Below are positions 1-64,000 of a stretch of 64,000 nt of DNA, piece by piece. Position 1 is the stretch's first letter; each line of letters opens with the position of its first letter. Origin of the DNA: Candidatus Poribacteria bacterium (lineage in GTDB: Bacteria > Poribacteria > WGA-4E > WGA-3G); assembly GCA_965198235.1 (NCBI GenBank), contig OZ240248.1, positions 832,001 through 896,000 on the forward strand, in the 5' to 3' direction. The notes below the pieces were generated by a model that was not told where the DNA came from, ran no database searches, and saw only the letters and a program-made list of their open reading frames with translations. A program made the position numbers and the translations under genes.

Positions 1-1238
1 AACGCTTCACCCACATCAGCACCACCTTGAATACCTTCGTGCGCAGCTATGACACCACCTTCGGTCGGAACACGTTCATTGCTCATTGGCGGATCCGTAG
101 CCTCATCCAAACCGAGCGGTCCCGGAATATCGGAAGCCATTTCTGTGTTATCTTCACTACCAGCGTCATAAGACATCAGCTCGAGACTCGCTGAAACAGG
201 GTCACCATTTTCATCAAAGAGCGGCACGTCAACAGCGGCGATGAATGCATCGTTAGTTGACACGAGCATTGAACCGACAGAAAGCGAAGAGTTCACCATA
301 TCAGCCGTTACAGTAACGGTGGCGGATCCACCGGGGATGACGTTGCCATCAGCGAGCATGACGTTCGCACCAGCAGCGGCTGCGATTGCGGCGAGACCTG
401 AAGTATCCCCATTTTCAGCAAGTGCCACAAGTGCTTCACTTGCGGGTTGGCCGACTTCGGAAATCTTTACGCCTCCAGGATGTGCTGCGAAGATGGGTGC
501 CGAAAGGACTTGTCCACCCGCTCCGGGTTCACCAGTGGTGAGGTTCGTGAGGGTAATCTCGAACATCTGGCTCACCGGCATCTCAGGAGCAGCATCATCG
601 GCAGCGGTATCATCTGTGGCTGCGTCATCAGCAGTATCATCCGTGGCTGCGTCATCAGCAGTATCATCCGTGGCTGCATCATCAGCAGTATCATCCGTGG
701 CTGCATCATCAGTGGTATCATCAGCAGCCGCATCTTCGGCGGGTGCTGGACCCGCACCATCGACGGTAACCACACCATCCGCAGTTGTGACTTCTAATGC
801 AGCAGCAGCGGCATCAGAGAGAAGAACACCCGTTAAACTGATAGCGGATGCTTTCGCTTCAATGACTTCAAATGTTACCGTAGCGAGCGTACCATCCATA
901 TCTGCTGCAGGAGTCGCTCCACCAGCACTAACTAAGACGCTGGCATCAGCTGGTTTTATAATCGGAAACGCGCCTGCGGGCAGGTAGTCGGCGTTCTCAG
1001 CAGAAACATATTTGAGCGCAGTCGGATCGAAGTTTACGGTTGCTTGGTAGCCCACGACCCCTTCGCCGCCCATTATAGTGATACTCACCATGAGTTCTTC
1101 CCCGGCTGCTGGGGATTCTACTTCAGCTGGGTCCACAGAGACGACGGCTGCACCGTAACTCATGGCTGTAAACCCTAAACACATTACAACAGCTAATAAG
1201 GAAAAAAGGACTTTCCTGTTAAAAAGCTGGTCTTTCAT
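1..1238 (-). CDS. Secreted protein, partial (runs off the window start): cohesin-like domain + acidic repeat linker + Spondin_N-like domain
   Basis: Manual translation from ATG 1238 (RBS AAGGAG): MKDQLFNRKVLFSLLAVVMCLGFTAMSYGA signal peptide; cohesin-like GYQATVNFDPTALKYVSAENADYLP; (DDAATDDTA)n linker; Spondin_N-like FEITLTNLT...LAENGD...SMLVSTNDAF...YDAGSEDNTE. Absent from the ORF track because it has no stop in the window. Confidence 0.85.
   Translation of the reverse strand, partial: MKDQLFNRKVLFSLLAVVMCLGFTAMSYGAAVVSVDPAEVESPAAGEELMVSITIMGGEGVVGYQATVNFDPTALKYVSAENADYLPAGAFPIIKPADASVLVSAGGATPAADMDGTLATVTFEVIEAKASAISLTGVLLSDAAAAALEVTTADGVVTVDGAGPAPAEDAAADDTTDDAATDDTADDAATDDTADDAATDDTADDAATDDTAADDAAPEMPVSQMFEITLTNLTTGEPGAGGQVLSAPIFAAHPGGVKISEVGQPASEALVALAENGDTSGLAAIAAAAGANVMLADGNVIPGGSATVTVTADMVNSSLSVGSMLVSTNDAFIAAVDVPLFDENGDPVSASLELMSYDAGSEDNTEMASDIPGPLGLDEATDPPMSNERVPTEGGVIAAHEGIQGGADVGEA
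595..730 (-). repeat. 27-bp coding tandem repeat (~4-5 units) encoding DDAATDDTA
   Basis: Repeated tcatcagcagtatcatccgtggctgc(g/a) units read directly. Confidence 0.9.
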
Positions 1239-1263
1239 AAGACACTCCTTAATAATTAATTCA

Positions 1264-1391
1264 TAGGACTTACGCAGATAGGCGATAAAGAGTTTCCTGA
1301 CTACCAACAAATACACCTTGAAACGACGTGTGTTTCTCAAAAGCGGCGTGGTTCATAGTAGCACAATTTATTGCGCATTGCGTAAGTCCTG
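1264..1391. mobile_element. MITE with 13-bp terminal inverted repeats (IS701-type)
   Basis: taggacttacgca...tgcgtaagtcctg; the same ends occur at 53772-53882 and on the transposase remnant ending at 54861. Confidence 0.8.
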
Positions 1392-1823
1392 TAATTTATT
1401 TATATTTTGACATCCCTTACCTTTCGGTAAAGATTATAGCCGTTGTGTAGAACTTACAGAAATCCGTAGATTTCCTGTCTGACTTCCTGTTTCAACGTCC
1501 GTTGCCTCCGAATGAGGTCTTACACGGACTCCACAAGCGTTTTACGTCTCCTCGCAACTCGTGGCGACGGTTTAAGGGTTAAGGATTTATAGAAATTTTG
1601 ACTGGAGTTGGGCTTGTGATAAAGCCACTGGGGTTAATTCCAGCCACCTTTTTTCTCTTGTTTTCTTCGGTTTTCTATAGAAAATTCACTACTGCACATC
1701 AGCCCCTCGTTTGACAAAAGATTTCAACCGTAATCAATATGGGAGATTCTTCCGCACCAGCGCATCGGAATCAGAGCGCAAGGTGAGTCTCTCAAATGGG
1801 ACTTTTTTTAAGGTTAAAAGATA

Positions 1824-1852
1824 AGTTTATCCTAATTTTAAAACGTTGTCAA
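1824..1852 (-). promoter_or_regulatory. sigma70-like promoter upstream of the cohesin/Spondin gene
   Basis: Minus strand TTGACA-17 bp-TAAACT. Confidence 0.5.
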
Positions 1853-1966
1853 ATCAAATTCGGTTCAAATTTAGATAATTTTCCGTAAATTAGGAAATTA
1901 GGCGAACGGACCCTTTGTTATTTTAAGTATAGCATAAACACCAAAACAAAACAAATTAAAAATAGC

Positions 1967-2599
1967 CTACTGGGTTACGCGGGGAGCAAGCGCATTCCAG
2001 ACATCACCTAATTCAGCGACAGCCTTGTAAACTGGATAGATGGCTTCCCACATTGCTTTACGCGCCGCGGTGGCAGCGTCCGCGTCATCCTCAGCGAGTG
2101 CTGTTTTAAGTTGAGTGCCCATTTCCTGTTGAACTGCTGCACAGGTGCGGGTAAGTTCTTCCAACAATTGTGCGGCATGTATCTGGCGCGCAACGAGTTC
2201 CGCTACTGACACTTGCATATCCGGTTCAACATCGTAAGCACGAGGCGGGGCGAAATTGTGCGGTAGTCGTTCGCCTTCTTCTGTACGTGGCGTGTGCGTG
2301 GGGTGGATATGTGGCGTAACAGACAGATACATTGTCATAGGTTCATCACCGAGAACCCGCACTGTATGTGGCTGGTCTGCTATAGCGACACACATCTGTC
2401 CTGGTCCCAACTCTTCAGTTTCGCCATCAATCTCAAACTCGACGCGCCCTTCCAGAATTAGGAAAATTTCATGCCCCAAGTCATGACTATGAAGTTGGGC
2501 ACTCTGCCCAGGCTCCATCCTTAAAAACCGAGAGCGAATTTGCGGTGTCACCAACACATTCCGTATATCTGTGCGGTAATCGTAAACTGGAAATCCCAT
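1967..2599 (-). CDS. Cupin-domain protein with C-terminal helical extension
   Basis: HSHDLGHEIFLILEG and PHTV cupin motifs; start moved to ATG 2599, which has RBS GGAGG. Confidence 0.85.
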   Translation of the reverse strand: MGFPVYDYRTDIRNVLVTPQIRSRFLRMEPGQSAQLHSHDLGHEIFLILEGRVEFEIDGETEELGPGQMCVAIADQPHTVRVLGDEPMTMYLSVTPHIHPTHTPRTEEGERLPHNFAPPRAYDVEPDMQVSVAELVARQIHAAQLLEELTRTCAAVQQEMGTQLKTALAEDDADAATAARKAMWEAIYPVYKAVAELGDVWNALAPRVTQ

Positions 2600-2763
2600 T
2601 GTATGCCTCCATGGATTTTTGACATAAATATACAATGTCCCGTGAAAATTGGCAAGGCAAATTAGGAGATCGGCGTACTTTTCTCTTGACACGCTTTATA
2701 ATCATGATAAAATGTTGGCAAAAGACATAACACCTCATTTCTTGAACTGGAAGGACATAAATT

Positions 2764-4047
2764 ATGGATTTGACACGCCAACCACCACGTCGCCCTTCAA
2801 ATCTCGGAACCGCTGGGATTGTAGGTGTGGCACGGATGACAGACAAGGCACGCGCACATAACGCGGAAACTCTTGGTGATTATATCTACGGCGAGAGTTC
2901 TGGTTTGGATCAGCGCGTCTTAACGTTTTTAGGGATTTCCGCCGACGCTTACGCCGAAGCAGTTGACGAATACGACGATGCTGCGCTCGGGCACTGGGTA
3001 CTTGAAACAAGCGGAAAAACAGCAGCAGAGATTGCCGAGTTTAACGACGCTGCCCTCAGCCAACTGCCCGATACCGAAGGACACAAACAACGTTTGAAAG
3101 ACCGGATCGCTCGCTTCGCCCCAGGCAGAACCGACATTACAACGGTATTACAGTCCATGGAACTCGACGATTGGGGAAGCTTCTGGCAGGTCGACCTGAC
3201 TGCCGGACCGCCATGCAGTGCGCGCTCTAAAGACATCGCTGGCATTTGTGGTGTCGCACGGATGACAGACAAAGGGCGCGCTGAGCGTGCAGGAAAAATC
3301 GGTGAGTACCTATACGGCGACGATTCCGGGCAAGATGTACGTATTTTAGCGTTCCTCGGTATTTCAGCTGCAGATTTTCAGGAAGCAGCGGTCAACAACC
3401 CGAATAACCTCGAACTCGGGGCATGGGTCCTGGAAAACTGCGGTAAATCGCAGGACGAGATTGATGAATTCAACGAAACGTTGGTAAACTATGGACCCAA
3501 CGAAGCAACACGGGAACGGTTTGAAGCGCGATGTCAAGAAGTAGATCCGACCCGCACAGACATCACCACGTGGGTAGCACTTCAGGACGCGGACGATCAG
3601 TTGAGTTTCGGTATTGTCGACCTCAACCGCCGCGCACCACGGAGCCCCTACAACATGGATGTCTACGGAATGGTTCAGCTCGCACGGTTGATTGACAAAG
3701 GCAGAGCATTCAATGGCAACACACTCGGTGCTTATTTTTATGGTGAAGATTCCGGGATTGACCGAGCAACACTCGCTTTCCTTGGTATATCCGCAGCAGA
3801 ATTTAATGAAGCATTGAAAACTTTGGCAACCGATACAGAGGTTGAGGCGTGGCTGAAGGCAAATCATCCGAAAAGCGAAGCAGAGATTGAAGCCTATAAC
3901 GAACGCATGAAGCAAATGGGTCCTACAACTGAAAGACACAAGGCAATGATGGCGAAGATGCTCAGCCGGATCGCTCCAGAGCGTACGGACATCAATACAT
4001 GGTTCGCACTGATGGACCTTGATGATGAGAAGACTTTTGCGTTGTAA
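2764..4047 (+). CDS. Protein with three tandem DUF5069-like domains
   Basis: Three ~140-aa repeats: DL..PPR/S....G...ARxxDKxRA...G.Y.YG.xSGxD...L.FLGIS...EI.EFN...RTDI.TW...D.DD. Confidence 0.8.
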   Translation: MDLTRQPPRRPSNLGTAGIVGVARMTDKARAHNAETLGDYIYGESSGLDQRVLTFLGISADAYAEAVDEYDDAALGHWVLETSGKTAAEIAEFNDAALSQLPDTEGHKQRLKDRIARFAPGRTDITTVLQSMELDDWGSFWQVDLTAGPPCSARSKDIAGICGVARMTDKGRAERAGKIGEYLYGDDSGQDVRILAFLGISAADFQEAAVNNPNNLELGAWVLENCGKSQDEIDEFNETLVNYGPNEATRERFEARCQEVDPTRTDITTWVALQDADDQLSFGIVDLNRRAPRSPYNMDVYGMVQLARLIDKGRAFNGNTLGAYFYGEDSGIDRATLAFLGISAAEFNEALKTLATDTEVEAWLKANHPKSEAEIEAYNERMKQMGPTTERHKAMMAKMLSRIAPERTDINTWFALMDLDDEKTFAL

Positions 4048-4147
4048 ACAGGACATCGAGAAATTGACAAAGCTGTCAGCACGTCCGGTTTGTGACAGGC
4101 AGGCAGCTTCCTTTGTTTTGGTGTAGCCTCTCCATGGAGCGTGAACA

Positions 4148-5413
4148 ATGAAAAATCTCGAAGCGATTGCGGATGTTCGTTCTGGAAAAAGGACAGTTGC
4201 CAACGCCGCGTGGTGGGGATTCGACCCAGAAGACGCAACCGTGGAATTGCAAGCGGCAATTGACTCTGGTGCGAAACGGGTAGTTGTCCCGAATATGCAC
4301 ACCGATTGGATAATCCAGCCGATTAAACTTGTGGGAAACCAAGAGTTGATTTTTGAGCGCGGGACAGTCGTCACAGCAAAACGGGGTGAGTATCGCGGCA
4401 GAGGTGATTCGATGTTCACCGCACCAGACGTTGAGAATCTCACCATCCGTGGCTACGGCGCAACTTTTCGTATGTGGAAACAGGATTATATCAATGGGCT
4501 TGTACTCGAACAGTTTGGCTGGCACCGCTGGTATGGACAGTACCCAAAGGCGGAGTGGCGCATGACCTTGTCAATTCGAGGTAGTAAAAACGTGAATGTG
4601 TCCGGCTTGACGCTCAAAGATAGCGGTGGAGACGGCATCTACGTTGATGGCGGCACAGAACGAAAGGCTTCCGAAAATGTGGTCTTACGTGACATTGTTT
4701 GCGATAACCATTATCGGCAGGGTATCAGTGTTATTAGTGCTGAAAACCTCAAGGTCGAGAACTGTACGTTTTCAAATACCTGGGGAACGCCACCAGCATC
4801 AGGTGTGGACATTGAACCGGATAAAAGCGAGCAGCGAATAAAAAATACAGTATTCTCCGGATGCCAGTTTATTGATAACGTCGGTGACGGCATTGAAGTG
4901 TTCTTAGCACATACCACCGACGAAACCGATGACGTGACGCTGTGCTTCGAGAATTGCTACATCAGCAGTAAACACGGAACGGGGATCCGCGTGTCAAAAA
5001 TTGGAGACAACGGTCCCGGTGGCAGTATCAAATTTGATAATTGCATGGTTGAAAACACCGTCGGTTACGGCATCAAAGTTCAGGAAAAGTCGTTGAAAGG
5101 GGCACGGGTGAGGTTCACCGATTGTAAGGTCATCCATGCTGCCACTGATCGGCAGTTCGGCGGCGAATGGTCACCGATTTCGTTGTCCCTGCCAAAACCG
5201 GAGTTGGTCCAGACGATGGGCGGTATTGATTTTATCAACTGCTTTGTCGAGGACAATCGCGAACGTCCTGCCATCGAATTCACGCAACCGGAGAGTGATT
5301 TCCCACTTCATGACATCACAGGAACTATCACGGTGTTGAACCCAAACGGTGTCTGTGCCGAGTTAGGTAAAGACCGCGAGAAACTTCCGCTGATTGTCAA
5401 GGAATATCAATAG
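4148..5413 (+). CDS. Right-handed parallel beta-helix (pectin lyase-like fold) protein
   Basis: DATVELQAAIDSG N-terminus and repeated GDGIYV / RQGISV / SGVDIEP / GDGIEV coils. Confidence 0.8.
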   Translation: MKNLEAIADVRSGKRTVANAAWWGFDPEDATVELQAAIDSGAKRVVVPNMHTDWIIQPIKLVGNQELIFERGTVVTAKRGEYRGRGDSMFTAPDVENLTIRGYGATFRMWKQDYINGLVLEQFGWHRWYGQYPKAEWRMTLSIRGSKNVNVSGLTLKDSGGDGIYVDGGTERKASENVVLRDIVCDNHYRQGISVISAENLKVENCTFSNTWGTPPASGVDIEPDKSEQRIKNTVFSGCQFIDNVGDGIEVFLAHTTDETDDVTLCFENCYISSKHGTGIRVSKIGDNGPGGSIKFDNCMVENTVGYGIKVQEKSLKGARVRFTDCKVIHAATDRQFGGEWSPISLSLPKPELVQTMGGIDFINCFVEDNRERPAIEFTQPESDFPLHDITGTITVLNPNGVCAELGKDREKLPLIVKEYQ

Positions 5414-5460
5414 GACGTTGGGCACCGCCCAACCTAACCTACGTATTAGGATTCAGAACT

Positions 5461-6291
5461 ATGTCAAAAGAACAAGCACTTCCCGCTGAACCTCTACCTC
5501 CAGACACTTTGAACGCCATTTTGGAGGATTTCTATCAAAACGGTGTGACGATTGTCCGAAATGTGCTCTCACGCGAAGAGTGCGAGCGGATAGTTGAGCG
5601 TGTTGACGAAATCTTCGCCGAGCCTTACTTCATGCAGATGCGCAACGTCAAAGGTACTCGGCAAGATGGTAAAGACCCTATCGTGGTTCATCGCCTCTTT
5701 GAATGCGACCTCATATTCCGGGACCTGCTGGTGCGAGAACCGATTATCGGCATTGCCGAAAGCGTATTAGGTGAGCACTGCCACTGTATCGCTCAAGGGT
5801 GTATCCTCAACCGAAAAGATTTAGGGATCAACCGCTTTCACATCGACGATGGCGTGGAATTTCCGATCACACCGGAAATGGAACGTCACGATCCGAGATT
5901 ACGTATGCCTGTGCTTCGTATGTCCGTGCAAATCGCACTGACCGACCAGGATGAGGTCAAATACGGTCCGTCCCAATTCGTCCCCAGTAGCCACTACTCT
6001 GGACGACAACCCGATGATTCGGAACACCCAACCTTTGATGGTAAAGCACCTGTTTCACTCCTCATGAAAGCTGGTGATCTCTACCTGCTCAATGGACAGA
6101 CTTGGCATCGAGGTGCGCCAAACCAGACAGATCGGGTCCGTTATCTATTCCACCAAGTCTACGGGCAACGCTTTGTTGCCCAGCGGTTCTGGCCGTATCT
6201 AAACTACCGTATGCCCGACTACGTTTTGGAAGGTGCTGATGAACGCCTGCTCCGTGTTCTTGGGAAACACCCTGAAATGGCTTATGGATAA
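5461..6291 (+). CDS. Phytanoyl-CoA dioxygenase (PhyH) family Fe/2OG dioxygenase
   Basis: HID (HxD) motif; MKAGDLYLLNGQTWHRGAPN...R. Confidence 0.9.
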   Translation: MSKEQALPAEPLPPDTLNAILEDFYQNGVTIVRNVLSREECERIVERVDEIFAEPYFMQMRNVKGTRQDGKDPIVVHRLFECDLIFRDLLVREPIIGIAESVLGEHCHCIAQGCILNRKDLGINRFHIDDGVEFPITPEMERHDPRLRMPVLRMSVQIALTDQDEVKYGPSQFVPSSHYSGRQPDDSEHPTFDGKAPVSLLMKAGDLYLLNGQTWHRGAPNQTDRVRYLFHQVYGQRFVAQRFWPYLNYRMPDYVLEGADERLLRVLGKHPEMAYG

Positions 6292-6458
6292 ATTTAACCC
6301 AATTTGCCTCCTAAATAAAAAAGTTTTGCTTTCATCTTGATTTATCTCTTAAATTATGCTATCGTTATCATATTAGGACTATAGATTATAAATTATCATA
6401 CACATAAAATTGTCCTCACACAATTTTAGTGATCGAAAAAATCTAAAGGAGTCTTATC

Positions 6459-6764
6459 ATGTTTATTGAGATCATCAATCAAGATGGGGGGTATAAATCT
6501 TCCTATCGAGGGATGGTGAATATTCAGTATGTCCACCAGATTAAGATAATCAAAGGGAGGCATCGTTCGTACGAGTTGCATATTAATCTGTCAAATTCGC
6601 CCAGCATAGAGTTACCCGGTACGAAAGAAGAATGCGAGCGATTTTACGATCAGTTGCAACAGGTATTGAAAACGCATGAACAATTATCCACAACTGACAC
6701 GCTTACTTTCCCACCGCGGTTGTCGTCAAAACCACTGGTAGATGAGGATGTAGAGAAGGTATGA
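6459..6764 (+). CDS. Hypothetical protein
   Basis: 101-aa ORF with RBS AAGGAG; no family recognised. Confidence 0.6.
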   Translation: MFIEIINQDGGYKSSYRGMVNIQYVHQIKIIKGRHRSYELHINLSNSPSIELPGTKEECERFYDQLQQVLKTHEQLSTTDTLTFPPRLSSKPLVDEDVEKV

Positions 6765-6788
6765 CTAGGAACAAAGGAAATACGGTAT

Positions 6789-7165
6789 ATGTCTCAACTC
6801 ATCACCGACCTAAACCAGTTGACTCCCAAACGCCTCACCGATTATTGCGTCAATTACGGACTTGCGTTTAACCGAGGAATAAAAGAGTACACTTTGGACA
6901 ATCTTCATCACAAATTATTAAATTATTAAAGAAAATATGATATAAAAAGCACACCATTTCCTTTGAAAATCCTGATCAGTTTGAGCCAGACGAGACGATT
7001 TATATTTATTTCATAGACCCTGCAAAAATCTCAGAGAACAAGAAAATCTACATCGATCCGTGGCAGGTTGCTGTAACCGAGGATGAGATAACGCCTGACA
7101 AGATTGAAACTTATAAATCTGCCGCCCTGTGGAAATACTATCGTCTTGTCAATAAATTTGATTGA
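6789..7165 (+). pseudogene. Gene debris (short fragments)
   Basis: ATG with RBS gives MSQLITDLNQLTPKRLTD..GIKEYTLDN, then a start-less ~75-codon open frame ending at 7164. Confidence 0.35.
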
Positions 7166-7228
7166 CACAGTTGAAGCCAAATGGGGTTCAGTCATAATGT
7201 CGGAGAACACCCCAAAGGAGATAACATA

Positions 7229-8233
7229 ATGTTTATCGCAACTTACAACGCTATCTATGCCGTTGGAGATGATGGAAATAGTGAACCTACCTTAGTCTAT
7301 GAAGGCACGCTCGGCGGAATGGCACCTCATGGTGCGATGGTTTCACTGTCAAGCGGCGAAGCCGTGGTGTCTGCCTTGTCGGATGGAACGCTACTGGTTT
7401 TATCGGAGAATGACGAGAAACGAATTCCAACAGGTATAGAGGATCCAATCGCTTCGTTGCTCGTTGTTCGTGAGAATCCGTTGACGCTGCTCATCGGAAC
7501 AGATGAGGGTGCTTATGTCTATCGCCTCGTTGGAGAAGAGGGACCAGCTGCACGGGTCGTCGCGTTTGACGAATTAGAATGTCGGAAAGATTGGTATACA
7601 CCGTGGGGCGGCCCACCAGCCGTGCGGACTTTTGCCAAAACCCAAGACGGTTTTTGTTACGCAGATATCCATGTTGGAAGTATCATGCGTTCCCCCGATG
7701 AGGGGATTTCATGGGAACCTGTCACGCCAGACCTCAATAAAGATGTCCATCAGGTCGCTACGTGTCCTGCGGACGATCATCAAGTTTATGCGAACACCGC
7801 TAATGGTGTTTATATCAGTACAGATCGTGGAAACTCATGGGAACATCGGCTTCAAGGTTTACCTCGTCGCTACGGCACCGCTATTGCTGTACATCCAACA
7901 GACCCAGACCTACTGATCGCCACAGTCCAAAACGGACCGAGAGGCGGTGGGGCTTGGCTTTGTCGTTCGGAGAGTGGCGGCGCGACGTGGACTCAACTCA
8001 ACGATCAACTCACAGAATCCACCGATCGGATTAGCACGGGCTATGTTGCGTTTACATCCGATGGAACAGCGTGGGCAGTCATCGGAAAGACGCTTTACAT
8101 CGGTCAGCATCAAGCCACGGATTGGAATGCTTTCTGGACAGTCCCCGAATACGATGGTGTGTATCAGCCACCTTCCGACGATTTTTCTTTATCTTACCTT
8201 CTTGAACATCCGATCCAAACCCTTGCTGTTTAG
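7229..8233 (+). CDS. BNR/Asp-box beta-propeller protein (YCF48/sialidase-like fold)
   Basis: Asp boxes RSPDEGISW, STDRGNSW, RSESGGATW; ATG 7229 follows AAGGAG. Confidence 0.85.
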   Translation: MFIATYNAIYAVGDDGNSEPTLVYEGTLGGMAPHGAMVSLSSGEAVVSALSDGTLLVLSENDEKRIPTGIEDPIASLLVVRENPLTLLIGTDEGAYVYRLVGEEGPAARVVAFDELECRKDWYTPWGGPPAVRTFAKTQDGFCYADIHVGSIMRSPDEGISWEPVTPDLNKDVHQVATCPADDHQVYANTANGVYISTDRGNSWEHRLQGLPRRYGTAIAVHPTDPDLLIATVQNGPRGGGAWLCRSESGGATWTQLNDQLTESTDRISTGYVAFTSDGTAWAVIGKTLYIGQHQATDWNAFWTVPEYDGVYQPPSDDFSLSYLLEHPIQTLAV

Positions 8234-8319
8234 CAAATCATTTTGGTTGGTGTTTCAGAATCTGACGCATCTTAAGTATTCCTGAAACACCTAACAGAAA
8301 TGAGGTAGATCCCCTGATA

Positions 8320-8598
8320 CAATATGCCAAAGACTTTCTTATATTACAAATTAGATTCGCCCAGAAAATCGCCGAAGTCTCCCATCAGGCTTTGGAAGAT
8401 GTGCTAATAGACTACACAATCTTGCGAACTCTGTTCAACTTGCGAGTCTCCCATGACATTTCCAACCCACTATGGGATGCGTTTATTGAAGGTCTTTGCA
8501 CGTCCGATACCTCTGAAGATTGGACATACGACTTCTATCTCCAGCGAATGGCTGTGGAGTCAGCCCCTTCCGACGAGCGGCAATTTTTTTTGTTTTGA
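8320..8598 (+). pseudogene. Truncated hypothetical gene fragment
   Basis: Protein-like open frame (FAQKIAEVSHQALEDVL...PLWDAFIEGL) without a good start, ending at a T-run. Confidence 0.35.
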
Positions 8599-8636
8599 AT
8601 CTTGCTAAGAAATTTTGATATTTTTTGCAGATTTTT

Positions 8637-8737
8637 TTGACTTTCACGGAAATTGTGGGTATAATTAATACAATTCGTGCAATTATCTGCGAATTTATCG
8701 CGATTTTTTTGACTTCCGCGAGAATTTTGTGTATAAT
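8637..8737 (+). promoter_or_regulatory. Two tandem near-consensus sigma70 promoters
   Basis: TTGACT-17-TATAAT at 8637-8665 and again at 8709-8737. Confidence 0.75.
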
Positions 8738-8742
8738 TAAAA

Positions 8743-8761
8743 GATAATGAGATTCGTTATC
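8743..8761. promoter_or_regulatory. Fur box
   Basis: GATAATGAGATTCGTTATC versus consensus GATAATGATAATCATTATC; overlaps the predicted transcription start of the second promoter. Confidence 0.8.
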
Positions 8762-8823
8762 AATTTTTTAGAACGTAATCTCCAAAAATATTCAGAATTT
8801 CATTCTACCGAGCAACCAATTAT

Positions 8824-8842
8824 GATAATGAGTCTCAATATC
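8824..8842. promoter_or_regulatory. Fur box
   Basis: GATAATGAGTCTCAATATC upstream of the porin gene. Confidence 0.75.
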
Positions 8843-8860
8843 GTAATTTAAATTGTGTTT

Positions 8861-10120
8861 ATGAAGAAACAATTGGCTAATTCTATAAAATTTCTCGCGG
8901 TTTGCGGAATGTTTATTTCACTAAGTGTTAATGTTATCGCTGAATTGAATCCATTCTCGGTTTCTGGATACGGGGTGATTAACTACTCCCACTTCGATTG
9001 GGAACTCGACCCAGATAGGCGTGCCGCTATTGATGTGGAACGCTTCGTCATCGCGCCGAAATACCGTATCAATGATACCATCCGACTTGAATCGGAACTT
9101 GAGTTCGAGCATGGCGGCACCGGCAGCACGATGGAATTCGACAAATTTGAAGAGTTCGGCGAATTTGAGACAGAGATCGAAAAAGGCGGCGAAGTTATCG
9201 TCGAAAAACTTGCCGCTGTCTTCTCCTTTCAGCCATCCTTCAACCTCCGTGTTGGGCATATCATAGTCCCAATAGGACTCGTCGCAAAACGGCATCGACC
9301 GCAACACTACTTTACGACAACGCGTCCTGAAACGGAGATACATCTCATTCCAACTATCTGGCACGAAACCGGTATCGAAATTTTTGGAGCACTCGGTCCG
9401 CTGAAGTACCAAGCACAAATTGTCAACGGCTTGGATTCAACGGGTTTTAGTTCCCGACACTGGATCGTTCGCGGGCATCAATTGCGATTTGAAACTGTAA
9501 ACGCTGAGGCACCCGCATTCGTCGGACGACTCGATTATACGTTCCATGAAAACGCGACCGTCGGTATTTCCGGCTACTACGGAGACACCGCAGCGAACCG
9601 ACCAAAACCTGACGTAGACTTCGATGCGCATGTCGGGATTGTGAGTTTTCATGGATTTTATGAAGTAAATGCAGTGAAGGTCCGAGGATTGTTCCTCTGG
9701 GGGGCACTCGAAAATGCTGATCAGTTGTCTAAGGTCAACCGGACCCTCTCCAATAATCTCAATGCAAAGCGAACACCGATAGGAAGTTCAGCCGTAGGTT
9801 GGTACATCGAGGCAGGTTACGATATCCTATCATTTTTCAGGCAACCAAATAACAGTGTGGAACATCGAGATCTAAAGGAAACTCATCCAGATAAGGTCTT
9901 AGATGTCTTCGCCCGTTACGACTTCTACGACACGATGGCGAGTGTTGAAGGTATTATCTTCGATAACCCGCGGTGGGAAAGAACCACGTGGACTTTTGGG
10001 ATTAATTACCACGTCCACCCACAACTCGTTTTCAAGAGCCATTACTCACTGCGGCGGTTAGCAACAATGGACAAAAACAAGGAAAATACCTTTGCACTCG
10101 GCTTCGGTTTTCAATACTAA
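8861..10120 (+). CDS. Outer-membrane porin-like beta-barrel of iron-uptake loci
   Basis: Signal peptide, ELEFEHGG motif, IPTIWHETG, C-terminal FGFQY; sits next to imelysin. Confidence 0.8.
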   Translation: MKKQLANSIKFLAVCGMFISLSVNVIAELNPFSVSGYGVINYSHFDWELDPDRRAAIDVERFVIAPKYRINDTIRLESELEFEHGGTGSTMEFDKFEEFGEFETEIEKGGEVIVEKLAAVFSFQPSFNLRVGHIIVPIGLVAKRHRPQHYFTTTRPETEIHLIPTIWHETGIEIFGALGPLKYQAQIVNGLDSTGFSSRHWIVRGHQLRFETVNAEAPAFVGRLDYTFHENATVGISGYYGDTAANRPKPDVDFDAHVGIVSFHGFYEVNAVKVRGLFLWGALENADQLSKVNRTLSNNLNAKRTPIGSSAVGWYIEAGYDILSFFRQPNNSVEHRDLKETHPDKVLDVFARYDFYDTMASVEGIIFDNPRWERTTWTFGINYHVHPQLVFKSHYSLRRLATMDKNKENTFALGFGFQY

Positions 10121-10151
10121 TACACGCATCGCGTGTATTCAAAAATAAAAG

Positions 10152-11255
10152 ATGGAGATTTTTATGAAACTCTATAAGATTTGGACACTGTTCTGTTGTC
10201 TACTACTCGCATCTGCTCTTGTTGTCGGGTGTGGGAGTGACGATGAAACAGATGAACCTGGCGATACGCAGGGTGAGGCCTTTGATGCAGGCACGATGCT
10301 CAACGACTTTGCCAATATCGTCGTGTTAGCCACATACACCGAACTGGACAACAAGGCAGGTGATTTGTTAGCAGCAGTCAAGGCACTGAAGGCTGACCCC
10401 TCGCAGGGAAATTTGGAAAAAGCACAACAAGCATGGAAAGCAACCCGAAAACCGTGGGAACAGAGCGAATCGTTCCTGTTCGGTCCCGTCGATACGCAAG
10501 GGCTTGATCCAGCATTAGATAGTTGGCCCGTTGATCACGTTAATCTACAATCTGTTCTGGACAGCGACGATACATTAACGGTGGATTTTGTCGGTGGATT
10601 AGAAGATACACAGAAAGGATTCCACACGATCGAGTTTCTCCTGTTCCGGGATGGCAACCAACGCAAAGCATCAGATATAACCCTACGTGAACTGGCGTAC
10701 CTCGTTTCGACGACAGAGAACCTGAAGGCGAGTACCTCTCAACTACGGTTGGCGTGGGCACCAGAAGGCGAAAACTTTAGTAGCATTGTTGCACAAGCTG
10801 GGGCGGGGAGTGCTGTCTATCCCTCTCAAAGTGCCGCAGTACAAGAGATGGTCAATGGCATGATTGTCATCGCCGATGAAGTTGCGAACGGTAAGATTTC
10901 TGATCCCTACAACGAATCGGACACAACCCTTGTTGAATCTCAGTTCAGTTTCAACTCGATCTCGGATTTCCAAGACAATATCCGCGGAATTCAGAACGTC
11001 TATATGGGAAGGTTCATGAGTGATGGACAAGGGCTCAACGATTTCGTGAACAGCCACGATCCTGATTTAGACGCGCGTTTCCAGCAAGAGGTGCAGGCAG
11101 CGATTGATGCTATCGGGGCAATCCCAGATCCGTTCCGCGATTCGATTACCGCGAACCGCGGTGCCGTCCAAGTTGCGATCGATGCCGTCAGCAAGGTCCA
11201 ACAAACACTCGAACAAGATATACTCCCGCTCGTCCAATCGAGTGAGTTTAATTAA
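10152..11255 (+). CDS. Imelysin (peptidase M75 / IrpA-like) iron-regulated lipoprotein
   Basis: Lipobox LVVGC; WEQSESFLFGP, LDSWP, GFHTIE (HxxE), DEVANGKI, ESQFSFNS. Confidence 0.92.
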   Translation: MEIFMKLYKIWTLFCCLLLASALVVGCGSDDETDEPGDTQGEAFDAGTMLNDFANIVVLATYTELDNKAGDLLAAVKALKADPSQGNLEKAQQAWKATRKPWEQSESFLFGPVDTQGLDPALDSWPVDHVNLQSVLDSDDTLTVDFVGGLEDTQKGFHTIEFLLFRDGNQRKASDITLRELAYLVSTTENLKASTSQLRLAWAPEGENFSSIVAQAGAGSAVYPSQSAAVQEMVNGMIVIADEVANGKISDPYNESDTTLVESQFSFNSISDFQDNIRGIQNVYMGRFMSDGQGLNDFVNSHDPDLDARFQQEVQAAIDAIGAIPDPFRDSITANRGAVQVAIDAVSKVQQTLEQDILPLVQSSEFN

Positions 11256-11320
11256 TATATTTTGTGAAAAGTTTTAATTCGGAAATATGTAAACACGAAA
11301 GGGAAACCATTTCGTCTTTG

Positions 11321-11348
11321 CAGGGAACAGCCACTCGTGCTGTTCCCT
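11321..11348 (+). terminator. Stem-loop between the imelysin and di-haem genes
   Basis: agggaacagc...gctgttccct inverted repeat. Confidence 0.45.
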
Positions 11349-11392
11349 TACTATAAATCTATAGTCCTATTGTGACTTGAATAGCGAAAGAG

Positions 11393-12793
11393 ATGAAACA
11401 TTTTCAGAGTTTATTCTATTTAATTCTCTTGGTGTCAATTCTGCTGAGTGCGTGTGATTCCGAGTCCCCCGTGGCTGTAGAATCGACACCGGTATTTTCA
11501 ACAAGCGAGCTTTCCGGCGGTGAGACGACTGTCTTTGACGCGTCAAGCCACGCGTTCTCAATCCCCGCGCCTAATCTTTCGACATCAGCACTTGAGAAGC
11601 ATCTGGAAGGTGATGTTGAATTTGAAGCCGTCTTTGTGACAGCACCTGCGGTGGTAAACCCCGGACTCGGACCCATCTATAACAACATTTCGTGTATCAA
11701 CTGCCATTCACGTGATGGTCGCGGGCGACCGCCGGATGTTGACGAGGGACTTGTGTCTCTGCTCTTCAGGCTCAGTCTGCCGAAGACGGAGGATGCAATG
11801 GACGGAAAGCCACCGACCCCGGTACCTGGCTTTGGTACACAACTTAACAATCGCGCCATTGTGAACACAGACCCGGAAGGCAAAGTCAAGATTGACTATA
11901 CCGAGCAGACGCTGACGATAGCGGACGGCACGCGTGTGCATCTGCGCCATCCGAACTACACTCTTACGGAAACCTACCAGTCGATACCAGAAAACGTTGA
12001 AGTATCCCCACGCGTCGCGCCAGCCGTTTTTGGACTCGGTTTGTTGGAAGCGATCCCTGAAAACGCTATCCTTGCTTATGCAGATGAAACCGATATTGAT
12101 AGGGACGGCATCTCAGGCAAACCGAATTACGTATGGGATGTCGCAGCACAGCACTATACGCTGGGACGCTTCGGATGGAAAGCAAATCAACCGACACTCC
12201 GCCAGCAGGTTGCAGCGGCTTATCACGACGATATGGGCATAACAACTTTGTTGTTCACAGTTGAGAACTCAGCGGGACAATCACAACTCACGGAACACAG
12301 TGTAACACCGGAGGTGAGTGACGAGATTTTAGAGGTGGTGACGTTCTATGTTCAGACGTTGGCGGTGCCAGCGCGACGCGACATAGACGATCCGCAGGTC
12401 AAACAGGGTGAACAACTTTTTGCCGAAGCGCAGTGTGCCAGTTGTCATATTCCGACGTTAAGAACCGGTGTTTTAGCCGGTGTGCCTTCAGTCAGCAACC
12501 AAACGACCCACCCGTACACAGATCTGTTGTTGCACGACATGGGTCCCGATTTAGCGGACAATCGTCCCGATTTCCACGCCAGCGGTCGCGAATGGCGGAC
12601 CCCACCCTTGTGGGGTATCGGTTTGGTGAGAAGAGTTAACGGTCATACCAACTTCCTCCATGACGGCAGGGCGCGGGACTTAATGGAAGCGATCCTCTGG
12701 CATGGCGGGGAAGCAGAAGCATCACGGCAAGCCGTTGAACAGATGTCAAAAGCAGAACGCGATGCACTCATTGCGTTTTTAGAATCATTATAG
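11393..12793 (+). CDS. Di-haem oxidoreductase-family (DHOR / IrpB-like) lipoprotein
   Basis: Two CxxCH motifs (CINCH, CASCH), GLGP, GRFGWKA, TDLLLHDMG, WRTPPLWG, LHDGRAR. Confidence 0.92.
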   Translation: MKHFQSLFYLILLVSILLSACDSESPVAVESTPVFSTSELSGGETTVFDASSHAFSIPAPNLSTSALEKHLEGDVEFEAVFVTAPAVVNPGLGPIYNNISCINCHSRDGRGRPPDVDEGLVSLLFRLSLPKTEDAMDGKPPTPVPGFGTQLNNRAIVNTDPEGKVKIDYTEQTLTIADGTRVHLRHPNYTLTETYQSIPENVEVSPRVAPAVFGLGLLEAIPENAILAYADETDIDRDGISGKPNYVWDVAAQHYTLGRFGWKANQPTLRQQVAAAYHDDMGITTLLFTVENSAGQSQLTEHSVTPEVSDEILEVVTFYVQTLAVPARRDIDDPQVKQGEQLFAEAQCASCHIPTLRTGVLAGVPSVSNQTTHPYTDLLLHDMGPDLADNRPDFHASGREWRTPPLWGIGLVRRVNGHTNFLHDGRARDLMEAILWHGGEAEASRQAVEQMSKAERDALIAFLESL

Positions 12794-12897
12794 GAGTAAG
12801 TCGTATAATAACCGTTGGGTGGATTCCTACATCCATGTCTTACGGCATGTTGAATCAAGTTGGCGGGAAACAGGATACCCCGCCTTACCATGAATTT

Positions 12898-12916
12898 GAT
12901 AATGAGTTTCATTCTC
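12898..12916. promoter_or_regulatory. Fur box
   Basis: GATAATGAGTTTCATTCTC just upstream of the RBS of the IsdG-like gene. Confidence 0.75.
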
Positions 12917-12932
12917 AATAAGGAGAACCTTT

Positions 12933-13289
12933 ATGATAACTGTTGCGAACCGAATCTATGTCACACCTGAATATCAGGACGAATTTGAGGAGCGATTCCG
13001 AAACCGGGCTCGTCTCGTTGATGGAATGCCGGGGTTTATCTCCAACCAGGTCCTGCGTCCTATCAATGACGGCGACCCGTACATTGTTTTCACACTCTGG
13101 GAATCTCGAAAGGATTTTGAAAACTGGGTAGAGTCCGAGGAATTCCGTAAAGGACACTCCCAATCCGGCACCTTGCCAAAAGAGGCGTTCCCGCAATCAA
13201 ACAAACTCGAACTTCATGAGGTGTTCCTTGATTCCACTCAACCTGAGCTGAAGGAGGAACCCCGCGGAGGTCCATTCAAGGTTCACTAA
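12933..13289 (+). CDS. ABM-family, IsdG/HmoB-like haem-degrading monooxygenase
   Basis: ANRIYV...FEERF...MPGF...T.WES...F..W..S..FRKGH, with the IsdG-type Asn, Trp and His. Confidence 0.8.
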   Translation: MITVANRIYVTPEYQDEFEERFRNRARLVDGMPGFISNQVLRPINDGDPYIVFTLWESRKDFENWVESEEFRKGHSQSGTLPKEAFPQSNKLELHEVFLDSTQPELKEEPRGGPFKVH

Positions 13290-13527
13290 AGAAAATAATA
13301 GCAGAAAAAGCGACGCAAGAAACAGGACATGCTCCCAACTGCCAATTGTTAGCTACCGTCCATGTTTCTAAGGAAAATCAACACATGCCGATTGAAAATC
13401 GACAGCATTTCGCGTACCGCGGACCTTTCGCGCTTTTTTAAGAGCGCGTTTCGTGCCCGATGCCTTTTCTGCCTTAATTAGAATACGCCATTAGCACTGG
13501 AACTGTCAAGAGAATTCGGAGGTCAAT

Positions 13528-14244
13528 ATGCCAACAAATCCTACAAATTCAGCACCAGTAAAAAAAACTGTGAATAACCTGGAAAGACAGCGTCGACGTT
13601 CGCCATATTCCTTTCTACCCCTGGCATGGAGCAGAGGCGCGTTTCTCAAATGGCTTAGACGAACACACGCGTGGCTTGGGTTATGGGGGGCGACTTTGGG
13701 CATCCTGTTCGGTGTCACCGGTATCCTACTCAATCACCGAGGAACTCTGAAAATTAACGCCGCCAAAACCGATCAGACAAAACGGGAACTTTCACTGCCG
13801 GATTATAAATTTGAAAATGTCGAGGCGTTCGCAGCATGGCTGCAAATAGAACTTGAGCTCGATAAAAAATGGAACCGTGCGCGCTCACAGGAACCCCGAG
13901 AAATTAGTTGGGGTGGAAAATCCGTCACGCAACCCGAAAGATGGAGCGTCCGTTTTAGCAACCCAAAACGGAGTTACAGCGCAGAATACTGGGTCGGCAA
14001 CGCTTATACCACTGTCAGGCAGTTTGATAGAAATATATTTGCCTTTCTCAATCGGTTGCACATGGGGAGTGGCATGGGTGTTGCATGGATTCTCCTCGCT
14101 GATACGATTGCCGGCAGTCTAATTATCCTTGCCCTCAGCGGTGTCCTGCTCTGGACGCGTTTACATGGAGCGCGGCTGCTCGCTGCGGGGCTTGGGCTCG
14201 GATCGCTAACCCTTGCCATCTTCTTTGTTTGGCGAGTCTTTTAA
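13528..14244 (+). CDS. PepSY-associated TM-helix iron-regulated membrane protein
   Basis: LRRTHAWLG, TGILLNH, LNRLHMG, LSGVLLW. Confidence 0.85.
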   Translation: MPTNPTNSAPVKKTVNNLERQRRRSPYSFLPLAWSRGAFLKWLRRTHAWLGLWGATLGILFGVTGILLNHRGTLKINAAKTDQTKRELSLPDYKFENVEAFAAWLQIELELDKKWNRARSQEPREISWGGKSVTQPERWSVRFSNPKRSYSAEYWVGNAYTTVRQFDRNIFAFLNRLHMGSGMGVAWILLADTIAGSLIILALSGVLLWTRLHGARLLAAGLGLGSLTLAIFFVWRVF

Positions 14245-14259
14245 CGTATTCAAGAGGGT

Positions 14260-15198
14260 ATGATTATGCTTTCAAACAGAACAGTTAATTCTCGCAGCGC
14301 AAACACTACTTTCAAATGGCTTTTACGGATACTGCTGAACCTTGTGTTAGGACTGCTTCTATTCGCAATATTGAGTTCAGCAGAAAGTACGGATGATACT
14401 CGTGAAACCGACGGTGCCGTGGAGTTAGAGCCGGTCGTGGTAACGGCAACAAGGACACTCCAACGCCTAAAAGACACACCGGTTATTACAAATCTTATTA
14501 CACGCGCGGAGATCGAAGCAACGGGGGCGGAGAATATCGGAGAGGTGTTAGAGCACACGGCAGGCATCATTATCCATCGCGATGGACACGGCGACGGTGT
14601 GCAACTTCAAGGGCTTGACTCCGAATATGTACTGATTCTCGTGGATGGCGAACCGCAGGTTGGACGCATCGCGGGCAAACTCGACATGGCTCGGCTTGCT
14701 GTCGAAAACGTCGAGCGGATAGAAATCGTCAAAGGCGCGACCGCCTCTCTTTTTGGAAACGCTGCGCTCGGCGGCGTTATTAACATCATTACCCGCAAAG
14801 CAACAACTCCCCTTTCGGTGCAGGTTTCCCAAAATCTTGAGCAAAACAGTACCCTCGACAGTCGAGCCACGCTTGAATTTCAACGCGATAAACTAAACAC
14901 ACTTTTGACACTCAGCCATAATCGTCGAAGTCCAATTGATTTGGATACGTCCGATCTCACAACTACAATCGACGGCTATGCCAACGTGACAGGTTCCGCA
15001 CGGACCGAATACCAACTCACACCAACGACTAATCTGGTGCTCTCTGGACAATACTTTACACAAGACCAGGAGGGAATTAGCGAAAACGGTCCTGTGGCAT
15101 TTGACAGGCTCGGTGCTATCGAAAACTTCAGTGGAAGTGTGGGTGTAGAACACGAATTCGGAGCAGGAAACCTACAGAACGTGTCTCCCACTTTACTA
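14260..15198 (+). pseudogene. TonB-dependent receptor truncated by IS insertion (plug and start of barrel only)
   Basis: VVVTATRT, ILVDGEP, VERIEIVKG..S.LFG..ALGGVINIITR; the frame enters the IS at 15199 and the rest of the barrel is absent. Confidence 0.85.
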
Positions 15199-16066
15199 GG
15201 TAGTGTTTACATTTTTTTAGTAGTGATAAGTAGAGCTGCGAAATAGACGAAACCGAGGTATCGCCCGGCATATTTATCGTATCGCGTGGCACCTCGACGA
15301 TATTGTTTCAAGCGATGAAAAAAACGTTCGATGACATTGCGAAGTTTATACACATCTGTATCATAAGCAATATCTTCAAGACGACGCTTGCGGGGCCGGA
15401 TAACCGCCTCTGCCGCCTGGTCAGTTATCTCGGCACGAAACGCATCCGAGTCATAGGCAGCGTCAGCGATAACGTATTGACACGAGTAGCCGGCAATCAA
15501 CACGGGACCTTGTGTGATGTCATGGCGTTGTCCTGCTGTCAAAGTAAAACGCAACGGCAGAAAGTCGGCACTCACCGCCGCATGGCGTTTCGTCGTAAAG
15601 CCACCCGGACACCGGCCAAGCGCTTCATTGACTTGACCTCCGTTTTTTTTTCGGGGCACCCGCAGCAGACGAATGTGCCCCCACGATCGTCGAATCTACA
15701 AGGACTGCGGAGACTTCACCCGCATCATGGAAATGTTCATGGAGTTTTTCAAAGACTCCCGCATCGCACCAGCGACCAAAACGTCTATAGATGCTATTCC
15801 AATATCCATAAACTTTCGGCAGGGCCCGCCACGTGGCTCCCTCTGTGGCTATCCAGACGACTGCTGAGAGAAAACGTCTACAGTCTTCAGGATTACCAAC
15901 ATAGACGGTGGGCAACGTTTTCAGAAACGGGTGGAGGCTGTTCCACGCAGCATCAGAAATCATCACTGGAAACTCTTGAGGCGTATTTATAGTTCTTGGT
16001 TTCATGCAAAACAGGCTACCAAAAACTGATCAAAATGTCAATAACTTACACAATGTAAACACTACC
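15199..16066 (-). mobile_element. IS5-family (IS427-like) insertion sequence
   Basis: 15-bp perfect TIR ggtagtgtttacatt / aatgtaaacactacc, flanked by TA on both sides; two-ORF DDE transposase. Confidence 0.9.
15207..16005 (-). CDS. IS5-family transposase, two ORFs (16005-15625, 15659-15207) joined by a -1 frameshift
   Basis: GATWRALP..YG.W.SIY.RF.RW, VDST.V.AH; ADAAYDSD, YKLRNVIERFF; slippery A9 run at 15643-15651 in the overlap. Confidence 0.88.
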
Positions 16067-17241
16067 TACTCTGTCCTCAGCCTCGGATCTAAGGCATCGC
16101 GGACGGCATCGCCGAAGAGGTTCGCAGGCAGCACCAATCCGAACATAAACGCAAAGGCTGCGGCGAGATTCCACCAAACAATCGGGTCGCGAGCGAGTTC
16201 TAAACGTGCCGTATTAATCATATTTCCCCAACTTCCGGTTGTCGGCTCAACGCCGATTTGGAGGTAGCTGAGCAACGCTTCTGCCAGCACCAATCCACTA
16301 AATCGCAAGATAGTAGATATCAACACGATATGCATGAGGTTCGGAACGAGATGCTTGAGAATAATGAGTCCACGATGCACGCCAAAGGCTTCGGAGGCTT
16401 GGATGTACTCCAATTCCCGGAGTTTCAAGGTTTCACCGCGTAGGATACGACACAACCCCGTCCAACTTCTGATACCCATGATGAGGCAGAGATTGAATAA
16501 CCCCTGTCCAAAGAGGAGCATGAAGGCAACAATAAGAAGGATAGACGGAATAGAATCGAGCGTGGCGTAGATGTACTGAACGGCATCGTCTATCCAACCA
16601 CCAAAGTAACCCGATATAACACCGAAAAATATGGCGAATGGGACAGCAATCAAGGTGGTAAATCCACCGATAATGAGTCCGGTACGGATACCTTTCAGGG
16701 CACGGTAAAGAACATCACTACCCACCTTGTCGGTGCCAAGGAGATGGCTACGGGGATACTGAAGCGGTGGATTGTCACGAACCGTGCGTCCGTCAGGGGT
16801 CTGGAGGGTGCTTTTCGCATACAGATGCGTTGCCAAAGGAGCAGAATAGGTTTTCTCGGTTCGTTCCCGAAGCGGTGTGCAAAGCCTATCAAGGAGGCTC
16901 AAACCTCTCGGTCTATAGACAATCGCACCACTCTCATTTCGAGTGAGTGTTTGGTCAGTTTGCCGTATGAGTGGGTCGCGCCAACCGACGCTATCCAACA
17001 CACCGACAAGGAGGTAACCTAAGAGAACGAAAAGACAAACAATAGCGAGGTGGTTTCTGCGAATCTGCCTTGCCGCGTTTCGCCAATACTCTTGCTGCGA
17101 GGCGTATCGGAGGAGCCACCCCGCACCGACAAGACATGCAATGACGATGAGATTCTGATAGGCATCGGAACGCCAAACCCAACTAAACCGATCATCGATT
17201 CCAATGTCTGGGGCGTTTGTCCCGATGAGAAAAATAGGCAT
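16066..17241 (-). CDS. Peptide/nickel ABC transporter permease (DppC/OppC-like)
   Basis: HLLGTDKVGSDV, EAA loop, HLVPN, EALLSYL, SWG.MI, NLFGDAVRDALDPR. Confidence 0.92.
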   Translation of the reverse strand: MPIFLIGTNAPDIGIDDRFSWVWRSDAYQNLIVIACLVGAGWLLRYASQQEYWRNAARQIRRNHLAIVCLFVLLGYLLVGVLDSVGWRDPLIRQTDQTLTRNESGAIVYRPRGLSLLDRLCTPLRERTEKTYSAPLATHLYAKSTLQTPDGRTVRDNPPLQYPRSHLLGTDKVGSDVLYRALKGIRTGLIIGGFTTLIAVPFAIFFGVISGYFGGWIDDAVQYIYATLDSIPSILLIVAFMLLFGQGLFNLCLIMGIRSWTGLCRILRGETLKLRELEYIQASEAFGVHRGLIILKHLVPNLMHIVLISTILRFSGLVLAEALLSYLQIGVEPTTGSWGNMINTARLELARDPIVWWNLAAAFAFMFGLVLPANLFGDAVRDALDPRLRTE

Positions 17242-17388
17242 TTTGATAGTTATTGGTTGTCAGTAGTCAGTAATTGTCGGTTGTCGGTGCTTTCGGTAAG
17301 CGTCTACATATTTTCAAACTTCACTATAGTTTCCAGCATCCAGTTAAAGAGGGATTTGACATCATCAGTTATCTCTCTTAACTGATAA

Positions 17389-18510
17389 CTACTCTGTTCG
17401 ATAAACGGCTTCGCGTGTGTGAAACCCATCTTTAATGACCTCTTCGTCCAGATTTTCCTGGTCAACTTGGATAGGTGTCAGCAAGATCGATGGCACGTCA
17501 ATTTTGCCATTGTCAACGGTCTGTGTAGCTTCAGCGATCGCTTCACCTTTTGCGAGTGCGACAGCGGCTTGTGCCGCCTTCGTTGCGATGAGGTGGATCG
17601 GTTTATAAACCGTCATGGTCTGTGTGCCTTTGACAATCCGTTGGCACGCGGCGAGTTCCGCATCCTGCCCCGAAACAAGGACACTTCCTGCTAAATTCTG
17701 TCCCTCAAGTGCCTGTATAACGCCACCAGCTGTGCCATCATTTGACGCAACGACAGCGTCTATTTGGTTGTTCGTCTGTGTCAAGACCTGTTCCGCCTTC
17801 TTGAGTGCGTCACGCGGATCCCAATTAACCGCCCAATGTTCTCCCCCTGCCACTAAACGAATGGCACCACTGTCAATTGCGGGCTGCAAGGCACGGAGTT
17901 GTCCCTGTCGGAGGAGTTGTGCGTTATTGTCAGTTGGGGCACCACCGAGTAGGAAGTAGGCACCCTCTGGCTTCTGACGCAGTAGGTATTCGGCTTGCAG
18001 ATATCCAACCTGTTCGTTGTCGAAAGAGATATAGAGATCCGGTGAACTCTCGCGGATGAGTCGATCATAGGCGATGACTTTGATTCCCTCTGCGTGCGCG
18101 GCTTGGACAATTTGGGCGGCAGCAATGCTATCCTTTGGAATAACAACGAGAACGTCCACACCTTGGGTAATCATATTCTCTGCTTGCTCGTTCTGTCGAC
18201 GTTCATTTCCATCAGCAGACTGGACGATAACTTCGGCACCGAGTTTCTCTGCTTCAGCCGTGAAAATATCTCGGTCCTTCTGCCACCGTTCCACACGCAA
18301 TGAATCCATAGACAATCCGATTTTGATTTTCTTGGTGGCAGTAGCATCCGCCTTTTCAGTTTTCTTTTCTGCGTCCGGGTCAGCACATCCAAAAAGCATC
18401 ACGAGACACACTGTTAAAACGCAGAAAATCGATGTAACTTTCACACAAATCCTGTTTTTGGTAGCACTTGGAAACCAAAAGTTACCCTTAAAAGTCGGAA
18501 GGCGCATCAT
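17389..18510 (-). CDS. xylF: D-xylose-type sugar ABC substrate-binding lipoprotein
   Basis: IGLSMDSLRVERWQKDRDIF, AYDRLI, GGAPTDNNA, ASNDGTAGG, SGQDA, QTMTVYKP. Confidence 0.85.
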   Translation of the reverse strand: MMRLPTFKGNFWFPSATKNRICVKVTSIFCVLTVCLVMLFGCADPDAEKKTEKADATATKKIKIGLSMDSLRVERWQKDRDIFTAEAEKLGAEVIVQSADGNERRQNEQAENMITQGVDVLVVIPKDSIAAAQIVQAAHAEGIKVIAYDRLIRESSPDLYISFDNEQVGYLQAEYLLRQKPEGAYFLLGGAPTDNNAQLLRQGQLRALQPAIDSGAIRLVAGGEHWAVNWDPRDALKKAEQVLTQTNNQIDAVVASNDGTAGGVIQALEGQNLAGSVLVSGQDAELAACQRIVKGTQTMTVYKPIHLIATKAAQAAVALAKGEAIAEATQTVDNGKIDVPSILLTPIQVDQENLDEEVIKDGFHTREAVYRTE

Positions 18511-18530
18511 ATCACTCCTTTTGAGATTCA

Positions 18531-19829
18531 TTATTGTTCTCCAGACGAATCTGCTTCTGAAGTAGATTCCTCGGATTCGGTAGAATCGGGTGTAATCTCG
18601 CGAACAACATCGCCGATTTTGAGGGGTTCCGCCGTCTCAATAACTCGGAAGATAGAAACCTTATCATTCAGGATTTCAGAAACCGCCACGAGTCCAATCT
18701 GCTTGGGTACATAGGTTAGGATTTCACCGGTATCTAAATCTCGTACCGGCTTGCCTCTGGTATAGACAGCAAACTCTTGGTTAATAGCTATCCTCTTGTT
18801 GGAACCGATATTGACATAAATCTTATCCGGATGCTCATTGTCCACGTACTGAATCTTACCTTTGACAGGTTCCCCAGATGCCATTGTCGGAGTTTCCTGT
18901 CCTTCTTTGGCGGTTGCAGTCTTTGGTTCCCAAGGCGTAATGAAATTGGGTCCGACGTTATCTCGAAGTGCCAAAACTACCTTGATTAACGCCTCATTGG
19001 TTACCACTCCGAAAAGGGTTCTGTCGTATTCGGCACTCGCAAACTGGATCTGATTAAGTTCGGTTGGTCTGACAATCGGGCGCGGGTTCTTTCGCTGACT
19101 GTCCCTCGTTTGACCAAAAGAGAGGTTCGTCCCTTCCTCCGTCATACTGACTTCAAGGGAAGCGAATTTTGTGCCTGCGTATGAGTGGTCGCGGCTGGCG
19201 GAAATTCGAGGTTCTGCCACAAGGCTGCCGGATGCATTGTAGAATTTCATGTTCAGTTTAATGGTGGCACGGTGTAGAGACCCTCGCAGAATAACGGGAG
19301 CAAGGTAACTTGCGGTTGCAGAGCCTCGCTGCGCTTCACGTCCACCTTCCCGCAGCGTGCGCGAAGCGTTAGTTCTCAACCGCTCTTGATTAAAATTTCG
19401 GATATCGCCCACCACAATTACGTCTGCATTGAGATGCTTCGCAAGCGTTGCGCGTTGCGCCTGATCCAGTTTCTTCAGGCTCTGCCGTGAGAGCGTCATA
19501 AGTGCCATAGCATCAAGGAGTTCATCTTTACTGATGGGTTCATACACATTCGTTTCGACGAGTTTCCGATTCAGCATTTTGGCAAATCCCGCCTCCAAAT
19601 CCCATCGTTTCTTTGTGCTGAACAGGTTGCCGATGAAGGTGGGGACACAACCACATCCAGTAGGAGAATCAAAACGACTGTGATCCTCAAAATAGAGAAC
19701 AGCAATGCGTTTCTTTGAAGCCGCATCGCTAACAGCAATAGTACCAATCATGAAACACAGACTGAACCCTATCACGAACAGATATGAAAAAAAGCGTTTC
19801 ACCCTTTTTTGCCCTCCTTTTTCCTTCAT
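18531..19829 (-). CDS. CsgG/TolB_N-like domain + C-terminal FlgT_C-like domain protein
   Basis: KKRIAVLYFED N-terminus, ADVIVVGDI; C-terminal IYVNIGS...F.VY..GKPVRDLDTGEIL. Confidence 0.6.
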   Translation of the reverse strand: MKEKGGQKRVKRFFSYLFVIGFSLCFMIGTIAVSDAASKKRIAVLYFEDHSRFDSPTGCGCVPTFIGNLFSTKKRWDLEAGFAKMLNRKLVETNVYEPISKDELLDAMALMTLSRQSLKKLDQAQRATLAKHLNADVIVVGDIRNFNQERLRTNASRTLREGGREAQRGSATASYLAPVILRGSLHRATIKLNMKFYNASGSLVAEPRISASRDHSYAGTKFASLEVSMTEEGTNLSFGQTRDSQRKNPRPIVRPTELNQIQFASAEYDRTLFGVVTNEALIKVVLALRDNVGPNFITPWEPKTATAKEGQETPTMASGEPVKGKIQYVDNEHPDKIYVNIGSNKRIAINQEFAVYTRGKPVRDLDTGEILTYVPKQIGLVAVSEILNDKVSIFRVIETAEPLKIGDVVREITPDSTESEESTSEADSSGEQ

Positions 19830-20025
19830 TTACCTTTCACGTCTATAGTTTAGCAGTCCTGTGAAGATTTATCAAGGAAATTTAAGTCTTTTGGAAGATC
19901 GTTTCTTTAACAAGAAATCACTTGAAACACCAGAAAATATCTGGTATCATTACTATGAGTTAGCGGACACCGTTTACATGCCGCAACTTACTGCTATACA
20001 AAACACAAACGAAAAAGGAAACTCT

Positions 20026-21084
20026 ATGTTTACAAAAAACAGATTCGCGTATCATAATTTATTACATATATTTATATCCGCCGCGTTGGTTGTGCTAATT
20101 GTCCTCTATGGATGTAGCGATAAGCAATCGGGTGAAAAAGCGAAAACAGGTGATGCCACCCCACAGGAAAAGGAGTGGCTCTCGATTTTGGGTGGCGTGA
20201 TGGGAGGTAGTTTTTCACAATTCGCAGGTGGCGTTAGTCGCGTTCTGACCCACAAGGAACCACATCTGAAAATATCCATCGATGCTTCTGCAGGTTCGGT
20301 CGAAAATACGCGGCGTGTGAACGCAGACCCGGAAGCACTGGGTGTCGTTTTTGCTGCTGAAAGTTACCTTGGCTACCACGGTGAAGAAATTTTCGCAGAA
20401 GAGGGACCGAAAATTAACATTCGTATGGTAACGTTGCTTTTCATCGCTTACGACCAATTTTCAACGCTGGCGAACAGCGATATTCATCAGTTTGAAGACA
20501 TTGTCGGGAAAAAAATCGCCTCTGGAGCGAGTGGGTCCGGCACCGCACAAACGTTAGAACGACTGTCAAAATTGGCGGGTATCTGGGGAAAGTTTACGCC
20601 AATCTATAAAGGCGGGAGTGCTGCTGCCGAGGCTCTCCAAGATGGACAGGTCGCTGGATTCCAATGGCTCGTCAGTGTGCCGAACAGCGCCGTTATCCAG
20701 TTGACAGCGATTAAATCTATTCGGATGATCGACCTTGACGCAGTTGCGAAGAAGTATGGCTTCTACGAAAAGTATCCGTTTTACCTCTCCGGATCCCTGC
20801 CAGAGGGAGCGTATGAAGGCAAAGTGGAACCGGTGAATACTATTCTGATGCCAACGGTACTCATCTCAAACAAAGCGGTGAGCGAGGAGACTATCTATAA
20901 ACTTTTAAAGCATGTTTACTCCTCAGAGGGACATCAGACGATGCTTCAAACAAATCAAGCAGCAGCAGACATGACGATAGAGAATGGCTCGAAAGCCTTT
21001 GTAATTCCACTACACCGCGGGGCATACAAATTTTGGAGTGAACAAGGCGTGGAAATTCCAGCGCATGCGATGCCGGTGGACTAA
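20026..21084 (+). CDS. TAXI-family TRAP transporter solute receptor (lipoprotein)
   Basis: SAGSVEN, G..GSGT, IPLHRGAYKFWSE; lipobox LYGC. Confidence 0.88.
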   Translation: MFTKNRFAYHNLLHIFISAALVVLIVLYGCSDKQSGEKAKTGDATPQEKEWLSILGGVMGGSFSQFAGGVSRVLTHKEPHLKISIDASAGSVENTRRVNADPEALGVVFAAESYLGYHGEEIFAEEGPKINIRMVTLLFIAYDQFSTLANSDIHQFEDIVGKKIASGASGSGTAQTLERLSKLAGIWGKFTPIYKGGSAAAEALQDGQVAGFQWLVSVPNSAVIQLTAIKSIRMIDLDAVAKKYGFYEKYPFYLSGSLPEGAYEGKVEPVNTILMPTVLISNKAVSEETIYKLLKHVYSSEGHQTMLQTNQAAADMTIENGSKAFVIPLHRGAYKFWSEQGVEIPAHAMPVD

Positions 21085-21136
21085 TCTAAAAACGGGACAA
21101 CCATGGATCGTCAAAAAATTGTGATGTTCCTAAAAT

Positions 21137-21166
21137 TTGCTTTAAAAATGGGGAATATGATATAAT
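21137..21166 (+). promoter_or_regulatory. sigma70-like promoter of the thi operon
   Basis: TTGCTT...TGaTATAAT (extended -10) directly upstream of the riboswitch. Confidence 0.55.
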
Positions 21167-21177
21167 ATAATGAAATG

Positions 21178-21260
21178 ACATTGTGGGGTGCTCTTATCTG
21201 CTTGAGAGCTGAGAAAACACCCATTGAACCTGATCTGGATCATACCAGCGTAGGGAAATA
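21178..21260 (+). ncRNA. TPP riboswitch
   Basis: GGGGTGC..CTGAGA..ACCC.TTGAACCTGATCTGGATCATACCAGCGTAGGGAA; upstream of thiamine genes. Confidence 0.95.
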
Positions 21261-21492
21261 TGAAGAAGGGCAATAAAACGCTGTTCCTTCTTAAGCGACT
21301 TTAGCAATTGGGACATAGAAGTTGTACTCTCAATTGTAAGCCTGCAGGCGAGGCACTTAACCCCGCTATATGAGGCACGAAGCCGCTTCCTTTTTGGTGT
21401 TGCCACGGCTGCTAATAGAGCCACTAGCGGACGGGCATGTTTCCCATATCCAAAATGGAAGACGGCTTTTTGTTGTTAAGGAACAGATACCA

Positions 21493-22257
21493 ATGCTCAG
21501 CAAATTTGCGGTGCCTGTGGTTATCCTATTGATAGTAGTAGGAGTGTGGGAAAGTGCCGTTCATCTTTTTGAGATGCCGCGCTACATTCTACCAGCCCCT
21601 TCAAAAATCGTGATGACGCTATTTGCGGAACATGCGCAATTACTGAAGCACACGCTCGTGACACTGGAAGAGATGCTCCTTGGATTTCTCCTCGCGGTTA
21701 GCATCGGTGTCCCGTTAGCCGTGTTGATGTTCGAGTTCCCCGCATTAGAGAAAGCCTTCTATCCGTATGTTATCGGCTCACAAACGGTTCCAGTGTTTGC
21801 TATCGCTCCACTACTGGTACTATGGTTCGGCTTCGGTATTGCCTCAAAAGTCATCATGGCAGCACTGATTGTATTCTTCGCAATTGTGCTAAATACCCTC
21901 GATGGCTTGAAATCCACCGATCCGGATACCGTAAACCTATTCCGAATTTTGCGAGCGACGCGATGGCAGATACTCTGGAAAGTCCGCATCCCGTCGGCAT
22001 TGCCGTTTATTTTCTCAGGTGCAAAGATAGGGATCTCGATCTCTACAATTGGCGCGGTTATCGGTGAATGGGTGGGCGCAAAGGCGGGACTCGGATACCT
22101 TATGCTGTATGCGAATGGACAACTCCAAATTTCACTCGTATTTGCAGCTATTTTTTGCTTAACGATTTTAGGTTTAAGTCTCTTCGGACTGATGACACTG
22201 TTGGAACGGTACGCAATGCCGTGGCGGCAGCATCAATACGAAAATTCAGATTTCTAA
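21493..22257 (+). CDS. thiX: ABC permease (SsuC/TauC-like) for thiamine/HMP precursor uptake
   Basis: ILPAPS, QTVPVFAIAPL, PSALPFIFSG, GAVIGEW..A..GLG; first gene after the TPP riboswitch. Confidence 0.8.
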   Translation: MLSKFAVPVVILLIVVGVWESAVHLFEMPRYILPAPSKIVMTLFAEHAQLLKHTLVTLEEMLLGFLLAVSIGVPLAVLMFEFPALEKAFYPYVIGSQTVPVFAIAPLLVLWFGFGIASKVIMAALIVFFAIVLNTLDGLKSTDPDTVNLFRILRATRWQILWKVRIPSALPFIFSGAKIGISISTIGAVIGEWVGAKAGLGYLMLYANGQLQISLVFAAIFCLTILGLSLFGLMTLLERYAMPWRQHQYENSDF

Positions 22258-22465
22258 CGATGGGCCTTTGAGCTGCCCTCCACTTCGTTTCGGGCAGGTT
22301 TTCGGTGCAATTCACACGGGGAGTGGGTTTGCTGAAGCCTTTCAGAATCCAAGGGTGGTGGGAATTAACTATAAACCATCGTGGAACGAAATTAGGTTTC
22401 CTTAAATGGCATAATTTGTCTTTGCTTTACATTTGGAACGATGACCAGATTTTAATAGTTAAAAA
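22251..22465 (+). repeat. Modular intergenic repeat, copy R1
   Basis: Shares gctgccctccacttcgtttcgggcaggtttt and aaaccatcgtg.aacgaaatt..aatttgtctttgctttacatttggaacgatg with 23489-23680 (reverse) and, in variant form, 49829-50007 and 33572-33677. Confidence 0.85.
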
Positions 22466-22498
22466 TTCGCATATCGGACAGGAAGAAAGGAAATTCTC

Positions 22499-23485
22499 AT
22501 GAAAACAGCAATTTGCTTAATGTTTCTCATCAGTTGCGGTATACTTTTAACAGGACACATCAACAGCAACGCGGACAGCCACCAGAAAGCCGAAATGGAG
22601 AAGGCCACGCTGCTCCTCGATTGGTTTCCTAACGTAGATCATGCGCCACTTTACGTCGCGCAACAGAAGAAAATTTTTGGCAAGCACGGTTTAGAGGTTG
22701 AATTGCTCTGGGGTGGTGATCCGAATGCGCCGTTGAAACTCGTGGCAGCCGGAAAAGCACCGTTCGGCGTGAGTTACCAACAGAGCGTCACGATCGCTCG
22801 GGCAAGTGAAGAGGTTTTGCCGGTTAAATCAATCGGTTTACTCGTGGAACACCCGCTTAACACGATTAGTTTCCTGAAGAAAACGGGCATTAAAACGCCA
22901 GCAGATTTCAAAGGGAAGAAAATCGGATACACAGTTGCACCGTTGGATGTCCTGCTCTTCAATGCGATTGCAGCGAACGCTGGATTAACAGAAGACGACT
23001 ACGAATTGATAAACGTGAGCACAAATATTTCGGCATCTCTCCTGAGCGGGCAAATCGATGCAGTGATCGGTCCGTTCCGGAATTACGAGATCAACGAATT
23101 GAAACTTGAAGGCGCAGAAGCAGGGTATTTCGCGCTTGAGAAGCACGGTATTCCCGACTATTATGAGTTGGTAATTGTCTCTAACGATGCTTTTTTGGAA
23201 GAACATCCAGAAACTGCTAAAAAACTGATGATGGCGATTTCGGAAGCGATTCAATTCACGAAAGAGAATCCTGATGATGCTCTGCGGCTCTTTTTCAAGG
23301 CAAATCCAAATGCTCGTAAAGACTTAGAAGAATTGGCGTTTCGGGATACGCTGGATGTGTTCGCGACAACACAGATGCAATCTGCAGAAAAATGGGCAGC
23401 CTTCGCACAATTTGCCTATGAAAAAGGCTTGATTTCCAAAACAGTCGAAGCAAAAGACTGTTTCATCAATGTTTTGGAAGAATAA
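22499..23485 (+). CDS. thiY: NMT1/THI5-like substrate-binding protein
   Basis: LLDWFPNVDHAPLYVA, VSYQ, FRNYE, GIPDYYEL; in the TPP-controlled operon. Confidence 0.85.
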   Translation: MKTAICLMFLISCGILLTGHINSNADSHQKAEMEKATLLLDWFPNVDHAPLYVAQQKKIFGKHGLEVELLWGGDPNAPLKLVAAGKAPFGVSYQQSVTIARASEEVLPVKSIGLLVEHPLNTISFLKKTGIKTPADFKGKKIGYTVAPLDVLLFNAIAANAGLTEDDYELINVSTNISASLLSGQIDAVIGPFRNYEINELKLEGAEAGYFALEKHGIPDYYELVIVSNDAFLEEHPETAKKLMMAISEAIQFTKENPDDALRLFFKANPNARKDLEELAFRDTLDVFATTQMQSAEKWAAFAQFAYEKGLISKTVEAKDCFINVLEE

Positions 23486-23488
23486 CGG

Positions 23489-23680
23489 TTTTTTAACTAT
23501 TAAGTTTTTGCGCATCGTTCCAAATGTAAAGCAAAGACAAATTTTGCCGCGTGTGGGCAAAATTTCGTTTCACGATGGTTTCTGGTGAAACTTTCGTTCG
23601 CCTCTAAAAAGGTGCGGACGATTCACCAAAACCTGCCCGAAATGAAATGGAGGGCAGCCCAGGCACCCATAATTAGAAAA
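23489..23680 (-). repeat. Modular intergenic repeat, copy R2 (inverted relative to R1)
   Basis: Reverse complement aligns with R1 at both arms. Confidence 0.85.
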
Positions 23681-24820
23681 ATGAAAAATACAAAGATTCT
23701 CATCATCGGTGGTGGTGTGATTGGCCTCGGTATCGGGTGGCAGCTTGCGAAATCGGGTGCCTCCGTCACCATTTATGATCGTGCTGAAGCCGGACGCGCC
23801 GCTTCTTGGGCAGCCGCTGGGATGCTCGCGCCACTCGCCGAGGCACATACCGAAGAACCGGAACTGTTGAAACTGGGTTGCCAAAGTTTAGCACTCTATC
23901 CGCAATGGGTTCGGGAATTAGAGGCGGATGCCGAGATGGACATCGGGTATCGGGTGGAAGGCACTCTGATCATCGGGTTAGAACCTGATGATACACACCA
24001 ACTTCGGCATCTTTACGCCTCACAACAAGATTTAGGGCTGGATGTCGAATGGTTGACCGGACGAGAGGCGCGTGAAATCGAACCCGCCCTTTCGCCGCGC
24101 GCGACTGCAGCTATCCGCTGCGAGAGCGACCATCAGGTCGATAACCGACTGATGGTAAAAGCACTCCAGCGCGCCTATCAGAGATGCGGCGGTGTGCTAC
24201 ATGAAAACACCCCAGTCGAAGGTATTCACGTCGAAAATGGGACCGCGACCGGGATAGATGCCCGAGATAGCGGGAAACATAACGGAGATGTTATCGTGCT
24301 GTCAGCAGGATGTGAATCTGCCCAAATTCAGGGACTTCCAGATGCCATCCGTCCGCCGGTGCGCCCTGTGAAAGGACAGATGTTGGCGTTGCAAATGGAA
24401 GATGGTATCACGGTTAAAAACGTCGTCCGCACCGTCAGAGCAAGGTATCCGATGTCGGTATATTTGGTGCCGCGAACCGATGGCAGGCTCATCGTCGGTG
24501 CGACAAGTGAGGAAATGGGATTTGACACGCGTTTGACTGCTGGCGGTGTGTTTGAGCTACTCCGCGGCGCATGGGAAGCGGTGCCGGGTGTTTATGAACT
24601 TCCGCTTCTGGAAACATGGACAGGTTTACGTCCCGGTAGCAGAGACAATGCCCCCATACTTGGCGAAACGCCCATTGAGAATCTGATATACGCCACGGGA
24701 CATTACCGCAACGGCATCTTACTCACACCCATCACGGCTTATGAGATCTCCAAACTGATTCTGACCGGTGAGACTTCAGAGACAATCGCCCCATTTCAGT
24801 TAGACAGATTTCTGGCGTAA
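23681..24820 (+). CDS. thiO: Glycine oxidase
   Basis: GGGVIG, ASWAAAGML, PVKGQM, GLRP, GHYRNGILL; adjacent to thiS/thiG. Confidence 0.95.
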   Translation: MKNTKILIIGGGVIGLGIGWQLAKSGASVTIYDRAEAGRAASWAAAGMLAPLAEAHTEEPELLKLGCQSLALYPQWVRELEADAEMDIGYRVEGTLIIGLEPDDTHQLRHLYASQQDLGLDVEWLTGREAREIEPALSPRATAAIRCESDHQVDNRLMVKALQRAYQRCGGVLHENTPVEGIHVENGTATGIDARDSGKHNGDVIVLSAGCESAQIQGLPDAIRPPVRPVKGQMLALQMEDGITVKNVVRTVRARYPMSVYLVPRTDGRLIVGATSEEMGFDTRLTAGGVFELLRGAWEAVPGVYELPLLETWTGLRPGSRDNAPILGETPIENLIYATGHYRNGILLTPITAYEISKLILTGETSETIAPFQLDRFLA

Positions 24821-24833
24821 CTGGAGTTAAGTT

Positions 24834-25040
24834 ATGAAGATACACGTTAATAGCGAAGAAAAAACGGTTCGTCCGAATTTAAATGTCCACGATCTGATCA
24901 TCGCTTTAGAAATGGATCCAACGCAGTCGGGCATCGCTGTCGCCGTGGATCGGGAAGTTATCCCGAAAACGGAGTGGCAAGCGACGGAACTTCGCGAGAA
25001 CAGTGAAGTTGAGATTATACGCGCCGTCCAAGGCGGGTAA
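24834..25040 (+). CDS. thiS: Sulfur carrier protein
   Basis: Ubiquitin-like fold, C-terminal AVQGG. Confidence 0.95.
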   Translation: MKIHVNSEEKTVRPNLNVHDLIIALEMDPTQSGIAVAVDREVIPKTEWQATELRENSEVEIIRAVQGG

Positions 25041-25246
25041 TGCCCTCACATAACATGCCAGCGGGGAAATGAGGATACAGGTTTAACACTTGATAAAAAG
25101 GGTTTGAAGGTGTTATACTAATCTAAACCATCATTCAGGGATAAACTCCAGCAGAGCACTATGAAGGGTCAAGAGGTTCGTTGGATTCAACGCGCAAATA
25201 GTTTTGACAACAGAAAAAACGGAGCGAAAACCCTATAGTTAAAAAC

Positions 25247-26017
25247 ATGCAAGAATTCAAAATCGCCGACCAGACATACACATCAAGACTACTTATCGGA
25301 ACAGCAGGGTATCCGAATTTCCACATAATGACGGAGTCTATTGCCGCGAGCGGTGCCGAAATTGCGACGGTGTCAATGCGCCGCGTGAAATTTACAGATA
25401 CACCCGGTGAGAATTTGTTCGCGCTTCTACGCGAACGGGGTATGACGATCCTCCCAAACACTGCTGGTTGTTTCACAGCAAAAGACGCGATTCTAACATC
25501 GAACCTCGCGAGAGAGGCACTTGAGACACCGCTCATCAAACTCGAAGTTATTGGAGATGAGGAGACCCTGTTTCCGGATGTAGAGCAGCTGCTCAGTGCT
25601 GCGGAGATACTCGTGAAAGACGGCTTCACTGTGCTTCCGTATTGCAACGACGATCCGATTACCTGTAAGAAATTAGAAGACATTGGCTGTGCGGCAGTGA
25701 TGCCGTTAGGTGCCCCGATAGGCTCAGGAATGGGCATCCGCAATCCGTATAATATTCAGATTATCCGAGATCTTGTGCAAGTGCCGCTCATTGTGGATGC
25801 TGGAGTTGGGACGGCATCGGATGCAGCGATAGCGATGGAGTTAGGCTGTGACGGTGTCCTGCTCAACACAGCAGTAGCGAAAGCACACCGTCCTGTACTG
25901 ATGGCGGAGGCGATGAAAAAAGCAGTCGAAGCGGGTAGAGCGGCGTTTTTAGCTGGACGCATCCCCCGGAAACTTTACGCGACCGCCTCAAGCCCACAGG
26001 ACGGAATGATTGAGTGA
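25247..26017 (+). CDS. thiG: Thiazole synthase
   Basis: [39 protein letters not shown]. Confidence 0.97.
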
Positions 26018-26432
26018 TAGCACCCACTACCTAAAGGTAGGGGCTTCGGTTTCATAGCAACTGCGGTTTTCTCAGAGAGTCTACCGTCTTATTATCGCTC
26101 CACCAGCAGGCAATTCCCCTATATCCTGAAAGAAGTGGATACAGGGCAGATCGTGCGGAAACTTTCACGGCTATCCCTGCCTGCAAAAGAAAAGGGGTGG
26201 TTGAGAGAGAGGTATCTCGGAAACCACCTAAAGGTTGCAGAGAATTACCTTCTACTCTCAACTCCGTAGCAGCGACCAACGTGCAGGATTTCACCTCTGC
26301 TCCGAAACTTACGGACTGCTACCGAAAATGTTTTTAGCAAGGTCTCACTTGCAACTTGTTTGTGCCACCTCTGACAGTGGTGGACAACACCTGCACAAGG
26401 TGTGCAGGGTCAGAGCGTTGTCCAGCAAGTTA
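26014..26432 (-). ncRNA. Putative large structured ncRNA / non-autonomous IS200/IS605-type element (omegaRNA-like 3' end)
   Basis: Perfect promoter upstream; more than 10 helices; G-U wobbles fit the minus strand; ends GAAGCCCCTACCTTTAGGTAGTGGGTGCTATCAC; no credible ORF. Confidence 0.7.
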
Positions 26433-26438
26433 CGTATA

Positions 26439-26467
26439 ATTATACCACATTTTTGACTGAATGTCAA
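26439..26467 (-). promoter_or_regulatory. Consensus sigma70 promoter driving the putative ncRNA
   Basis: TTGACA (26467-26462) - 17 bp - TATAAT (26444-26439), with extended -10 TG. Confidence 0.85.
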
Positions 26468-26496
26468 ATATATTTTGGCGTTTTGGTCCTTTCCAA

Positions 26497-26829
26497 GAGG
26501 ATAAAATTGATCGGGAAACCGGACTCAAAGCAATAGCAGAAATTCAAAAAGTAAACACCGAGGCAGAAGTAAAGCGTAAGCGCATATCCAAACTGAAAAC
26601 TGACATTTGTAGAAATGGAAAACCACAGATAAGACGTGTCCGAGAGATCGCAGATGACGACCTTTACCGACTTGGATTTGAATTGCTTACAGACGAACTT
26701 GGACTGGGAGGAGTGTCTCGTTTCCTCAGATTATGCGAACCCGGACGTGGTATCTACGCCGTTGACCGGTACAAAAACCCTAAATTAATTGAACAAACCT
26801 GCAAGGAAGAACAGAAACGAGCCTCGTAG
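26497..26829 (+). pseudogene. 5'-truncated small helical (antitoxin-like) protein gene
   Basis: DDLYRLGFELLTDELGLGGVSRFLRLCEPGRG.Y; the ORF-track start at 26461 lies inside the opposite-strand promoter. Confidence 0.45.
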
Positions 26830-26868
26830 AAGTAGTATCTTCGTCAACTCAAGAATTGGAGTCGGTGT

Positions 26869-28095
26869 GTGAAAAAAAGATCTCACTTTTTCTGGATATG
26901 CCTCATCATTTTTACGCAACTCGTAAGCAGCGTCCTTTTATCCGAGATGCAAAGTGCTTTTGCACAACTCCAGAGCGAATTCGGACAGAGCCTTTTAGAA
27001 AGAAAACCCGAAACCTCTGAAAGCGATCCCGCAGAACTTACAATTAACTCCCACTTCTCTAATACATTTAATAACCACATTGAATTCGGTCTGAGCGTAG
27101 ACCCTTACACCAGTGGTCTTGCGGGTGAGGAAGACTCACAACTCGAAGGCATGATTAACCGCTTCGGTATTAATCTACTCGGGGATTTACCGATAACTAA
27201 CAAACTCCGGCTCAAATTGCAATACGCGCCACAAGTTGAAAACTACACCGGTGCTGACGGAAAACTCAACGAATTCGATGCGTTTAGCGACGTAGTCTTA
27301 ACCGAGCTTAGTTTCCAACCCGTTGCGACTTTACCACCTCTCGTTACCTCCCACCAACTGCAACGTTTCGTGCGAACTTCAAACGTTTATAACAACATCG
27401 ATAGACAATTTGGTCTTCGCTTCGGACGCGTCCTGGAATACAATCTGCGGTTACACCGATTCGACGATGAAGATACGCGAAGAGAGGACTTTCTACTTGT
27501 CGGCTCTACCAGCCATACAATGACTGCACGCTTGCAATTTGGGATTCTTAAACAGATCCTTGGTAAACTGGAATATGGGATAGAAGATAGTAGCTACCAA
27601 ACCAATTTGAATAATCTCATCTTAGGTGTGACAGGACTTGAAGACGATGAACCTCGAAACGATTGGAGACACATCGGCTCTGCAAAACTAATACAGGTAG
27701 CAAAGGATCGACTCGTGTTTCAGGAAGAGATCAACCTATTTCTGAATCGTTCCAATGTCGATTTCTTTAACTTCGTTAGTACTGAAGTAGCAGCGAGTTC
27801 TTTTTACCGACTTGAGACAGGACGGTGGATACGGCTTCGATTCTCCAGACTGTGGGTACAGTTTGAAGGTAGACAGATTCCGGACGAGACTGGATATATA
27901 CCGGAAAACGCACCAAACCGTCGTGACACACAGATAGGTGCGAATGTGCAGTTGAATTGGGAATTTAATCCATATCTAACACTCAACGCCGATTATCAGA
28001 TTAGCCAGAACCACACGAATGAGATAGATCCACTGCTCGATTTTCTCAACTACACACATACCATTGCGACTATCACGCTCCGCGGTCAGTATTGA
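26869..28095 (+). CDS. Putative outer-membrane beta-barrel protein
   Basis: Signal peptide, amphipathic strands, C-terminal ITLRGQY. Confidence 0.65.
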   Translation: MKKRSHFFWICLIIFTQLVSSVLLSEMQSAFAQLQSEFGQSLLERKPETSESDPAELTINSHFSNTFNNHIEFGLSVDPYTSGLAGEEDSQLEGMINRFGINLLGDLPITNKLRLKLQYAPQVENYTGADGKLNEFDAFSDVVLTELSFQPVATLPPLVTSHQLQRFVRTSNVYNNIDRQFGLRFGRVLEYNLRLHRFDDEDTRREDFLLVGSTSHTMTARLQFGILKQILGKLEYGIEDSSYQTNLNNLILGVTGLEDDEPRNDWRHIGSAKLIQVAKDRLVFQEEINLFLNRSNVDFFNFVSTEVAASSFYRLETGRWIRLRFSRLWVQFEGRQIPDETGYIPENAPNRRDTQIGANVQLNWEFNPYLTLNADYQISQNHTNEIDPLLDFLNYTHTIATITLRGQY

Positions 28096-28134
28096 AGCGA
28101 TATGCTTCTTTCGTATCTCCAGTTCAGGCTATTG

Positions 28135-29676
28135 CTACCGCTCCCCCTTAAATAGCTTCAACCTCCCCTCAGATGCCACCAGCGTATAACATGCCGCAAT
28201 TGCCTCGGCGACAATAGGTTCGTCCGGGGTGTCCCACAGCAATAGATAATCTACATTGTCAGCATAATCGCAGAGGTCAATCTTTTCGGGGTGCCAGTGC
28301 ACGACCTGCACCCACTCCTTCTCCTCTAATGGGGTCTCAAAATCGGCGTTGAATCGGATTGGAAAGTAGTCGAACTGTATTTCATAGTTGCCGAGGTTGA
28401 TGCATCCATTGTCAAGGCAATAGTAATTGGCAGCGTTGACAAAGATGCCTACACGCTTGGAGCTACCTCGCGGATCAAAGTGCAGCGGAAGGATGACCTT
28501 GTTCTTCCCAACCCGCTGTACAAAAGCGTTAAACTCGCGTATCTCGGCGTTGAGATTCCTGAAGAGAATGCCAACATAGAGGATGTTAAGGAGCGCGAGA
28601 AGTATGACTATCGCTGCGAATACGCGTCTCCATGGAAGAGGATCAGGAACACGAAACCATGCAAATATGGCGAGGACAGCCAAAATAGCGAGCCTGTCAT
28701 TAACCCAGCCACCGGGACCTATAGAGTTCGGCAAAATAAAATAAAGCCCGAAAAGTACACCAGCAAGACAGAGAAATGCCCTTTGTCCGAGGTATCCCTC
28801 TTCGGTGGCTCTCCTATTCTGCCAGATTGTTACAGCGGCAAGAAAGAGCAGGAAGACAGAGACCGCAGCAGAAATCCAACTTGGAGGTTCGGCGTAGGCT
28901 ACAAGGACGTGCATACCGATTAAGTTATTGAATAACTCTCCGATCCGTCCGATTCCAAATTCGGGAGGTTTTCCTGCAAGGAGATCAGAGGTAGGAAGAT
29001 AGACAAGGATGAGTACAGCTGCAGGTAGCAGATAACACCCTGTAATCAGGATTCGCTTGAGGTCACGCTTGAAATAGAACAGTGCCAGCAAGGCTATAGA
29101 GAACAGAATGAAAGCGTATGAGATGAGGTGCGCAAAATAGGTAATAACGATAAGCAGATTGAGCAGAATAATCCGTGTCCTGTTCATCTCATCCTTGTGT
29201 TTCCACCAGTAACCAAGTGCAAGGAAAAAGAGAGGCACGCTGACAGCAAAATTATAGAAGCCCATGAGAAAGAGGTAATTATAGATAAAGGTAAAACTGA
29301 GTATTACGAGAGGATGTCGTCCGCGTTGGACAGCCTCGAGAAAATAGTGGATTGCAAGAGGGAACAGGATGACATAGAGGCTCAGAAAAATTTTCTCAGC
29401 AACGAGAGGCGGGAAGACGAACATTAACATCGCTAACGAAAAGTGGGAAAGCCAGTTAGGAAAAGGGTACCAGTTAATCTCGTAATAGTCGCGAAACTGA
29501 TATTCTGGGTTGTTATACTCAGTCAAAATTTGCGAGTTATAAACATGGCTCACTCCATCTTGTGTTGGAAAATAGGGGAACAACCATATCGGTAGTAAAT
29601 AGACGAGGATTAGCGCACCAATCAAAAGCACCCCCCTTTTATGTAGAAGTGTGTAGAAGCGAGAAAAGAATGTCAT
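28135..29676 (-). CDS. Polytopic membrane protein, GT-C glycosyltransferase-like
   Basis: PTQDGVSH loop after TM1, GFYNF, many TM helices, soluble C-terminal domain. Confidence 0.7.
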   Translation of the reverse strand: MTFFSRFYTLLHKRGVLLIGALILVYLLPIWLFPYFPTQDGVSHVYNSQILTEYNNPEYQFRDYYEINWYPFPNWLSHFSLAMLMFVFPPLVAEKIFLSLYVILFPLAIHYFLEAVQRGRHPLVILSFTFIYNYLFLMGFYNFAVSVPLFFLALGYWWKHKDEMNRTRIILLNLLIVITYFAHLISYAFILFSIALLALFYFKRDLKRILITGCYLLPAAVLILVYLPTSDLLAGKPPEFGIGRIGELFNNLIGMHVLVAYAEPPSWISAAVSVFLLFLAAVTIWQNRRATEEGYLGQRAFLCLAGVLFGLYFILPNSIGPGGWVNDRLAILAVLAIFAWFRVPDPLPWRRVFAAIVILLALLNILYVGILFRNLNAEIREFNAFVQRVGKNKVILPLHFDPRGSSKRVGIFVNAANYYCLDNGCINLGNYEIQFDYFPIRFNADFETPLEEKEWVQVVHWHPEKIDLCDYADNVDYLLLWDTPDEPIVAEAIAACYTLVASEGRLKLFKGER

Positions 29677-29908
29677 CGTTTTTCCCTTTATCTTATTTTG
29701 ACGTAACTCGTAGGTTTCCAAAACTTGCTGTTAAAAGATCAATCTTGAAATTTTTAGGGCTTCAGTTATAATGGTATCATGTTTTCACATTTTGTGAATA
29801 ACATTTTTGCCTATCCTACAAAATATATTGGTCGCTTTGCACCTTAATAAAAGCGGCTTTTTAGGAATCATTATTTTTTCGAGGTGCAAATTATCGGAGA
29901 ATAATTTC

Positions 29909-31243
29909 ATGAATCAAGATGAGGTCAAACGTTTAGTTGAAGAGAACGGTATTGAGTTTTTTCTATGCTCTTTCGTAGAGATGAGCGGTGCCCCGAAGGC
30001 AAAGGTTATTCCATCCACACACCTCGAAAATATGGCAGAAGAAGGCGCGGGTTTCGGTGGCTTCGCCGCAGGTGAGATAGGGCAATATCCCCACGACCCG
30101 GAGATGGCAAGTATCCCCGACTTTAACTCGCTGACAATTGTGCCGTGGCGGAAAAACATAGCGTGGGTAGCAGGAGACATGTATGTTGAAGGCGAAGCGT
30201 GGCACTACTGTCCGAGAACCATTCTGCGGCGGCAATTGGAAAAAGCGAGGGAGAACGGTTATATCTTCAACGTCGGCATAGAGGCAGAATTCATGCTGTT
30301 GAAACAGGATGAGACCGGTTCCTATGCCCCATGGGACAAGCTTGATACGTTGGATAAGCCGTGCTACGATCTAAGGGCACTCCATCGTAACCTTGATACG
30401 ATGACTACCCTGATTAAATACATGCAAGAATTGGAGTGGGAGCCCTACGCAAACGACCATGAAGATGGAACGTGTCAGTTCGAGGCAAACTGGACCTATT
30501 CGGACGCACTTACGACAACGGATCGGCATACCTTCTTCAAATGGATGGTCAAAACGCTTGCAGAGGAACGTGGGTTGTTGGCAACGTTTATGCCGAAACC
30601 GTTTACCAATTTGACGGGAAACGGTGCACACTTCCACATGAGCCTCTGGGATGAAGGAAATCAAACGAATCTGTTTCTGGATGAGGATGATAGAAACGGC
30701 TTGTCTCAACTTGCTTACTGGTTTACAGGCGGTATTCTCAAACATGCGAAAGCAGTAACGGCGGTTACGAACCCGCTTGTGAACAGCTACAAACGTTTAG
30801 TTCGCAGACCACCGCGTTCCGGTTCATCGTGGGCACCGGTTTACGTCACCTACGGGGCGAACAATCGGACACAGATGATTCGGATTCCCGCACCGGGACG
30901 AATTGAGAACCGATTAGGCGATGGAGCAGCAAATCCTTACCTCGCGGCGACAGTTCTGCTTGCAGCGGGTCTGGACGGCATCGAACATCAGATCGATCCG
31001 GGGGTACAGAACGAGGATAACCTTTATGAGGTCCCGGAGGACGAATTGCAACAGCGCGGTATAGGTTCTCTACCTGCAACGCTCGGCGAAGCGGCAGACA
31101 CCCTCGAAAAAGATGAAGTAATTAAGAATGCACTCGGAATGGAATATGCTGATTACTACATTCAGGTTAAACGCGAGGAATGGCGCAACTACCATTGGAA
31201 CGTCAGCCAGTGGGAAATTGATAACTACTTAGAGGTTTACTAA
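29909..31243 (+). CDS. glnT: Glutamine synthetase family, GlnT / gamma-glutamylmethylamide synthetase-like
   Basis: GAGFGGFA, KPCYD, PYANDHED..QFE.NW, ATFMPKPF..LTGNG.H.H.S, NNRTQMIR. Confidence 0.8.
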   Translation: MNQDEVKRLVEENGIEFFLCSFVEMSGAPKAKVIPSTHLENMAEEGAGFGGFAAGEIGQYPHDPEMASIPDFNSLTIVPWRKNIAWVAGDMYVEGEAWHYCPRTILRRQLEKARENGYIFNVGIEAEFMLLKQDETGSYAPWDKLDTLDKPCYDLRALHRNLDTMTTLIKYMQELEWEPYANDHEDGTCQFEANWTYSDALTTTDRHTFFKWMVKTLAEERGLLATFMPKPFTNLTGNGAHFHMSLWDEGNQTNLFLDEDDRNGLSQLAYWFTGGILKHAKAVTAVTNPLVNSYKRLVRRPPRSGSSWAPVYVTYGANNRTQMIRIPAPGRIENRLGDGAANPYLAATVLLAAGLDGIEHQIDPGVQNEDNLYEVPEDELQQRGIGSLPATLGEAADTLEKDEVIKNALGMEYADYYIQVKREEWRNYHWNVSQWEIDNYLEVY

Positions 31244-31298
31244 TATCGAGAATCATGAACGCAATGTGCGCCTACAAGAAGATAGAGGAAAAGAATCG

Positions 31299-32456
31299 GT
31301 GAAAATTTTATTCAAGCTGCTCGGTTTAGTACTTGCATGTCTGTTCTTCGTTTACATAGTTAGTTGTGGACAGCGTGAAGATGATGATGAAATTACGCCA
31401 GTAGGACTGGTGAGTGTAGAGCCGGCAGATGGGAGTACTATCGACGTAAACGGAATTATTACTGTTACTTTTGACGATATTCCCGAAAACGTATCAGTGA
31501 ATATAGGTGTCCTTAAAAGAGCAGGAACAACGGTCACAATCTTAGGACCTTTCAACCCGGGTTCACTCGCACTAACAATTACTTGGGAGGATGGAACGCA
31601 AACACTCGCCTACACTGTCACAACACCTAAACCGGTGGCGACTGAACCAATCTTTGAAGGTGAACAGGAACCTATTCTTGAATCCGACCCCATTATTCCA
31701 GATGGGATGGTATTGATTCCGGAAGGCGAGTTTAAGATGGGTAGTAATGATGGCGGTGCCGACAACGATGAACAGCCGGTGCATACCGTTCACCTCAATG
31801 CGTTTTATATAGACGCAAACGAGGTAACCAATGGAGAATTTAAGGATTTCGTTCTCGCGAATCCGGGATGGCAAAAAGATCGCATTGACGCGAGGTTTCA
31901 CGACGATAGTTATCTGAAAGATTGGAATGGAAATAATTATCCCCTTGGCGAACGTGAGCATCCAGTCCGCTATGTGAGTTGGTACGCAGCGATGGCTTAC
32001 GCGGTGTCGGTAGACAAACGTTTACCGACAGAAGCAGAATGGGAGAAAGCGGCACGCGGCGGATTAGACAAAAAACAGTATCCGTGGGGCAATGGGATTA
32101 ATTTCAACAGAGCAAATTATGGTAAGCATCTTGGCGAGACGACCCCTGTCGGCGATTACCCTCCGAACGATTACGGTGTCCATGACATCGCGGGAAACGT
32201 GTGGGAATGGTGTCTCGACGGATACGAGGCTGACTTCTATGCCAACTCTCCACGTCGAAATCCCACCGCAGGCGCGAATAATGTCGAAGAGATCGTCAAA
32301 GATTTCGAGAACATTGCAGATTTTCGCGTATTGCGGGGCGGTGGGTGGAACAGTAATCCTGAGTGGCTGCGCGCCGCAAACCGGCACGGGACGAGTCCAG
32401 CGTACGCTGGCATCGGTGCTCTCGGATTCCGTTGCGCGAAATCCGTATCACCTTAA
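31299..32456 (+). CDS. Lipoprotein: Ig-like (Big_5) + FGE-sulfatase/SUMF1 domain
   Basis: Lipobox IVSC; F.MGS, P.H.V, EVTN, RLPTEAEWEKAARGG, GNVWEWC, RGGGW, GFRC. Confidence 0.9.
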   Translation: MKILFKLLGLVLACLFFVYIVSCGQREDDDEITPVGLVSVEPADGSTIDVNGIITVTFDDIPENVSVNIGVLKRAGTTVTILGPFNPGSLALTITWEDGTQTLAYTVTTPKPVATEPIFEGEQEPILESDPIIPDGMVLIPEGEFKMGSNDGGADNDEQPVHTVHLNAFYIDANEVTNGEFKDFVLANPGWQKDRIDARFHDDSYLKDWNGNNYPLGEREHPVRYVSWYAAMAYAVSVDKRLPTEAEWEKAARGGLDKKQYPWGNGINFNRANYGKHLGETTPVGDYPPNDYGVHDIAGNVWEWCLDGYEADFYANSPRRNPTAGANNVEEIVKDFENIADFRVLRGGGWNSNPEWLRAANRHGTSPAYAGIGALGFRCAKSVSP

Positions 32457-32616
32457 CACTTGCCTAACCTGATTCACGGCACAAAATTTTGTGTGTTGAG
32501 ACAAAAACGAAAATCTGTTAGAATGTAGTTCAAGTAGAAAAGGACATCCGTTATTTTCTGCTTTTTGTATTTTGTATAATGTTAAGCTATTTTCACTTTT
32601 CAGCGAAGGAGACTCA

Positions 32617-33402
32617 ATGAGAATCTTTTCAGTAATCATGCTCTATTTGCTCATCTGTGCGGCATTTTCGCACGCCGACTTAATGGAAGGGCTCGTCCTA
32701 TACATGCCTCTTGATGAAGGCTCTGGGACCGCGACACAAGACTTCTCCGCAAACGGCTTTGAAGGTGAAGTGAAGGGTGGAGCGAAATGGATTGACGGAC
32801 AGTTCGGAAAGGCACTTCAATTTGCGGCGGCTGCAGATCATGTCCTCATTGAAGACGATGCCGCCTTTCATTTGGAAGGGGCAATTACACAATCCGCTTG
32901 GGTTCAGTTGGACAGGCTCCCAGGGGCACACGCCATTATTTTCGGCACGCGGCAGAGTGGTGCGACTCGGCATATCGGTTTCGGGTTCGGCATGAATCCG
33001 GGGAACGGTATCAAAGTCTGGACCAACGGTGCAGCCGGTGGATTTAAGGACATCAACGATAACGCAACAAAACTGGAAACGGGCAAGTGGTATTATCTCG
33101 CCTATACCCACACAGACGACAGCAACGGCTTAGTGGAAATCTACGTAGACGGCGAGGTAACGCACTCGGAGGAATCGGGAAATCCAGTTGCCCCGGCTGA
33201 AAATACAAGTGCAGTGACTATTGGCACTTGGGGCGGTGAAGCGTGGACAGGGAGCGTTGATGAGGTTCGGCTTTGGGATCGTGCCCTCTCGGCTGACGAA
33301 ATCAAAGCGAGTATGAACCAAGACGCTGAATCATTCCTGACACCAGTCGAGCCGCAAGGCAAACTCGCCACGTCCTGGGCGAACCTTAAGTCGAACAGAT
33401 AA
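32617..33402 (+). CDS. Secreted LamG/ConA-like jelly-roll protein with C-terminal Trp motif
   Basis: GLVLYMPLDEGSG, G.FGKAL.F, WY.LAYT, IYVDG, G.VDEVRLWDRALS; ends VEPQGKLATSWANLK. Confidence 0.9.
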   Translation: MRIFSVIMLYLLICAAFSHADLMEGLVLYMPLDEGSGTATQDFSANGFEGEVKGGAKWIDGQFGKALQFAAAADHVLIEDDAAFHLEGAITQSAWVQLDRLPGAHAIIFGTRQSGATRHIGFGFGMNPGNGIKVWTNGAAGGFKDINDNATKLETGKWYYLAYTHTDDSNGLVEIYVDGEVTHSEESGNPVAPAENTSAVTIGTWGGEAWTGSVDEVRLWDRALSADEIKASMNQDAESFLTPVEPQGKLATSWANLKSNR

Positions 33403-33501
33403 GATGAAATTAACGCTGACATGAACAACGGCGTTCTATTTGCTGTTGATCCAGCGGAAAAATTGAGCACTCTGTGGGCAAGTATCAAGGCTGAGTATTA
33501 A
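33403..33501 (+). pseudogene. Orphan LamG-type C-terminal fragment in frame after the stop codon
   Basis: Translates DEINADMNNGVLFAVDPAEKLSTLWASIKAEY*, paralogous to the preceding C-terminus. Confidence 0.75.
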
Positions 33502-33571
33502 TCGATACGGCTATGAGTGAGATCTGATCGCGATTCTTCACATCTCGTAGCGGATCTCCAATCCCAGGATC

Positions 33572-33677
33572 GAATTAACCGAAAACCTGTGCGTAATGAA
33601 ATTAGGTTTCCTTAAACGGCATAATTTGTCTTTGCTTTACATTTGGAGCACAGCCCAGGAGCTCATAGTTAAAAAAA
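33572..33677 (+). repeat. Modular repeat, copy R3 (overlaps the start of the next ORF)
   Basis: aaacctgtgcgtaatgaaat[~40-bp insert]ttggagcacagcccaggagctcatagttaaaaa. Confidence 0.8.
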
Positions 33678-34693
33678 TAAAAACAGAAACCCAGTTAGAA
33701 TCATACTTATCCGAACCGACAGACGAAGTGATAGCGTCTATGGCTGCACTGGATGGGGATATCCTTATCCTCGGTGTTGGTGGAAAGATGGGACCGACGC
33801 TCGCCAAACAGGCGAAACGTGCCATTGATCTCGCAGGTGTTAGTAAAAAAGTCATCGGTGTGTCCCGTTTTTCGACACCGGGTGTGCGAGAAGGTTTACA
33901 CGAAGCCGGTATTGAAACGATTGCCGCGGATCTACTATCCGAAGATTGCTTACAAAATCTACCCGCCATCCAAAATGTGATCTTGATGGCGGGTAGGAAG
34001 TTCGGTTCCACAGATAATGAAAGTCTAACTTGGGCGATGAATAGTTACATGCCAGGACGCGTGGTAGATAAGTTTAGAGATTCTCAGTTAGTCATTTTTT
34101 CAACAGGGAACGTCTATCCGCTGACACCAGTCTCCCATGGGGGTGCGACAGAATGTTTACTCCCCGTTCCAATTGGTGAATACGCCCAATCGTGCCTGAG
34201 CCGTGAGCGTATATGTGCCTACTTTTCATCGCAATTCGGTACACCTATGGCGATTTTGCGCTTAAATTACGCGATCGACCTCCGCTACGGGATACTGCTG
34301 GATATCGCCGAAAAAGTTTACACAGAACAACCGATTCCACTTGAGATGGGCAATGTGAATGTAATATGGCAAGGCGACGCGAATGCAGTAGCATTACGTG
34401 TTTTCGCACATTGCCAAAGCCCACCGCTGATCCTCAATGTGACGGGACCGGAGACTGTTTCTGTCCGACACCTCGCTTTACGTTTCGGCGCGCTTTTCAA
34501 CAAACCGCCACGGTTCGAGGATGAAGAGGCAGAAACGGCACTACTAAGTAATGCATCTCGGTGTCACCGACTGTTTGGATACCCATGTGTTTCCTTGGAA
34601 CAGATGATCGAGTGGATAGCAGAATGGATTCGGATAGGCGGCACAACACTCCGTAAACCGACTCATTTCGAGGTGCGTGACGGAAAATTCTGA
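33596..34693 (+). CDS. NAD-dependent epimerase/dehydratase
   Basis: GVGGKMG, MAGRKFG, STGNVY, YAQSC, RLNYA; the first ~27 aa are repeat-derived and the true start is uncertain. Confidence 0.85.
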   Translation: MKLGFLKRHNLSLLYIWSTAQELIVKKIKTETQLESYLSEPTDEVIASMAALDGDILILGVGGKMGPTLAKQAKRAIDLAGVSKKVIGVSRFSTPGVREGLHEAGIETIAADLLSEDCLQNLPAIQNVILMAGRKFGSTDNESLTWAMNSYMPGRVVDKFRDSQLVIFSTGNVYPLTPVSHGGATECLLPVPIGEYAQSCLSRERICAYFSSQFGTPMAILRLNYAIDLRYGILLDIAEKVYTEQPIPLEMGNVNVIWQGDANAVALRVFAHCQSPPLILNVTGPETVSVRHLALRFGALFNKPPRFEDEEAETALLSNASRCHRLFGYPCVSLEQMIEWIAEWIRIGGTTLRKPTHFEVRDGKF

Positions 34694-34731
34694 TATTTTG
34701 TCCCGGACTGTAAAAACAACATAGACAAAAA

Positions 34732-35691
34732 ATGCGAATTTTGTTAGCATATCAGAGCAGTGTTTTTGTAACGTTTGCATTTTTAATCGGTAGTGCTTTG
34801 TGCCAACCGCATCCACCGGTGACTATCGCTTTTGCTTCGGACGTGAGCGGTGATTGGGAAATCTACCTGACAGATACGACCGGCAAACGACCGGTGAATC
34901 TTACACACAATCCGGCTGCGGATTATTACCCGACGTGGGCACCTGATGGAACTCAGATCGCTTTCTTCTCTCGGCGCGATGGGAATCACGAAATTTATGT
35001 GATGCAGGCTGATGGAACCAATCAGCAACGCTTAACACATCACCCGGCGACAGATAAGGCTCCTGCTTGGGCACCCGATGGTAAGCGTCTTGCCTTCACG
35101 TCAAATCGCGATGGACATTTCAACATTTACCTGCTCCATCTCGATAACGGCGAGGTGACCCACCTCACCGAAAATCCATTTGAAGATGAAGCCCCTTCGT
35201 GGGCACCCGATGGAAATATCTTAGTTTTCCACTCAAAACGGGAACTCAACTGGGACATATACGTGATTGATGTAGGCAGTCAAGTGGAACGGCGATTGAC
35301 CCACCAACCACTGATGGACACTTATCCCGCTTGGGCACCCGATGGCACACAGATTGTATATGCGTCTATGCATCAAGAGGCGGAACTCGCTGATTTCGAC
35401 TTGTACATTATGGATGCCGTTGATGGTGGGAACAAACAAGCACTCACCGATACACCAACAGACGAAGCGGTTCCTGCTTGGGCACCTAATGGCAAAACGC
35501 TCGCTTTTCAATTTGAGAAGGATGGCAGATGGGTTATCCACCTGATGCATGCCGATGGAACCGAACGACGTGAATTAATTAACAATGGGGCATGGGCGGC
35601 ACAACCGAAATGGTTCAGTGGCTCAGATGTCCTGCCTATAGAACCGTCAAAATTACAGATTCAGCAATGGGGCAAAATTCGAGTCCCATAG
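34732..35691 (+). CDS. TolB-like PD40 beta-propeller, secreted, with degenerate C-terminal Trp motif
   Basis: Five P.WAPDG/NG repeats; ends PIEPSKLQIQQWGKIR. Confidence 0.9.
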   Translation: MRILLAYQSSVFVTFAFLIGSALCQPHPPVTIAFASDVSGDWEIYLTDTTGKRPVNLTHNPAADYYPTWAPDGTQIAFFSRRDGNHEIYVMQADGTNQQRLTHHPATDKAPAWAPDGKRLAFTSNRDGHFNIYLLHLDNGEVTHLTENPFEDEAPSWAPDGNILVFHSKRELNWDIYVIDVGSQVERRLTHQPLMDTYPAWAPDGTQIVYASMHQEAELADFDLYIMDAVDGGNKQALTDTPTDEAVPAWAPNGKTLAFQFEKDGRWVIHLMHADGTERRELINNGAWAAQPKWFSGSDVLPIEPSKLQIQQWGKIRVP

Positions 35692-35800
35692 GACGGAAGT
35701 CAACATAAATATATCGTGAAAGCGATTGAAACATTGTCAACAGGTGCTTACACAGCGAAGCGCACCTATCAGAATTAACTTAATCCAAAGGAGATGTTTT

Positions 35801-36454
35801 ATGCGTTTCAAGACGTTAGTATTAGGTATGCTTTTCATAATTGGTTTACTGCTAACAAACAGTATAAGTTACGGCTATGAACGGGCAATTGAAGCAGAAA
35901 TGGCGGATGCTGTCGAAGCACCGATGGTAGTCGCCGACGATGCCGATGCTTCCGGGGGACAGTTTATATGGATGGAGGGTGCCCCCGTCGCAGGTGGTGG
36001 CGGTGAAGGTTGGGCGGAATACATACTACATATTTCAGCACCCGGCACCTACGCACTCTGGGGCAAAGTCATCGCATGGGATGGCAATAGTGATTCCTTC
36101 TGGGTGACATGGCAACCCGCCGATCCGGACGAAGATGCACAAGCAACTCAGAATACCGAATTTCGCTGGGGCGTCGCTCAAGGTAACGATTGGCACTGGG
36201 ACCGGATCAACCACTGGTTAGACGGCGGCACTTTTGAACGGGAATGGGAGATAGAGGCAGCTGGGGACACCACACTGCGTATCGCCGTTCGGGAAGATGC
36301 TACGATGTTGGATGTGATATACATCACTGACAATCTCTCTGAGGACGAAGCGGAAGTAAGTCCGCGGGATCCGATTCCTGAAGATTCCTTAACGCCTGTC
36401 GAGCCGCAAGATAAACTCGCTACAATGTGGGGCAGACTTAAAGCGGGCAAATAG
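35801..36454 (+). CDS. Secreted galactose-binding-like (CBM-like) protein, paralog 1
   Basis: EAE...DASGG..I...G.YALWG.V...DSFWV...REDATMLD.IYIT; ends VEPQDKLATMWGRLK. Confidence 0.75.
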   Translation: MRFKTLVLGMLFIIGLLLTNSISYGYERAIEAEMADAVEAPMVVADDADASGGQFIWMEGAPVAGGGGEGWAEYILHISAPGTYALWGKVIAWDGNSDSFWVTWQPADPDEDAQATQNTEFRWGVAQGNDWHWDRINHWLDGGTFEREWEIEAAGDTTLRIAVREDATMLDVIYITDNLSEDEAEVSPRDPIPEDSLTPVEPQDKLATMWGRLKAGK

Positions 36455-36466
36455 TTAAGCAACTGC

Positions 36467-36492
36467 GGGCGGATAGGCAAATCCGCCCTTTT
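36467..36492 (+). terminator. Intrinsic terminator
   Basis: gggcggat-loop-atccgccc followed by tttt. Confidence 0.65.
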
Positions 36493-36692
36493 AAATTTTC
36501 CTTGCGGTTCGATGACGTGAGTTTTAGTATTCACGTGTCATTCCGCAGAGTCGCTTTCCACTACGTTTCAAGCTGTGCATTCTTTTAAAAAAGGCGTACA
36601 GAAGGATCGGAAACCTGCCCGAAACATTGTCCCGCAGGTTTCCTATAGAGGCTTGCGCAAGGAGGGCAGTCCAGGAGACCATTAATTAAAAA
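36489..36692 (+). repeat. Modular repeat, copy R4
   Basis: ttttccttgcggttcg left arm shared with 61046 and 63304; right arm aaacctgcccgaaac[insert]ggagggcagtccagg..aattaaaaa. Confidence 0.7.
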
Positions 36693-37367
36693 ATGAAATA
36701 CGGAATAATTTTTCCGCTGATTATACTGGCAGTATTTTTATCCGGAATCGTGGAACTTAGTGCTGAGGTAGAAATTGCCCTCGAAGCCGAACTGGCAGAC
36801 GAAATTGTAGAACCGATGATTATTGACGAGGAAAAAGACGCATCTGATGGAAAATTCATCTGGATGAAAGGGGAACCAGTTGCTGGTGGTGGCGGTACAG
36901 GTCATGCCGACTTTATCATTAACATCCCGGAACCTGGCAAGTACGCACTCTGGGGTCACGTTATTGCATGGGATGGCAACAGCGATTCGTTTTGGGTGAC
37001 ATGGCAACCTGCCGATCCGGACGAAGACGCACAAGCAACCCAGAACACTGAGTTCCGCTGGGGCGTTGGCCAAGGTGCCGCTTGGCACTGGGATCGCATC
37101 AACCACTGGTTAGATGGCGGAACCTTCGACCGAGAATGGAAGTTTGATAAAGCCGGTGAAACGTTCCTACGTATCGGGGTGCGAGAAGATGCTACGATGT
37201 TAGATGCAATTTTCGTGACTACTAACGTGAAAGCCACGGTTGCAGACCAAGCAAACGTTCGTCTTCCAACTGATAAAGACAGGAAGATACAAATCGAGGG
37301 GCTCGCTGTGGACGCAAAAGGTAAAGCCGCAACCACTTGGGGTTCCTTGAAACAGGCATATCAATAA
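36693..37367 (+). CDS. Secreted CBM-like protein, paralog 2
   Basis: Core nearly identical to 35801-36454; ends AVDAKGKAATTWGSLK. Confidence 0.75.
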   Translation: MKYGIIFPLIILAVFLSGIVELSAEVEIALEAELADEIVEPMIIDEEKDASDGKFIWMKGEPVAGGGGTGHADFIINIPEPGKYALWGHVIAWDGNSDSFWVTWQPADPDEDAQATQNTEFRWGVGQGAAWHWDRINHWLDGGTFDREWKFDKAGETFLRIGVREDATMLDAIFVTTNVKATVADQANVRLPTDKDRKIQIEGLAVDAKGKAATTWGSLKQAYQ

Positions 37368-37794
37368 GAAATGGCGAAATGAACTTGTGCGTGTGAGTTT
37401 CGATGCGAACTTGCGTTTGATGCTCATAGGTTCTATTTTCCGATTGCAGGTTAGCGCAGGGGGTAGTTTCGATAAACAGGTTGTTACGAAACAGATAGCA
37501 CCGCTCTCCATAATAATTGATACGCCATTGGTCAAAGCCACGTTCAAACTGGATAACACGATCAGGCGGGCCGAGGTGAAACTGCAATTTCTTCACTGCC
37601 CGCTTGTCGCGCGTAACAAGCGCATAGGTCACGGACGCTAAACCCGAAAGAATCCCACCTAAAACTATTTTTCCTCTTAATTTGACTGAAATACTCTCCG
37701 CAGTCGGTGTTAATCCCCAAATTAGGCACACAATAAGAACAAATGCACAGATTTTTTTTCGTTTTAGAGAGAAAATATGACATAAATTTAACAT
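37222..37794 (-). CDS. Hypothetical membrane/secreted protein
   Basis: Fills an otherwise empty gap and has two hydrophobic segments; 3' end overlaps the convergent gene by ~145 bp. Confidence 0.45.
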   Translation of the reverse strand: MLNLCHIFSLKRKKICAFVLIVCLIWGLTPTAESISVKLRGKIVLGGILSGLASVTYALVTRDKRAVKKLQFHLGPPDRVIQFERGFDQWRINYYGERCYLFRNNLFIETTPCANLQSENRTYEHQTQVRIETHTHKFISPFLIDMPVSRNPKWLRLYLLRPQRAPRFVSSCLYQLEDERLLGLQPWLSR

Positions 37795-37808
37795 TTGTGT
37801 GTTATCTC

Positions 37809-37837
37809 TTGACAAAAAAAATTTTTAGGGGTATCCT
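37809..37837 (+). promoter_or_regulatory. sigma70-like promoter of nadA
   Basis: TTGACA-17-TATCCT. Confidence 0.55.
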
Positions 37838-38028
37838 AATTGGAATGAATAAAAAGAATCGCTACTTAGGACGCAGATTGCAAGCCCATATTGAGGAGAT
37901 TGAAAACCCGTACAGATTTTCAATCTCAGTCGCGAGTGTACCAAAAACCTGCTTGGAACGAAGTGGAAAGCAGTCCAGGAGCAATCAATTAAAAACCTGA
38001 TTAGCGATCTACTTGGAGCGTGTAAAAA

Positions 38029-39156
38029 ATGACTGTCATGCATTCTAAGGGAAAGACTCCCGACACAGCAGATGCACCGAATTGTACGACAGAACTGAGC
38101 CTTGAGGACGTTAAACAGGAACTATATAACCGTCACCATCCGAGTTTAACGTTTCTCGATATAGAAGCCCATGCGAAGACCATTCACAAAATACGGACCC
38201 TGAAACAGAAACACAACATTGTGATGCTCGGTCACAACTACATGGAGCCACTGGTTTTTGGACTTTCTGAAAAAGAGGAACAGGGCGATTCGCTCGGGCT
38301 GAGCATGTACGCCGCAAACACAGAAGCACCCTATTTAATCTTTAACGGCGTACCTTTCATGGCAGAAACAGCGAAAATCTTAAATCCGAGCAAAACGGTG
38401 CTGGTCGCAGATAAAACAGCAGGATGCTCGCTCGCCGATAACTTCGGTGCCGAAGATGTCAAGGAGTTAAAAGCCCTTTACCCTGGTGCGCCAGTGATGA
38501 TTTACGTTAATAGCTACGCCGACGCGAAAGCAGAATCGGACATCTGCTGTACGTCGGCAAATGCCGCACACATCGCGAAAACGATGCCAGGGGATACAAT
38601 AATTTTCGTGCCCGATATCTTCTTTGCGCAGAATTTGGAGGAAGAATTGAAGGGCGAGAAAAATGTCGTCTACCCCGGCAAAGACAACACAGCACGCGGC
38701 GCAGTCTGTGAAGTCCATGAAAGATTTACACTTGATGATCTCCTCGGAATCCGAGAATCATTTGAAATCCCGAAAGGACATCCTCACCGCAAACTATACG
38801 CACACTGGGAATGCCGTCCAAACGTTTTACAGGAAGCAGATTTTTACGGCAGTACCAGTCAGATTATGAAGGATATAGGGGAACGTGTTGCAGCGAACCA
38901 ACTTGAGCGCGCCTTTGTTGCTTCGGAGTGCGAATTAACCTCAAATCTGGCACAGGAGTTTCCAGAAGTTCAGTTTTGGACAGCGTGCTCGGTCCGATGC
39001 TCACACATGGCACAAGTGAGCTTGGGTAAAATAGCGAACATCCTAGAAGCAATCGACCAGGGCGCAGACCTTAATGAATATGAGATTACGCTGAATCCTG
39101 AAATTATCGATAAAGCCCGTACACCGATTGAGCGAATGCTTGAGGCAAGTGTGTAA
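38029..39156 (+). CDS. nadA: Quinolinate synthase A
   Basis: HNY, GDSL, GV.FMAETAKILNP, AGCSLA, YVNS, CCTSANA, CEVH, H.EC, GSTS, C.HM. Confidence 0.95.
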   Translation: MTVMHSKGKTPDTADAPNCTTELSLEDVKQELYNRHHPSLTFLDIEAHAKTIHKIRTLKQKHNIVMLGHNYMEPLVFGLSEKEEQGDSLGLSMYAANTEAPYLIFNGVPFMAETAKILNPSKTVLVADKTAGCSLADNFGAEDVKELKALYPGAPVMIYVNSYADAKAESDICCTSANAAHIAKTMPGDTIIFVPDIFFAQNLEEELKGEKNVVYPGKDNTARGAVCEVHERFTLDDLLGIRESFEIPKGHPHRKLYAHWECRPNVLQEADFYGSTSQIMKDIGERVAANQLERAFVASECELTSNLAQEFPEVQFWTACSVRCSHMAQVSLGKIANILEAIDQGADLNEYEITLNPEIIDKARTPIERMLEASV

Positions 39157-39193
39157 TAGTTATCAGTTATCCGTCTTCAGTTATCAGTTAAAT

Positions 39194-39227
39194 AAATAGG
39201 GTTCTAATGCACATTAGAACCCTATTT
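39194..39227. terminator. Bidirectional terminator between nadA and the PorV-family gene
   Basis: 16-bp perfect inverted repeat aaatagggttctaatg / cattagaaccctattt. Confidence 0.75.
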
Positions 39228-39289
39228 TATGGTAAAACTCGAAAATATGTGGACAGTTATTCAATGAATGAAGCTCCAACGGATAACTA

Positions 39290-40348
39290 TTAGAAGCGCG
39301 TGATAAAAGAGACGCGATGTGCATTTCCGACATATGCGTCCGGTACGAAAGCGTAGTCGAACTGGAAGTCAACGTTCGCTAACGCATCTTCACCGCTGCG
39401 TCGCACACCGATACCGAGTGCTAACCCATCGCTGGGATTCTCGTTCATCCCGATTCGGTATCCGATACGCGCAGCAACGCTCTCGTAAAACCACCGTTCT
39501 GCCCCGACATGAAAACTCGGATTTGCATCAATGAGGGGCAGGTTTGCGTCGGCAACGAATGCCCACACCTCATGCGGAGGCATTGTTTCCTCTCCCTCTG
39601 CCGCGGATTGTTTCCAAGTTCTATAAGCCAGCCCTGCCCGAAGTGCCATCGGTAGATTTTCCCCACCATCTAAGACCCCAGCATTTTGGACAGCAACCCC
39701 GATTCCGAGGTGATTGTCAAACAAACGTAAGATCACACCGACATCTGCCGCGATCCCGTATGCATTCTGAATGTCCAATTGTTGTGAAATCATCTTTGCC
39801 GTACCACCCACTGACATTACTGTGCCAAGCGGGTAGGCAAGAGACAAGCCCGTAGCGAAGCCTCCGACTGTCACAGTACTATCTGGATCTTCCGTTGGTC
39901 CCTGTCGGCGTTCAATTTCAGTGAAACTTCCGAGGAAGCTTGCTCCCCAGACAAGCCGATCTATCCGCTGTGCGTATCCGATGGTTTGATTGTTAATGTC
40001 CGCAAATGAGAAGTGTTGCATTGCGGTCAGTTCCTGATCGTGGACAGCGGTTAGCCCTGCTGGATTCCAAAAGATAGTGTTAACGTCATTAGCAAGTCCA
40101 GCGAAGGCACCACCCATCCCAACGGGCCGACTTCCACCTTCAATTTTTAGGAAAGCGGCACCGGCTGTTCCGGCTCCATCGTGGATACTAATTGCGTGTG
40201 CGCTTGGGACGGCCGCGATTATTATGAGAAGCACTATTGCGATTTTTTTAATTATGGGCATCTGCTCATCGTTCCACTTCGTTCCACGATGGTGTTTGGT
40301 GAATTGCGACGCAACTAAGGACCTATGCCGTTTTAAGATCGTTATCAT
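39290..40348 (-). CDS. PorV/PorQ-family (FadL-like) outer-membrane barrel
   Basis: GAAFLKIEGGSRPVGMGGAFAGLAND...FWNPAGL, D.G, LP..LR.G, FDYAF, HRVSFITRF. Confidence 0.8.
   Translation of the reverse strand: MITILKRHRSLVASQFTKHHRGTKWNDEQMPIIKKIAIVLLIIIAAVPSAHAISIHDGAGTAGAAFLKIEGGSRPVGMGGAFAGLANDVNTIFWNPAGLTAVHDQELTAMQHFSFADINNQTIGYAQRIDRLVWGASFLGSFTEIERRQGPTEDPDSTVTVGGFATGLSLAYPLGTVMSVGGTAKMISQQLDIQNAYGIAADVGVILRLFDNHLGIGVAVQNAGVLDGGENLPMALRAGLAYRTWKQSAAEGEETMPPHEVWAFVADANLPLIDANPSFHVGAERWFYESVAARIGYRIGMNENPSDGLALGIGVRRSGEDALANVDFQFDYAFVPDAYVGNAHRVSFITRF
40243..40305 (-). repeat. Modular repeat arm without the insert, in frame inside the PorV N-terminus
   Basis: accatcgtggaacgaagtggaacgatg..ataattaaaaa equals the R1 right arm lacking the ~40-bp insert. 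Confidence 0.7.
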
Positions 40349-40422
40349 AAATTCTCCTTTTTCTAACTATAGTCCTCTGCTCATCGTTCCTTTTATTCTG
40401 TTAACGCAAGTTGCCATCTATT

Positions 40423-40498
40423 TATAGACATAGCACCCCTACGGGGTGCGATTGCTTGAATAAGCCGTTTTCTATAGACATAGCACCCCTACGGGGTG
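40423..40498. repeat. Pair of REP-like palindromic direct repeats
   Basis: tatagacatagcacccctacggggtg at 40423-40448 and 40473-40498. Confidence 0.85.
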
Positions 40499-40560
40499 AG
40501 GAAAATGCCTGAAATTTTTGTTGAAACGTCCAAAATTTGTTAGTAGCAACTTGGGTTATG

Positions 40561-43500
40561 TTAGTCAACGACCAGCACTTTGCCGACAATGTTCGCGCGA
40601 TTTCCCGCTGCATTGACGGCTTCCAATCGGAAGACATAGAGTCCTCGTGCGACAGAGGTGCCCACTTGATTCTCCAAATTCCACTTCACAAACTGATCAT
40701 TGCGCTGTCCTGATACAACATCCGGATACGTTTGGGAGAGGACCATGTCACCACTCCAATCATAGATACTCAGTGTGAGTTCAATCGTCTCTCCACGTGG
40801 CACATTGACATCAAAGGAGAAGAAGGCAACATCCCGTTTTGAAAGTCGGAGTGGGTTTGGCCATCCAAAGGTCGTGCCCCGGAAGGTGAGAGACACAGAC
40901 ATAGTATACTTGCCAATGTCGTAAACCTCGTAGTTCCCCGCATTGTCAGTGACCCGGACATCTAAGTCGAATTCACCGGAACGTGTTGGCAGGAAGTCAA
41001 TGGACCAGACGCTCCACGGTTCCTGTTCTGCATCGCTATCATCAACAGCAGCAACAGGCTCTATGGGTTGTTTGTCGGGTCCAGTACCGACGATCTCAAC
41101 GATCCACACGCCAGAGGCTGGAACTGGAATTTCGCCTTCACCGATCCGCTGCGTGCCACTTGGGTCGGAGGCTGTACCTTCTAATGGCAGCGCTTTATCG
41201 GTGAGCTCGGTTTCACCACCATCACTCGTTATAGCGGCAGTCGGCACGGTAGTTTCATACAGAAATTCGGTGGTCAGCGAATCAGTCGGCGCGAATCCGA
41301 GGAGTTCGGAGTCATTCCCGATGCTCATAACCGTGACGTTATAAACACCTTGGATTCTAAGTCCATCGGATTTGAAAATGAGAGTGTCCACGCCATTCTG
41401 CTGCGTACTACCAGAAATCTCCGATCCATCGGGACTGCTCACAATAATTTTCGATTGCGCCAAGTTGACCCCCAAGCCTGTGTCAAAGATATTTGCTTGG
41501 ATGACAACACCGCCGGTTGTCGAAACTGCAGTCGGATAATTTTCCGCATTGATGTCAACAAGGAGTGGTGCATCATTGATAAGTAACGTGCTCGGATCAA
41601 TCATCGGCGGACTGGTATCGTAGACGAAGACTTTTTCATAAGGTTCATCGTCGTTGCCTGCCCGGTCTTTCGGGTTAAGGGTAATCCGATATTCACCATC
41701 TGCGGAACCATTGTCTGCAAGTGGAACAGTAAGCCGGAAAGTGAGGTTGTCTTCTCCATCATCAGATACTCGTCCCGAAATCTTGGTTGGATTCGGTGAG
41801 AGGCGTTCAAAGGTTAACCATTTCTCATCAAGGTTTTTCCAATCAATTCCAGACGTTTCATCGGTAAGAGTGACGTGAATCTCTGTCAAAGAGTTATTAA
41901 CCTCAGGCTGTGCAACAACGAGGCTAATCGCTTCATCAGGCTCAATTTCCGGTGCCTGTGTGTCGTAGGTGAAGGTTAATCGTTGAACTTCACCGCTCCG
42001 TCCGGAAGCACTGATTGGAGTAAACTCAATGGTATAGACACCATCTTCGGACCCGTCGGTAGAGAGTGGGCGGACGAGGTTATAGATTAACCGATCATTT
42101 GCTCGCTGCAGTTGTCCTGCGACAACCTGAGTGGTGGAATTTAGTAAACGAAGTGTTGACAAGTGATTTTCGTCATCCGTTTCGAGCGTTACTTCTATCC
42201 GTTCAAGCTCTTCATTCGTAAACGCTTCATCCACTGGTGCTGTAATTGGTTCTGTTGAAACGATGGCAGGTAAGCGCCTTGACAAGATAAAACTCCGCCT
42301 AAAGTCGGTGGCGTCTCCGTTGCCTGCGCGGTCAACGGCTTGCACACGGATGATATATCGACCATCTTCAACAAGCTGACTGGTAGTGAGGGTTAACTCC
42401 GTCTCGCCGTCACTGACGAGCTCGCCTGATATTTCAGTGCCATTCGGATCAATCAGTGTCACCGTAGTCACCGCCCAGTCAATAGCACTACCGCCTTCAT
42501 CGTTGAGCTTCACCTGTATCTGTGTAACATCCTCTGTAAGTAGGGCACCATCAGCTGGCGCAGTACTAACCAATGTAGGTGCTTGCGTATCATAGACAAT
42601 CAAGTGTTCGACCGTGTACAGATTTCTCGCCTTATCTGCCAACTCAATAAGGACCGTGTATTCCCCATCCATACTGCCATCAAGCGGTAAGGGTTGGTCC
42701 AATGTGAGAAAGAGTTGGTTTTCAGTATCGTTAGTAAGTTGTGTCGGAACTAAACCACCACTCGCATCACGGAGGGTGACTTTTTGATCCGACAACTCGA
42801 GGTCTGCGGGACCGATATCGGCGATAGTGAAGCTGAGTTGTGTTAAACCCTGGCTGATATAGGAAACGGGCTGACTTAAGTTAATCGGGCTAGCCGCTAT
42901 TATCTCTGGCTCTTGTGTGTCATAAATAAATTCACGATAAACTGTACTTCCCTGTCGCCCCGCTTTATCAACAGGTGCGATGTATACACTGTATCTTCCA
43001 TCCGTGGTTCCATCTGATGTAAGCGTTATCGGTTCCCAAACGATTAGGTTCTCTCCATCGGAACCTGTTGCTCCGGGGACGACCGTGTCAGCAGAATCGA
43101 CCACGGTGATATCCGATCCTTCACTACCGAAAGATAATCCTGTCTCTGTCGGGTCAAGAAGGAATGCTCCAATAATCATATTGTCTGCGTTGACATAAAC
43201 AACATCACTACTCGCCTCTGTTTCTATCCCGCCAATAACAACAGAACTAACACGCGGCAGAGGGATATCCAAAATGAATCTATAATCAGCCGCACCTGCT
43301 GCGGCATTTCCAGCTACATCTCGCGGTGTAACAGACAAGATATACGAACCGATCTGTTCCAAATCTAAGAAACTGAGGGTCATCTGAGATACGCCATCAT
43401 CCTCTAACGTGAGCGGAATTGAGGGTGCAGTGGATTCATCGGACGCACTTGATAATTCAGGACCCATCAACGTAATCTGGGTATTGGCAAAATCAATGTA

Positions 43501-46500
43501 AGTCGCCTCTTCAAACTGAATGGTTATACTGTTTATAGGTTCCACGATCTCGGCAATCCGATTCGGGACAAGCTCCACCGGTGGGTCGGTATTAACCATG
43601 ACCGAGCCTAACTGAGGTGCTTTGGAATCATAAACGACGGTGTATTCCGAATCCGAACGATTCCCCGCTTTGTCAACGAGCGATATTTTTACTGTATATT
43701 CACCATCTGCACTTCCATCCCGAGGTAGCGAGGCAGGAAGTGCCAAATAGAGTTGATTCGTTAACTCGTCATACGTCACAGCGACTGGAATATTAGCACC
43801 AGATGCATCCAGTACTTCAATGGTTTGTTCCTCCAAATATAAATCAGCTGGACCTACATCTTCAACAGTAAACGCAAATTGGAACTGTCTTAAAGCATTA
43901 CCGATATAAGTAACAGGTCGTTGGTTGAACACTAACGGTGTCGGTGCGGTGATGCGGGGACTCTCAGTATCCAGAAGAAATGCGTATTGCACGGCACCTT
44001 GTGCAGTATTACCAGCAACATCTCGAGGTGTTATCGACAACGTATATGAACCGTCTTCCATCAATTCAACAAAACGAATAGTGAGTTGTGTGAAACTATC
44101 AACAGATATATTGCTTGAAATCGACAACCCTCCCGGACCAGTTAACTCAACCACGGTATTAGTAAAGTCAACTCGTGTCGCATCCTCAAATTGAAGGGTG
44201 ATACTGCTTACAGTCTCGGAAATCATCTTAATCAGCTGCGGTTCAAGCACTATTGGAGGCTCAGTATTCAATATCACAGAAGAAAGCTGCGGGACTTTGG
44301 AATCATAAACAACAGTGTATTCCGAATCCAAACGATTCCCCGCTTTGTCGACAAGCGATATTCTTATCGTATATTCTCCATCCGAACTCCCATCTTGGGC
44401 GAATGGAGACACAATCGTCAGATAAAGCTGACTCGTTAATTCATTATACGTTAGAGCAGCAGGAACAGTATTGCCAGAAGCGTCTAATAATTCAACAGTC
44501 TGTTCCTCGAAAAATAGATCCGCGGGACCTACATCTTCAATAGTAAACACAAACTGTCTAAAATCTCCGCCGATATAAGAGACAGGTTCACTCAATGTTA
44601 GCGGAGACGATGCCGTTATCCGAGGACTCTCAGTATCCAGAAGAAATGCGTATCGCACGGCACCTCGTGCGGTGTTACCAGCGATATCCTGAGGTGTTAT
44701 CGACAGTGTATATGAACCATCTTCTATCAATTCAACAAAACGGATGGCGAGTTGCGTGGAACTATAGGCAGATACATTGCTCGAAATCGACGACCCTTCC
44801 GAACCAGTTAACGCAACCACGGTATTAGCAAAATCAATATCATTACTGGGCACCTGCAAACCTTGTTCGGAGTCTTCCAGCGTGCCCTCAAAAGTCACGA
44901 TGATTTGCGAAAAACTTTCGGTAATCGTTGTTATGTTATCCACGGAAAGTTCTGGTTTGGATTCGATTGCCACGTGTACGCTTTCAATTTCCGGAACTTG
45001 CGTGTCTAAAACGAACGAGAACTGCCGTGTAAAGATTTTTCCAGTAAAATCGACAAACCTCGCAATTACGGTGTATTCCCCATCCGCGCTTCCATCAGGT
45101 GGGACAGACGCTTCAGTGCTCCAGGTTAATGCGTTATTTACTGCATCGTGTTCAAGCTCTCCTTGCGGGATCAGAACACCTTGGGCATCTTCGACTGTCA
45201 CCGTTGACGCATCAAAATCGATACCCGCACCAACATAATCAATTAATTCCACAACAATTGCCGACAAACTGTTGACCGTTGTCGTTTCTGGCATCGTTAA
45301 TCGGATTTCGGGTTCATGCTTCTGACTGACGAGGTAGAATTCTCGCACAACAGCAACACCCGTGTTGCCCGCACGATCGGTAGGGGTCACTTCAATTGCG
45401 TAGGTGCCATCGTCTGAACCGTCTAATGCAATCGGTTTTGCGAGTGTAAGTGTAGCTGTATCTATGCCGTTACTTGTAACATTCACAGGTACATTTACTT
45501 GCGCTCCACCGCCACCAGTTGCTCCGTTGTCTCCACCTCCTTGATCTCCATTTCCATCAGGTGTTCCTCCGCCTCCACCTGCTGTTTCATCAAAACGAGT
45601 CAAGCGGAAGGTACTCTGAACAAAATCGATGCCGCTGGTTACCTCAGCGAGCTTTACCTGAACCTGTGATAACGCTGGGACGGTTTCATTGGAGGCTGGC
45701 GTTGTAGAAATAAGCGTCGGAAGCTGCGTATCGTAGATAAGTTGATAAATGTAAGTCTTGGTATTGCCGGCGGTATCTGTTGCCTGAATATTAAGTGTAT
45801 AGCGGCCATCCTGGCTTCCATCCCGGCTCACGATTGGCGCATTTAATACATAAGTTAATGTCTCATTATCGCTATCTGCCAATACGCGCCCTTCACGGAC
45901 ATTCAAGCCCTCACCGGATTCCTTCGGCGTACCAAACACAATACGAGTAGATTGCCGCCTGCCGGTAGTAAGGTTAACCCCTATCCCAGTATCTTCAAAG
46001 GTGGCGACAAATCCTCTGATTGGGAGATTATAATAAACCGTATCGTCAACGAAGTTAAACGGCTCCCCGCTTTGCAATGGTCTTAACGAAACAAGTCTCG
46101 GCGCAAGGTTGTCATAAAGAAACGGCACCTGAACCTCTTCAGTCTTGTTACCTGCCTTATCAACCGCCATAACTTCAATGGTATATTCACCATCTTGGGA
46201 ATCGTCTCTGCCTAACAACGGCGTTAGGAGATTCCACCGGATTTTATCACTTTCAGAATCCTCTGTTTGTTCTCCAGGTATAGTAGTAGTACTATCGGGT
46301 CCAATGAGACGGATTTTGGAGGCAAAGAGATCTATACCGTCTTCAAGGTTATCTGTGAGTACGGCTTCAACATAATTGAGGCGTTGACTCACACCAGCAC
46401 CGGGAATGAGTCCGCCTCTGTTGGTGGAGACTCTTTTCAAACTGGGCTTGACGTTATCAAAGGTAAATTCCGTTATGCTTTGTATGACATTACCGGCTTC

Positions 46501-47349
46501 GTCTATTAGGATGATAATTAGGGTGTATTTTCCATTTTCAGAAGGGCTGTCTAAGGGATTTCCTAAAGTAAAAATTAGGTTCGTACCATCGTCAGTGAGG
46601 TTCCCACGCACCACAACCTGCTGTTCATTTCTCAAGAAAACAGTTATTCGCCTGTTGCCGAGATCAATATCACCGTTATCTGCACCTGTTACTATAATTG
46701 ATCGGAGTGGCTCCTTGATAAAACTTCCGTCGGTAATCGAGGGACCTTCTTCTTCGTTCACACGGACACCGGAAACGCGCGGGGCACTCGCATCCAGAGT
46801 TACTGTTGCCTTCAAGGCATCAGCTTCATCATCATCAACAACAACGCGGATCGTATAATCCCCATCTGGAAGCCGTGTGTCGTTAATGCGTCCATCCCAA
46901 AAGAGGCTCACAGTCTGGTTTGCTGACACAGTGCCTTCGCCAATGACCCCTCGCTTCTCGTCGTCGTCCTCCACCACCGTAACTCTATATGGATCCCCAT
47001 CGGCTTCGTCATCAACAGTGAAGGTAATAAGCAACCTATCTATGCCGCCTCTAAAAATCGCGTCCCCACCTGCATCAACTGTCAGACCGGTCAGTCCCGC
47101 CCAACCGGTGGTGGGTATTGTCAGGATTGCAAAACAGACAAAAATCTGAAAAAAGAGAAAATTCGCTTTTTTAATTGATTGCTTCTGGGCTGCCTTCCCT
47201 ACATACATGCCGCCCCGCTGGGGCTGAATCGGTGCTACGCACTTTTTGTTACGCGTTTCAGACAGGTTTTTGGTTAATTCGGTACTGGGATTAGGGACCG
47301 ATTGGCTTTTACAAGCTGCGCCGTATATATATTTATTTTTTTTTGACAC
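40561..47349 (-). CDS. Giant acidic Ig-like (Big) repeat protein with N-terminal FlgD_Ig-like and C-terminal T9SS type-A-like sorting domain
   Basis: Many ~110-aa repeats with GID....DG.Y......D.AGN....F.YD..P; C-terminal WPNP...IYD.SG..V......WN..N..G..VARGLY.FRL......GKVLVVD. Confidence 0.85.
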   Translation of the reverse strand: MSKKNKYIYGAACKSQSVPNPSTELTKNLSETRNKKCVAPIQPQRGGMYVGKAAQKQSIKKANFLFFQIFVCFAILTIPTTGWAGLTGLTVDAGGDAIFRGGIDRLLITFTVDDEADGDPYRVTVVEDDDEKRGVIGEGTVSANQTVSLFWDGRINDTRLPDGDYTIRVVVDDDEADALKATVTLDASAPRVSGVRVNEEEGPSITDGSFIKEPLRSIIVTGADNGDIDLGNRRITVFLRNEQQVVVRGNLTDDGTNLIFTLGNPLDSPSENGKYTLIIILIDEAGNVIQSITEFTFDNVKPSLKRVSTNRGGLIPGAGVSQRLNYVEAVLTDNLEDGIDLFASKIRLIGPDSTTTIPGEQTEDSESDKIRWNLLTPLLGRDDSQDGEYTIEVMAVDKAGNKTEEVQVPFLYDNLAPRLVSLRPLQSGEPFNFVDDTVYYNLPIRGFVATFEDTGIGVNLTTGRRQSTRIVFGTPKESGEGLNVREGRVLADSDNETLTYVLNAPIVSRDGSQDGRYTLNIQATDTAGNTKTYIYQLIYDTQLPTLISTTPASNETVPALSQVQVKLAEVTSGIDFVQSTFRLTRFDETAGGGGGTPDGNGDQGGGDNGATGGGGAQVNVPVNVTSNGIDTATLTLAKPIALDGSDDGTYAIEVTPTDRAGNTGVAVVREFYLVSQKHEPEIRLTMPETTTVNSLSAIVVELIDYVGAGIDFDASTVTVEDAQGVLIPQGELEHDAVNNALTWSTEASVPPDGSADGEYTVIARFVDFTGKIFTRQFSFVLDTQVPEIESVHVAIESKPELSVDNITTITESFSQIIVTFEGTLEDSEQGLQVPSNDIDFANTVVALTGSEGSSISSNVSAYSSTQLAIRFVELIEDGSYTLSITPQDIAGNTARGAVRYAFLLDTESPRITASSPLTLSEPVSYIGGDFRQFVFTIEDVGPADLFFEEQTVELLDASGNTVPAALTYNELTSQLYLTIVSPFAQDGSSDGEYTIRISLVDKAGNRLDSEYTVVYDSKVPQLSSVILNTEPPIVLEPQLIKMISETVSSITLQFEDATRVDFTNTVVELTGPGGLSISSNISVDSFTQLTIRFVELMEDGSYTLSITPRDVAGNTAQGAVQYAFLLDTESPRITAPTPLVFNQRPVTYIGNALRQFQFAFTVEDVGPADLYLEEQTIEVLDASGANIPVAVTYDELTNQLYLALPASLPRDGSADGEYTVKISLVDKAGNRSDSEYTVVYDSKAPQLGSVMVNTDPPVELVPNRIAEIVEPINSITIQFEEATYIDFANTQITLMGPELSSASDESTAPSIPLTLEDDGVSQMTLSFLDLEQIGSYILSVTPRDVAGNAAAGAADYRFILDIPLPRVSSVVIGGIETEASSDVVYVNADNMIIGAFLLDPTETGLSFGSEGSDITVVDSADTVVPGATGSDGENLIVWEPITLTSDGTTDGRYSVYIAPVDKAGRQGSTVYREFIYDTQEPEIIAASPINLSQPVSYISQGLTQLSFTIADIGPADLELSDQKVTLRDASGGLVPTQLTNDTENQLFLTLDQPLPLDGSMDGEYTVLIELADKARNLYTVEHLIVYDTQAPTLVSTAPADGALLTEDVTQIQVKLNDEGGSAIDWAVTTVTLIDPNGTEISGELVSDGETELTLTTSQLVEDGRYIIRVQAVDRAGNGDATDFRRSFILSRRLPAIVSTEPITAPVDEAFTNEELERIEVTLETDDENHLSTLRLLNSTTQVVAGQLQRANDRLIYNLVRPLSTDGSEDGVYTIEFTPISASGRSGEVQRLTFTYDTQAPEIEPDEAISLVVAQPEVNNSLTEIHVTLTDETSGIDWKNLDEKWLTFERLSPNPTKISGRVSDDGEDNLTFRLTVPLADNGSADGEYRITLNPKDRAGNDDEPYEKVFVYDTSPPMIDPSTLLINDAPLLVDINAENYPTAVSTTGGVVIQANIFDTGLGVNLAQSKIIVSSPDGSEISGSTQQNGVDTLIFKSDGLRIQGVYNVTVMSIGNDSELLGFAPTDSLTTEFLYETTVPTAAITSDGGETELTDKALPLEGTASDPSGTQRIGEGEIPVPASGVWIVEIVGTGPDKQPIEPVAAVDDSDAEQEPWSVWSIDFLPTRSGEFDLDVRVTDNAGNYEVYDIGKYTMSVSLTFRGTTFGWPNPLRLSKRDVAFFSFDVNVPRGETIELTLSIYDWSGDMVLSQTYPDVVSGQRNDQFVKWNLENQVGTSVARGLYVFRLEAVNAAGNRANIVGKVLVVD

Positions 47350-47719
47350 TCGTTTCTCCCTGCTTGTCGCGAGTCCGAAGATACTAAATTTCGGTGATTC
47401 GCGTTAATGCACAAGTTTCCGGACAGGTCCCGTGCCCTGCTTTTACAGTTGCCAGTTATTAGTTAAAGAGGACGCTGGTTCAACAGGATCATCTCCTAAC
47501 TGACCCCTGTTAACTGATAACTATTTTGTATCTATTGACTGCTTCCGATTATTTGATTTCACGTGCTTGGGGAACAGACGTTTTAAGAATCCCCTTTATT
47601 TTCATTAGACGCAGAAATTTCAATTAGGTTGATAAAATAATAGAAACACCAGAGGAACATAACACTGCTACAATGCGCGGTTGGCTGTAAACCGCGCCTG
47701 CAGCTTGTAAAAATAAATC

Positions 47720-48727
47720 CTAACCAATGTCCCCGTTGGCAACCATGGTTAGCAACGCTGAATCGTCCACTGTCAGCGGCAAATTAATCTTTGCACGCTG
47801 TCGGCTCGACTGATACGTTGCAAAAATGAGTTCAGTTGCCTGAAGTGCCTTGCGACCGCTGAGTTCCGGCTCACGTCCCGTCTTTACACCGTGAATAAGA
47901 TCGAGTATAGAGAGCGTCGTTGCGTCGCGTTCGGCGACCAAGCCACTCAAATCGGGTTCTTCCCACCCCTCTCCGCCCTCACGGAGCATCCGCAACTGTG
48001 CCCCGCCACCGCCGACATCAATGATGCCTTTCGTACCGATGAGACGATTGGCGAAACCTCCTAAAGACGTACCACCCGTCGCGAGCAGACCTTCAACACC
48101 ATTTTTCCAGCGAATCCATGAGACCCCACTGGTTTCAACCTGAACACCGAAGACAGTCTGTTCTTCTGCTACATCTATTTGACCGATAACCCAGTCAACA
48201 GGTTCGTCATTATTGTAGAAAAAGAACATATCGAACCAGTGCGTTCCCCAGTCAAGCAAGTTCGAGCACGCGGCTTCAAGTCGACGCAACTCACCGATTG
48301 CGCCTTCATTTGCCAAGCGTTTCGCCTTGACGAACTGTGCACCGAAACGGCGTTGATGACAGAACGTTATCACTACATTGTTATCAACGCACGCTTGATA
48401 GAGTTCTTTGGCATCGCCCCAAGTGGGTGCCATCGGTTTCTCACAATGGATGGCTCTAATCCCACTATTGGCGGCGGCGATTACCATGTCCTTATGGAGT
48501 TCAATCCAAGTGCAGACGCTGACGAAATCAAGGGATTCTGTATCCAGCATCTCTTGATAACTTTCATAGGTGTTCGGCACCTTAAACTCCTCAGCGAAGG
48601 CGTTTCGGGCATCTTCAACCGGATCAGAACAGGCGACGATGTCCACATCTGTGGAGACCTGATACCCGCGTGCATGCGAGCGTCCACGTCCGCCACAACC
48701 GATAACTCCTGCTTTAAAAGTTGACAT
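47720..48727 (-). CDS. Gfo/Idh/MocA oxidoreductase
   Basis: GVIGCGG, CEKPMA, HQRRF, DWGTHWFD. Confidence 0.92.
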   Translation of the reverse strand: MSTFKAGVIGCGGRGRSHARGYQVSTDVDIVACSDPVEDARNAFAEEFKVPNTYESYQEMLDTESLDFVSVCTWIELHKDMVIAAANSGIRAIHCEKPMAPTWGDAKELYQACVDNNVVITFCHQRRFGAQFVKAKRLANEGAIGELRRLEAACSNLLDWGTHWFDMFFFYNNDEPVDWVIGQIDVAEEQTVFGVQVETSGVSWIRWKNGVEGLLATGGTSLGGFANRLIGTKGIIDVGGGGAQLRMLREGGEGWEEPDLSGLVAERDATTLSILDLIHGVKTGREPELSGRKALQATELIFATYQSSRQRAKINLPLTVDDSALLTMVANGDIG

Positions 48728-48775
48728 ATAAATCTTCCTTTCATCGCGATCGCGAGATCGCTCCTACCGATGCGT

Positions 48776-49741
48776 TTAGGTTAATTGATTTACGAGTGTG
48801 TCCTCTAAGTGGATACCGTTAGCGAGGTGTACTCCCCTCTGACGGTACGCGCGTTCGCCGGGGATAAGGATTTCTGCAACCCCTGCTTCTCGTCGATTCG
48901 CTTTGACGCGCGCAATAAGGGTATCGACTTCCGTCTTGAACTGTGTCAATGGAACAAAACTTGTCGGGTCTATCGCAACGATGAGTAAGCCGTAGTTTTT
49001 ACCCGGAGGCGGGATTGTCGCGGCGTTGACCAAGGCACCAGCAAGGATTTGTGTGATGAGCGCAAGTCCAAACCCTTTATGTCCACCGAACGGACGAACA
49101 CTCCCTTTCAACGCTGCATCAGCATCTGTGGTTGGTTCACCCTCCGGTCCAAAGGCGATCCCTTCAGCAATTGGAATGCCCTCCTGCATGGCGACGAGCA
49201 GATCCCCATTGGTAATCGCAGCAGTAGACATATCAAAGAGGAGTGGGACTGTGTTGGATGGGATTCCAACAGCGATTGGATTGGTACCTAAAATGGCTTC
49301 GGTTCCGCCTTCGGGGGTAATTCGGGGCAGACAGTCAACAAAGAGCAGTCCAATGACATCCGCCTTTCGCGCCATATCGACATAGTATCCCGCCATGCCA
49401 CAATGCGATGTGTTGTAAACACCGACGATGCTTGCACCGCCCTGTTTTGCGCGTTCAATGGCGAGCTCCATTGCACGATAAGCGACGAGGTAACCGGGTT
49501 GATTGCCACCATCAATCCGCACGCACGGTCCTTTCTCCTCGTCAATCCGTATGTCAGTCCGTTCACCCTGTTCATAGCGGCTTTTAATTCCGGGCAATCG
49601 GATAAAGCCGTGCGTTTTTCGCCCGCGGAGTTCTGCTTCCAATAGAATATCTGCAATAATAGCCGCATCCGTTGGTGCCATGCCGCTTCTTGCTAAAAAA
49701 GTTTCTGCGAGCTGCCGCGCATTAGCAATGGAAATATGCAC
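48776..49741 (-). CDS. Ldh_2 family (malate/L-lactate/sulfolactate) dehydrogenase
   Basis: RG..THG, HCGMAGYY, GTNPIA, DMST, GGHKGFGL, PGE. Confidence 0.92.
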   Translation of the reverse strand: MHISIANARQLAETFLARSGMAPTDAAIIADILLEAELRGRKTHGFIRLPGIKSRYEQGERTDIRIDEEKGPCVRIDGGNQPGYLVAYRAMELAIERAKQGGASIVGVYNTSHCGMAGYYVDMARKADVIGLLFVDCLPRITPEGGTEAILGTNPIAVGIPSNTVPLLFDMSTAAITNGDLLVAMQEGIPIAEGIAFGPEGEPTTDADAALKGSVRPFGGHKGFGLALITQILAGALVNAATIPPPGKNYGLLIVAIDPTSFVPLTQFKTEVDTLIARVKANRREAGVAEILIPGERAYRQRGVHLANGIHLEDTLVNQLT

Positions 49742-49828
49742 GTTGTCGCTCCATCCTTATATAAATTGCTTATTGACTTCTATTTTTGGGTTTGCTATAC
49801 TGTAGCGCAAATCTGGTTCAAATTCAAG

Positions 49829-50007
49829 TTTTTAAATGATTAACACCTGGGCACCGCTCCATTTCATTACGCGGTGGTTTCCGATCTGTTCAACCGGTGA
49901 CTTGAAATTAACCGAAAACCATCGTGAAACGAAATTATGCCTTAAATGGCATAATTTGTCTTTGCTTTACATTTGGAACGATGCGCGGAGGCCAATCATT
50001 TAAAAAA
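49829..50007 (+). repeat. Modular repeat, copy R7, with 13-bp terminal inverted repeats
   Basis: tttttaaatgatt...aatcatttaaaaa, containing both shared arms. Confidence 0.85.
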
Positions 50008-50038
50008 TCGCGCAGAAACACCCAAGGAGGGGCTACAG

Positions 50039-50434
50039 ATGGCGAATCAAAAACACGACCTGGTTGAATACCCCATCCAGGATAACGTCCGGTTAGAATC
50101 ATACTGGCGTGACGATGCCGGTGGACGCGGTCCTGCGGCATCGTTATATGTTTACGACGATGAGATTATGCGTTTCGACTGCTTCGGCGGTGATAATGGA
50201 CACTGCCACTTCAATTTACGACAGACACGCGGTAGACGGTGGATGTACCCGGAAGGCTCTTTCCAAGACCACATTCAGCAGAGCCTGTTCGATCTCCGTG
50301 CAAATCTGAACTTCTGTCTCCAAACCCATCAAGATGAAAGGGTTCAAGAGGTACAAGTAGAGCAGGCGAGCTTAGAACAGGCAACCCACCAAATGGAAGC
50401 ACACTTGTTAGTACTTGCTGACAAACTGCAGTAG
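50039..50434 (+). CDS. Hypothetical protein
   Basis: RBS AAGGAGG; RFDCFG...GHCH motif; family not recognised. Confidence 0.7.
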   Translation: MANQKHDLVEYPIQDNVRLESYWRDDAGGRGPAASLYVYDDEIMRFDCFGGDNGHCHFNLRQTRGRRWMYPEGSFQDHIQQSLFDLRANLNFCLQTHQDERVQEVQVEQASLEQATHQMEAHLLVLADKLQ

Positions 50435-50548
50435 AATATCGGGTGAAAAATGCAAGCAGCAAGCCAACAACGGAGGCTTGCGGAACTTATGTTAAAACCG
50501 CGGTTAAACCAATTCCGTTGTTTCTCGCTTGGCGCAAGGACAGAAAAC

Positions 50549-52135
50549 ATGAAAGTCGTGACCGCGGCGGAAATGCGCCAGATCGATCAGGACACTATTG
50601 AAGGTATTGGCATTCCCGGCATCGTTCTTATGGAAACCGCTGGGAGTGCCATTGTCCGCGCGATTGAACGGCACTATCCAACATGTCAACGGATTGGCAT
50701 TTTTGCGGGTAAGGGTAATAACGGCGGCGATGGAATCGTCATCGCACGCCAACTCGCCCACGTAGGGCGCGATGTGCGTCTCTTCCTCGTCTCCCCGCCA
50801 GATAGTTTCACCGGTGAGGCACAGCTCAATCTTCAAATCGCGAAAAACCTTGGATTGCGAATTGAGGAAATCCTGACGGGGATAGCATTTGAATCTGACA
50901 CCTCCAGAGACAGCAACACCTTCTTAAATCACATCGCGGGTTGCGAACTTCTTGTAGATGCGATTTTGGGCACAGGGTTGCGTGGTGACGTGCGCGATCC
51001 AATCGCCACCGTAATTAATGCTATCAATAGGCTTCCCATACCCATCCTTTCCGTCGACCTACCCTCCGGTCTGGACGCAGACACAGGACATCCGTTAGGC
51101 ACCTGTGTTCGAGCGGATCGAACGGTAACGATAGGCTTGCCTAAAAGAGGGTTGTTGATGCATCCGGGTGCTGAACTCGCCGGAAAACTGGAAGTTGTTG
51201 ACATCGGTTTCCCAGAACAGGTTGTAGACGCACAAGACATCAAGGTAAATTGGACATCAGCAACGCAAGCGGTACAATGGATGCCACCGCGTCCGCTATC
51301 TTCCCACAAAGGGAATTATGGACGCGTTCTTGTCGTCGCAGGATCGATAGGTATGACAGGGGCTGCTGCACTCGCAAGCGAAGCGGCTTTGCGCGCCGGG
51401 GCAGGGTTGGTGACACTTGCAACACCGAGACATCTCAACCCAATCTTAGAAGGGCTTTTACCTGAGGTGATGACCCTACCGCTGCCAGAAACGGACGCGG
51501 GGAGTTTGGCAGCATCCGCGACCTCAGCTATCCTCGAATTTGCGGAAAAAACGAAATCAATACTTGCAATCGGTCCAGGGCTTTCCCAACACCCAGAAAC
51601 AGTGTCATTCGTCCATCAACTGATACGCGAGAATCAGGAACGGGGACTCGACTTACGGATGGTTATCGATGCGGATGGATTGAATGCTCTCGCGCAAGCC
51701 AGAGAAACCATCTCATTACTCGACAGCGAGGCGGTGCTTACACCACATCCCGGCGAGATGGCGCGGTTAACGAATACCGCAGTGTCTATATTAGAAAAAG
51801 ATAGGATCGGTACCGCCCAGCAGTTTGCAAGTAAATACGGTGTAACACTTGTATTTAAAGGGGCACCGACTGTTACCAGCGACCCAAACGGAAATCTATG
51901 GGTAAATTCAACAGGTAACCCCGGCATGGCAACAGGGGGTATGGGCGATGTGCTGACAGGGATCATCGCGGGATTAATGGCGCAAGGCATACCGAGTGAA
52001 AGTGCAGCTGCGCTTGGTGTCTATATACACGGCTTAGCGGGAGACATCGCCGCGGAGAGATTGGGGATGCATGGACTCACCGCAAGCGACGTGCTAAAGG
52101 CAGTGCCACAGGCAATTTCTTCACTGATACGGTAG
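50549..52135 (+). CDS. nnr: Bifunctional NAD(P)H-hydrate epimerase/dehydratase
   Basis: LMETAG, GKGNNGGDG, DAILGTG, DLPSG, SHKG.YG, GPGL, DADG, TPHPGE, GGMGDVL. Confidence 0.95.
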   Translation: MKVVTAAEMRQIDQDTIEGIGIPGIVLMETAGSAIVRAIERHYPTCQRIGIFAGKGNNGGDGIVIARQLAHVGRDVRLFLVSPPDSFTGEAQLNLQIAKNLGLRIEEILTGIAFESDTSRDSNTFLNHIAGCELLVDAILGTGLRGDVRDPIATVINAINRLPIPILSVDLPSGLDADTGHPLGTCVRADRTVTIGLPKRGLLMHPGAELAGKLEVVDIGFPEQVVDAQDIKVNWTSATQAVQWMPPRPLSSHKGNYGRVLVVAGSIGMTGAAALASEAALRAGAGLVTLATPRHLNPILEGLLPEVMTLPLPETDAGSLAASATSAILEFAEKTKSILAIGPGLSQHPETVSFVHQLIRENQERGLDLRMVIDADGLNALAQARETISLLDSEAVLTPHPGEMARLTNTAVSILEKDRIGTAQQFASKYGVTLVFKGAPTVTSDPNGNLWVNSTGNPGMATGGMGDVLTGIIAGLMAQGIPSESAAALGVYIHGLAGDIAAERLGMHGLTASDVLKAVPQAISSLIR

Positions 52136-52192
52136 AACAATCGTAAAACACGCGATATTTGGAATACAATAACAAAACCGCAAGGAGGAATT

Positions 52193-52975
52193 ATGGAACT
52201 CGGATTAACTGGAAAAGTTGCCGTCATCACTGGTGGCAGCGAGGGAATCGGTAAAGGGATCGCGCTTCGTTTGTGCCAGGAAGGCGCGAAAGCCTCAATT
52301 TGTGGGAGACGTGAAGATGTTTTAGCAAGTGCCGCTGAGGAGATTCGAACACAAACAGGCAACGAAGTCCTCACAATTCCCGCAGATGTAACGAAACCGG
52401 AGACGCTGGAAAATTTTATCGGACAAACAGCAAACCATTTCGGAAAGATCGATATTCTAATCAATAACGCCGGCCGTTCAGCAGGTGGTGACTTTGAAAC
52501 CATGAGTGACGAGGCGTGGTATGATGACCTGGACCTTAAGTTAATGGGTGCTATCCGCTGTGCGCGATTAGTGATCCCACACATGAAAAGCAACGGCAGC
52601 GGCAGGATTATCAACATCACGCATCCCGGAGGCAAACAGCCCAGTGCAGGTTCCTGCCCGACTTCAGTTAGCCGGGCGGCAGGTATCGCTCTGACGAAGG
52701 CACTTTCTAAGGAGCTTCTACCTCACAAAATCCTGGTTAACACGGTTTGCCTCACCTCGATTAAGAGTGCACAAGGGGAACGCGCATGGAAAGCAGTGGG
52801 TTCACCAGGGACGATCGAGGAATATTGGGAAGAACGGGGCGCGGAGCACCCACTTGGGCGTTTAGGTGAACCGAGTGAGGTGGGTAACCTCGTCGCGTTC
52901 CTTGTTTCGGAGTGCGCATCGTTTATTACAGGTACTGCGATCAACATTGATGGTGGACTTTCCGCGGTGGTATAG
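52193..52975 (+). CDS. Short-chain dehydrogenase/reductase
   Basis: TGGSEGIG, NNAG, PLGRLG, ITG..I.IDGG; atypical active site (no YxxxK). Confidence 0.9.
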   Translation: MELGLTGKVAVITGGSEGIGKGIALRLCQEGAKASICGRREDVLASAAEEIRTQTGNEVLTIPADVTKPETLENFIGQTANHFGKIDILINNAGRSAGGDFETMSDEAWYDDLDLKLMGAIRCARLVIPHMKSNGSGRIINITHPGGKQPSAGSCPTSVSRAAGIALTKALSKELLPHKILVNTVCLTSIKSAQGERAWKAVGSPGTIEEYWEERGAEHPLGRLGEPSEVGNLVAFLVSECASFITGTAINIDGGLSAVV

Positions 52976-53003
52976 AAAATTTCTCATACACACTGAAAAA
53001 ACC

Positions 53004-53035
53004 GGGCGGTTCTAATCCCTTGGACCGCCCTTTTT
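53004..53035 (+). terminator. Intrinsic terminator
   Basis: gggcggtt..gaccgccc followed by ttttt. Confidence 0.65.
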
Positions 53036-53216
53036 GGTTTAACTCGCAAACTATAGTGAATTATAGAAATAACTCTCACTGCGAGGCAATTTCAATAGCA
53101 GCGAAACCCCGCCCCCCGCTGGCGAGGTTTCCTAACCTCGCCTCACAATATCTAAGCACGTGAAAACTTCACCATAAAACCGTTGATACAAACGTTTGTA
53201 ACTCACGGAGGACATT

Positions 53217-53627
53217 ATGGAAAACTATGAAATCTATCCCGTCGCAGCGGCAGACGCATCAACTGCCTTTCAAGTGGAACTGGATCCGCGTGCGATCGCG
53301 GCATCAGAAGAACTTGAAAACAGCAGGGCACAAGGCACTGACAGAGAAGAAATTCTACAGAAACACCTCGGTGCCGATTATGAGAAAGGCTACCGAGGTA
53401 CGGCATGGAGTTTACACGGCACCTCTGAAGGGTTGACCCCAGCACGCTTAGCAGTTTTGCTGGAAGCACACGGTGAATACTTCGACCCCTGTGCTGAACG
53501 AGAAACGTTCGACCACAGCCTGATGGTTAACGTCGAAGAAGAATTAGCGTCGCAGTTAGAAGATATTCCTGAATCTATTTTAGAGGCAATTGTTGAGGCA
53601 TATAAGACTGAACTGTTAGGCACATAG
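53217..53627 (+). CDS. Hypothetical acidic protein
   Basis: 136-aa ORF with RBS GGAGG. Confidence 0.7.
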   Translation: MENYEIYPVAAADASTAFQVELDPRAIAASEELENSRAQGTDREEILQKHLGADYEKGYRGTAWSLHGTSEGLTPARLAVLLEAHGEYFDPCAERETFDHSLMVNVEEELASQLEDIPESILEAIVEAYKTELLGT

Positions 53628-53761
53628 CACAATCGCTTTTACACAAATTATTTTTTGGAACTTTTCCGAGCAGGATGTGTGTTACAAAGTATTGAGGGCA
53701 CAAATATCCGCTTTACAAACCAAGGTATTGCCCTACAGTTTAGGCTAACGAAGGAGACGTA

Positions 53762-54388
53762 ATGACGCTCATAGGACTTACGCATTTCCTCTTAAAGTCC
53801 CCCTGATAAGGGGGATTTAGGGGGTTAAATACGACTTTTCAGCAAAATATACCGTTCCTCTGTTCAATTTGCGTAAGTCCTGGCTCATTCAAAAAGAGAT
53901 GATGCATCATATTCTCAGCGTCCGATTTGTTGCACTCCTTTTGATGTGCCTCTTGCTCATTCCACTCACCTTACATATCAATTACCACAACTACCTCCAA
54001 AACCTCGTCGACTATCAAGAAGCCGTTAAACTGGCGAACATCGAAGAAACGACAATGAACCCGAAGATGGAACTGAAACCGGAGTTAGAAGTCTCTAAAC
54101 TCTTTCTCAAACCGACACCATTGAGTGTCTTCGCAAATGGATTAGGGGATGCCCTACCGAACTACCTTGGAATGACGCGCAATGGAATTACCCAAGGCAC
54201 TCCAACTTTAGTCTCAGATTCCCTTTCCTAAGAAGATACTGTCAAAATTACACAGCCGCCACCTTTGGAGATTACAACCTTAGGTGAGACATTCCGTCAA
54301 TCCGCAGTCGAATGTGCTATTACTTTGCTTCTTTGCGGTTGTGTTGACAACCGCCGCTTTCCTGAAATTCTTCCGTTCCGACATTTAA
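53762..54388 (+). pseudogene. ABC-2-type permease pseudogene (MITE insertion, internal deletion, frameshift)
   Basis: Removing the MITE restores MTLIQKEMMHHILSVRF; stop at 54231; C-terminal remnant ...LLLCFFAVVLTTAAFLKFFRSDI* ends at 54388. Confidence 0.8.
53772..53882. mobile_element. IS701-type MITE with 5-bp target duplication
   Basis: GCTCA|taggacttacgca...tgcgtaagtcctg|GCTCA. Confidence 0.9.
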
Positions 54389-54514
54389 CTTAACCTCCCC
54401 GCTGCGCGGATTACAGACAGAAAAATCCTCCTATTTCCCTACCCCGCGTAGTTTTTACTATCCTTTTCATTTGAAGTGTCTCTAATAGACAAACCCCAAC
54501 TTTTAGGAGACACC

Positions 54515-54645
54515 ATGCTACGAACACTTATCCGCCAAGAACTCCTATCCCATCTGATGAGTGCTCGGTTTTTCGCTGCCGTTGCGATTACGCTTCTACT
54601 CGTTGTCGCCAATGCTGTCGTGCTTCTTGAAGACTACGAGCGTCG
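54515..54645 (+). pseudogene. Second ABC permease, truncated after ~44 codons
   Basis: RBS AGGAG; MLRTLIRQELLSHLMSARFF...DYERR, then the junction to the IS remnant. Confidence 0.75.
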
Positions 54646-54861
54646 ATTTCTGAGGCGATCTCCTGCAAGATACCGATTTATCTGATCATGACTAAAACTC
54701 TCACTGTCGTCTGCGAAATGAGTCAGTGTATAATTGATAGGCGTGCTGAGTAGATAGTGACAGGAATCCAGACGGCTCGGTCTAACCATTTTTATTATCC
54801 TCCTCACACACTATATTACGGGTTCCGGGAGGCTATGTCAAACATTATTGCGTAAGTCCTA
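54646..54861 (-). mobile_element. IS701-family remnant: left IR, promoter and transposase N-terminus
   Basis: Minus strand TAGGACTTACGCA, TTGACA-17-TAATAT, GAGGAGG, ATG 54789: MVRPSRLDSCHYLLSTPINYTLTHFADDSESFSHDQINRYL. Confidence 0.8.
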
Positions 54862-55111
54862 ACCATTTAGATCAACATTCAGATTTCTACGATTTTTTTC
54901 AAATCATGCAACCTTTCTCCCCCTAAAACGCGTCACTATGACATAAGCCAAAATATTATTTGATGGCTCGACCTGAAAAATAGTATGAAGGGATACAACG
55001 CCACTTAGGTTACAGTAGTAAAGGCACAGAAAAGACATGAATCTTAGTTGAAAACACCATAGATTTTTGGTATCATATATGGAAAGAAAAATCAACCGTA
55101 GGAGGAACCCG

Positions 55112-55837
55112 ATGTTAGAAACCCGTGACCTCACGAAAGTTTACAATGAAAGCGTTTTAGCCGTCAACAAACTGAACCTGAAAGTAGATGACGGCGAAAT
55201 CTATGTCGTCCTCGGTGCGAACGGTGCCGGGAAAAGCACGACCATCTCTATGCTGCTGAACTTCATCGAACCTACAAGCGGCACCGCGCTGATAGACGAC
55301 ATTGAGATCCCGAAGTTCCCACTCGAGGCGAAGAAGCATCTCGCTTACGTCTCGGAGAACGTCGAACTCTATCGAAACTTTACAGCACGGCAAAACCTCT
55401 CCTTTTTCGCGAAACTCGGTGGACGCAAGAAGGTATCAAACGAGGAACTTGATGCCACACTTGGACGTGTCGGTTTACCAGAAGAAGCCTTCACGCGACG
55501 CGTCAAGACCTTCTCCAAAGGAATGCGACAACGCTTAGGTATTGCTATCGCGATCATGAAGAACGCGCAAGCCGTCCTACTCGATGAACCGACTTCGGGC
55601 TTGGATCCGAAGGGCGGTGCCGATTTCCTGAATCTCCTCCGTGAGTTGAAAGAGGAAGAGAAAGCCATCTTCATGTCCACACACGACATCTTCCGTGCGA
55701 AAGAGATTGCCGACAGGATTGGGATTCTGGTGGAAGGTAACCTTGAACGTGAGTTAACACGCGAAGAGATTCAAGAAGAAGATCTCGAAGCACTGTACCT
55801 GCACTATGTTGCTGGATACGAACCTGAAGAAGTTTAA
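55112..55837 (+). CDS. ABC transporter ATP-binding protein (ABC-2 type)
   Basis: GANGAGKST, FSKGMRQR, LLDEPTSGLDP, STH. Confidence 0.95.
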   Translation: MLETRDLTKVYNESVLAVNKLNLKVDDGEIYVVLGANGAGKSTTISMLLNFIEPTSGTALIDDIEIPKFPLEAKKHLAYVSENVELYRNFTARQNLSFFAKLGGRKKVSNEELDATLGRVGLPEEAFTRRVKTFSKGMRQRLGIAIAIMKNAQAVLLDEPTSGLDPKGGADFLNLLRELKEEEKAIFMSTHDIFRAKEIADRIGILVEGNLERELTREEIQEEDLEALYLHYVAGYEPEEV

Positions 55838-55968
55838 ACCGAACTGAGTTAGAAGGGTGAAGAAATATGGATGGATGGAAGCAAAGGCGGAAGCATGGAA
55901 ACCGTTTGGAAGGAAGAGACGCAGAAGCCCGTATCCAATTCTCCAATCTTCCAGTTTTCCAGTCTTTG

Positions 55969-58209
55969 ATGCTTGCGCTGATATTTATGAGCGCGATAGG
56001 GATATTGCTGCCCGTTCTACTGGCAGCGGAGTCGGAAGAGATCCCGCCCGTTAACGATAACAATCCGAAAACCAAAGAGGAACAGAGCCGTCAAATCTTG
56101 ATAGAAGTCGAGCGCCTGAAGATGGAATTGGCAGAGAAATTGATGAATAAAAAGCAGGTTGAACTCGAAAACCTCAAGGCGATGATGATGGAGGATAACA
56201 ACATCGTCACTGTCTCCGAAGTCAATAAAGCAGAGGAAGCCTACGAACGTGCCGTCGATGAATACGAACAGGCAAAACTGACGCTGCAACAGACAGAGCT
56301 TGAGTCACTGAAAGATGAGTGGCATATCACCGTTGAAAAAACAAGACTCTATGAATCCGGCGATGGTCGGGAGTTGTTCTCAATTACTCTGCGGAATAGT
56401 TCGTCCCCCGTCAAACTCATTGAAAGCTCGAAAGTGCTGGAACGAGAAATTATCATCAGCGCACAGATTGACGACATCTTCGTCTCGATTAAAGAGCAGG
56501 AAAGTTATGGCGCAAGTGGGGCGATTATCACCGAACCTTACGAACAACGGATTGAGACGCTCAAAGAGGGTGAATCTGTCACTTTAGAGTTTGAACTCAT
56601 AAAAGAGAATGTGCGAGATGTCGTCGTAGAGTTGACGTACTCGGGTCGTGAGGATCAGAAGAATATCCACCTCAAACAGGAGGATCCATATATCTCCGTC
56701 GTATCGGCGAGGCGTTACAAACAGGGCGACCGCCGACGCCTGGAAGTCGTTCTCACGTATGGTGCGATCACGAGTGAGACAGAGGAAATAGACACCAACA
56801 CAGCACAAGAAATCAACAACGTCTATGTCTCTATCAAAGACGACACTGAATCTATCATCGGTTTTCCTTACGAACATCGCATTCCAACACTGAAAAACGG
56901 ACAGGAGAAAACCCTCGATTTTGAACTACGGCGAAATGTTGACAGTCTCATTGTCAGTCTGAAATACCTTGACCAGGAAATTCCCTATAAAATCCATCTC
57001 GAGGAGGACACACGCCACATCTCTATCCTCAGTGCGAAGAAGTTTCGCATCGAGAACCAAATGATGGTGACGATCCAGTTGAAAAACACCTCCACGACAG
57101 AAGCAATGCCGAGTGATGCAACTCCTGAAGAGATTGCAGCAGCAAACGAGATTCGCTCCATCTATGTCTCCTTACTTGATGTCACTGATGACACGAACAT
57201 CGTTAAACCGTATGAAGAGAAAATCCCGGTGCTCGGTTACAATGAAACCGTGGAATTGACGTTTCAACTCCAGAAAGATGTCGAGAGCCTGAAGGTATCA
57301 CTGGATTATCCCGAACTTGCTGAACCCGAAACGCGACTTATCTATCTGCAAAAAGAATCCGCGCTGGATGTGGTCAATGTCAGTTCGCTCCGCTTTTCGC
57401 AGGAAGGGAACTTAGGAAGCAGCGTCACCTATGATTTGACGCTCGATCGATTGGCAGAGACAGAAAATACATTCCAGTTGCGTGTCATTAACCTCCTGAA
57501 CCGCCTCTCCTTTGAATTCCAAGACCCAGAGACGAAATCTCGGCAGTCTCAGGTGAAGTTTACACAAGAACAATCAAAGCGGAATCTATCGTTGATTGTC
57601 TATCTACCGGAGGAATTGGATGCCTCCTATCTCGATAGCACGCTTGAGTTCTACGTCGCTGTGCTTGATGAAGCGGAAGCCAATGAACTCAGTGGTGTCA
57701 ACAATCGGTTGGATTTACCTGCCGATAGGATTGCGAGTATCCAAGGGGGTGTCGAGCGGTTTGAGCTGATTCCAAAGGGTGTACCGGAGATTGAGGTATT
57801 CGTGCCGAACGCGTTCCAGACAATCAAGATAGGTGAAGAGGTCAACATGACAGCAACGCTAAAGAACATCGGCACCCGCGACCTCATTGACATCCGCATG
57901 CTTGTCGATGTCAACACCGATTGGAAATACACGGTTATCCCCGAAGTCATTGGCTCATTGGCACGGAACGAGGAGAAGGAGATCCAACTGACGTTGAGTC
58001 CCCCTGCGGACATCGGAGTGGGGGAATATCAAGCAAAGTTGAACGCCGAAGTCACCGTGGATAACCGTAAGTTTGAGGCACGCGACCGTTCCATCACGGT
58101 GCAAGTTGAGTCTCAGACGCAAATGTCGGTGACGACGCTGCTGTTCGGTGCGTTGATACTCTTGATGATTGCGATTGTTATCGTTACAATCCGCATTAGC
58201 CGACGTTGA
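55969..58209 (+). CDS. Membrane-anchored protein: coiled coil, three internal Ig-like repeats, NEW3-like domain, C-terminal TM
   Basis: Three ..I.VS....I..PYE.RI..L......L.F.L repeats; LKNIGTRDL..W...P..I.SL....PP.DI.VGEY; start uncertain (ORF open from 55867). Confidence 0.75.
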   Translation: MLALIFMSAIGILLPVLLAAESEEIPPVNDNNPKTKEEQSRQILIEVERLKMELAEKLMNKKQVELENLKAMMMEDNNIVTVSEVNKAEEAYERAVDEYEQAKLTLQQTELESLKDEWHITVEKTRLYESGDGRELFSITLRNSSSPVKLIESSKVLEREIIISAQIDDIFVSIKEQESYGASGAIITEPYEQRIETLKEGESVTLEFELIKENVRDVVVELTYSGREDQKNIHLKQEDPYISVVSARRYKQGDRRRLEVVLTYGAITSETEEIDTNTAQEINNVYVSIKDDTESIIGFPYEHRIPTLKNGQEKTLDFELRRNVDSLIVSLKYLDQEIPYKIHLEEDTRHISILSAKKFRIENQMMVTIQLKNTSTTEAMPSDATPEEIAAANEIRSIYVSLLDVTDDTNIVKPYEEKIPVLGYNETVELTFQLQKDVESLKVSLDYPELAEPETRLIYLQKESALDVVNVSSLRFSQEGNLGSSVTYDLTLDRLAETENTFQLRVINLLNRLSFEFQDPETKSRQSQVKFTQEQSKRNLSLIVYLPEELDASYLDSTLEFYVAVLDEAEANELSGVNNRLDLPADRIASIQGGVERFELIPKGVPEIEVFVPNAFQTIKIGEEVNMTATLKNIGTRDLIDIRMLVDVNTDWKYTVIPEVIGSLARNEEKEIQLTLSPPADIGVGEYQAKLNAEVTVDNRKFEARDRSITVQVESQTQMSVTTLLFGALILLMIAIVIVTIRISRR

Positions 58210-58340
58210 GGAATGATTTGCTTCGCAGTGAGAACAGTCAGTAGTCAGTAGTGGGTCTGTGGCAGTTCCGAACATTTTCCCTGCCACAAAAATCTCTTAT
58301 CGACGGCTGACGGTTTCCGATGGTTTCCGATAGCCAATAT

Positions 58341-59720
58341 ATGGAGATTGTAGTGAACAAGAGGTTAACAAAAGTATTAGCGGTCTGCCTATTTTTTACT
58401 ATCGGGAGCACCATTTCAGCGCAGCGGCTGGTCATACTGCAGCCAGCACGCGCTATCGAACTCGCGCTACAGAACAACGAGGTGGTGAAAAAGGCGGAAA
58501 AAGTGGTGGAACGCGCCAAGGCACACCTCCGTGTGTCCAAAGCCATTTACCTACCACAAGTGGGTGTCACCGGCGAATATCAACGCCAAAAAGACGGCGA
58601 TATCGATGAAAGAGACTATCTCACTCGCGCACAAGCCAGTATGCTTCTCGTACAATTCGGCGAAATCCCCGAAAGTCTTGACGCTGCGCAGGAGGATGTC
58701 CGTAAGGCAGAGATTGAATACGAACGCGCAAAAAAGGAAAGGGTTTACGCCGTTCGGAATCTCTGGCATAATATCATCCTCACACAAGAAGAGATTCAGC
58801 AACGTCGCGCGATTGAGGTGGAACTGAATAAAAAATTAAAAGGCACGCAAATCAAGCACGCAGAAAAACGGATCCCTTTCCTCAGCCGCCTCAATACGGA
58901 ACTTGAACTCTCCGAACAGCAGCTTGCGCTCAACGAACTTCAACGACGGCTTGATGTGGACACTGCGGAACTTATCAGTCTCATCGGACTCGATCCGCTG
59001 GTACAAGTTACCCTCTCACAACCCCTTTCTGATGACGACATGACACTGGAAACTGCCGTAGAACTCGCACTCGCAAACAACCTTGACTTACGCGACCTAC
59101 AAGGCGATATCGTTCGTCAAGAACGTCTCGCCGTAGAGACACTCTGGAATCGGTTCCCCGATATCTCTGCTGAAGCACGCTACAAGGACCTCCATCTGAT
59201 GTTGGAACAACACCAACAGAACCGGACTTGGGACGCAACGGCACTCTATGATCCGGTGATACTCGACCGTGAGCGAGATACGTCAAGCATTTTTGAAACA
59301 AACCCGCGTACACGAGACGGATGGGAAGTGCGTTTCAACTTCAATATCCCGTTATACGACGGGAAAAAAACTGAGAATCTTCGCGCCGTAGAAATCGCTG
59401 AACTGGAGCGACTCCAGCTGGCGTACGTCGAAATAACCAAGTCAATCCGCGTAGAGGTGCGACGCGACTACCGTGCCGTGGCGAATGCCAAAGAACGGAT
59501 GGAGATCGAAGAAAAGCGCGTGAGAATCCGCGAGCAACAGTTACGGACGATAGAGCGCGTGCTTGATGAAGTCACCGTTGAAATACCCGGGTATCAGAGT
59601 CTAACCTACAACGACGCGTTTCAAACACAAGCAGAATTTACAGAGGCACAACGTGTCTTTTATCAGGCACGTCGAGATTACGCCAAGGCAAAGGAAAAAC
59701 TCCGAGAAACAATTTTTTAG
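58341..59720 (+). CDS. TolC-family outer-membrane efflux protein
   Basis: AIELALQNN, YLPQV, TLETAVELALANN, FNIPLYDG; start may be GTG 58353. Confidence 0.85.
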   Translation: MEIVVNKRLTKVLAVCLFFTIGSTISAQRLVILQPARAIELALQNNEVVKKAEKVVERAKAHLRVSKAIYLPQVGVTGEYQRQKDGDIDERDYLTRAQASMLLVQFGEIPESLDAAQEDVRKAEIEYERAKKERVYAVRNLWHNIILTQEEIQQRRAIEVELNKKLKGTQIKHAEKRIPFLSRLNTELELSEQQLALNELQRRLDVDTAELISLIGLDPLVQVTLSQPLSDDDMTLETAVELALANNLDLRDLQGDIVRQERLAVETLWNRFPDISAEARYKDLHLMLEQHQQNRTWDATALYDPVILDRERDTSSIFETNPRTRDGWEVRFNFNIPLYDGKKTENLRAVEIAELERLQLAYVEITKSIRVEVRRDYRAVANAKERMEIEEKRVRIREQQLRTIERVLDEVTVEIPGYQSLTYNDAFQTQAEFTEAQRVFYQARRDYAKAKEKLRETIF

Positions 59721-59779
59721 CGATGTGCCTCCGGTCACTGCTCCATTACATTCCGCTGCCCCTTCCCAGTAACGGGTGG

Positions 59780-60257
59780 GGACCGTGAGGCAGCAAAAGA
59801 CCTCTGCCAAGAGGTGTTTTTGAAGGCGTGGCAGGCACTGCCGAACTTCAAGGGACAATCCGTATTTTACAGTTGGCTTTACCAGATTGCTGTCAATCGT
59901 AGTATTGACTTTCTTCGCAAACAAAATAGACAACATGTTATAGGATTTGAGGAATTACCTCAGAATGCCGACGATACACTTCAAATGACAGAGGCGCAAC
60001 CTTCACCTTGTGTGCTTCTCGAAAGGAAAGAACTCGAACACATCATCCGCAAAGCCACCCATCAGTTACCTCTTAGCCAACGTAGTGCTTTTTACCTACG
60101 TCATTGGGAGGGACTCCCGATAAAAGAGATTGCCTTACGCTTGGGCAAGTCGGAGAACACCGTTAAAACATACCTACACCACGCCCGTCGGAAACTCCGG
60201 AATATGCTCCTTCCCTACCTACAAAACGAACCTCTTGCATGGTACACGAAAACTTGA
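59780..60257 (+). pseudogene. ECF sigma factor, N-terminally truncated
   Basis: AKDLCQEVFLKAW...YSWLYQIAVNRSIDFLRK and region 4 LP..QR..F.LR..EGL.IKEIA..LG.SE.TVK; the start of region 2 and an RBS are missing. Confidence 0.7.
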
Positions 60258-60278
60258 ATCCAAAGGTACCTACCAAGG

Positions 60279-61046
60279 CTAAATCTCTTGGAGACAACGC
60301 CTGATATAAGGCACATCGTCCACCCACAAACCATCAATACCACCAGCTTTCTGCGGTGAAACCGCCCAAGCAACATCTTTTGCCGTCTGAATAAACCCGG
60401 CATCCACAACAATCCCGTTTGCTTGGAGCTGCTTGACTTGGCGCGTAACAGTCTGCGTGAAAGTGTTATAAAGCCCGAAGTGATTAATCCCATTCCAGCC
60501 CAAGATGATGCGGTTCGCCTCAATAGCAGTCGCTGCCTTGAGGAAGTTCGCCGCGGGATTAATGAGAATCGCGCTCGTCTGCAACTTTGGTTCTAAACGT
60601 TTAGCGTCTACAAGCAGATGCCTTCGGAAATAAAAAGTGAGAATATTGACAAGACGAACGATATCGAAGTAGCGGATCCGTTCTACGATGATAGGGAGTA
60701 ATTCTGGGGTGTCCGCCTTCGGTTCAATGAAGCACGGCATTCGGTTTTCTCGTGCGAAACGGAGCGCGTCATCAAGGTGGGCAACAGGTTCATTAGACGC
60801 CTCCATCGTTAGTTGCTGTACCTCTTTCCAAGTAAGTTCACTGAGGGATTTGGAGCACCCCGTAGCTTTTTGAATACTGTGTCGGTTGAAGCCAACGTGA
60901 ATTAGGACAGGTTGCTTATCTTGGGTAAGACAGACATCACACTCATATCCATCAGCACCGTCCGTCAATGCCTGCCTGAAGGAAGCAAGGGTGTTTTCGG
61001 GGGCACGCCCCATGCCTCCTCGATGTGCGAGAAGTCGAATATTCAT
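60279..61046 (-). CDS. Glycerophosphodiester phosphodiesterase family protein
   Basis: AHRG....PENTLASF..A...GADG.E.DV..T.D..PVLIH, E.K. Confidence 0.9.
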   Translation of the reverse strand: MNIRLLAHRGGMGRAPENTLASFRQALTDGADGYECDVCLTQDKQPVLIHVGFNRHSIQKATGCSKSLSELTWKEVQQLTMEASNEPVAHLDDALRFARENRMPCFIEPKADTPELLPIIVERIRYFDIVRLVNILTFYFRRHLLVDAKRLEPKLQTSAILINPAANFLKAATAIEANRIILGWNGINHFGLYNTFTQTVTRQVKQLQANGIVVDAGFIQTAKDVAWAVSPQKAGGIDGLWVDDVPYIRRCLQEI

Positions 61047-61234
61047 TTTTTAATTTCACCTTGCGGTTCGGTCAGATGGATTGGGTATTGATGTTCTATT
61101 CCGTAGATCCGCCCTCCGCTACGCTTACGGGCTACAATTTTGAACCTTTGCAGCGTAGACTATGAGTCTGTGTCTTCACCAGAAACCTGCGCGTAATGGA
61201 ATGGAGCGCAGCCCAGGAGCACATAGTTAAAAAA
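61046..61234 (+). repeat. Modular repeat, copy R8
   Basis: ccttgcggttcg left arm and insert-free right arm aaacctgcgcgtaatggaatggagcgcagcccaggagcacatagttaaaaa. Confidence 0.75.
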
Positions 61235-61955
61235 CCTTCTTATGCCACATTCGCTCAAAGTTATCTTGGGGGGCAAAACCTAAGATGCGTTTCGTTTTGA
61301 CATTGGAGAACTGCTGATGCGGTAAATCTGCGAAGATATTGAAAATCTCACAGCGTGATGGGAGGTCTTCCAAATCAATCTCCAAACCCAACCGGAAGGC
61401 TTCGCCTGCGTCGCGCCAACTGACAGAAAAGGGATTGAGATCGGTGCCTTCCGCTGGATCCTCGTGCTCCCGGAAACTCAGGAATAGATAGCAGAGGACA
61501 TAGATGTCGTAATGTTCAGTAAAGACTTTACAGATTTCCTGTCCTAACCCCTTGGTCAACGGATAGAGTCCGGTGCTTGTGTGTGGTGGAACATCCGGGT
61601 TAATCTCGTAATCGTAGGTGGTATAGTCATCCCCTTGGATGGTGAAATGTGGTCCCGTGTTGATAACGCGACGGATACCGTGTTCGACAGCAGCGCGCAT
61701 CATATTGTAACATCCACGTGTACTAACATCAAAAGCCAGCTGTCGGTCGTGTCGTAGGACGGAGCAATTGAGAATCGCGTCCATCCCTTCAGCCGCTCGC
61801 ATAACCTGATCCAGCGAACCGACATCAATGTGCATCGATTCATGTTTCGTTTCAATCTCGTTGATGTCTGTGACGCGCAAAGTATAGTAAGGTTCCAATG
61901 CCTCAACAACATGCGGTCCAAGATAACCGTTACCACCTAAAATGAGAACTTTCAT
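61227..61955 (-). CDS. NAD-dependent epimerase / uronate-dehydrogenase-like SDR
   Basis: GGNGYLG; YPLTK catalytic motif. Confidence 0.88.
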   Translation of the reverse strand: MKVLILGGNGYLGPHVVEALEPYYTLRVTDINEIETKHESMHIDVGSLDQVMRAAEGMDAILNCSVLRHDRQLAFDVSTRGCYNMMRAAVEHGIRRVINTGPHFTIQGDDYTTYDYEINPDVPPHTSTGLYPLTKGLGQEICKVFTEHYDIYVLCYLFLSFREHEDPAEGTDLNPFSVSWRDAGEAFRLGLEIDLEDLPSRCEIFNIFADLPHQQFSNVKTKRILGFAPQDNFERMWHKKVF

Positions 61956-61985
61956 GGTTATACTCCATTGAGAAAAATGTCACTT

Positions 61986-62696
61986 CTACTGAGATGATGG
62001 CACGAATTGCGGATCGAACTTCAGATGTCCCTTGGCTTTCCCGATCAAAAAACGGGAACCGGGGAACCCTGACTGGATGTGAAAGATTCGCCACGGCGAG
62101 GACGATTCGAGCGCACCTTGAAAGGCGGTGACTGCATCGTTGATCTCAAGCCACATTGAATCCGATTCGGCGGTTGCTACAGCATCAGCAGTAACGAGGT
62201 TACCAAGACGGAGGCACGTCACGTTGAGTTTGCCTTCGCGACCGAATTCTCTACACGTGAACTCACCAAGATGCTTCGACAGCACGAAACTATCGACAGA
62301 AGGACGAGGTCGCCAACTCTCTGTAACCGTCCAGTCTTCACCGTGTTGCTCAAAGAGACGGAGCGTGCTTGCGTAAATAGCATGTTTCACGCCTTCCTCC
62401 GATGCTGCCATCAGTAGGTTATAAGTGCAGCGCGTCTGATAATCGATAGCGTAATTGTTGGGTTGGTCGGCTTCGGCAAGGAGATTAGCGGGTATTTCAG
62501 CGATGTGGATAAGGGTATCCATGCCGCGCACCAGTTCGTTGGTTGACTCGTCGTGCCCAAGTTCGCTTTGCACGAACGTTCCTTCAACATTGTCAACCGG
62601 ATACAACTCTGTCAAGCGGAGCGTGTGTTCTTCCGCTAATGCTCCCGCTACGTTGCGCGCCAGTTCAGAACCAGCGGAGGTAATCAAGATGTTCAT
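61986..62696 (-). CDS. Extended-SDR homolog with degenerate motifs
   Basis: ITSAGSELA replaces GxxGxxG and FVLSK replaces YxxxK; YAST and LRLG retained. Confidence 0.8.
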   Translation of the reverse strand: MNILITSAGSELARNVAGALAEEHTLRLTELYPVDNVEGTFVQSELGHDESTNELVRGMDTLIHIAEIPANLLAEADQPNNYAIDYQTRCTYNLLMAASEEGVKHAIYASTLRLFEQHGEDWTVTESWRPRPSVDSFVLSKHLGEFTCREFGREGKLNVTCLRLGNLVTADAVATAESDSMWLEINDAVTAFQGALESSSPWRIFHIQSGFPGSRFLIGKAKGHLKFDPQFVPSSQ

Positions 62697-62896
62697 AATT
62701 TTTTAATTTTAAGGTTTCTGCTCCGATTTTTCCGTTTTGATCATCAACTCGTGCCCTTACAAAATGTGGAAGACGAGTTGATGATCAAAAAATCGGGTTT
62801 CCGACAAGGGCAAACAATATCGGAGGAATTAATGGTTTTAAACCCTACCTCTGCTAACACTTGGACACCATACAAAAATTACGCTGTGTCCTATTC

Positions 62897-63304
62897 CTAT
62901 AAAGCATTTCGAATTTTTGCCGCGATGTTGCCGATTTCCTCCATATCCCCTTCGCTCGGTCGCCACGGTAACCGAAGCGGGTCGCCTTCCCATCGTGGGA
63001 TCAAGTGGAGATGGAAATGGAAAACGGTCTGAAATCCTGCGGCTTCATTCGACTGAAAGAGGTTGAGCCCATCAGGGTTCAATGCAGTCCGGATCGCGTT
63101 TGCGAGTGGAACCGCGGTTTGCATAATTTTACTGCCTACTTCTGCAGGCATATCATAGATATTTCTATAATGCTGCTTCGGTATAACGAGGGTATGTCCC
63201 GGGTTCGCGGGGGCAATATCCATAAAAGCGAAAACGTGTTCATCTTCATACACCGTGGTTGCCGGAATATCACCAGCAACAATCGCACAAAAGATACAAT
63301 CCAT
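62897..63304 (-). CDS. HIT family hydrolase
   Basis: DCIFC, GHTLVIPK.H, QTVFHFHLHLIPR. Confidence 0.95.
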   Translation of the reverse strand: MDCIFCAIVAGDIPATTVYEDEHVFAFMDIAPANPGHTLVIPKQHYRNIYDMPAEVGSKIMQTAVPLANAIRTALNPDGLNLFQSNEAAGFQTVFHFHLHLIPRWEGDPLRLPWRPSEGDMEEIGNIAAKIRNAL

Positions 63305-63520
63305 TTTCTTTAATTTTCCTTGCGGTTAAACGACGCGAACTTGGAATTTGACATGCCTTCCTTAAATCTGAAGAAACACCGGATTTAGTCTGGGAATAGA
63401 CTGGATTTAGTCTGGGAATAGACTAAATCCATTCCTTGTATTACATTTCCATTCCTTGTATTACATTGCAAAAACCCTTCCATTTCATTACAGGCTATGT
63501 AATTTGAATTAAGGGGAAAA
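63304..63520 (+). repeat. Modular repeat, copy R9, with internal tandem duplications
   Basis: ttttccttgcggtt arm; 22-bp x2 (63381-63424) and 20-bp x2 (63428-63467); cttccatttcattacaggct. Confidence 0.7.
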
Positions 63521-63675
63521 TAAAAGAGTTTCAAAAAACGGGTCTTTTCATTATTTTAGCAAATTCAGCACAGAAAATCAATCGGAAATTTGTCCTCAAA
63601 AATGCAGAAACGTGATATACTGATTTATGGCAGAGTGAGGGAAATGTTGAATGACAAAAGCAAAGGAGAATCAGC

Positions 63676-64000
63676 ATGAAACAGATTTTCACCCTTCCAC
63701 TCATAGCACCGTTCGGTATTCTTGCCAGTTTTCTCCTCTTTTCAGGGTGTGCCAGCAAACATATCAAGACCGAGGCATCCGAAACGCGTTTTGAAGATGG
63801 ACAAACTGTCCATTTGCCCCCAGAGAAATCTGCGAAGGCGAAGAAACCGAAAGAAGATTTTATCATCGGATTCAACCCGTTCAAGGATGATCCAGATAAT
63901 CCCAGTCCGCACAACCCACTCATCAAGAAGTTCGGGGACATTCCGCAAGTCCGCACCTTTATGCGGTTGCAAAGAAAATATTTGAGTGGCACATCCCTCA
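63676..64000 (+). CDS. Lipoprotein, partial (runs off the window end)
   Basis: RBS AAGGAG; MKQIFTLPLIAPFGILASFLLFSGC lipobox; frame open to the end. Confidence 0.7.
   Translation, partial: MKQIFTLPLIAPFGILASFLLFSGCASKHIKTEASETRFEDGQTVHLPPEKSAKAKKPKEDFIIGFNPFKDDPDNPSPHNPLIKKFGDIPQVRTFMRLQRKYLSGTSL

Follow-up and report, generated by a model that had tools for sequence, protein, structure and literature searches.

The gene thiG closes a thiO-thiS-thiG row downstream of a TPP riboswitch in the analysed window, a stretch of 64,000 nucleotides from a Candidatus Poribacteria genome. An insertion element of 519 nt is located exactly at the thiG stop codon and is read on the minus strand. The TGA (26015-26017) lies inside the element and is supplied by its last bases, as expected from the previously noted overlap of a terminal TCAC with this codon. 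The protein end ...GMIE is unchanged; thiG of relatives ends with GAA TAG or GAG TAA. An adjoining open reading frame of 122 amino acids starts within transposon sequence. The features are given with their evidence in brackets, A1 being an alignment of 43 distinct element copies from the genus:

25247-26017, plus strand: thiG (Pfam ThiG, 3.1e-111; translation)
26014-26532, minus strand: whole non-autonomous element of the IS200/IS605 family, 519 nt (empty-site comparison of 30 thiG loci; sharp right end)
26477-26532, minus strand: left-end remnant without subterminal hairpin (motif count across 43 copies)
26439-26467, minus strand: sigma-70-type promoter TTGACA-17-(TG)-TATAAT (12 of 12 matches, TG before the -10 hexamer)
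26337-26433, minus strand: leader with P1 (two registers), P2, P3, P4 and an H-type pseudoknot (covariance model R1, 94.8 bits; covariation; nhmmer)
26266-26323, minus strand: middle module, outer helix GGTAGCAG/CTGCTAC around a hairpin with the conserved loop GGTGAAA (covariation, A1)
26198-26265, minus strand: private insertion of 68 nt, itself a long hairpin (A1 has a gap here in the remaining 42 copies)
26014-26187, minus strand: predicted omegaRNA scaffold, the last ~10 tnpB codons plus the right end, terminating in TATCAC (alignment to five full-length right ends; covariation; nhmmer)
26178-26184 with 26106-26112, minus strand: scaffold helix S1 (covariation, A1)
26171-26175 with 26016-26020, minus strand: scaffold pseudoknot PK2 (covariation, A1)
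26116-26147, minus strand: scaffold helix S2 (covariation, A1)
26064-26086, minus strand: scaffold hairpin
26023-26043, minus strand: right-end subterminal hairpin (covariation, A1)
25994-26013, minus strand: predicted guide, the first ~16-20 nt past the right end, antisense to the last thiG codons (position, by analogy with the ISDra2 omegaRNA)

The empty site was defined by comparison of 30 thiG loci of the genus, 27 of which have no element end at this junction: the insertion point lies between thiG ...ATGATTGA and the ancestral spacer ATAGCAG..., and no target duplication was found at the junctions of the thiG site. The right end, ...GCTATCAC at 26014, is sharp in 13 copies of the same genome. 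All 43 copies terminate in TATCAC and have different flanks. Both an empty thiG site and copies with sharp ends in different surroundings, proposed as tests in the original prediction, were obtained. The left border is at 26532 and not, as first assumed, at 26467. In 38 of the 43 copies the left end contains a hairpin of the type CCCCATG-CTTTAG-CTTGCGGG, 25-36 nt before the -35 region; these imperfect palindromes were counted by motif, perfect stems not being required. TTAY was present 16-20 nt before the hairpin in 37 of 38 copies (TTAT in 21, TTAC in 16). The family has transposed many times within the genus, always 3' of TTAT or TTAC. The thiG copy possesses no left-end hairpin, and its left junction abuts CTAT, not TTAT or TTAC. 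At the right end, the subterminal palindrome CCCCTACC-TTTA-GGTAGTGGG (26023-26043) is 95.9 % paired in A1 with compensatory changes in five of eight pairs.

Repeats of parts of the element were counted in its genome: about 12 of the last ~100 nt and several of the promoter region. They flank, downstream and upstream, ORFs of 370 amino acids with OrfB_IS605 and Cas12f1-like_TNB domains. One full-length copy carries in addition a Y1_Tnp gene (Pfam, 5.2e-38). A search for tnpB and tnpA loci with the same end had been proposed in the original prediction, and such copies exist. The genome contains 40 TnpB segments (tblastn) and six Y1_Tnp matches. Among 65 genomes of the genus, 34 were matched by a query of leader plus middle module, the largest number of copies in one genome being 11, and 35 of 40 retrieved regions were complete elements. 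The element itself was correctly described as protein-less. The idea of a conserved small ORF was discarded, since the longest ORF of each copy (38-110 amino acids across all 43) varies in strand and position, and a tnpB coding remnant beyond the last codons was likewise rejected, with E values of at least 0.69 in blastx against the TnpB proteins of the genome. The statement that the window holds neither tnpA nor tnpB is not contradicted by the scan of the neighbouring ORFs, which gave no Pfam match.

The stretch 26014-26532, read on the minus strand, is best explained as a PATE/MITE-like element without a protein gene that derives from a tnpB-bearing insertion sequence of the IS200/IS605 family, an explanation we regard as probable. 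Established are what the element is and where it begins and ends, its site of insertion, the match to the promoter, the conservation of the RNA fold and the existence of relatives with tnpB and tnpA. The element shares with PATEs, as far as these are described in the text of Meers et al. (2023, bioRxiv 10.1101/2023.03.14.532601), the absence of a protein gene, both ends being common to copies encoding tnpB or tnpA, the fixed 4-nt motif adjoined without target duplication and a right-end omegaRNA scaffold that would need TnpB in trans. PATE-like traits are also the insertion 3' of a short motif without terminal inverted repeats, the imperfect palindrome and fixed terminal motif at the right end, both found in the thiG copy, and the left-end subterminal palindrome, found in the family and absent from the thiG copy. 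The expected protein-less mobile RNA with its own promoter is thus realized in two respects, the missing protein and the promoter; what moves is the DNA of a transposon derivative.

The promoter, TTGACA-17-TG-TATAAT at 26467-26439 on the minus strand, was confirmed as a 12 of 12 match. Its hexamers are invariant or nearly so across the 43 copies, and full-length tnpB copies likewise retain it at their left ends. A terminator-like site on the minus strand was sought between 25700 and 26900 and not found. The promoter points into the 3' end of thiG, the closing gene of its row, and the main effect of the element could hence be a cis-antisense RNA that modulates thiG or the thi operon by convergent transcription. 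This we consider very improbable: no element end is present at the junction in 27 of 30 thiG loci of the genus, and the family occurs in dozens of unrelated contexts. Any antisense action would be secondary.

Downstream of the promoter the sequence is highly paired, as the original prediction had stated. The minimum free energy fold of 26000-26440 (minus strand) reaches -149.1 kcal/mol (z = -2.75), and none of 100 shuffled sequences folds as well. The helices noted at first sight recur in A1, for which RNAalifold gave 81 pairs, 42 with compensatory change. The curated structure with both pseudoknots was paired in 97.3 % of 3458 cells, compared to 33.0-44.6 % when the pairing partners were slid by 1-3 columns, and changes on both sides were observed in 45 of 81 pairs versus 12-22 in the slid versions. 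In four of five measures none of 500 shuffles reached the observed values, a control that overstates the significance, the slid-partner control being the fairer one; part of the covariation seen among transposon copies is due to common ancestry. The leader pseudoknot, 7 bp between 26409-26415 and 26369-26375, had been proposed from the single sequence. It is 99.0 % paired in A1 with compensatory changes in four of seven pairs, and in six of seven in A2, an alignment of 55 leaders. The helices 26426-26431/26353-26358, one register of P1, and 26337-26341/26348-26352, a small hairpin, covary and are 92.2 and 85.1 % paired. The alternative P1 register 26425-26430/26347-26352 covaries equally (94.1 % paired). 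Between the predicted partners GCTATC and GATAGC, the terminal pairing PK2 is formed by CTATC (26020-26016) and GATAG (26175-26171). It is 99.5 % paired in A1 and covaries: three copies changed from G:C to C:G and eight from A-U to G-U. One of the noted helices, 26196-26202/26222-26228, falls into the 68-nt insertion private to the thiG copy and hence has no comparative counterpart.

A strand signal agrees with the promoter, with G-U or U-G in 173 of the 3458 cells and A-C or C-A in 27. For the thiG copy itself, the curated structure contains two G-U pairs, compared to the at least three stem positions that the original prediction counted with its own helices. Since a G-T excess fits top-strand DNA equally, the conserved pairings might serve TnpA transposition as folds of the single-stranded top strand and have no role in RNA. 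The text of the bioRxiv study on PATEs (10.1101/2023.03.14.532601) describes IS200/IS605 ends as hairpins that function in top-strand DNA, and the hairpins of the right and left ends are certainly DNA signals. Against this, the leader of full-length copies begins after the strong promoter and stops at the tnpB start codon, and the 3' domain fits the omegaRNA layout including the guide-proximal pseudoknot. Furthermore, we know of no TnpA that requires an internal structure of several hundred nucleotides. A function of the interior pairings in DNA has accordingly very little probability.

The RNA of the element consists of three modules: leader, middle module and 3' omegaRNA scaffold. The greater length in comparison to typical omegaRNAs, originally ascribed to the guide scaffold, is accounted for by a tnpB-type 5'UTR leader and a separate middle module. 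The nhmmer alignments show the leader to be a homologue of the tnpB 5'UTR; it runs as far as a vestige of the tnpB start codon, with ACC TTG for ACC ATG. In full-length copies it starts just past the promoter and extends to the tnpB start codon; the 3' strand of P1 is present there as a tandem duplicate just before the start, and both copies covary. The leader model R1 had 29 matches in the same genome, 25 of them adjoining tnpB. More than 1,100 leader matches were obtained, and of 151 genomes sampled across the phylum 94 contain the leader. R1 did not match a second family of short elements at thiG of the relatives G004 and G006, which therefore has a different 5' part. The middle module of ~60-75 nt is structured and peculiar to the protein-less copies; nhmmer found no match to it in full-length copies. 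Its helices are 95-100 % paired in A1, nine of 14 pairs being compensatory, and the changes in the hairpin would be non-synonymous in a coding frame (AGA/CTG versus GGA/CCG). In the thiG copy the module is interrupted by the private 68-nt insertion, for which no other match was found in the genome.

At the level of sequence, the 3' ~170 nt form a complete TnpB omegaRNA scaffold on an IS200/IS605-type right end, as proposed, and are common to full-length tnpB and tnpA plus tnpB copies. Homology to five full-length copies places the tnpB stop 130-132 nt before the end, so that S1 and PK2 begin in the last ~10 codons, and nhmmer model positions 216-397 match downstream of tnpB genes. From the 3' end of tnpB the scaffold extends through the right end as far as the border, with the flank in the position of the guide; PK2 joins the guide-proximal bases to the 5' part of the scaffold. 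The ISDra2 TnpB reRNA was reportedly treated by Karvelis et al. in 2021. In the ISDra2 omegaRNA, according to the parts of Nakagawa et al. (2023, PMC10097598) considered here, the 3' end of tnpB and the right end likewise contribute to the scaffold, the flank serves as guide, and a pseudoknot pairs positions -5 to -3 with -103 to -105. PK2, -7 to -3 with -162 to -158, is comparable in position to that pseudoknot (PMC10097598), linking the bases 3-7 nt before the guide with the scaffold 5' part. The likeness considered is one of layout. In comparison to the ISDra2 account (PMC10097598), the scaffold measures ~170 instead of 116 nt, no tnpB is present in cis, and the target motif is TTAY instead of TTGAT.

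Comparison to Rfam 15 (4227 families), a library which we take to include IS605-orfB motifs, HEARO, the group I intron and small ribozymes, yielded no family for any module. In the window, the TPP riboswitch was the sole match at the gathering score; at E <= 10, region 25800-28400 gave a single chance-level match, and eight further loci gave none at E <= 1. A long pseudoknotted RNA may also suggest that an IS end has been fused to a ribozyme, either as a small-sized IStron or with some other RNA that splices or cleaves itself, and IS605/IS607-type elements with group I introns exist (Zedaveinyte et al., 10.1101/2023.11.20.567912, as far as its text was considered). Like IStrons in that description, the element has a long structured 5' RNA and a 3' omegaRNA. 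It differs in its internal promoter and in a 5' structure that is a 5'UTR stopping at the start codon in full-length copies; there is no 5' exon because transcription starts inside the element. A group I intron core having its splice sites at the borders was not found, nor was a match to group I introns or small ribozymes at the thresholds above, and we regard a ribozyme fusion as so improbable as to be nearly negligible.

In RNA libraries, metatranscriptome contigs of four sponge runs from one study reached a summed depth of 3593-4118 over 26008-26091. The depth was 0-57 across the greater part of thiG, apart from one bin with 121 in a single run, and 0-11.5 past the left end. Coverage was very deep across 26008-26175, a repeat region for which the contigs carry neither strand nor ends; the right end being repeated across many copies and species, the depth is a signal of the family and not of this locus. 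Parts of the sequence lacking contig cover, and two joints from 26105 or 26188 to 26338, most likely stem from other copies that lack the private insertion; no conclusion rests on them. Runs containing the stretch are labelled as sponge metagenome.

The copy at thiG may be just a decaying transposon remnant whose fold was inherited from active parents and whose RNA, if made, would be inert here. Its lost left-end hairpin, the atypical CTAT junction, the private insertion in the middle module and two further truncated leader remnants in the same genome fit this explanation. Yet the promoter of this copy is perfect (12 of 12 with TG), its leader has the top score among the 29 R1 matches of the genome (94.8 bits), its omegaRNA helices and PK2 are intact, and the fold is maintained by compensatory change at the family level. 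We consider an inert remnant possible and rather unlikely. The thiG copy is probably no longer mobile because the left-end hairpin is missing and 68 nt are inserted; canonical TnpA excision, and hence a homing role of the guide, is doubtful because of the lacking hairpin and the CTAT junction. Most likely it is stranded, probably immobile, and may still be transcribed.

For the derivative of a tnpB-bearing insertion sequence, the following course is proposed. The element would descend from a tnpB-carrying ancestor in which almost the entire ORF was lost; it retains the left-end promoter, the ~95-nt pseudoknotted leader, the middle module and the last ~10 tnpB codons with the right end. The left-end promoter would drive a single RNA of ~420-440 nt, whose 3' ~170 nt may be bound, and possibly trimmed, by TnpB supplied in trans from full-length copies elsewhere in the genome. 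TnpA, also provided in trans, would move the element DNA. Continuing into the flank, the RNA would acquire a guide that is antisense to the 3' end of thiG; once excision has left an empty site without scar, cleavage there by the complex would lead to recombination that restores the element. We infer transcription of the thiG copy, TnpB loading, cleavage and any effect on thiG.

The IS200 tnpA 5'UTR contains a stem-loop that hides the ribosome-binding site. Compared by description only, the leader resembles it as a structured leader in the left end, placed to control translation, and differs in the gene, tnpB, in the pseudoknot and in the tandem two-register P1. A more far-reaching reading is offered tentatively: the protein-less copies could be more than leftovers of deletion, namely a self-promoted RNA-only hyperparasite of TnpA and TnpB, with both extra modules as functional RNAs of undescribed classes. 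The leader might then be a new cis-regulatory switch that sets how tnpB is translated, with TnpB, its RNA or a metabolite as a possible signal; in the short elements its retention would serve RNA stability or loading. The middle module might replace the part of the tnpB coding region in omegaRNA maturation. PATE-like elements, according to the text of Meers et al. (2023, bioRxiv 10.1101/2023.03.14.532601), "often encode omegaRNAs" that are acted on in trans by TnpB. The novelty originally claimed was therefore overstated: a protein-less element carrying a guide RNA is of a kind already described, the leader and middle modules are not. In contrast to PATEs as presented in that text, figures and supplements aside, the omegaRNA here follows a strong promoter inside the element, a pseudoknotted leader of ~95 nt and another structured module, all kept by compensatory change.

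For transposons that encode nothing but a guide RNA, the family offers a clean example open to comparison, with 43 distinct copies, a precise empty site, a TTAY target, border motifs and a covariation-backed omegaRNA model, and these data could allow TnpB systems of the lineage to be rebuilt. For genome annotation, the stop codon of thiG is transposon-derived and the adjoining ORF of 122 amino acids begins in the transposon. The leader precedes most tnpB loci of this genome; it has no match in Rfam 15, and nothing relevant on a tnpB 5'UTR structure or on TnpB in sponge symbionts was found in the literature searched, supplements and figures being outside its scope. If the leader controls tnpB translation, it would bear on the restraint of the very abundant TnpB nucleases.

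The 3' ends of thiG were fetched from 30 genomes of the genus, a match being found in 30 of 31 searched. The relatives' spacer, ATAGCAGCAAG..., resumes at window position 26533 (ATAGCAGAAAT...), thus the inserted element comprises 26014-26532 on the minus strand, 519 nt. Full-length copies below are those that carry tnpB, with or without tnpA; short copies are protein-less.

Features at the thiG locus
21174-21274, plus strand: TPP riboswitch (RF00059, 70.5 bits), preceding the row of genes whose last member is thiG
23585-24820, plus strand: gene of a DAO-family oxidoreductase, in the row below the riboswitch, before thiG
24834-25040, plus strand: small ORF between the oxidoreductase gene and thiG
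25247-26017, plus strand: thiG (Pfam ThiG, 3.1e-111)
26014-26532, minus strand: whole element, 519 nt, from the spacer comparison with relatives
26014 to about 26187, minus strand: omegaRNA scaffold, by homology with full-length copies
26198-26265, minus strand: private 68-nt insertion beside the middle module, only in the window's copy
26266-26323, minus strand: middle module (outer helix, hairpin with conserved loop GGTGAAA, conserved internal loops)
26337-26433, minus strand: leader; the short-element profile matches the promoter-to-tnpB-start region of full-length copies
26467-26439, minus strand: promoter TTGACA-17-TATAAT with TG extension, 12 of 12 positions
26869-28095, plus strand: 408-aa ORF with a signal-peptide-like start, adjoining thiG also in genomes G004 and G006
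28135-29721, minus strand: 528-aa ORF with many hydrophobic stretches

Among the 30 thiG loci compared, the element is present in the window's own genome (G000), while 27 loci supplied the empty site that had been looked for: the thiG end ...ATGATTGA/ATAG or /GTAA continues unbroken and no element end lies at the junction. A target duplication was not found at the thiG junctions of the element in comparison with the relatives. The final thiG codon has changed synonymously from GAA to GAG and the stop from TAG to TGA, the new TGA lying inside the element; in translation, the C-terminus GMIE is unchanged. Two other species (G004, locus L040; G006, locus L044) carry at the identical nucleotide and in the same orientation (junction 26013/26014) another protein-less element of about 430 nt, which belongs to a second, unrelated promoter-bearing IS605-type family. 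The thiG-stop site TTAY/TCAATCAT (element strand) is therefore one that was hit at least twice independently. Each of these insertions rebuilt a stop codon out of the terminal TCAC of the element. A 122-aa ORF (26461-26829, plus strand) begins within the left end of the element, and its start is probably spurious, since codons 1-24 derive from the transposon; towards the C-terminus the product is similar to that of a small gene located 3' of thiG in several relatives. It had no match in Pfam, nor had the 408-aa and 528-aa ORFs at E <= 0.01.

The element was predicted to be a mobile RNA; it is instead a derivative of a DNA transposon, with IS200/IS605-type ends common to the tnpB copies. Its last ~100 nt (26014-26115) are repeated about a dozen times in G000, and its promoter region several times. 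The search for tnpB and tnpA loci with the same end succeeded: 370-aa ORFs with the domains OrfB_IS605 and Cas12f1-like_TNB end ~130 nt upstream of right-end copies, in one copy preceded by a Y1_Tnp gene (5.2e-38). In total, G000 contains 40 TnpB-homologous segments (tblastn) and 6 Y1_Tnp matches. In a manual alignment of thirteen right ends, each finishes in ...TATCAC or a close variant, the sequences parting at once beyond it, and the subterminal hairpin shows compensatory substitutions. Another short copy is found in the genome at G000:C1:3783622-3784033.

Within the genus, a leader plus middle query matched 34 of 65 genomes, with up to 11 copies per genome. Complete elements were present in 35 of 40 fetched regions and measure 408-429 nt from promoter to right end; together with eight copies known earlier they gave 43 distinct copies, whose flanks all differ, as had been sought for a mobile element. 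No ORF is conserved among the 43 copies (longest 38-110 aa on either strand, at varying positions), in agreement with the protein-less character claimed. An imperfect left-end palindrome of the type CCCCATG CTTTAG CTTGCGGG occurs in 38 of the 43, preceded at 16-20 nt in 37 of these by TTAT (21) or TTAC (16), the point where copies cease to resemble each other. The window's copy, one of the five without the motif, abuts CTAT; it has lost its left-end hairpin, which corrects the initial view. Each of five genomes examined for Y1 transposase genes contained them, among these G078, G079 and G046, which are rich in copies. In one short element (L074), the left-end palindrome is interrupted by a hairpin repeat of the type ATCAACGGTATGAATGCC...GGCATTC, which recurs beside that element in the right flank. 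Genome G045 (locus L043) has this repeat too, just 3' of thiG and within a palindrome resembling a left end; the repeat is possibly a further small mobile one that targets such hairpins.

The original prediction of a minus-strand promoter followed by a conserved RNA fold held: besides the complete promoter match, the downstream sequence folds better than 100 of 100 shuffles (z = -2.75). Rfam 15 offered no family for the element at gathering score, and at E <= 10 solely one chance-level snoRNA. RNAalifold on the 43 aligned copies gave 81 pairs, 42 with compensatory change. A hand-written structure, with the two predicted pseudoknots added and promoter-involving pairs removed, had 97.3 % of 3458 cells paired versus 33.0-44.6 % with partners slid by 1-3 columns, 45 of 81 pairs changed on both sides versus 12-22, and a covariation score of 0.378 versus 0.048-0.069. 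The shuffle control was also passed (0/500); more weight was given to the slid-partner control because related copies can pass shuffles without any structure. G-U/U-G cells numbered 173 versus 27 A-C/C-A cells, which fixes the strand as read from the single copy. The proposed 7-bp leader pseudoknot is 99 % paired, with compensatory change in 4 of 7 pairs, and the terminal GATAG/CTATC pairing 99.5 %; in the latter, three copies have exchanged G:C for C:G and eight A-U for G-U.

Scaffold homology to full-length copies runs from the last ~10 tnpB codons (...ILRAGIATT*) to the element end. Besides the right-end palindrome and the terminal pseudoknot, the scaffold comprises a closing helix and several hairpins. 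The pseudoknot pairs -7..-3 with -162..-158; in ISDra2, TnpB grips a pseudoknot of -5..-3 with -103..-105 (PMC10097598). Helices 6-10, of the middle module, maintain compensatory change across the 43 copies, changes that would be non-synonymous in whichever frame read them; nhmmer did not find the module in full-length copies. Other copies have a further hairpin here that the window's copy lacks. The 68-nt insertion is a long inverted repeat, GTTGAGAG...CTCTCTCAAC, flanking an AACC-TTTA-GGTGG hairpin that resembles the loop of IS end palindromes; no other copies were found in the genome.

Contigs from four sponge metatranscriptome runs of one study had a summed depth of 3593-4118 over 26008-26091, 437-902 over 26092-26175 and 16-181 across the remainder of the RNA, compared with 0-57 across most of thiG (121 in a single bin of a single run) and 0-11.5 past the left end. 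A 669-nt contig links thiG sequence with the element's first 28 nt, hence the occupied allele was present in the sample. What the depths establish is that RNA libraries are rich in the family's right-end RNA, not that the element at thiG is itself transcribed, since the right end is repeated across copies and species and the contigs carry neither strand nor ends. Such abundance is what processed omegaRNAs would give.

Nearly every observed detail was thus confirmed, and the interpretation was right in kind: a protein-less, self-promoted element whose IS605-type right end carries an omegaRNA, with a predicted guide into thiG. The kind itself is already in print. The preprint of Meers et al. 2023 describes gene-less PATE-like IS200/IS605 elements that 'often encode omegaRNAs', necessarily used in trans by the TnpB of other elements, which makes the elements here a new family within a known kind. 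For the tnpB leader and the middle module, no description was found in a full-text literature search or in Rfam (release 15 for the leader). These two modules, the first being the tnpB 5'UTR, also account for the length that had appeared to exceed typical TnpB omegaRNAs.

In 55 aligned leaders (39 short-element, 14 tnpB-linked, 2 solo remnants), 95.9 % of cells are paired versus 34-45 % slid, and 6 of 7 pseudoknot pairs are compensatory. A covariance model of the leader matched 94 of 151 genomes sampled in the phylum, G000 counted: 56/56 in the genus, 27/38 in a sister genus, 7/20 in one genus of another family and 0/24 in the six remaining families. Its 29 copies in G000, matched by eye to the coordinates of tblastn TnpB segments, lie just upstream of such segments (25), in short elements (2) or in truncated remnants (2). 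The remnants, G000:C1:1877794-1877884 and 537327-537413 (66.2 and 50.6 bits), stand alone without a right end; the former is a broken short element because the start of the middle module is retained. The ~95-nt pseudoknotted leader precedes most tnpB loci of G000, and does so across TnpB subfamilies that share only ~40-50 % protein identity. In 20 of 24 parsed leaders, the complement of the 5' strand of helix P1 is tandemly duplicated just before the ATG, and both 3' strands change together with the 5' strand; both registers covary in short elements too. This tandem, two-register P1 ahead of the tnpB start codon looks like a putative expression switch.
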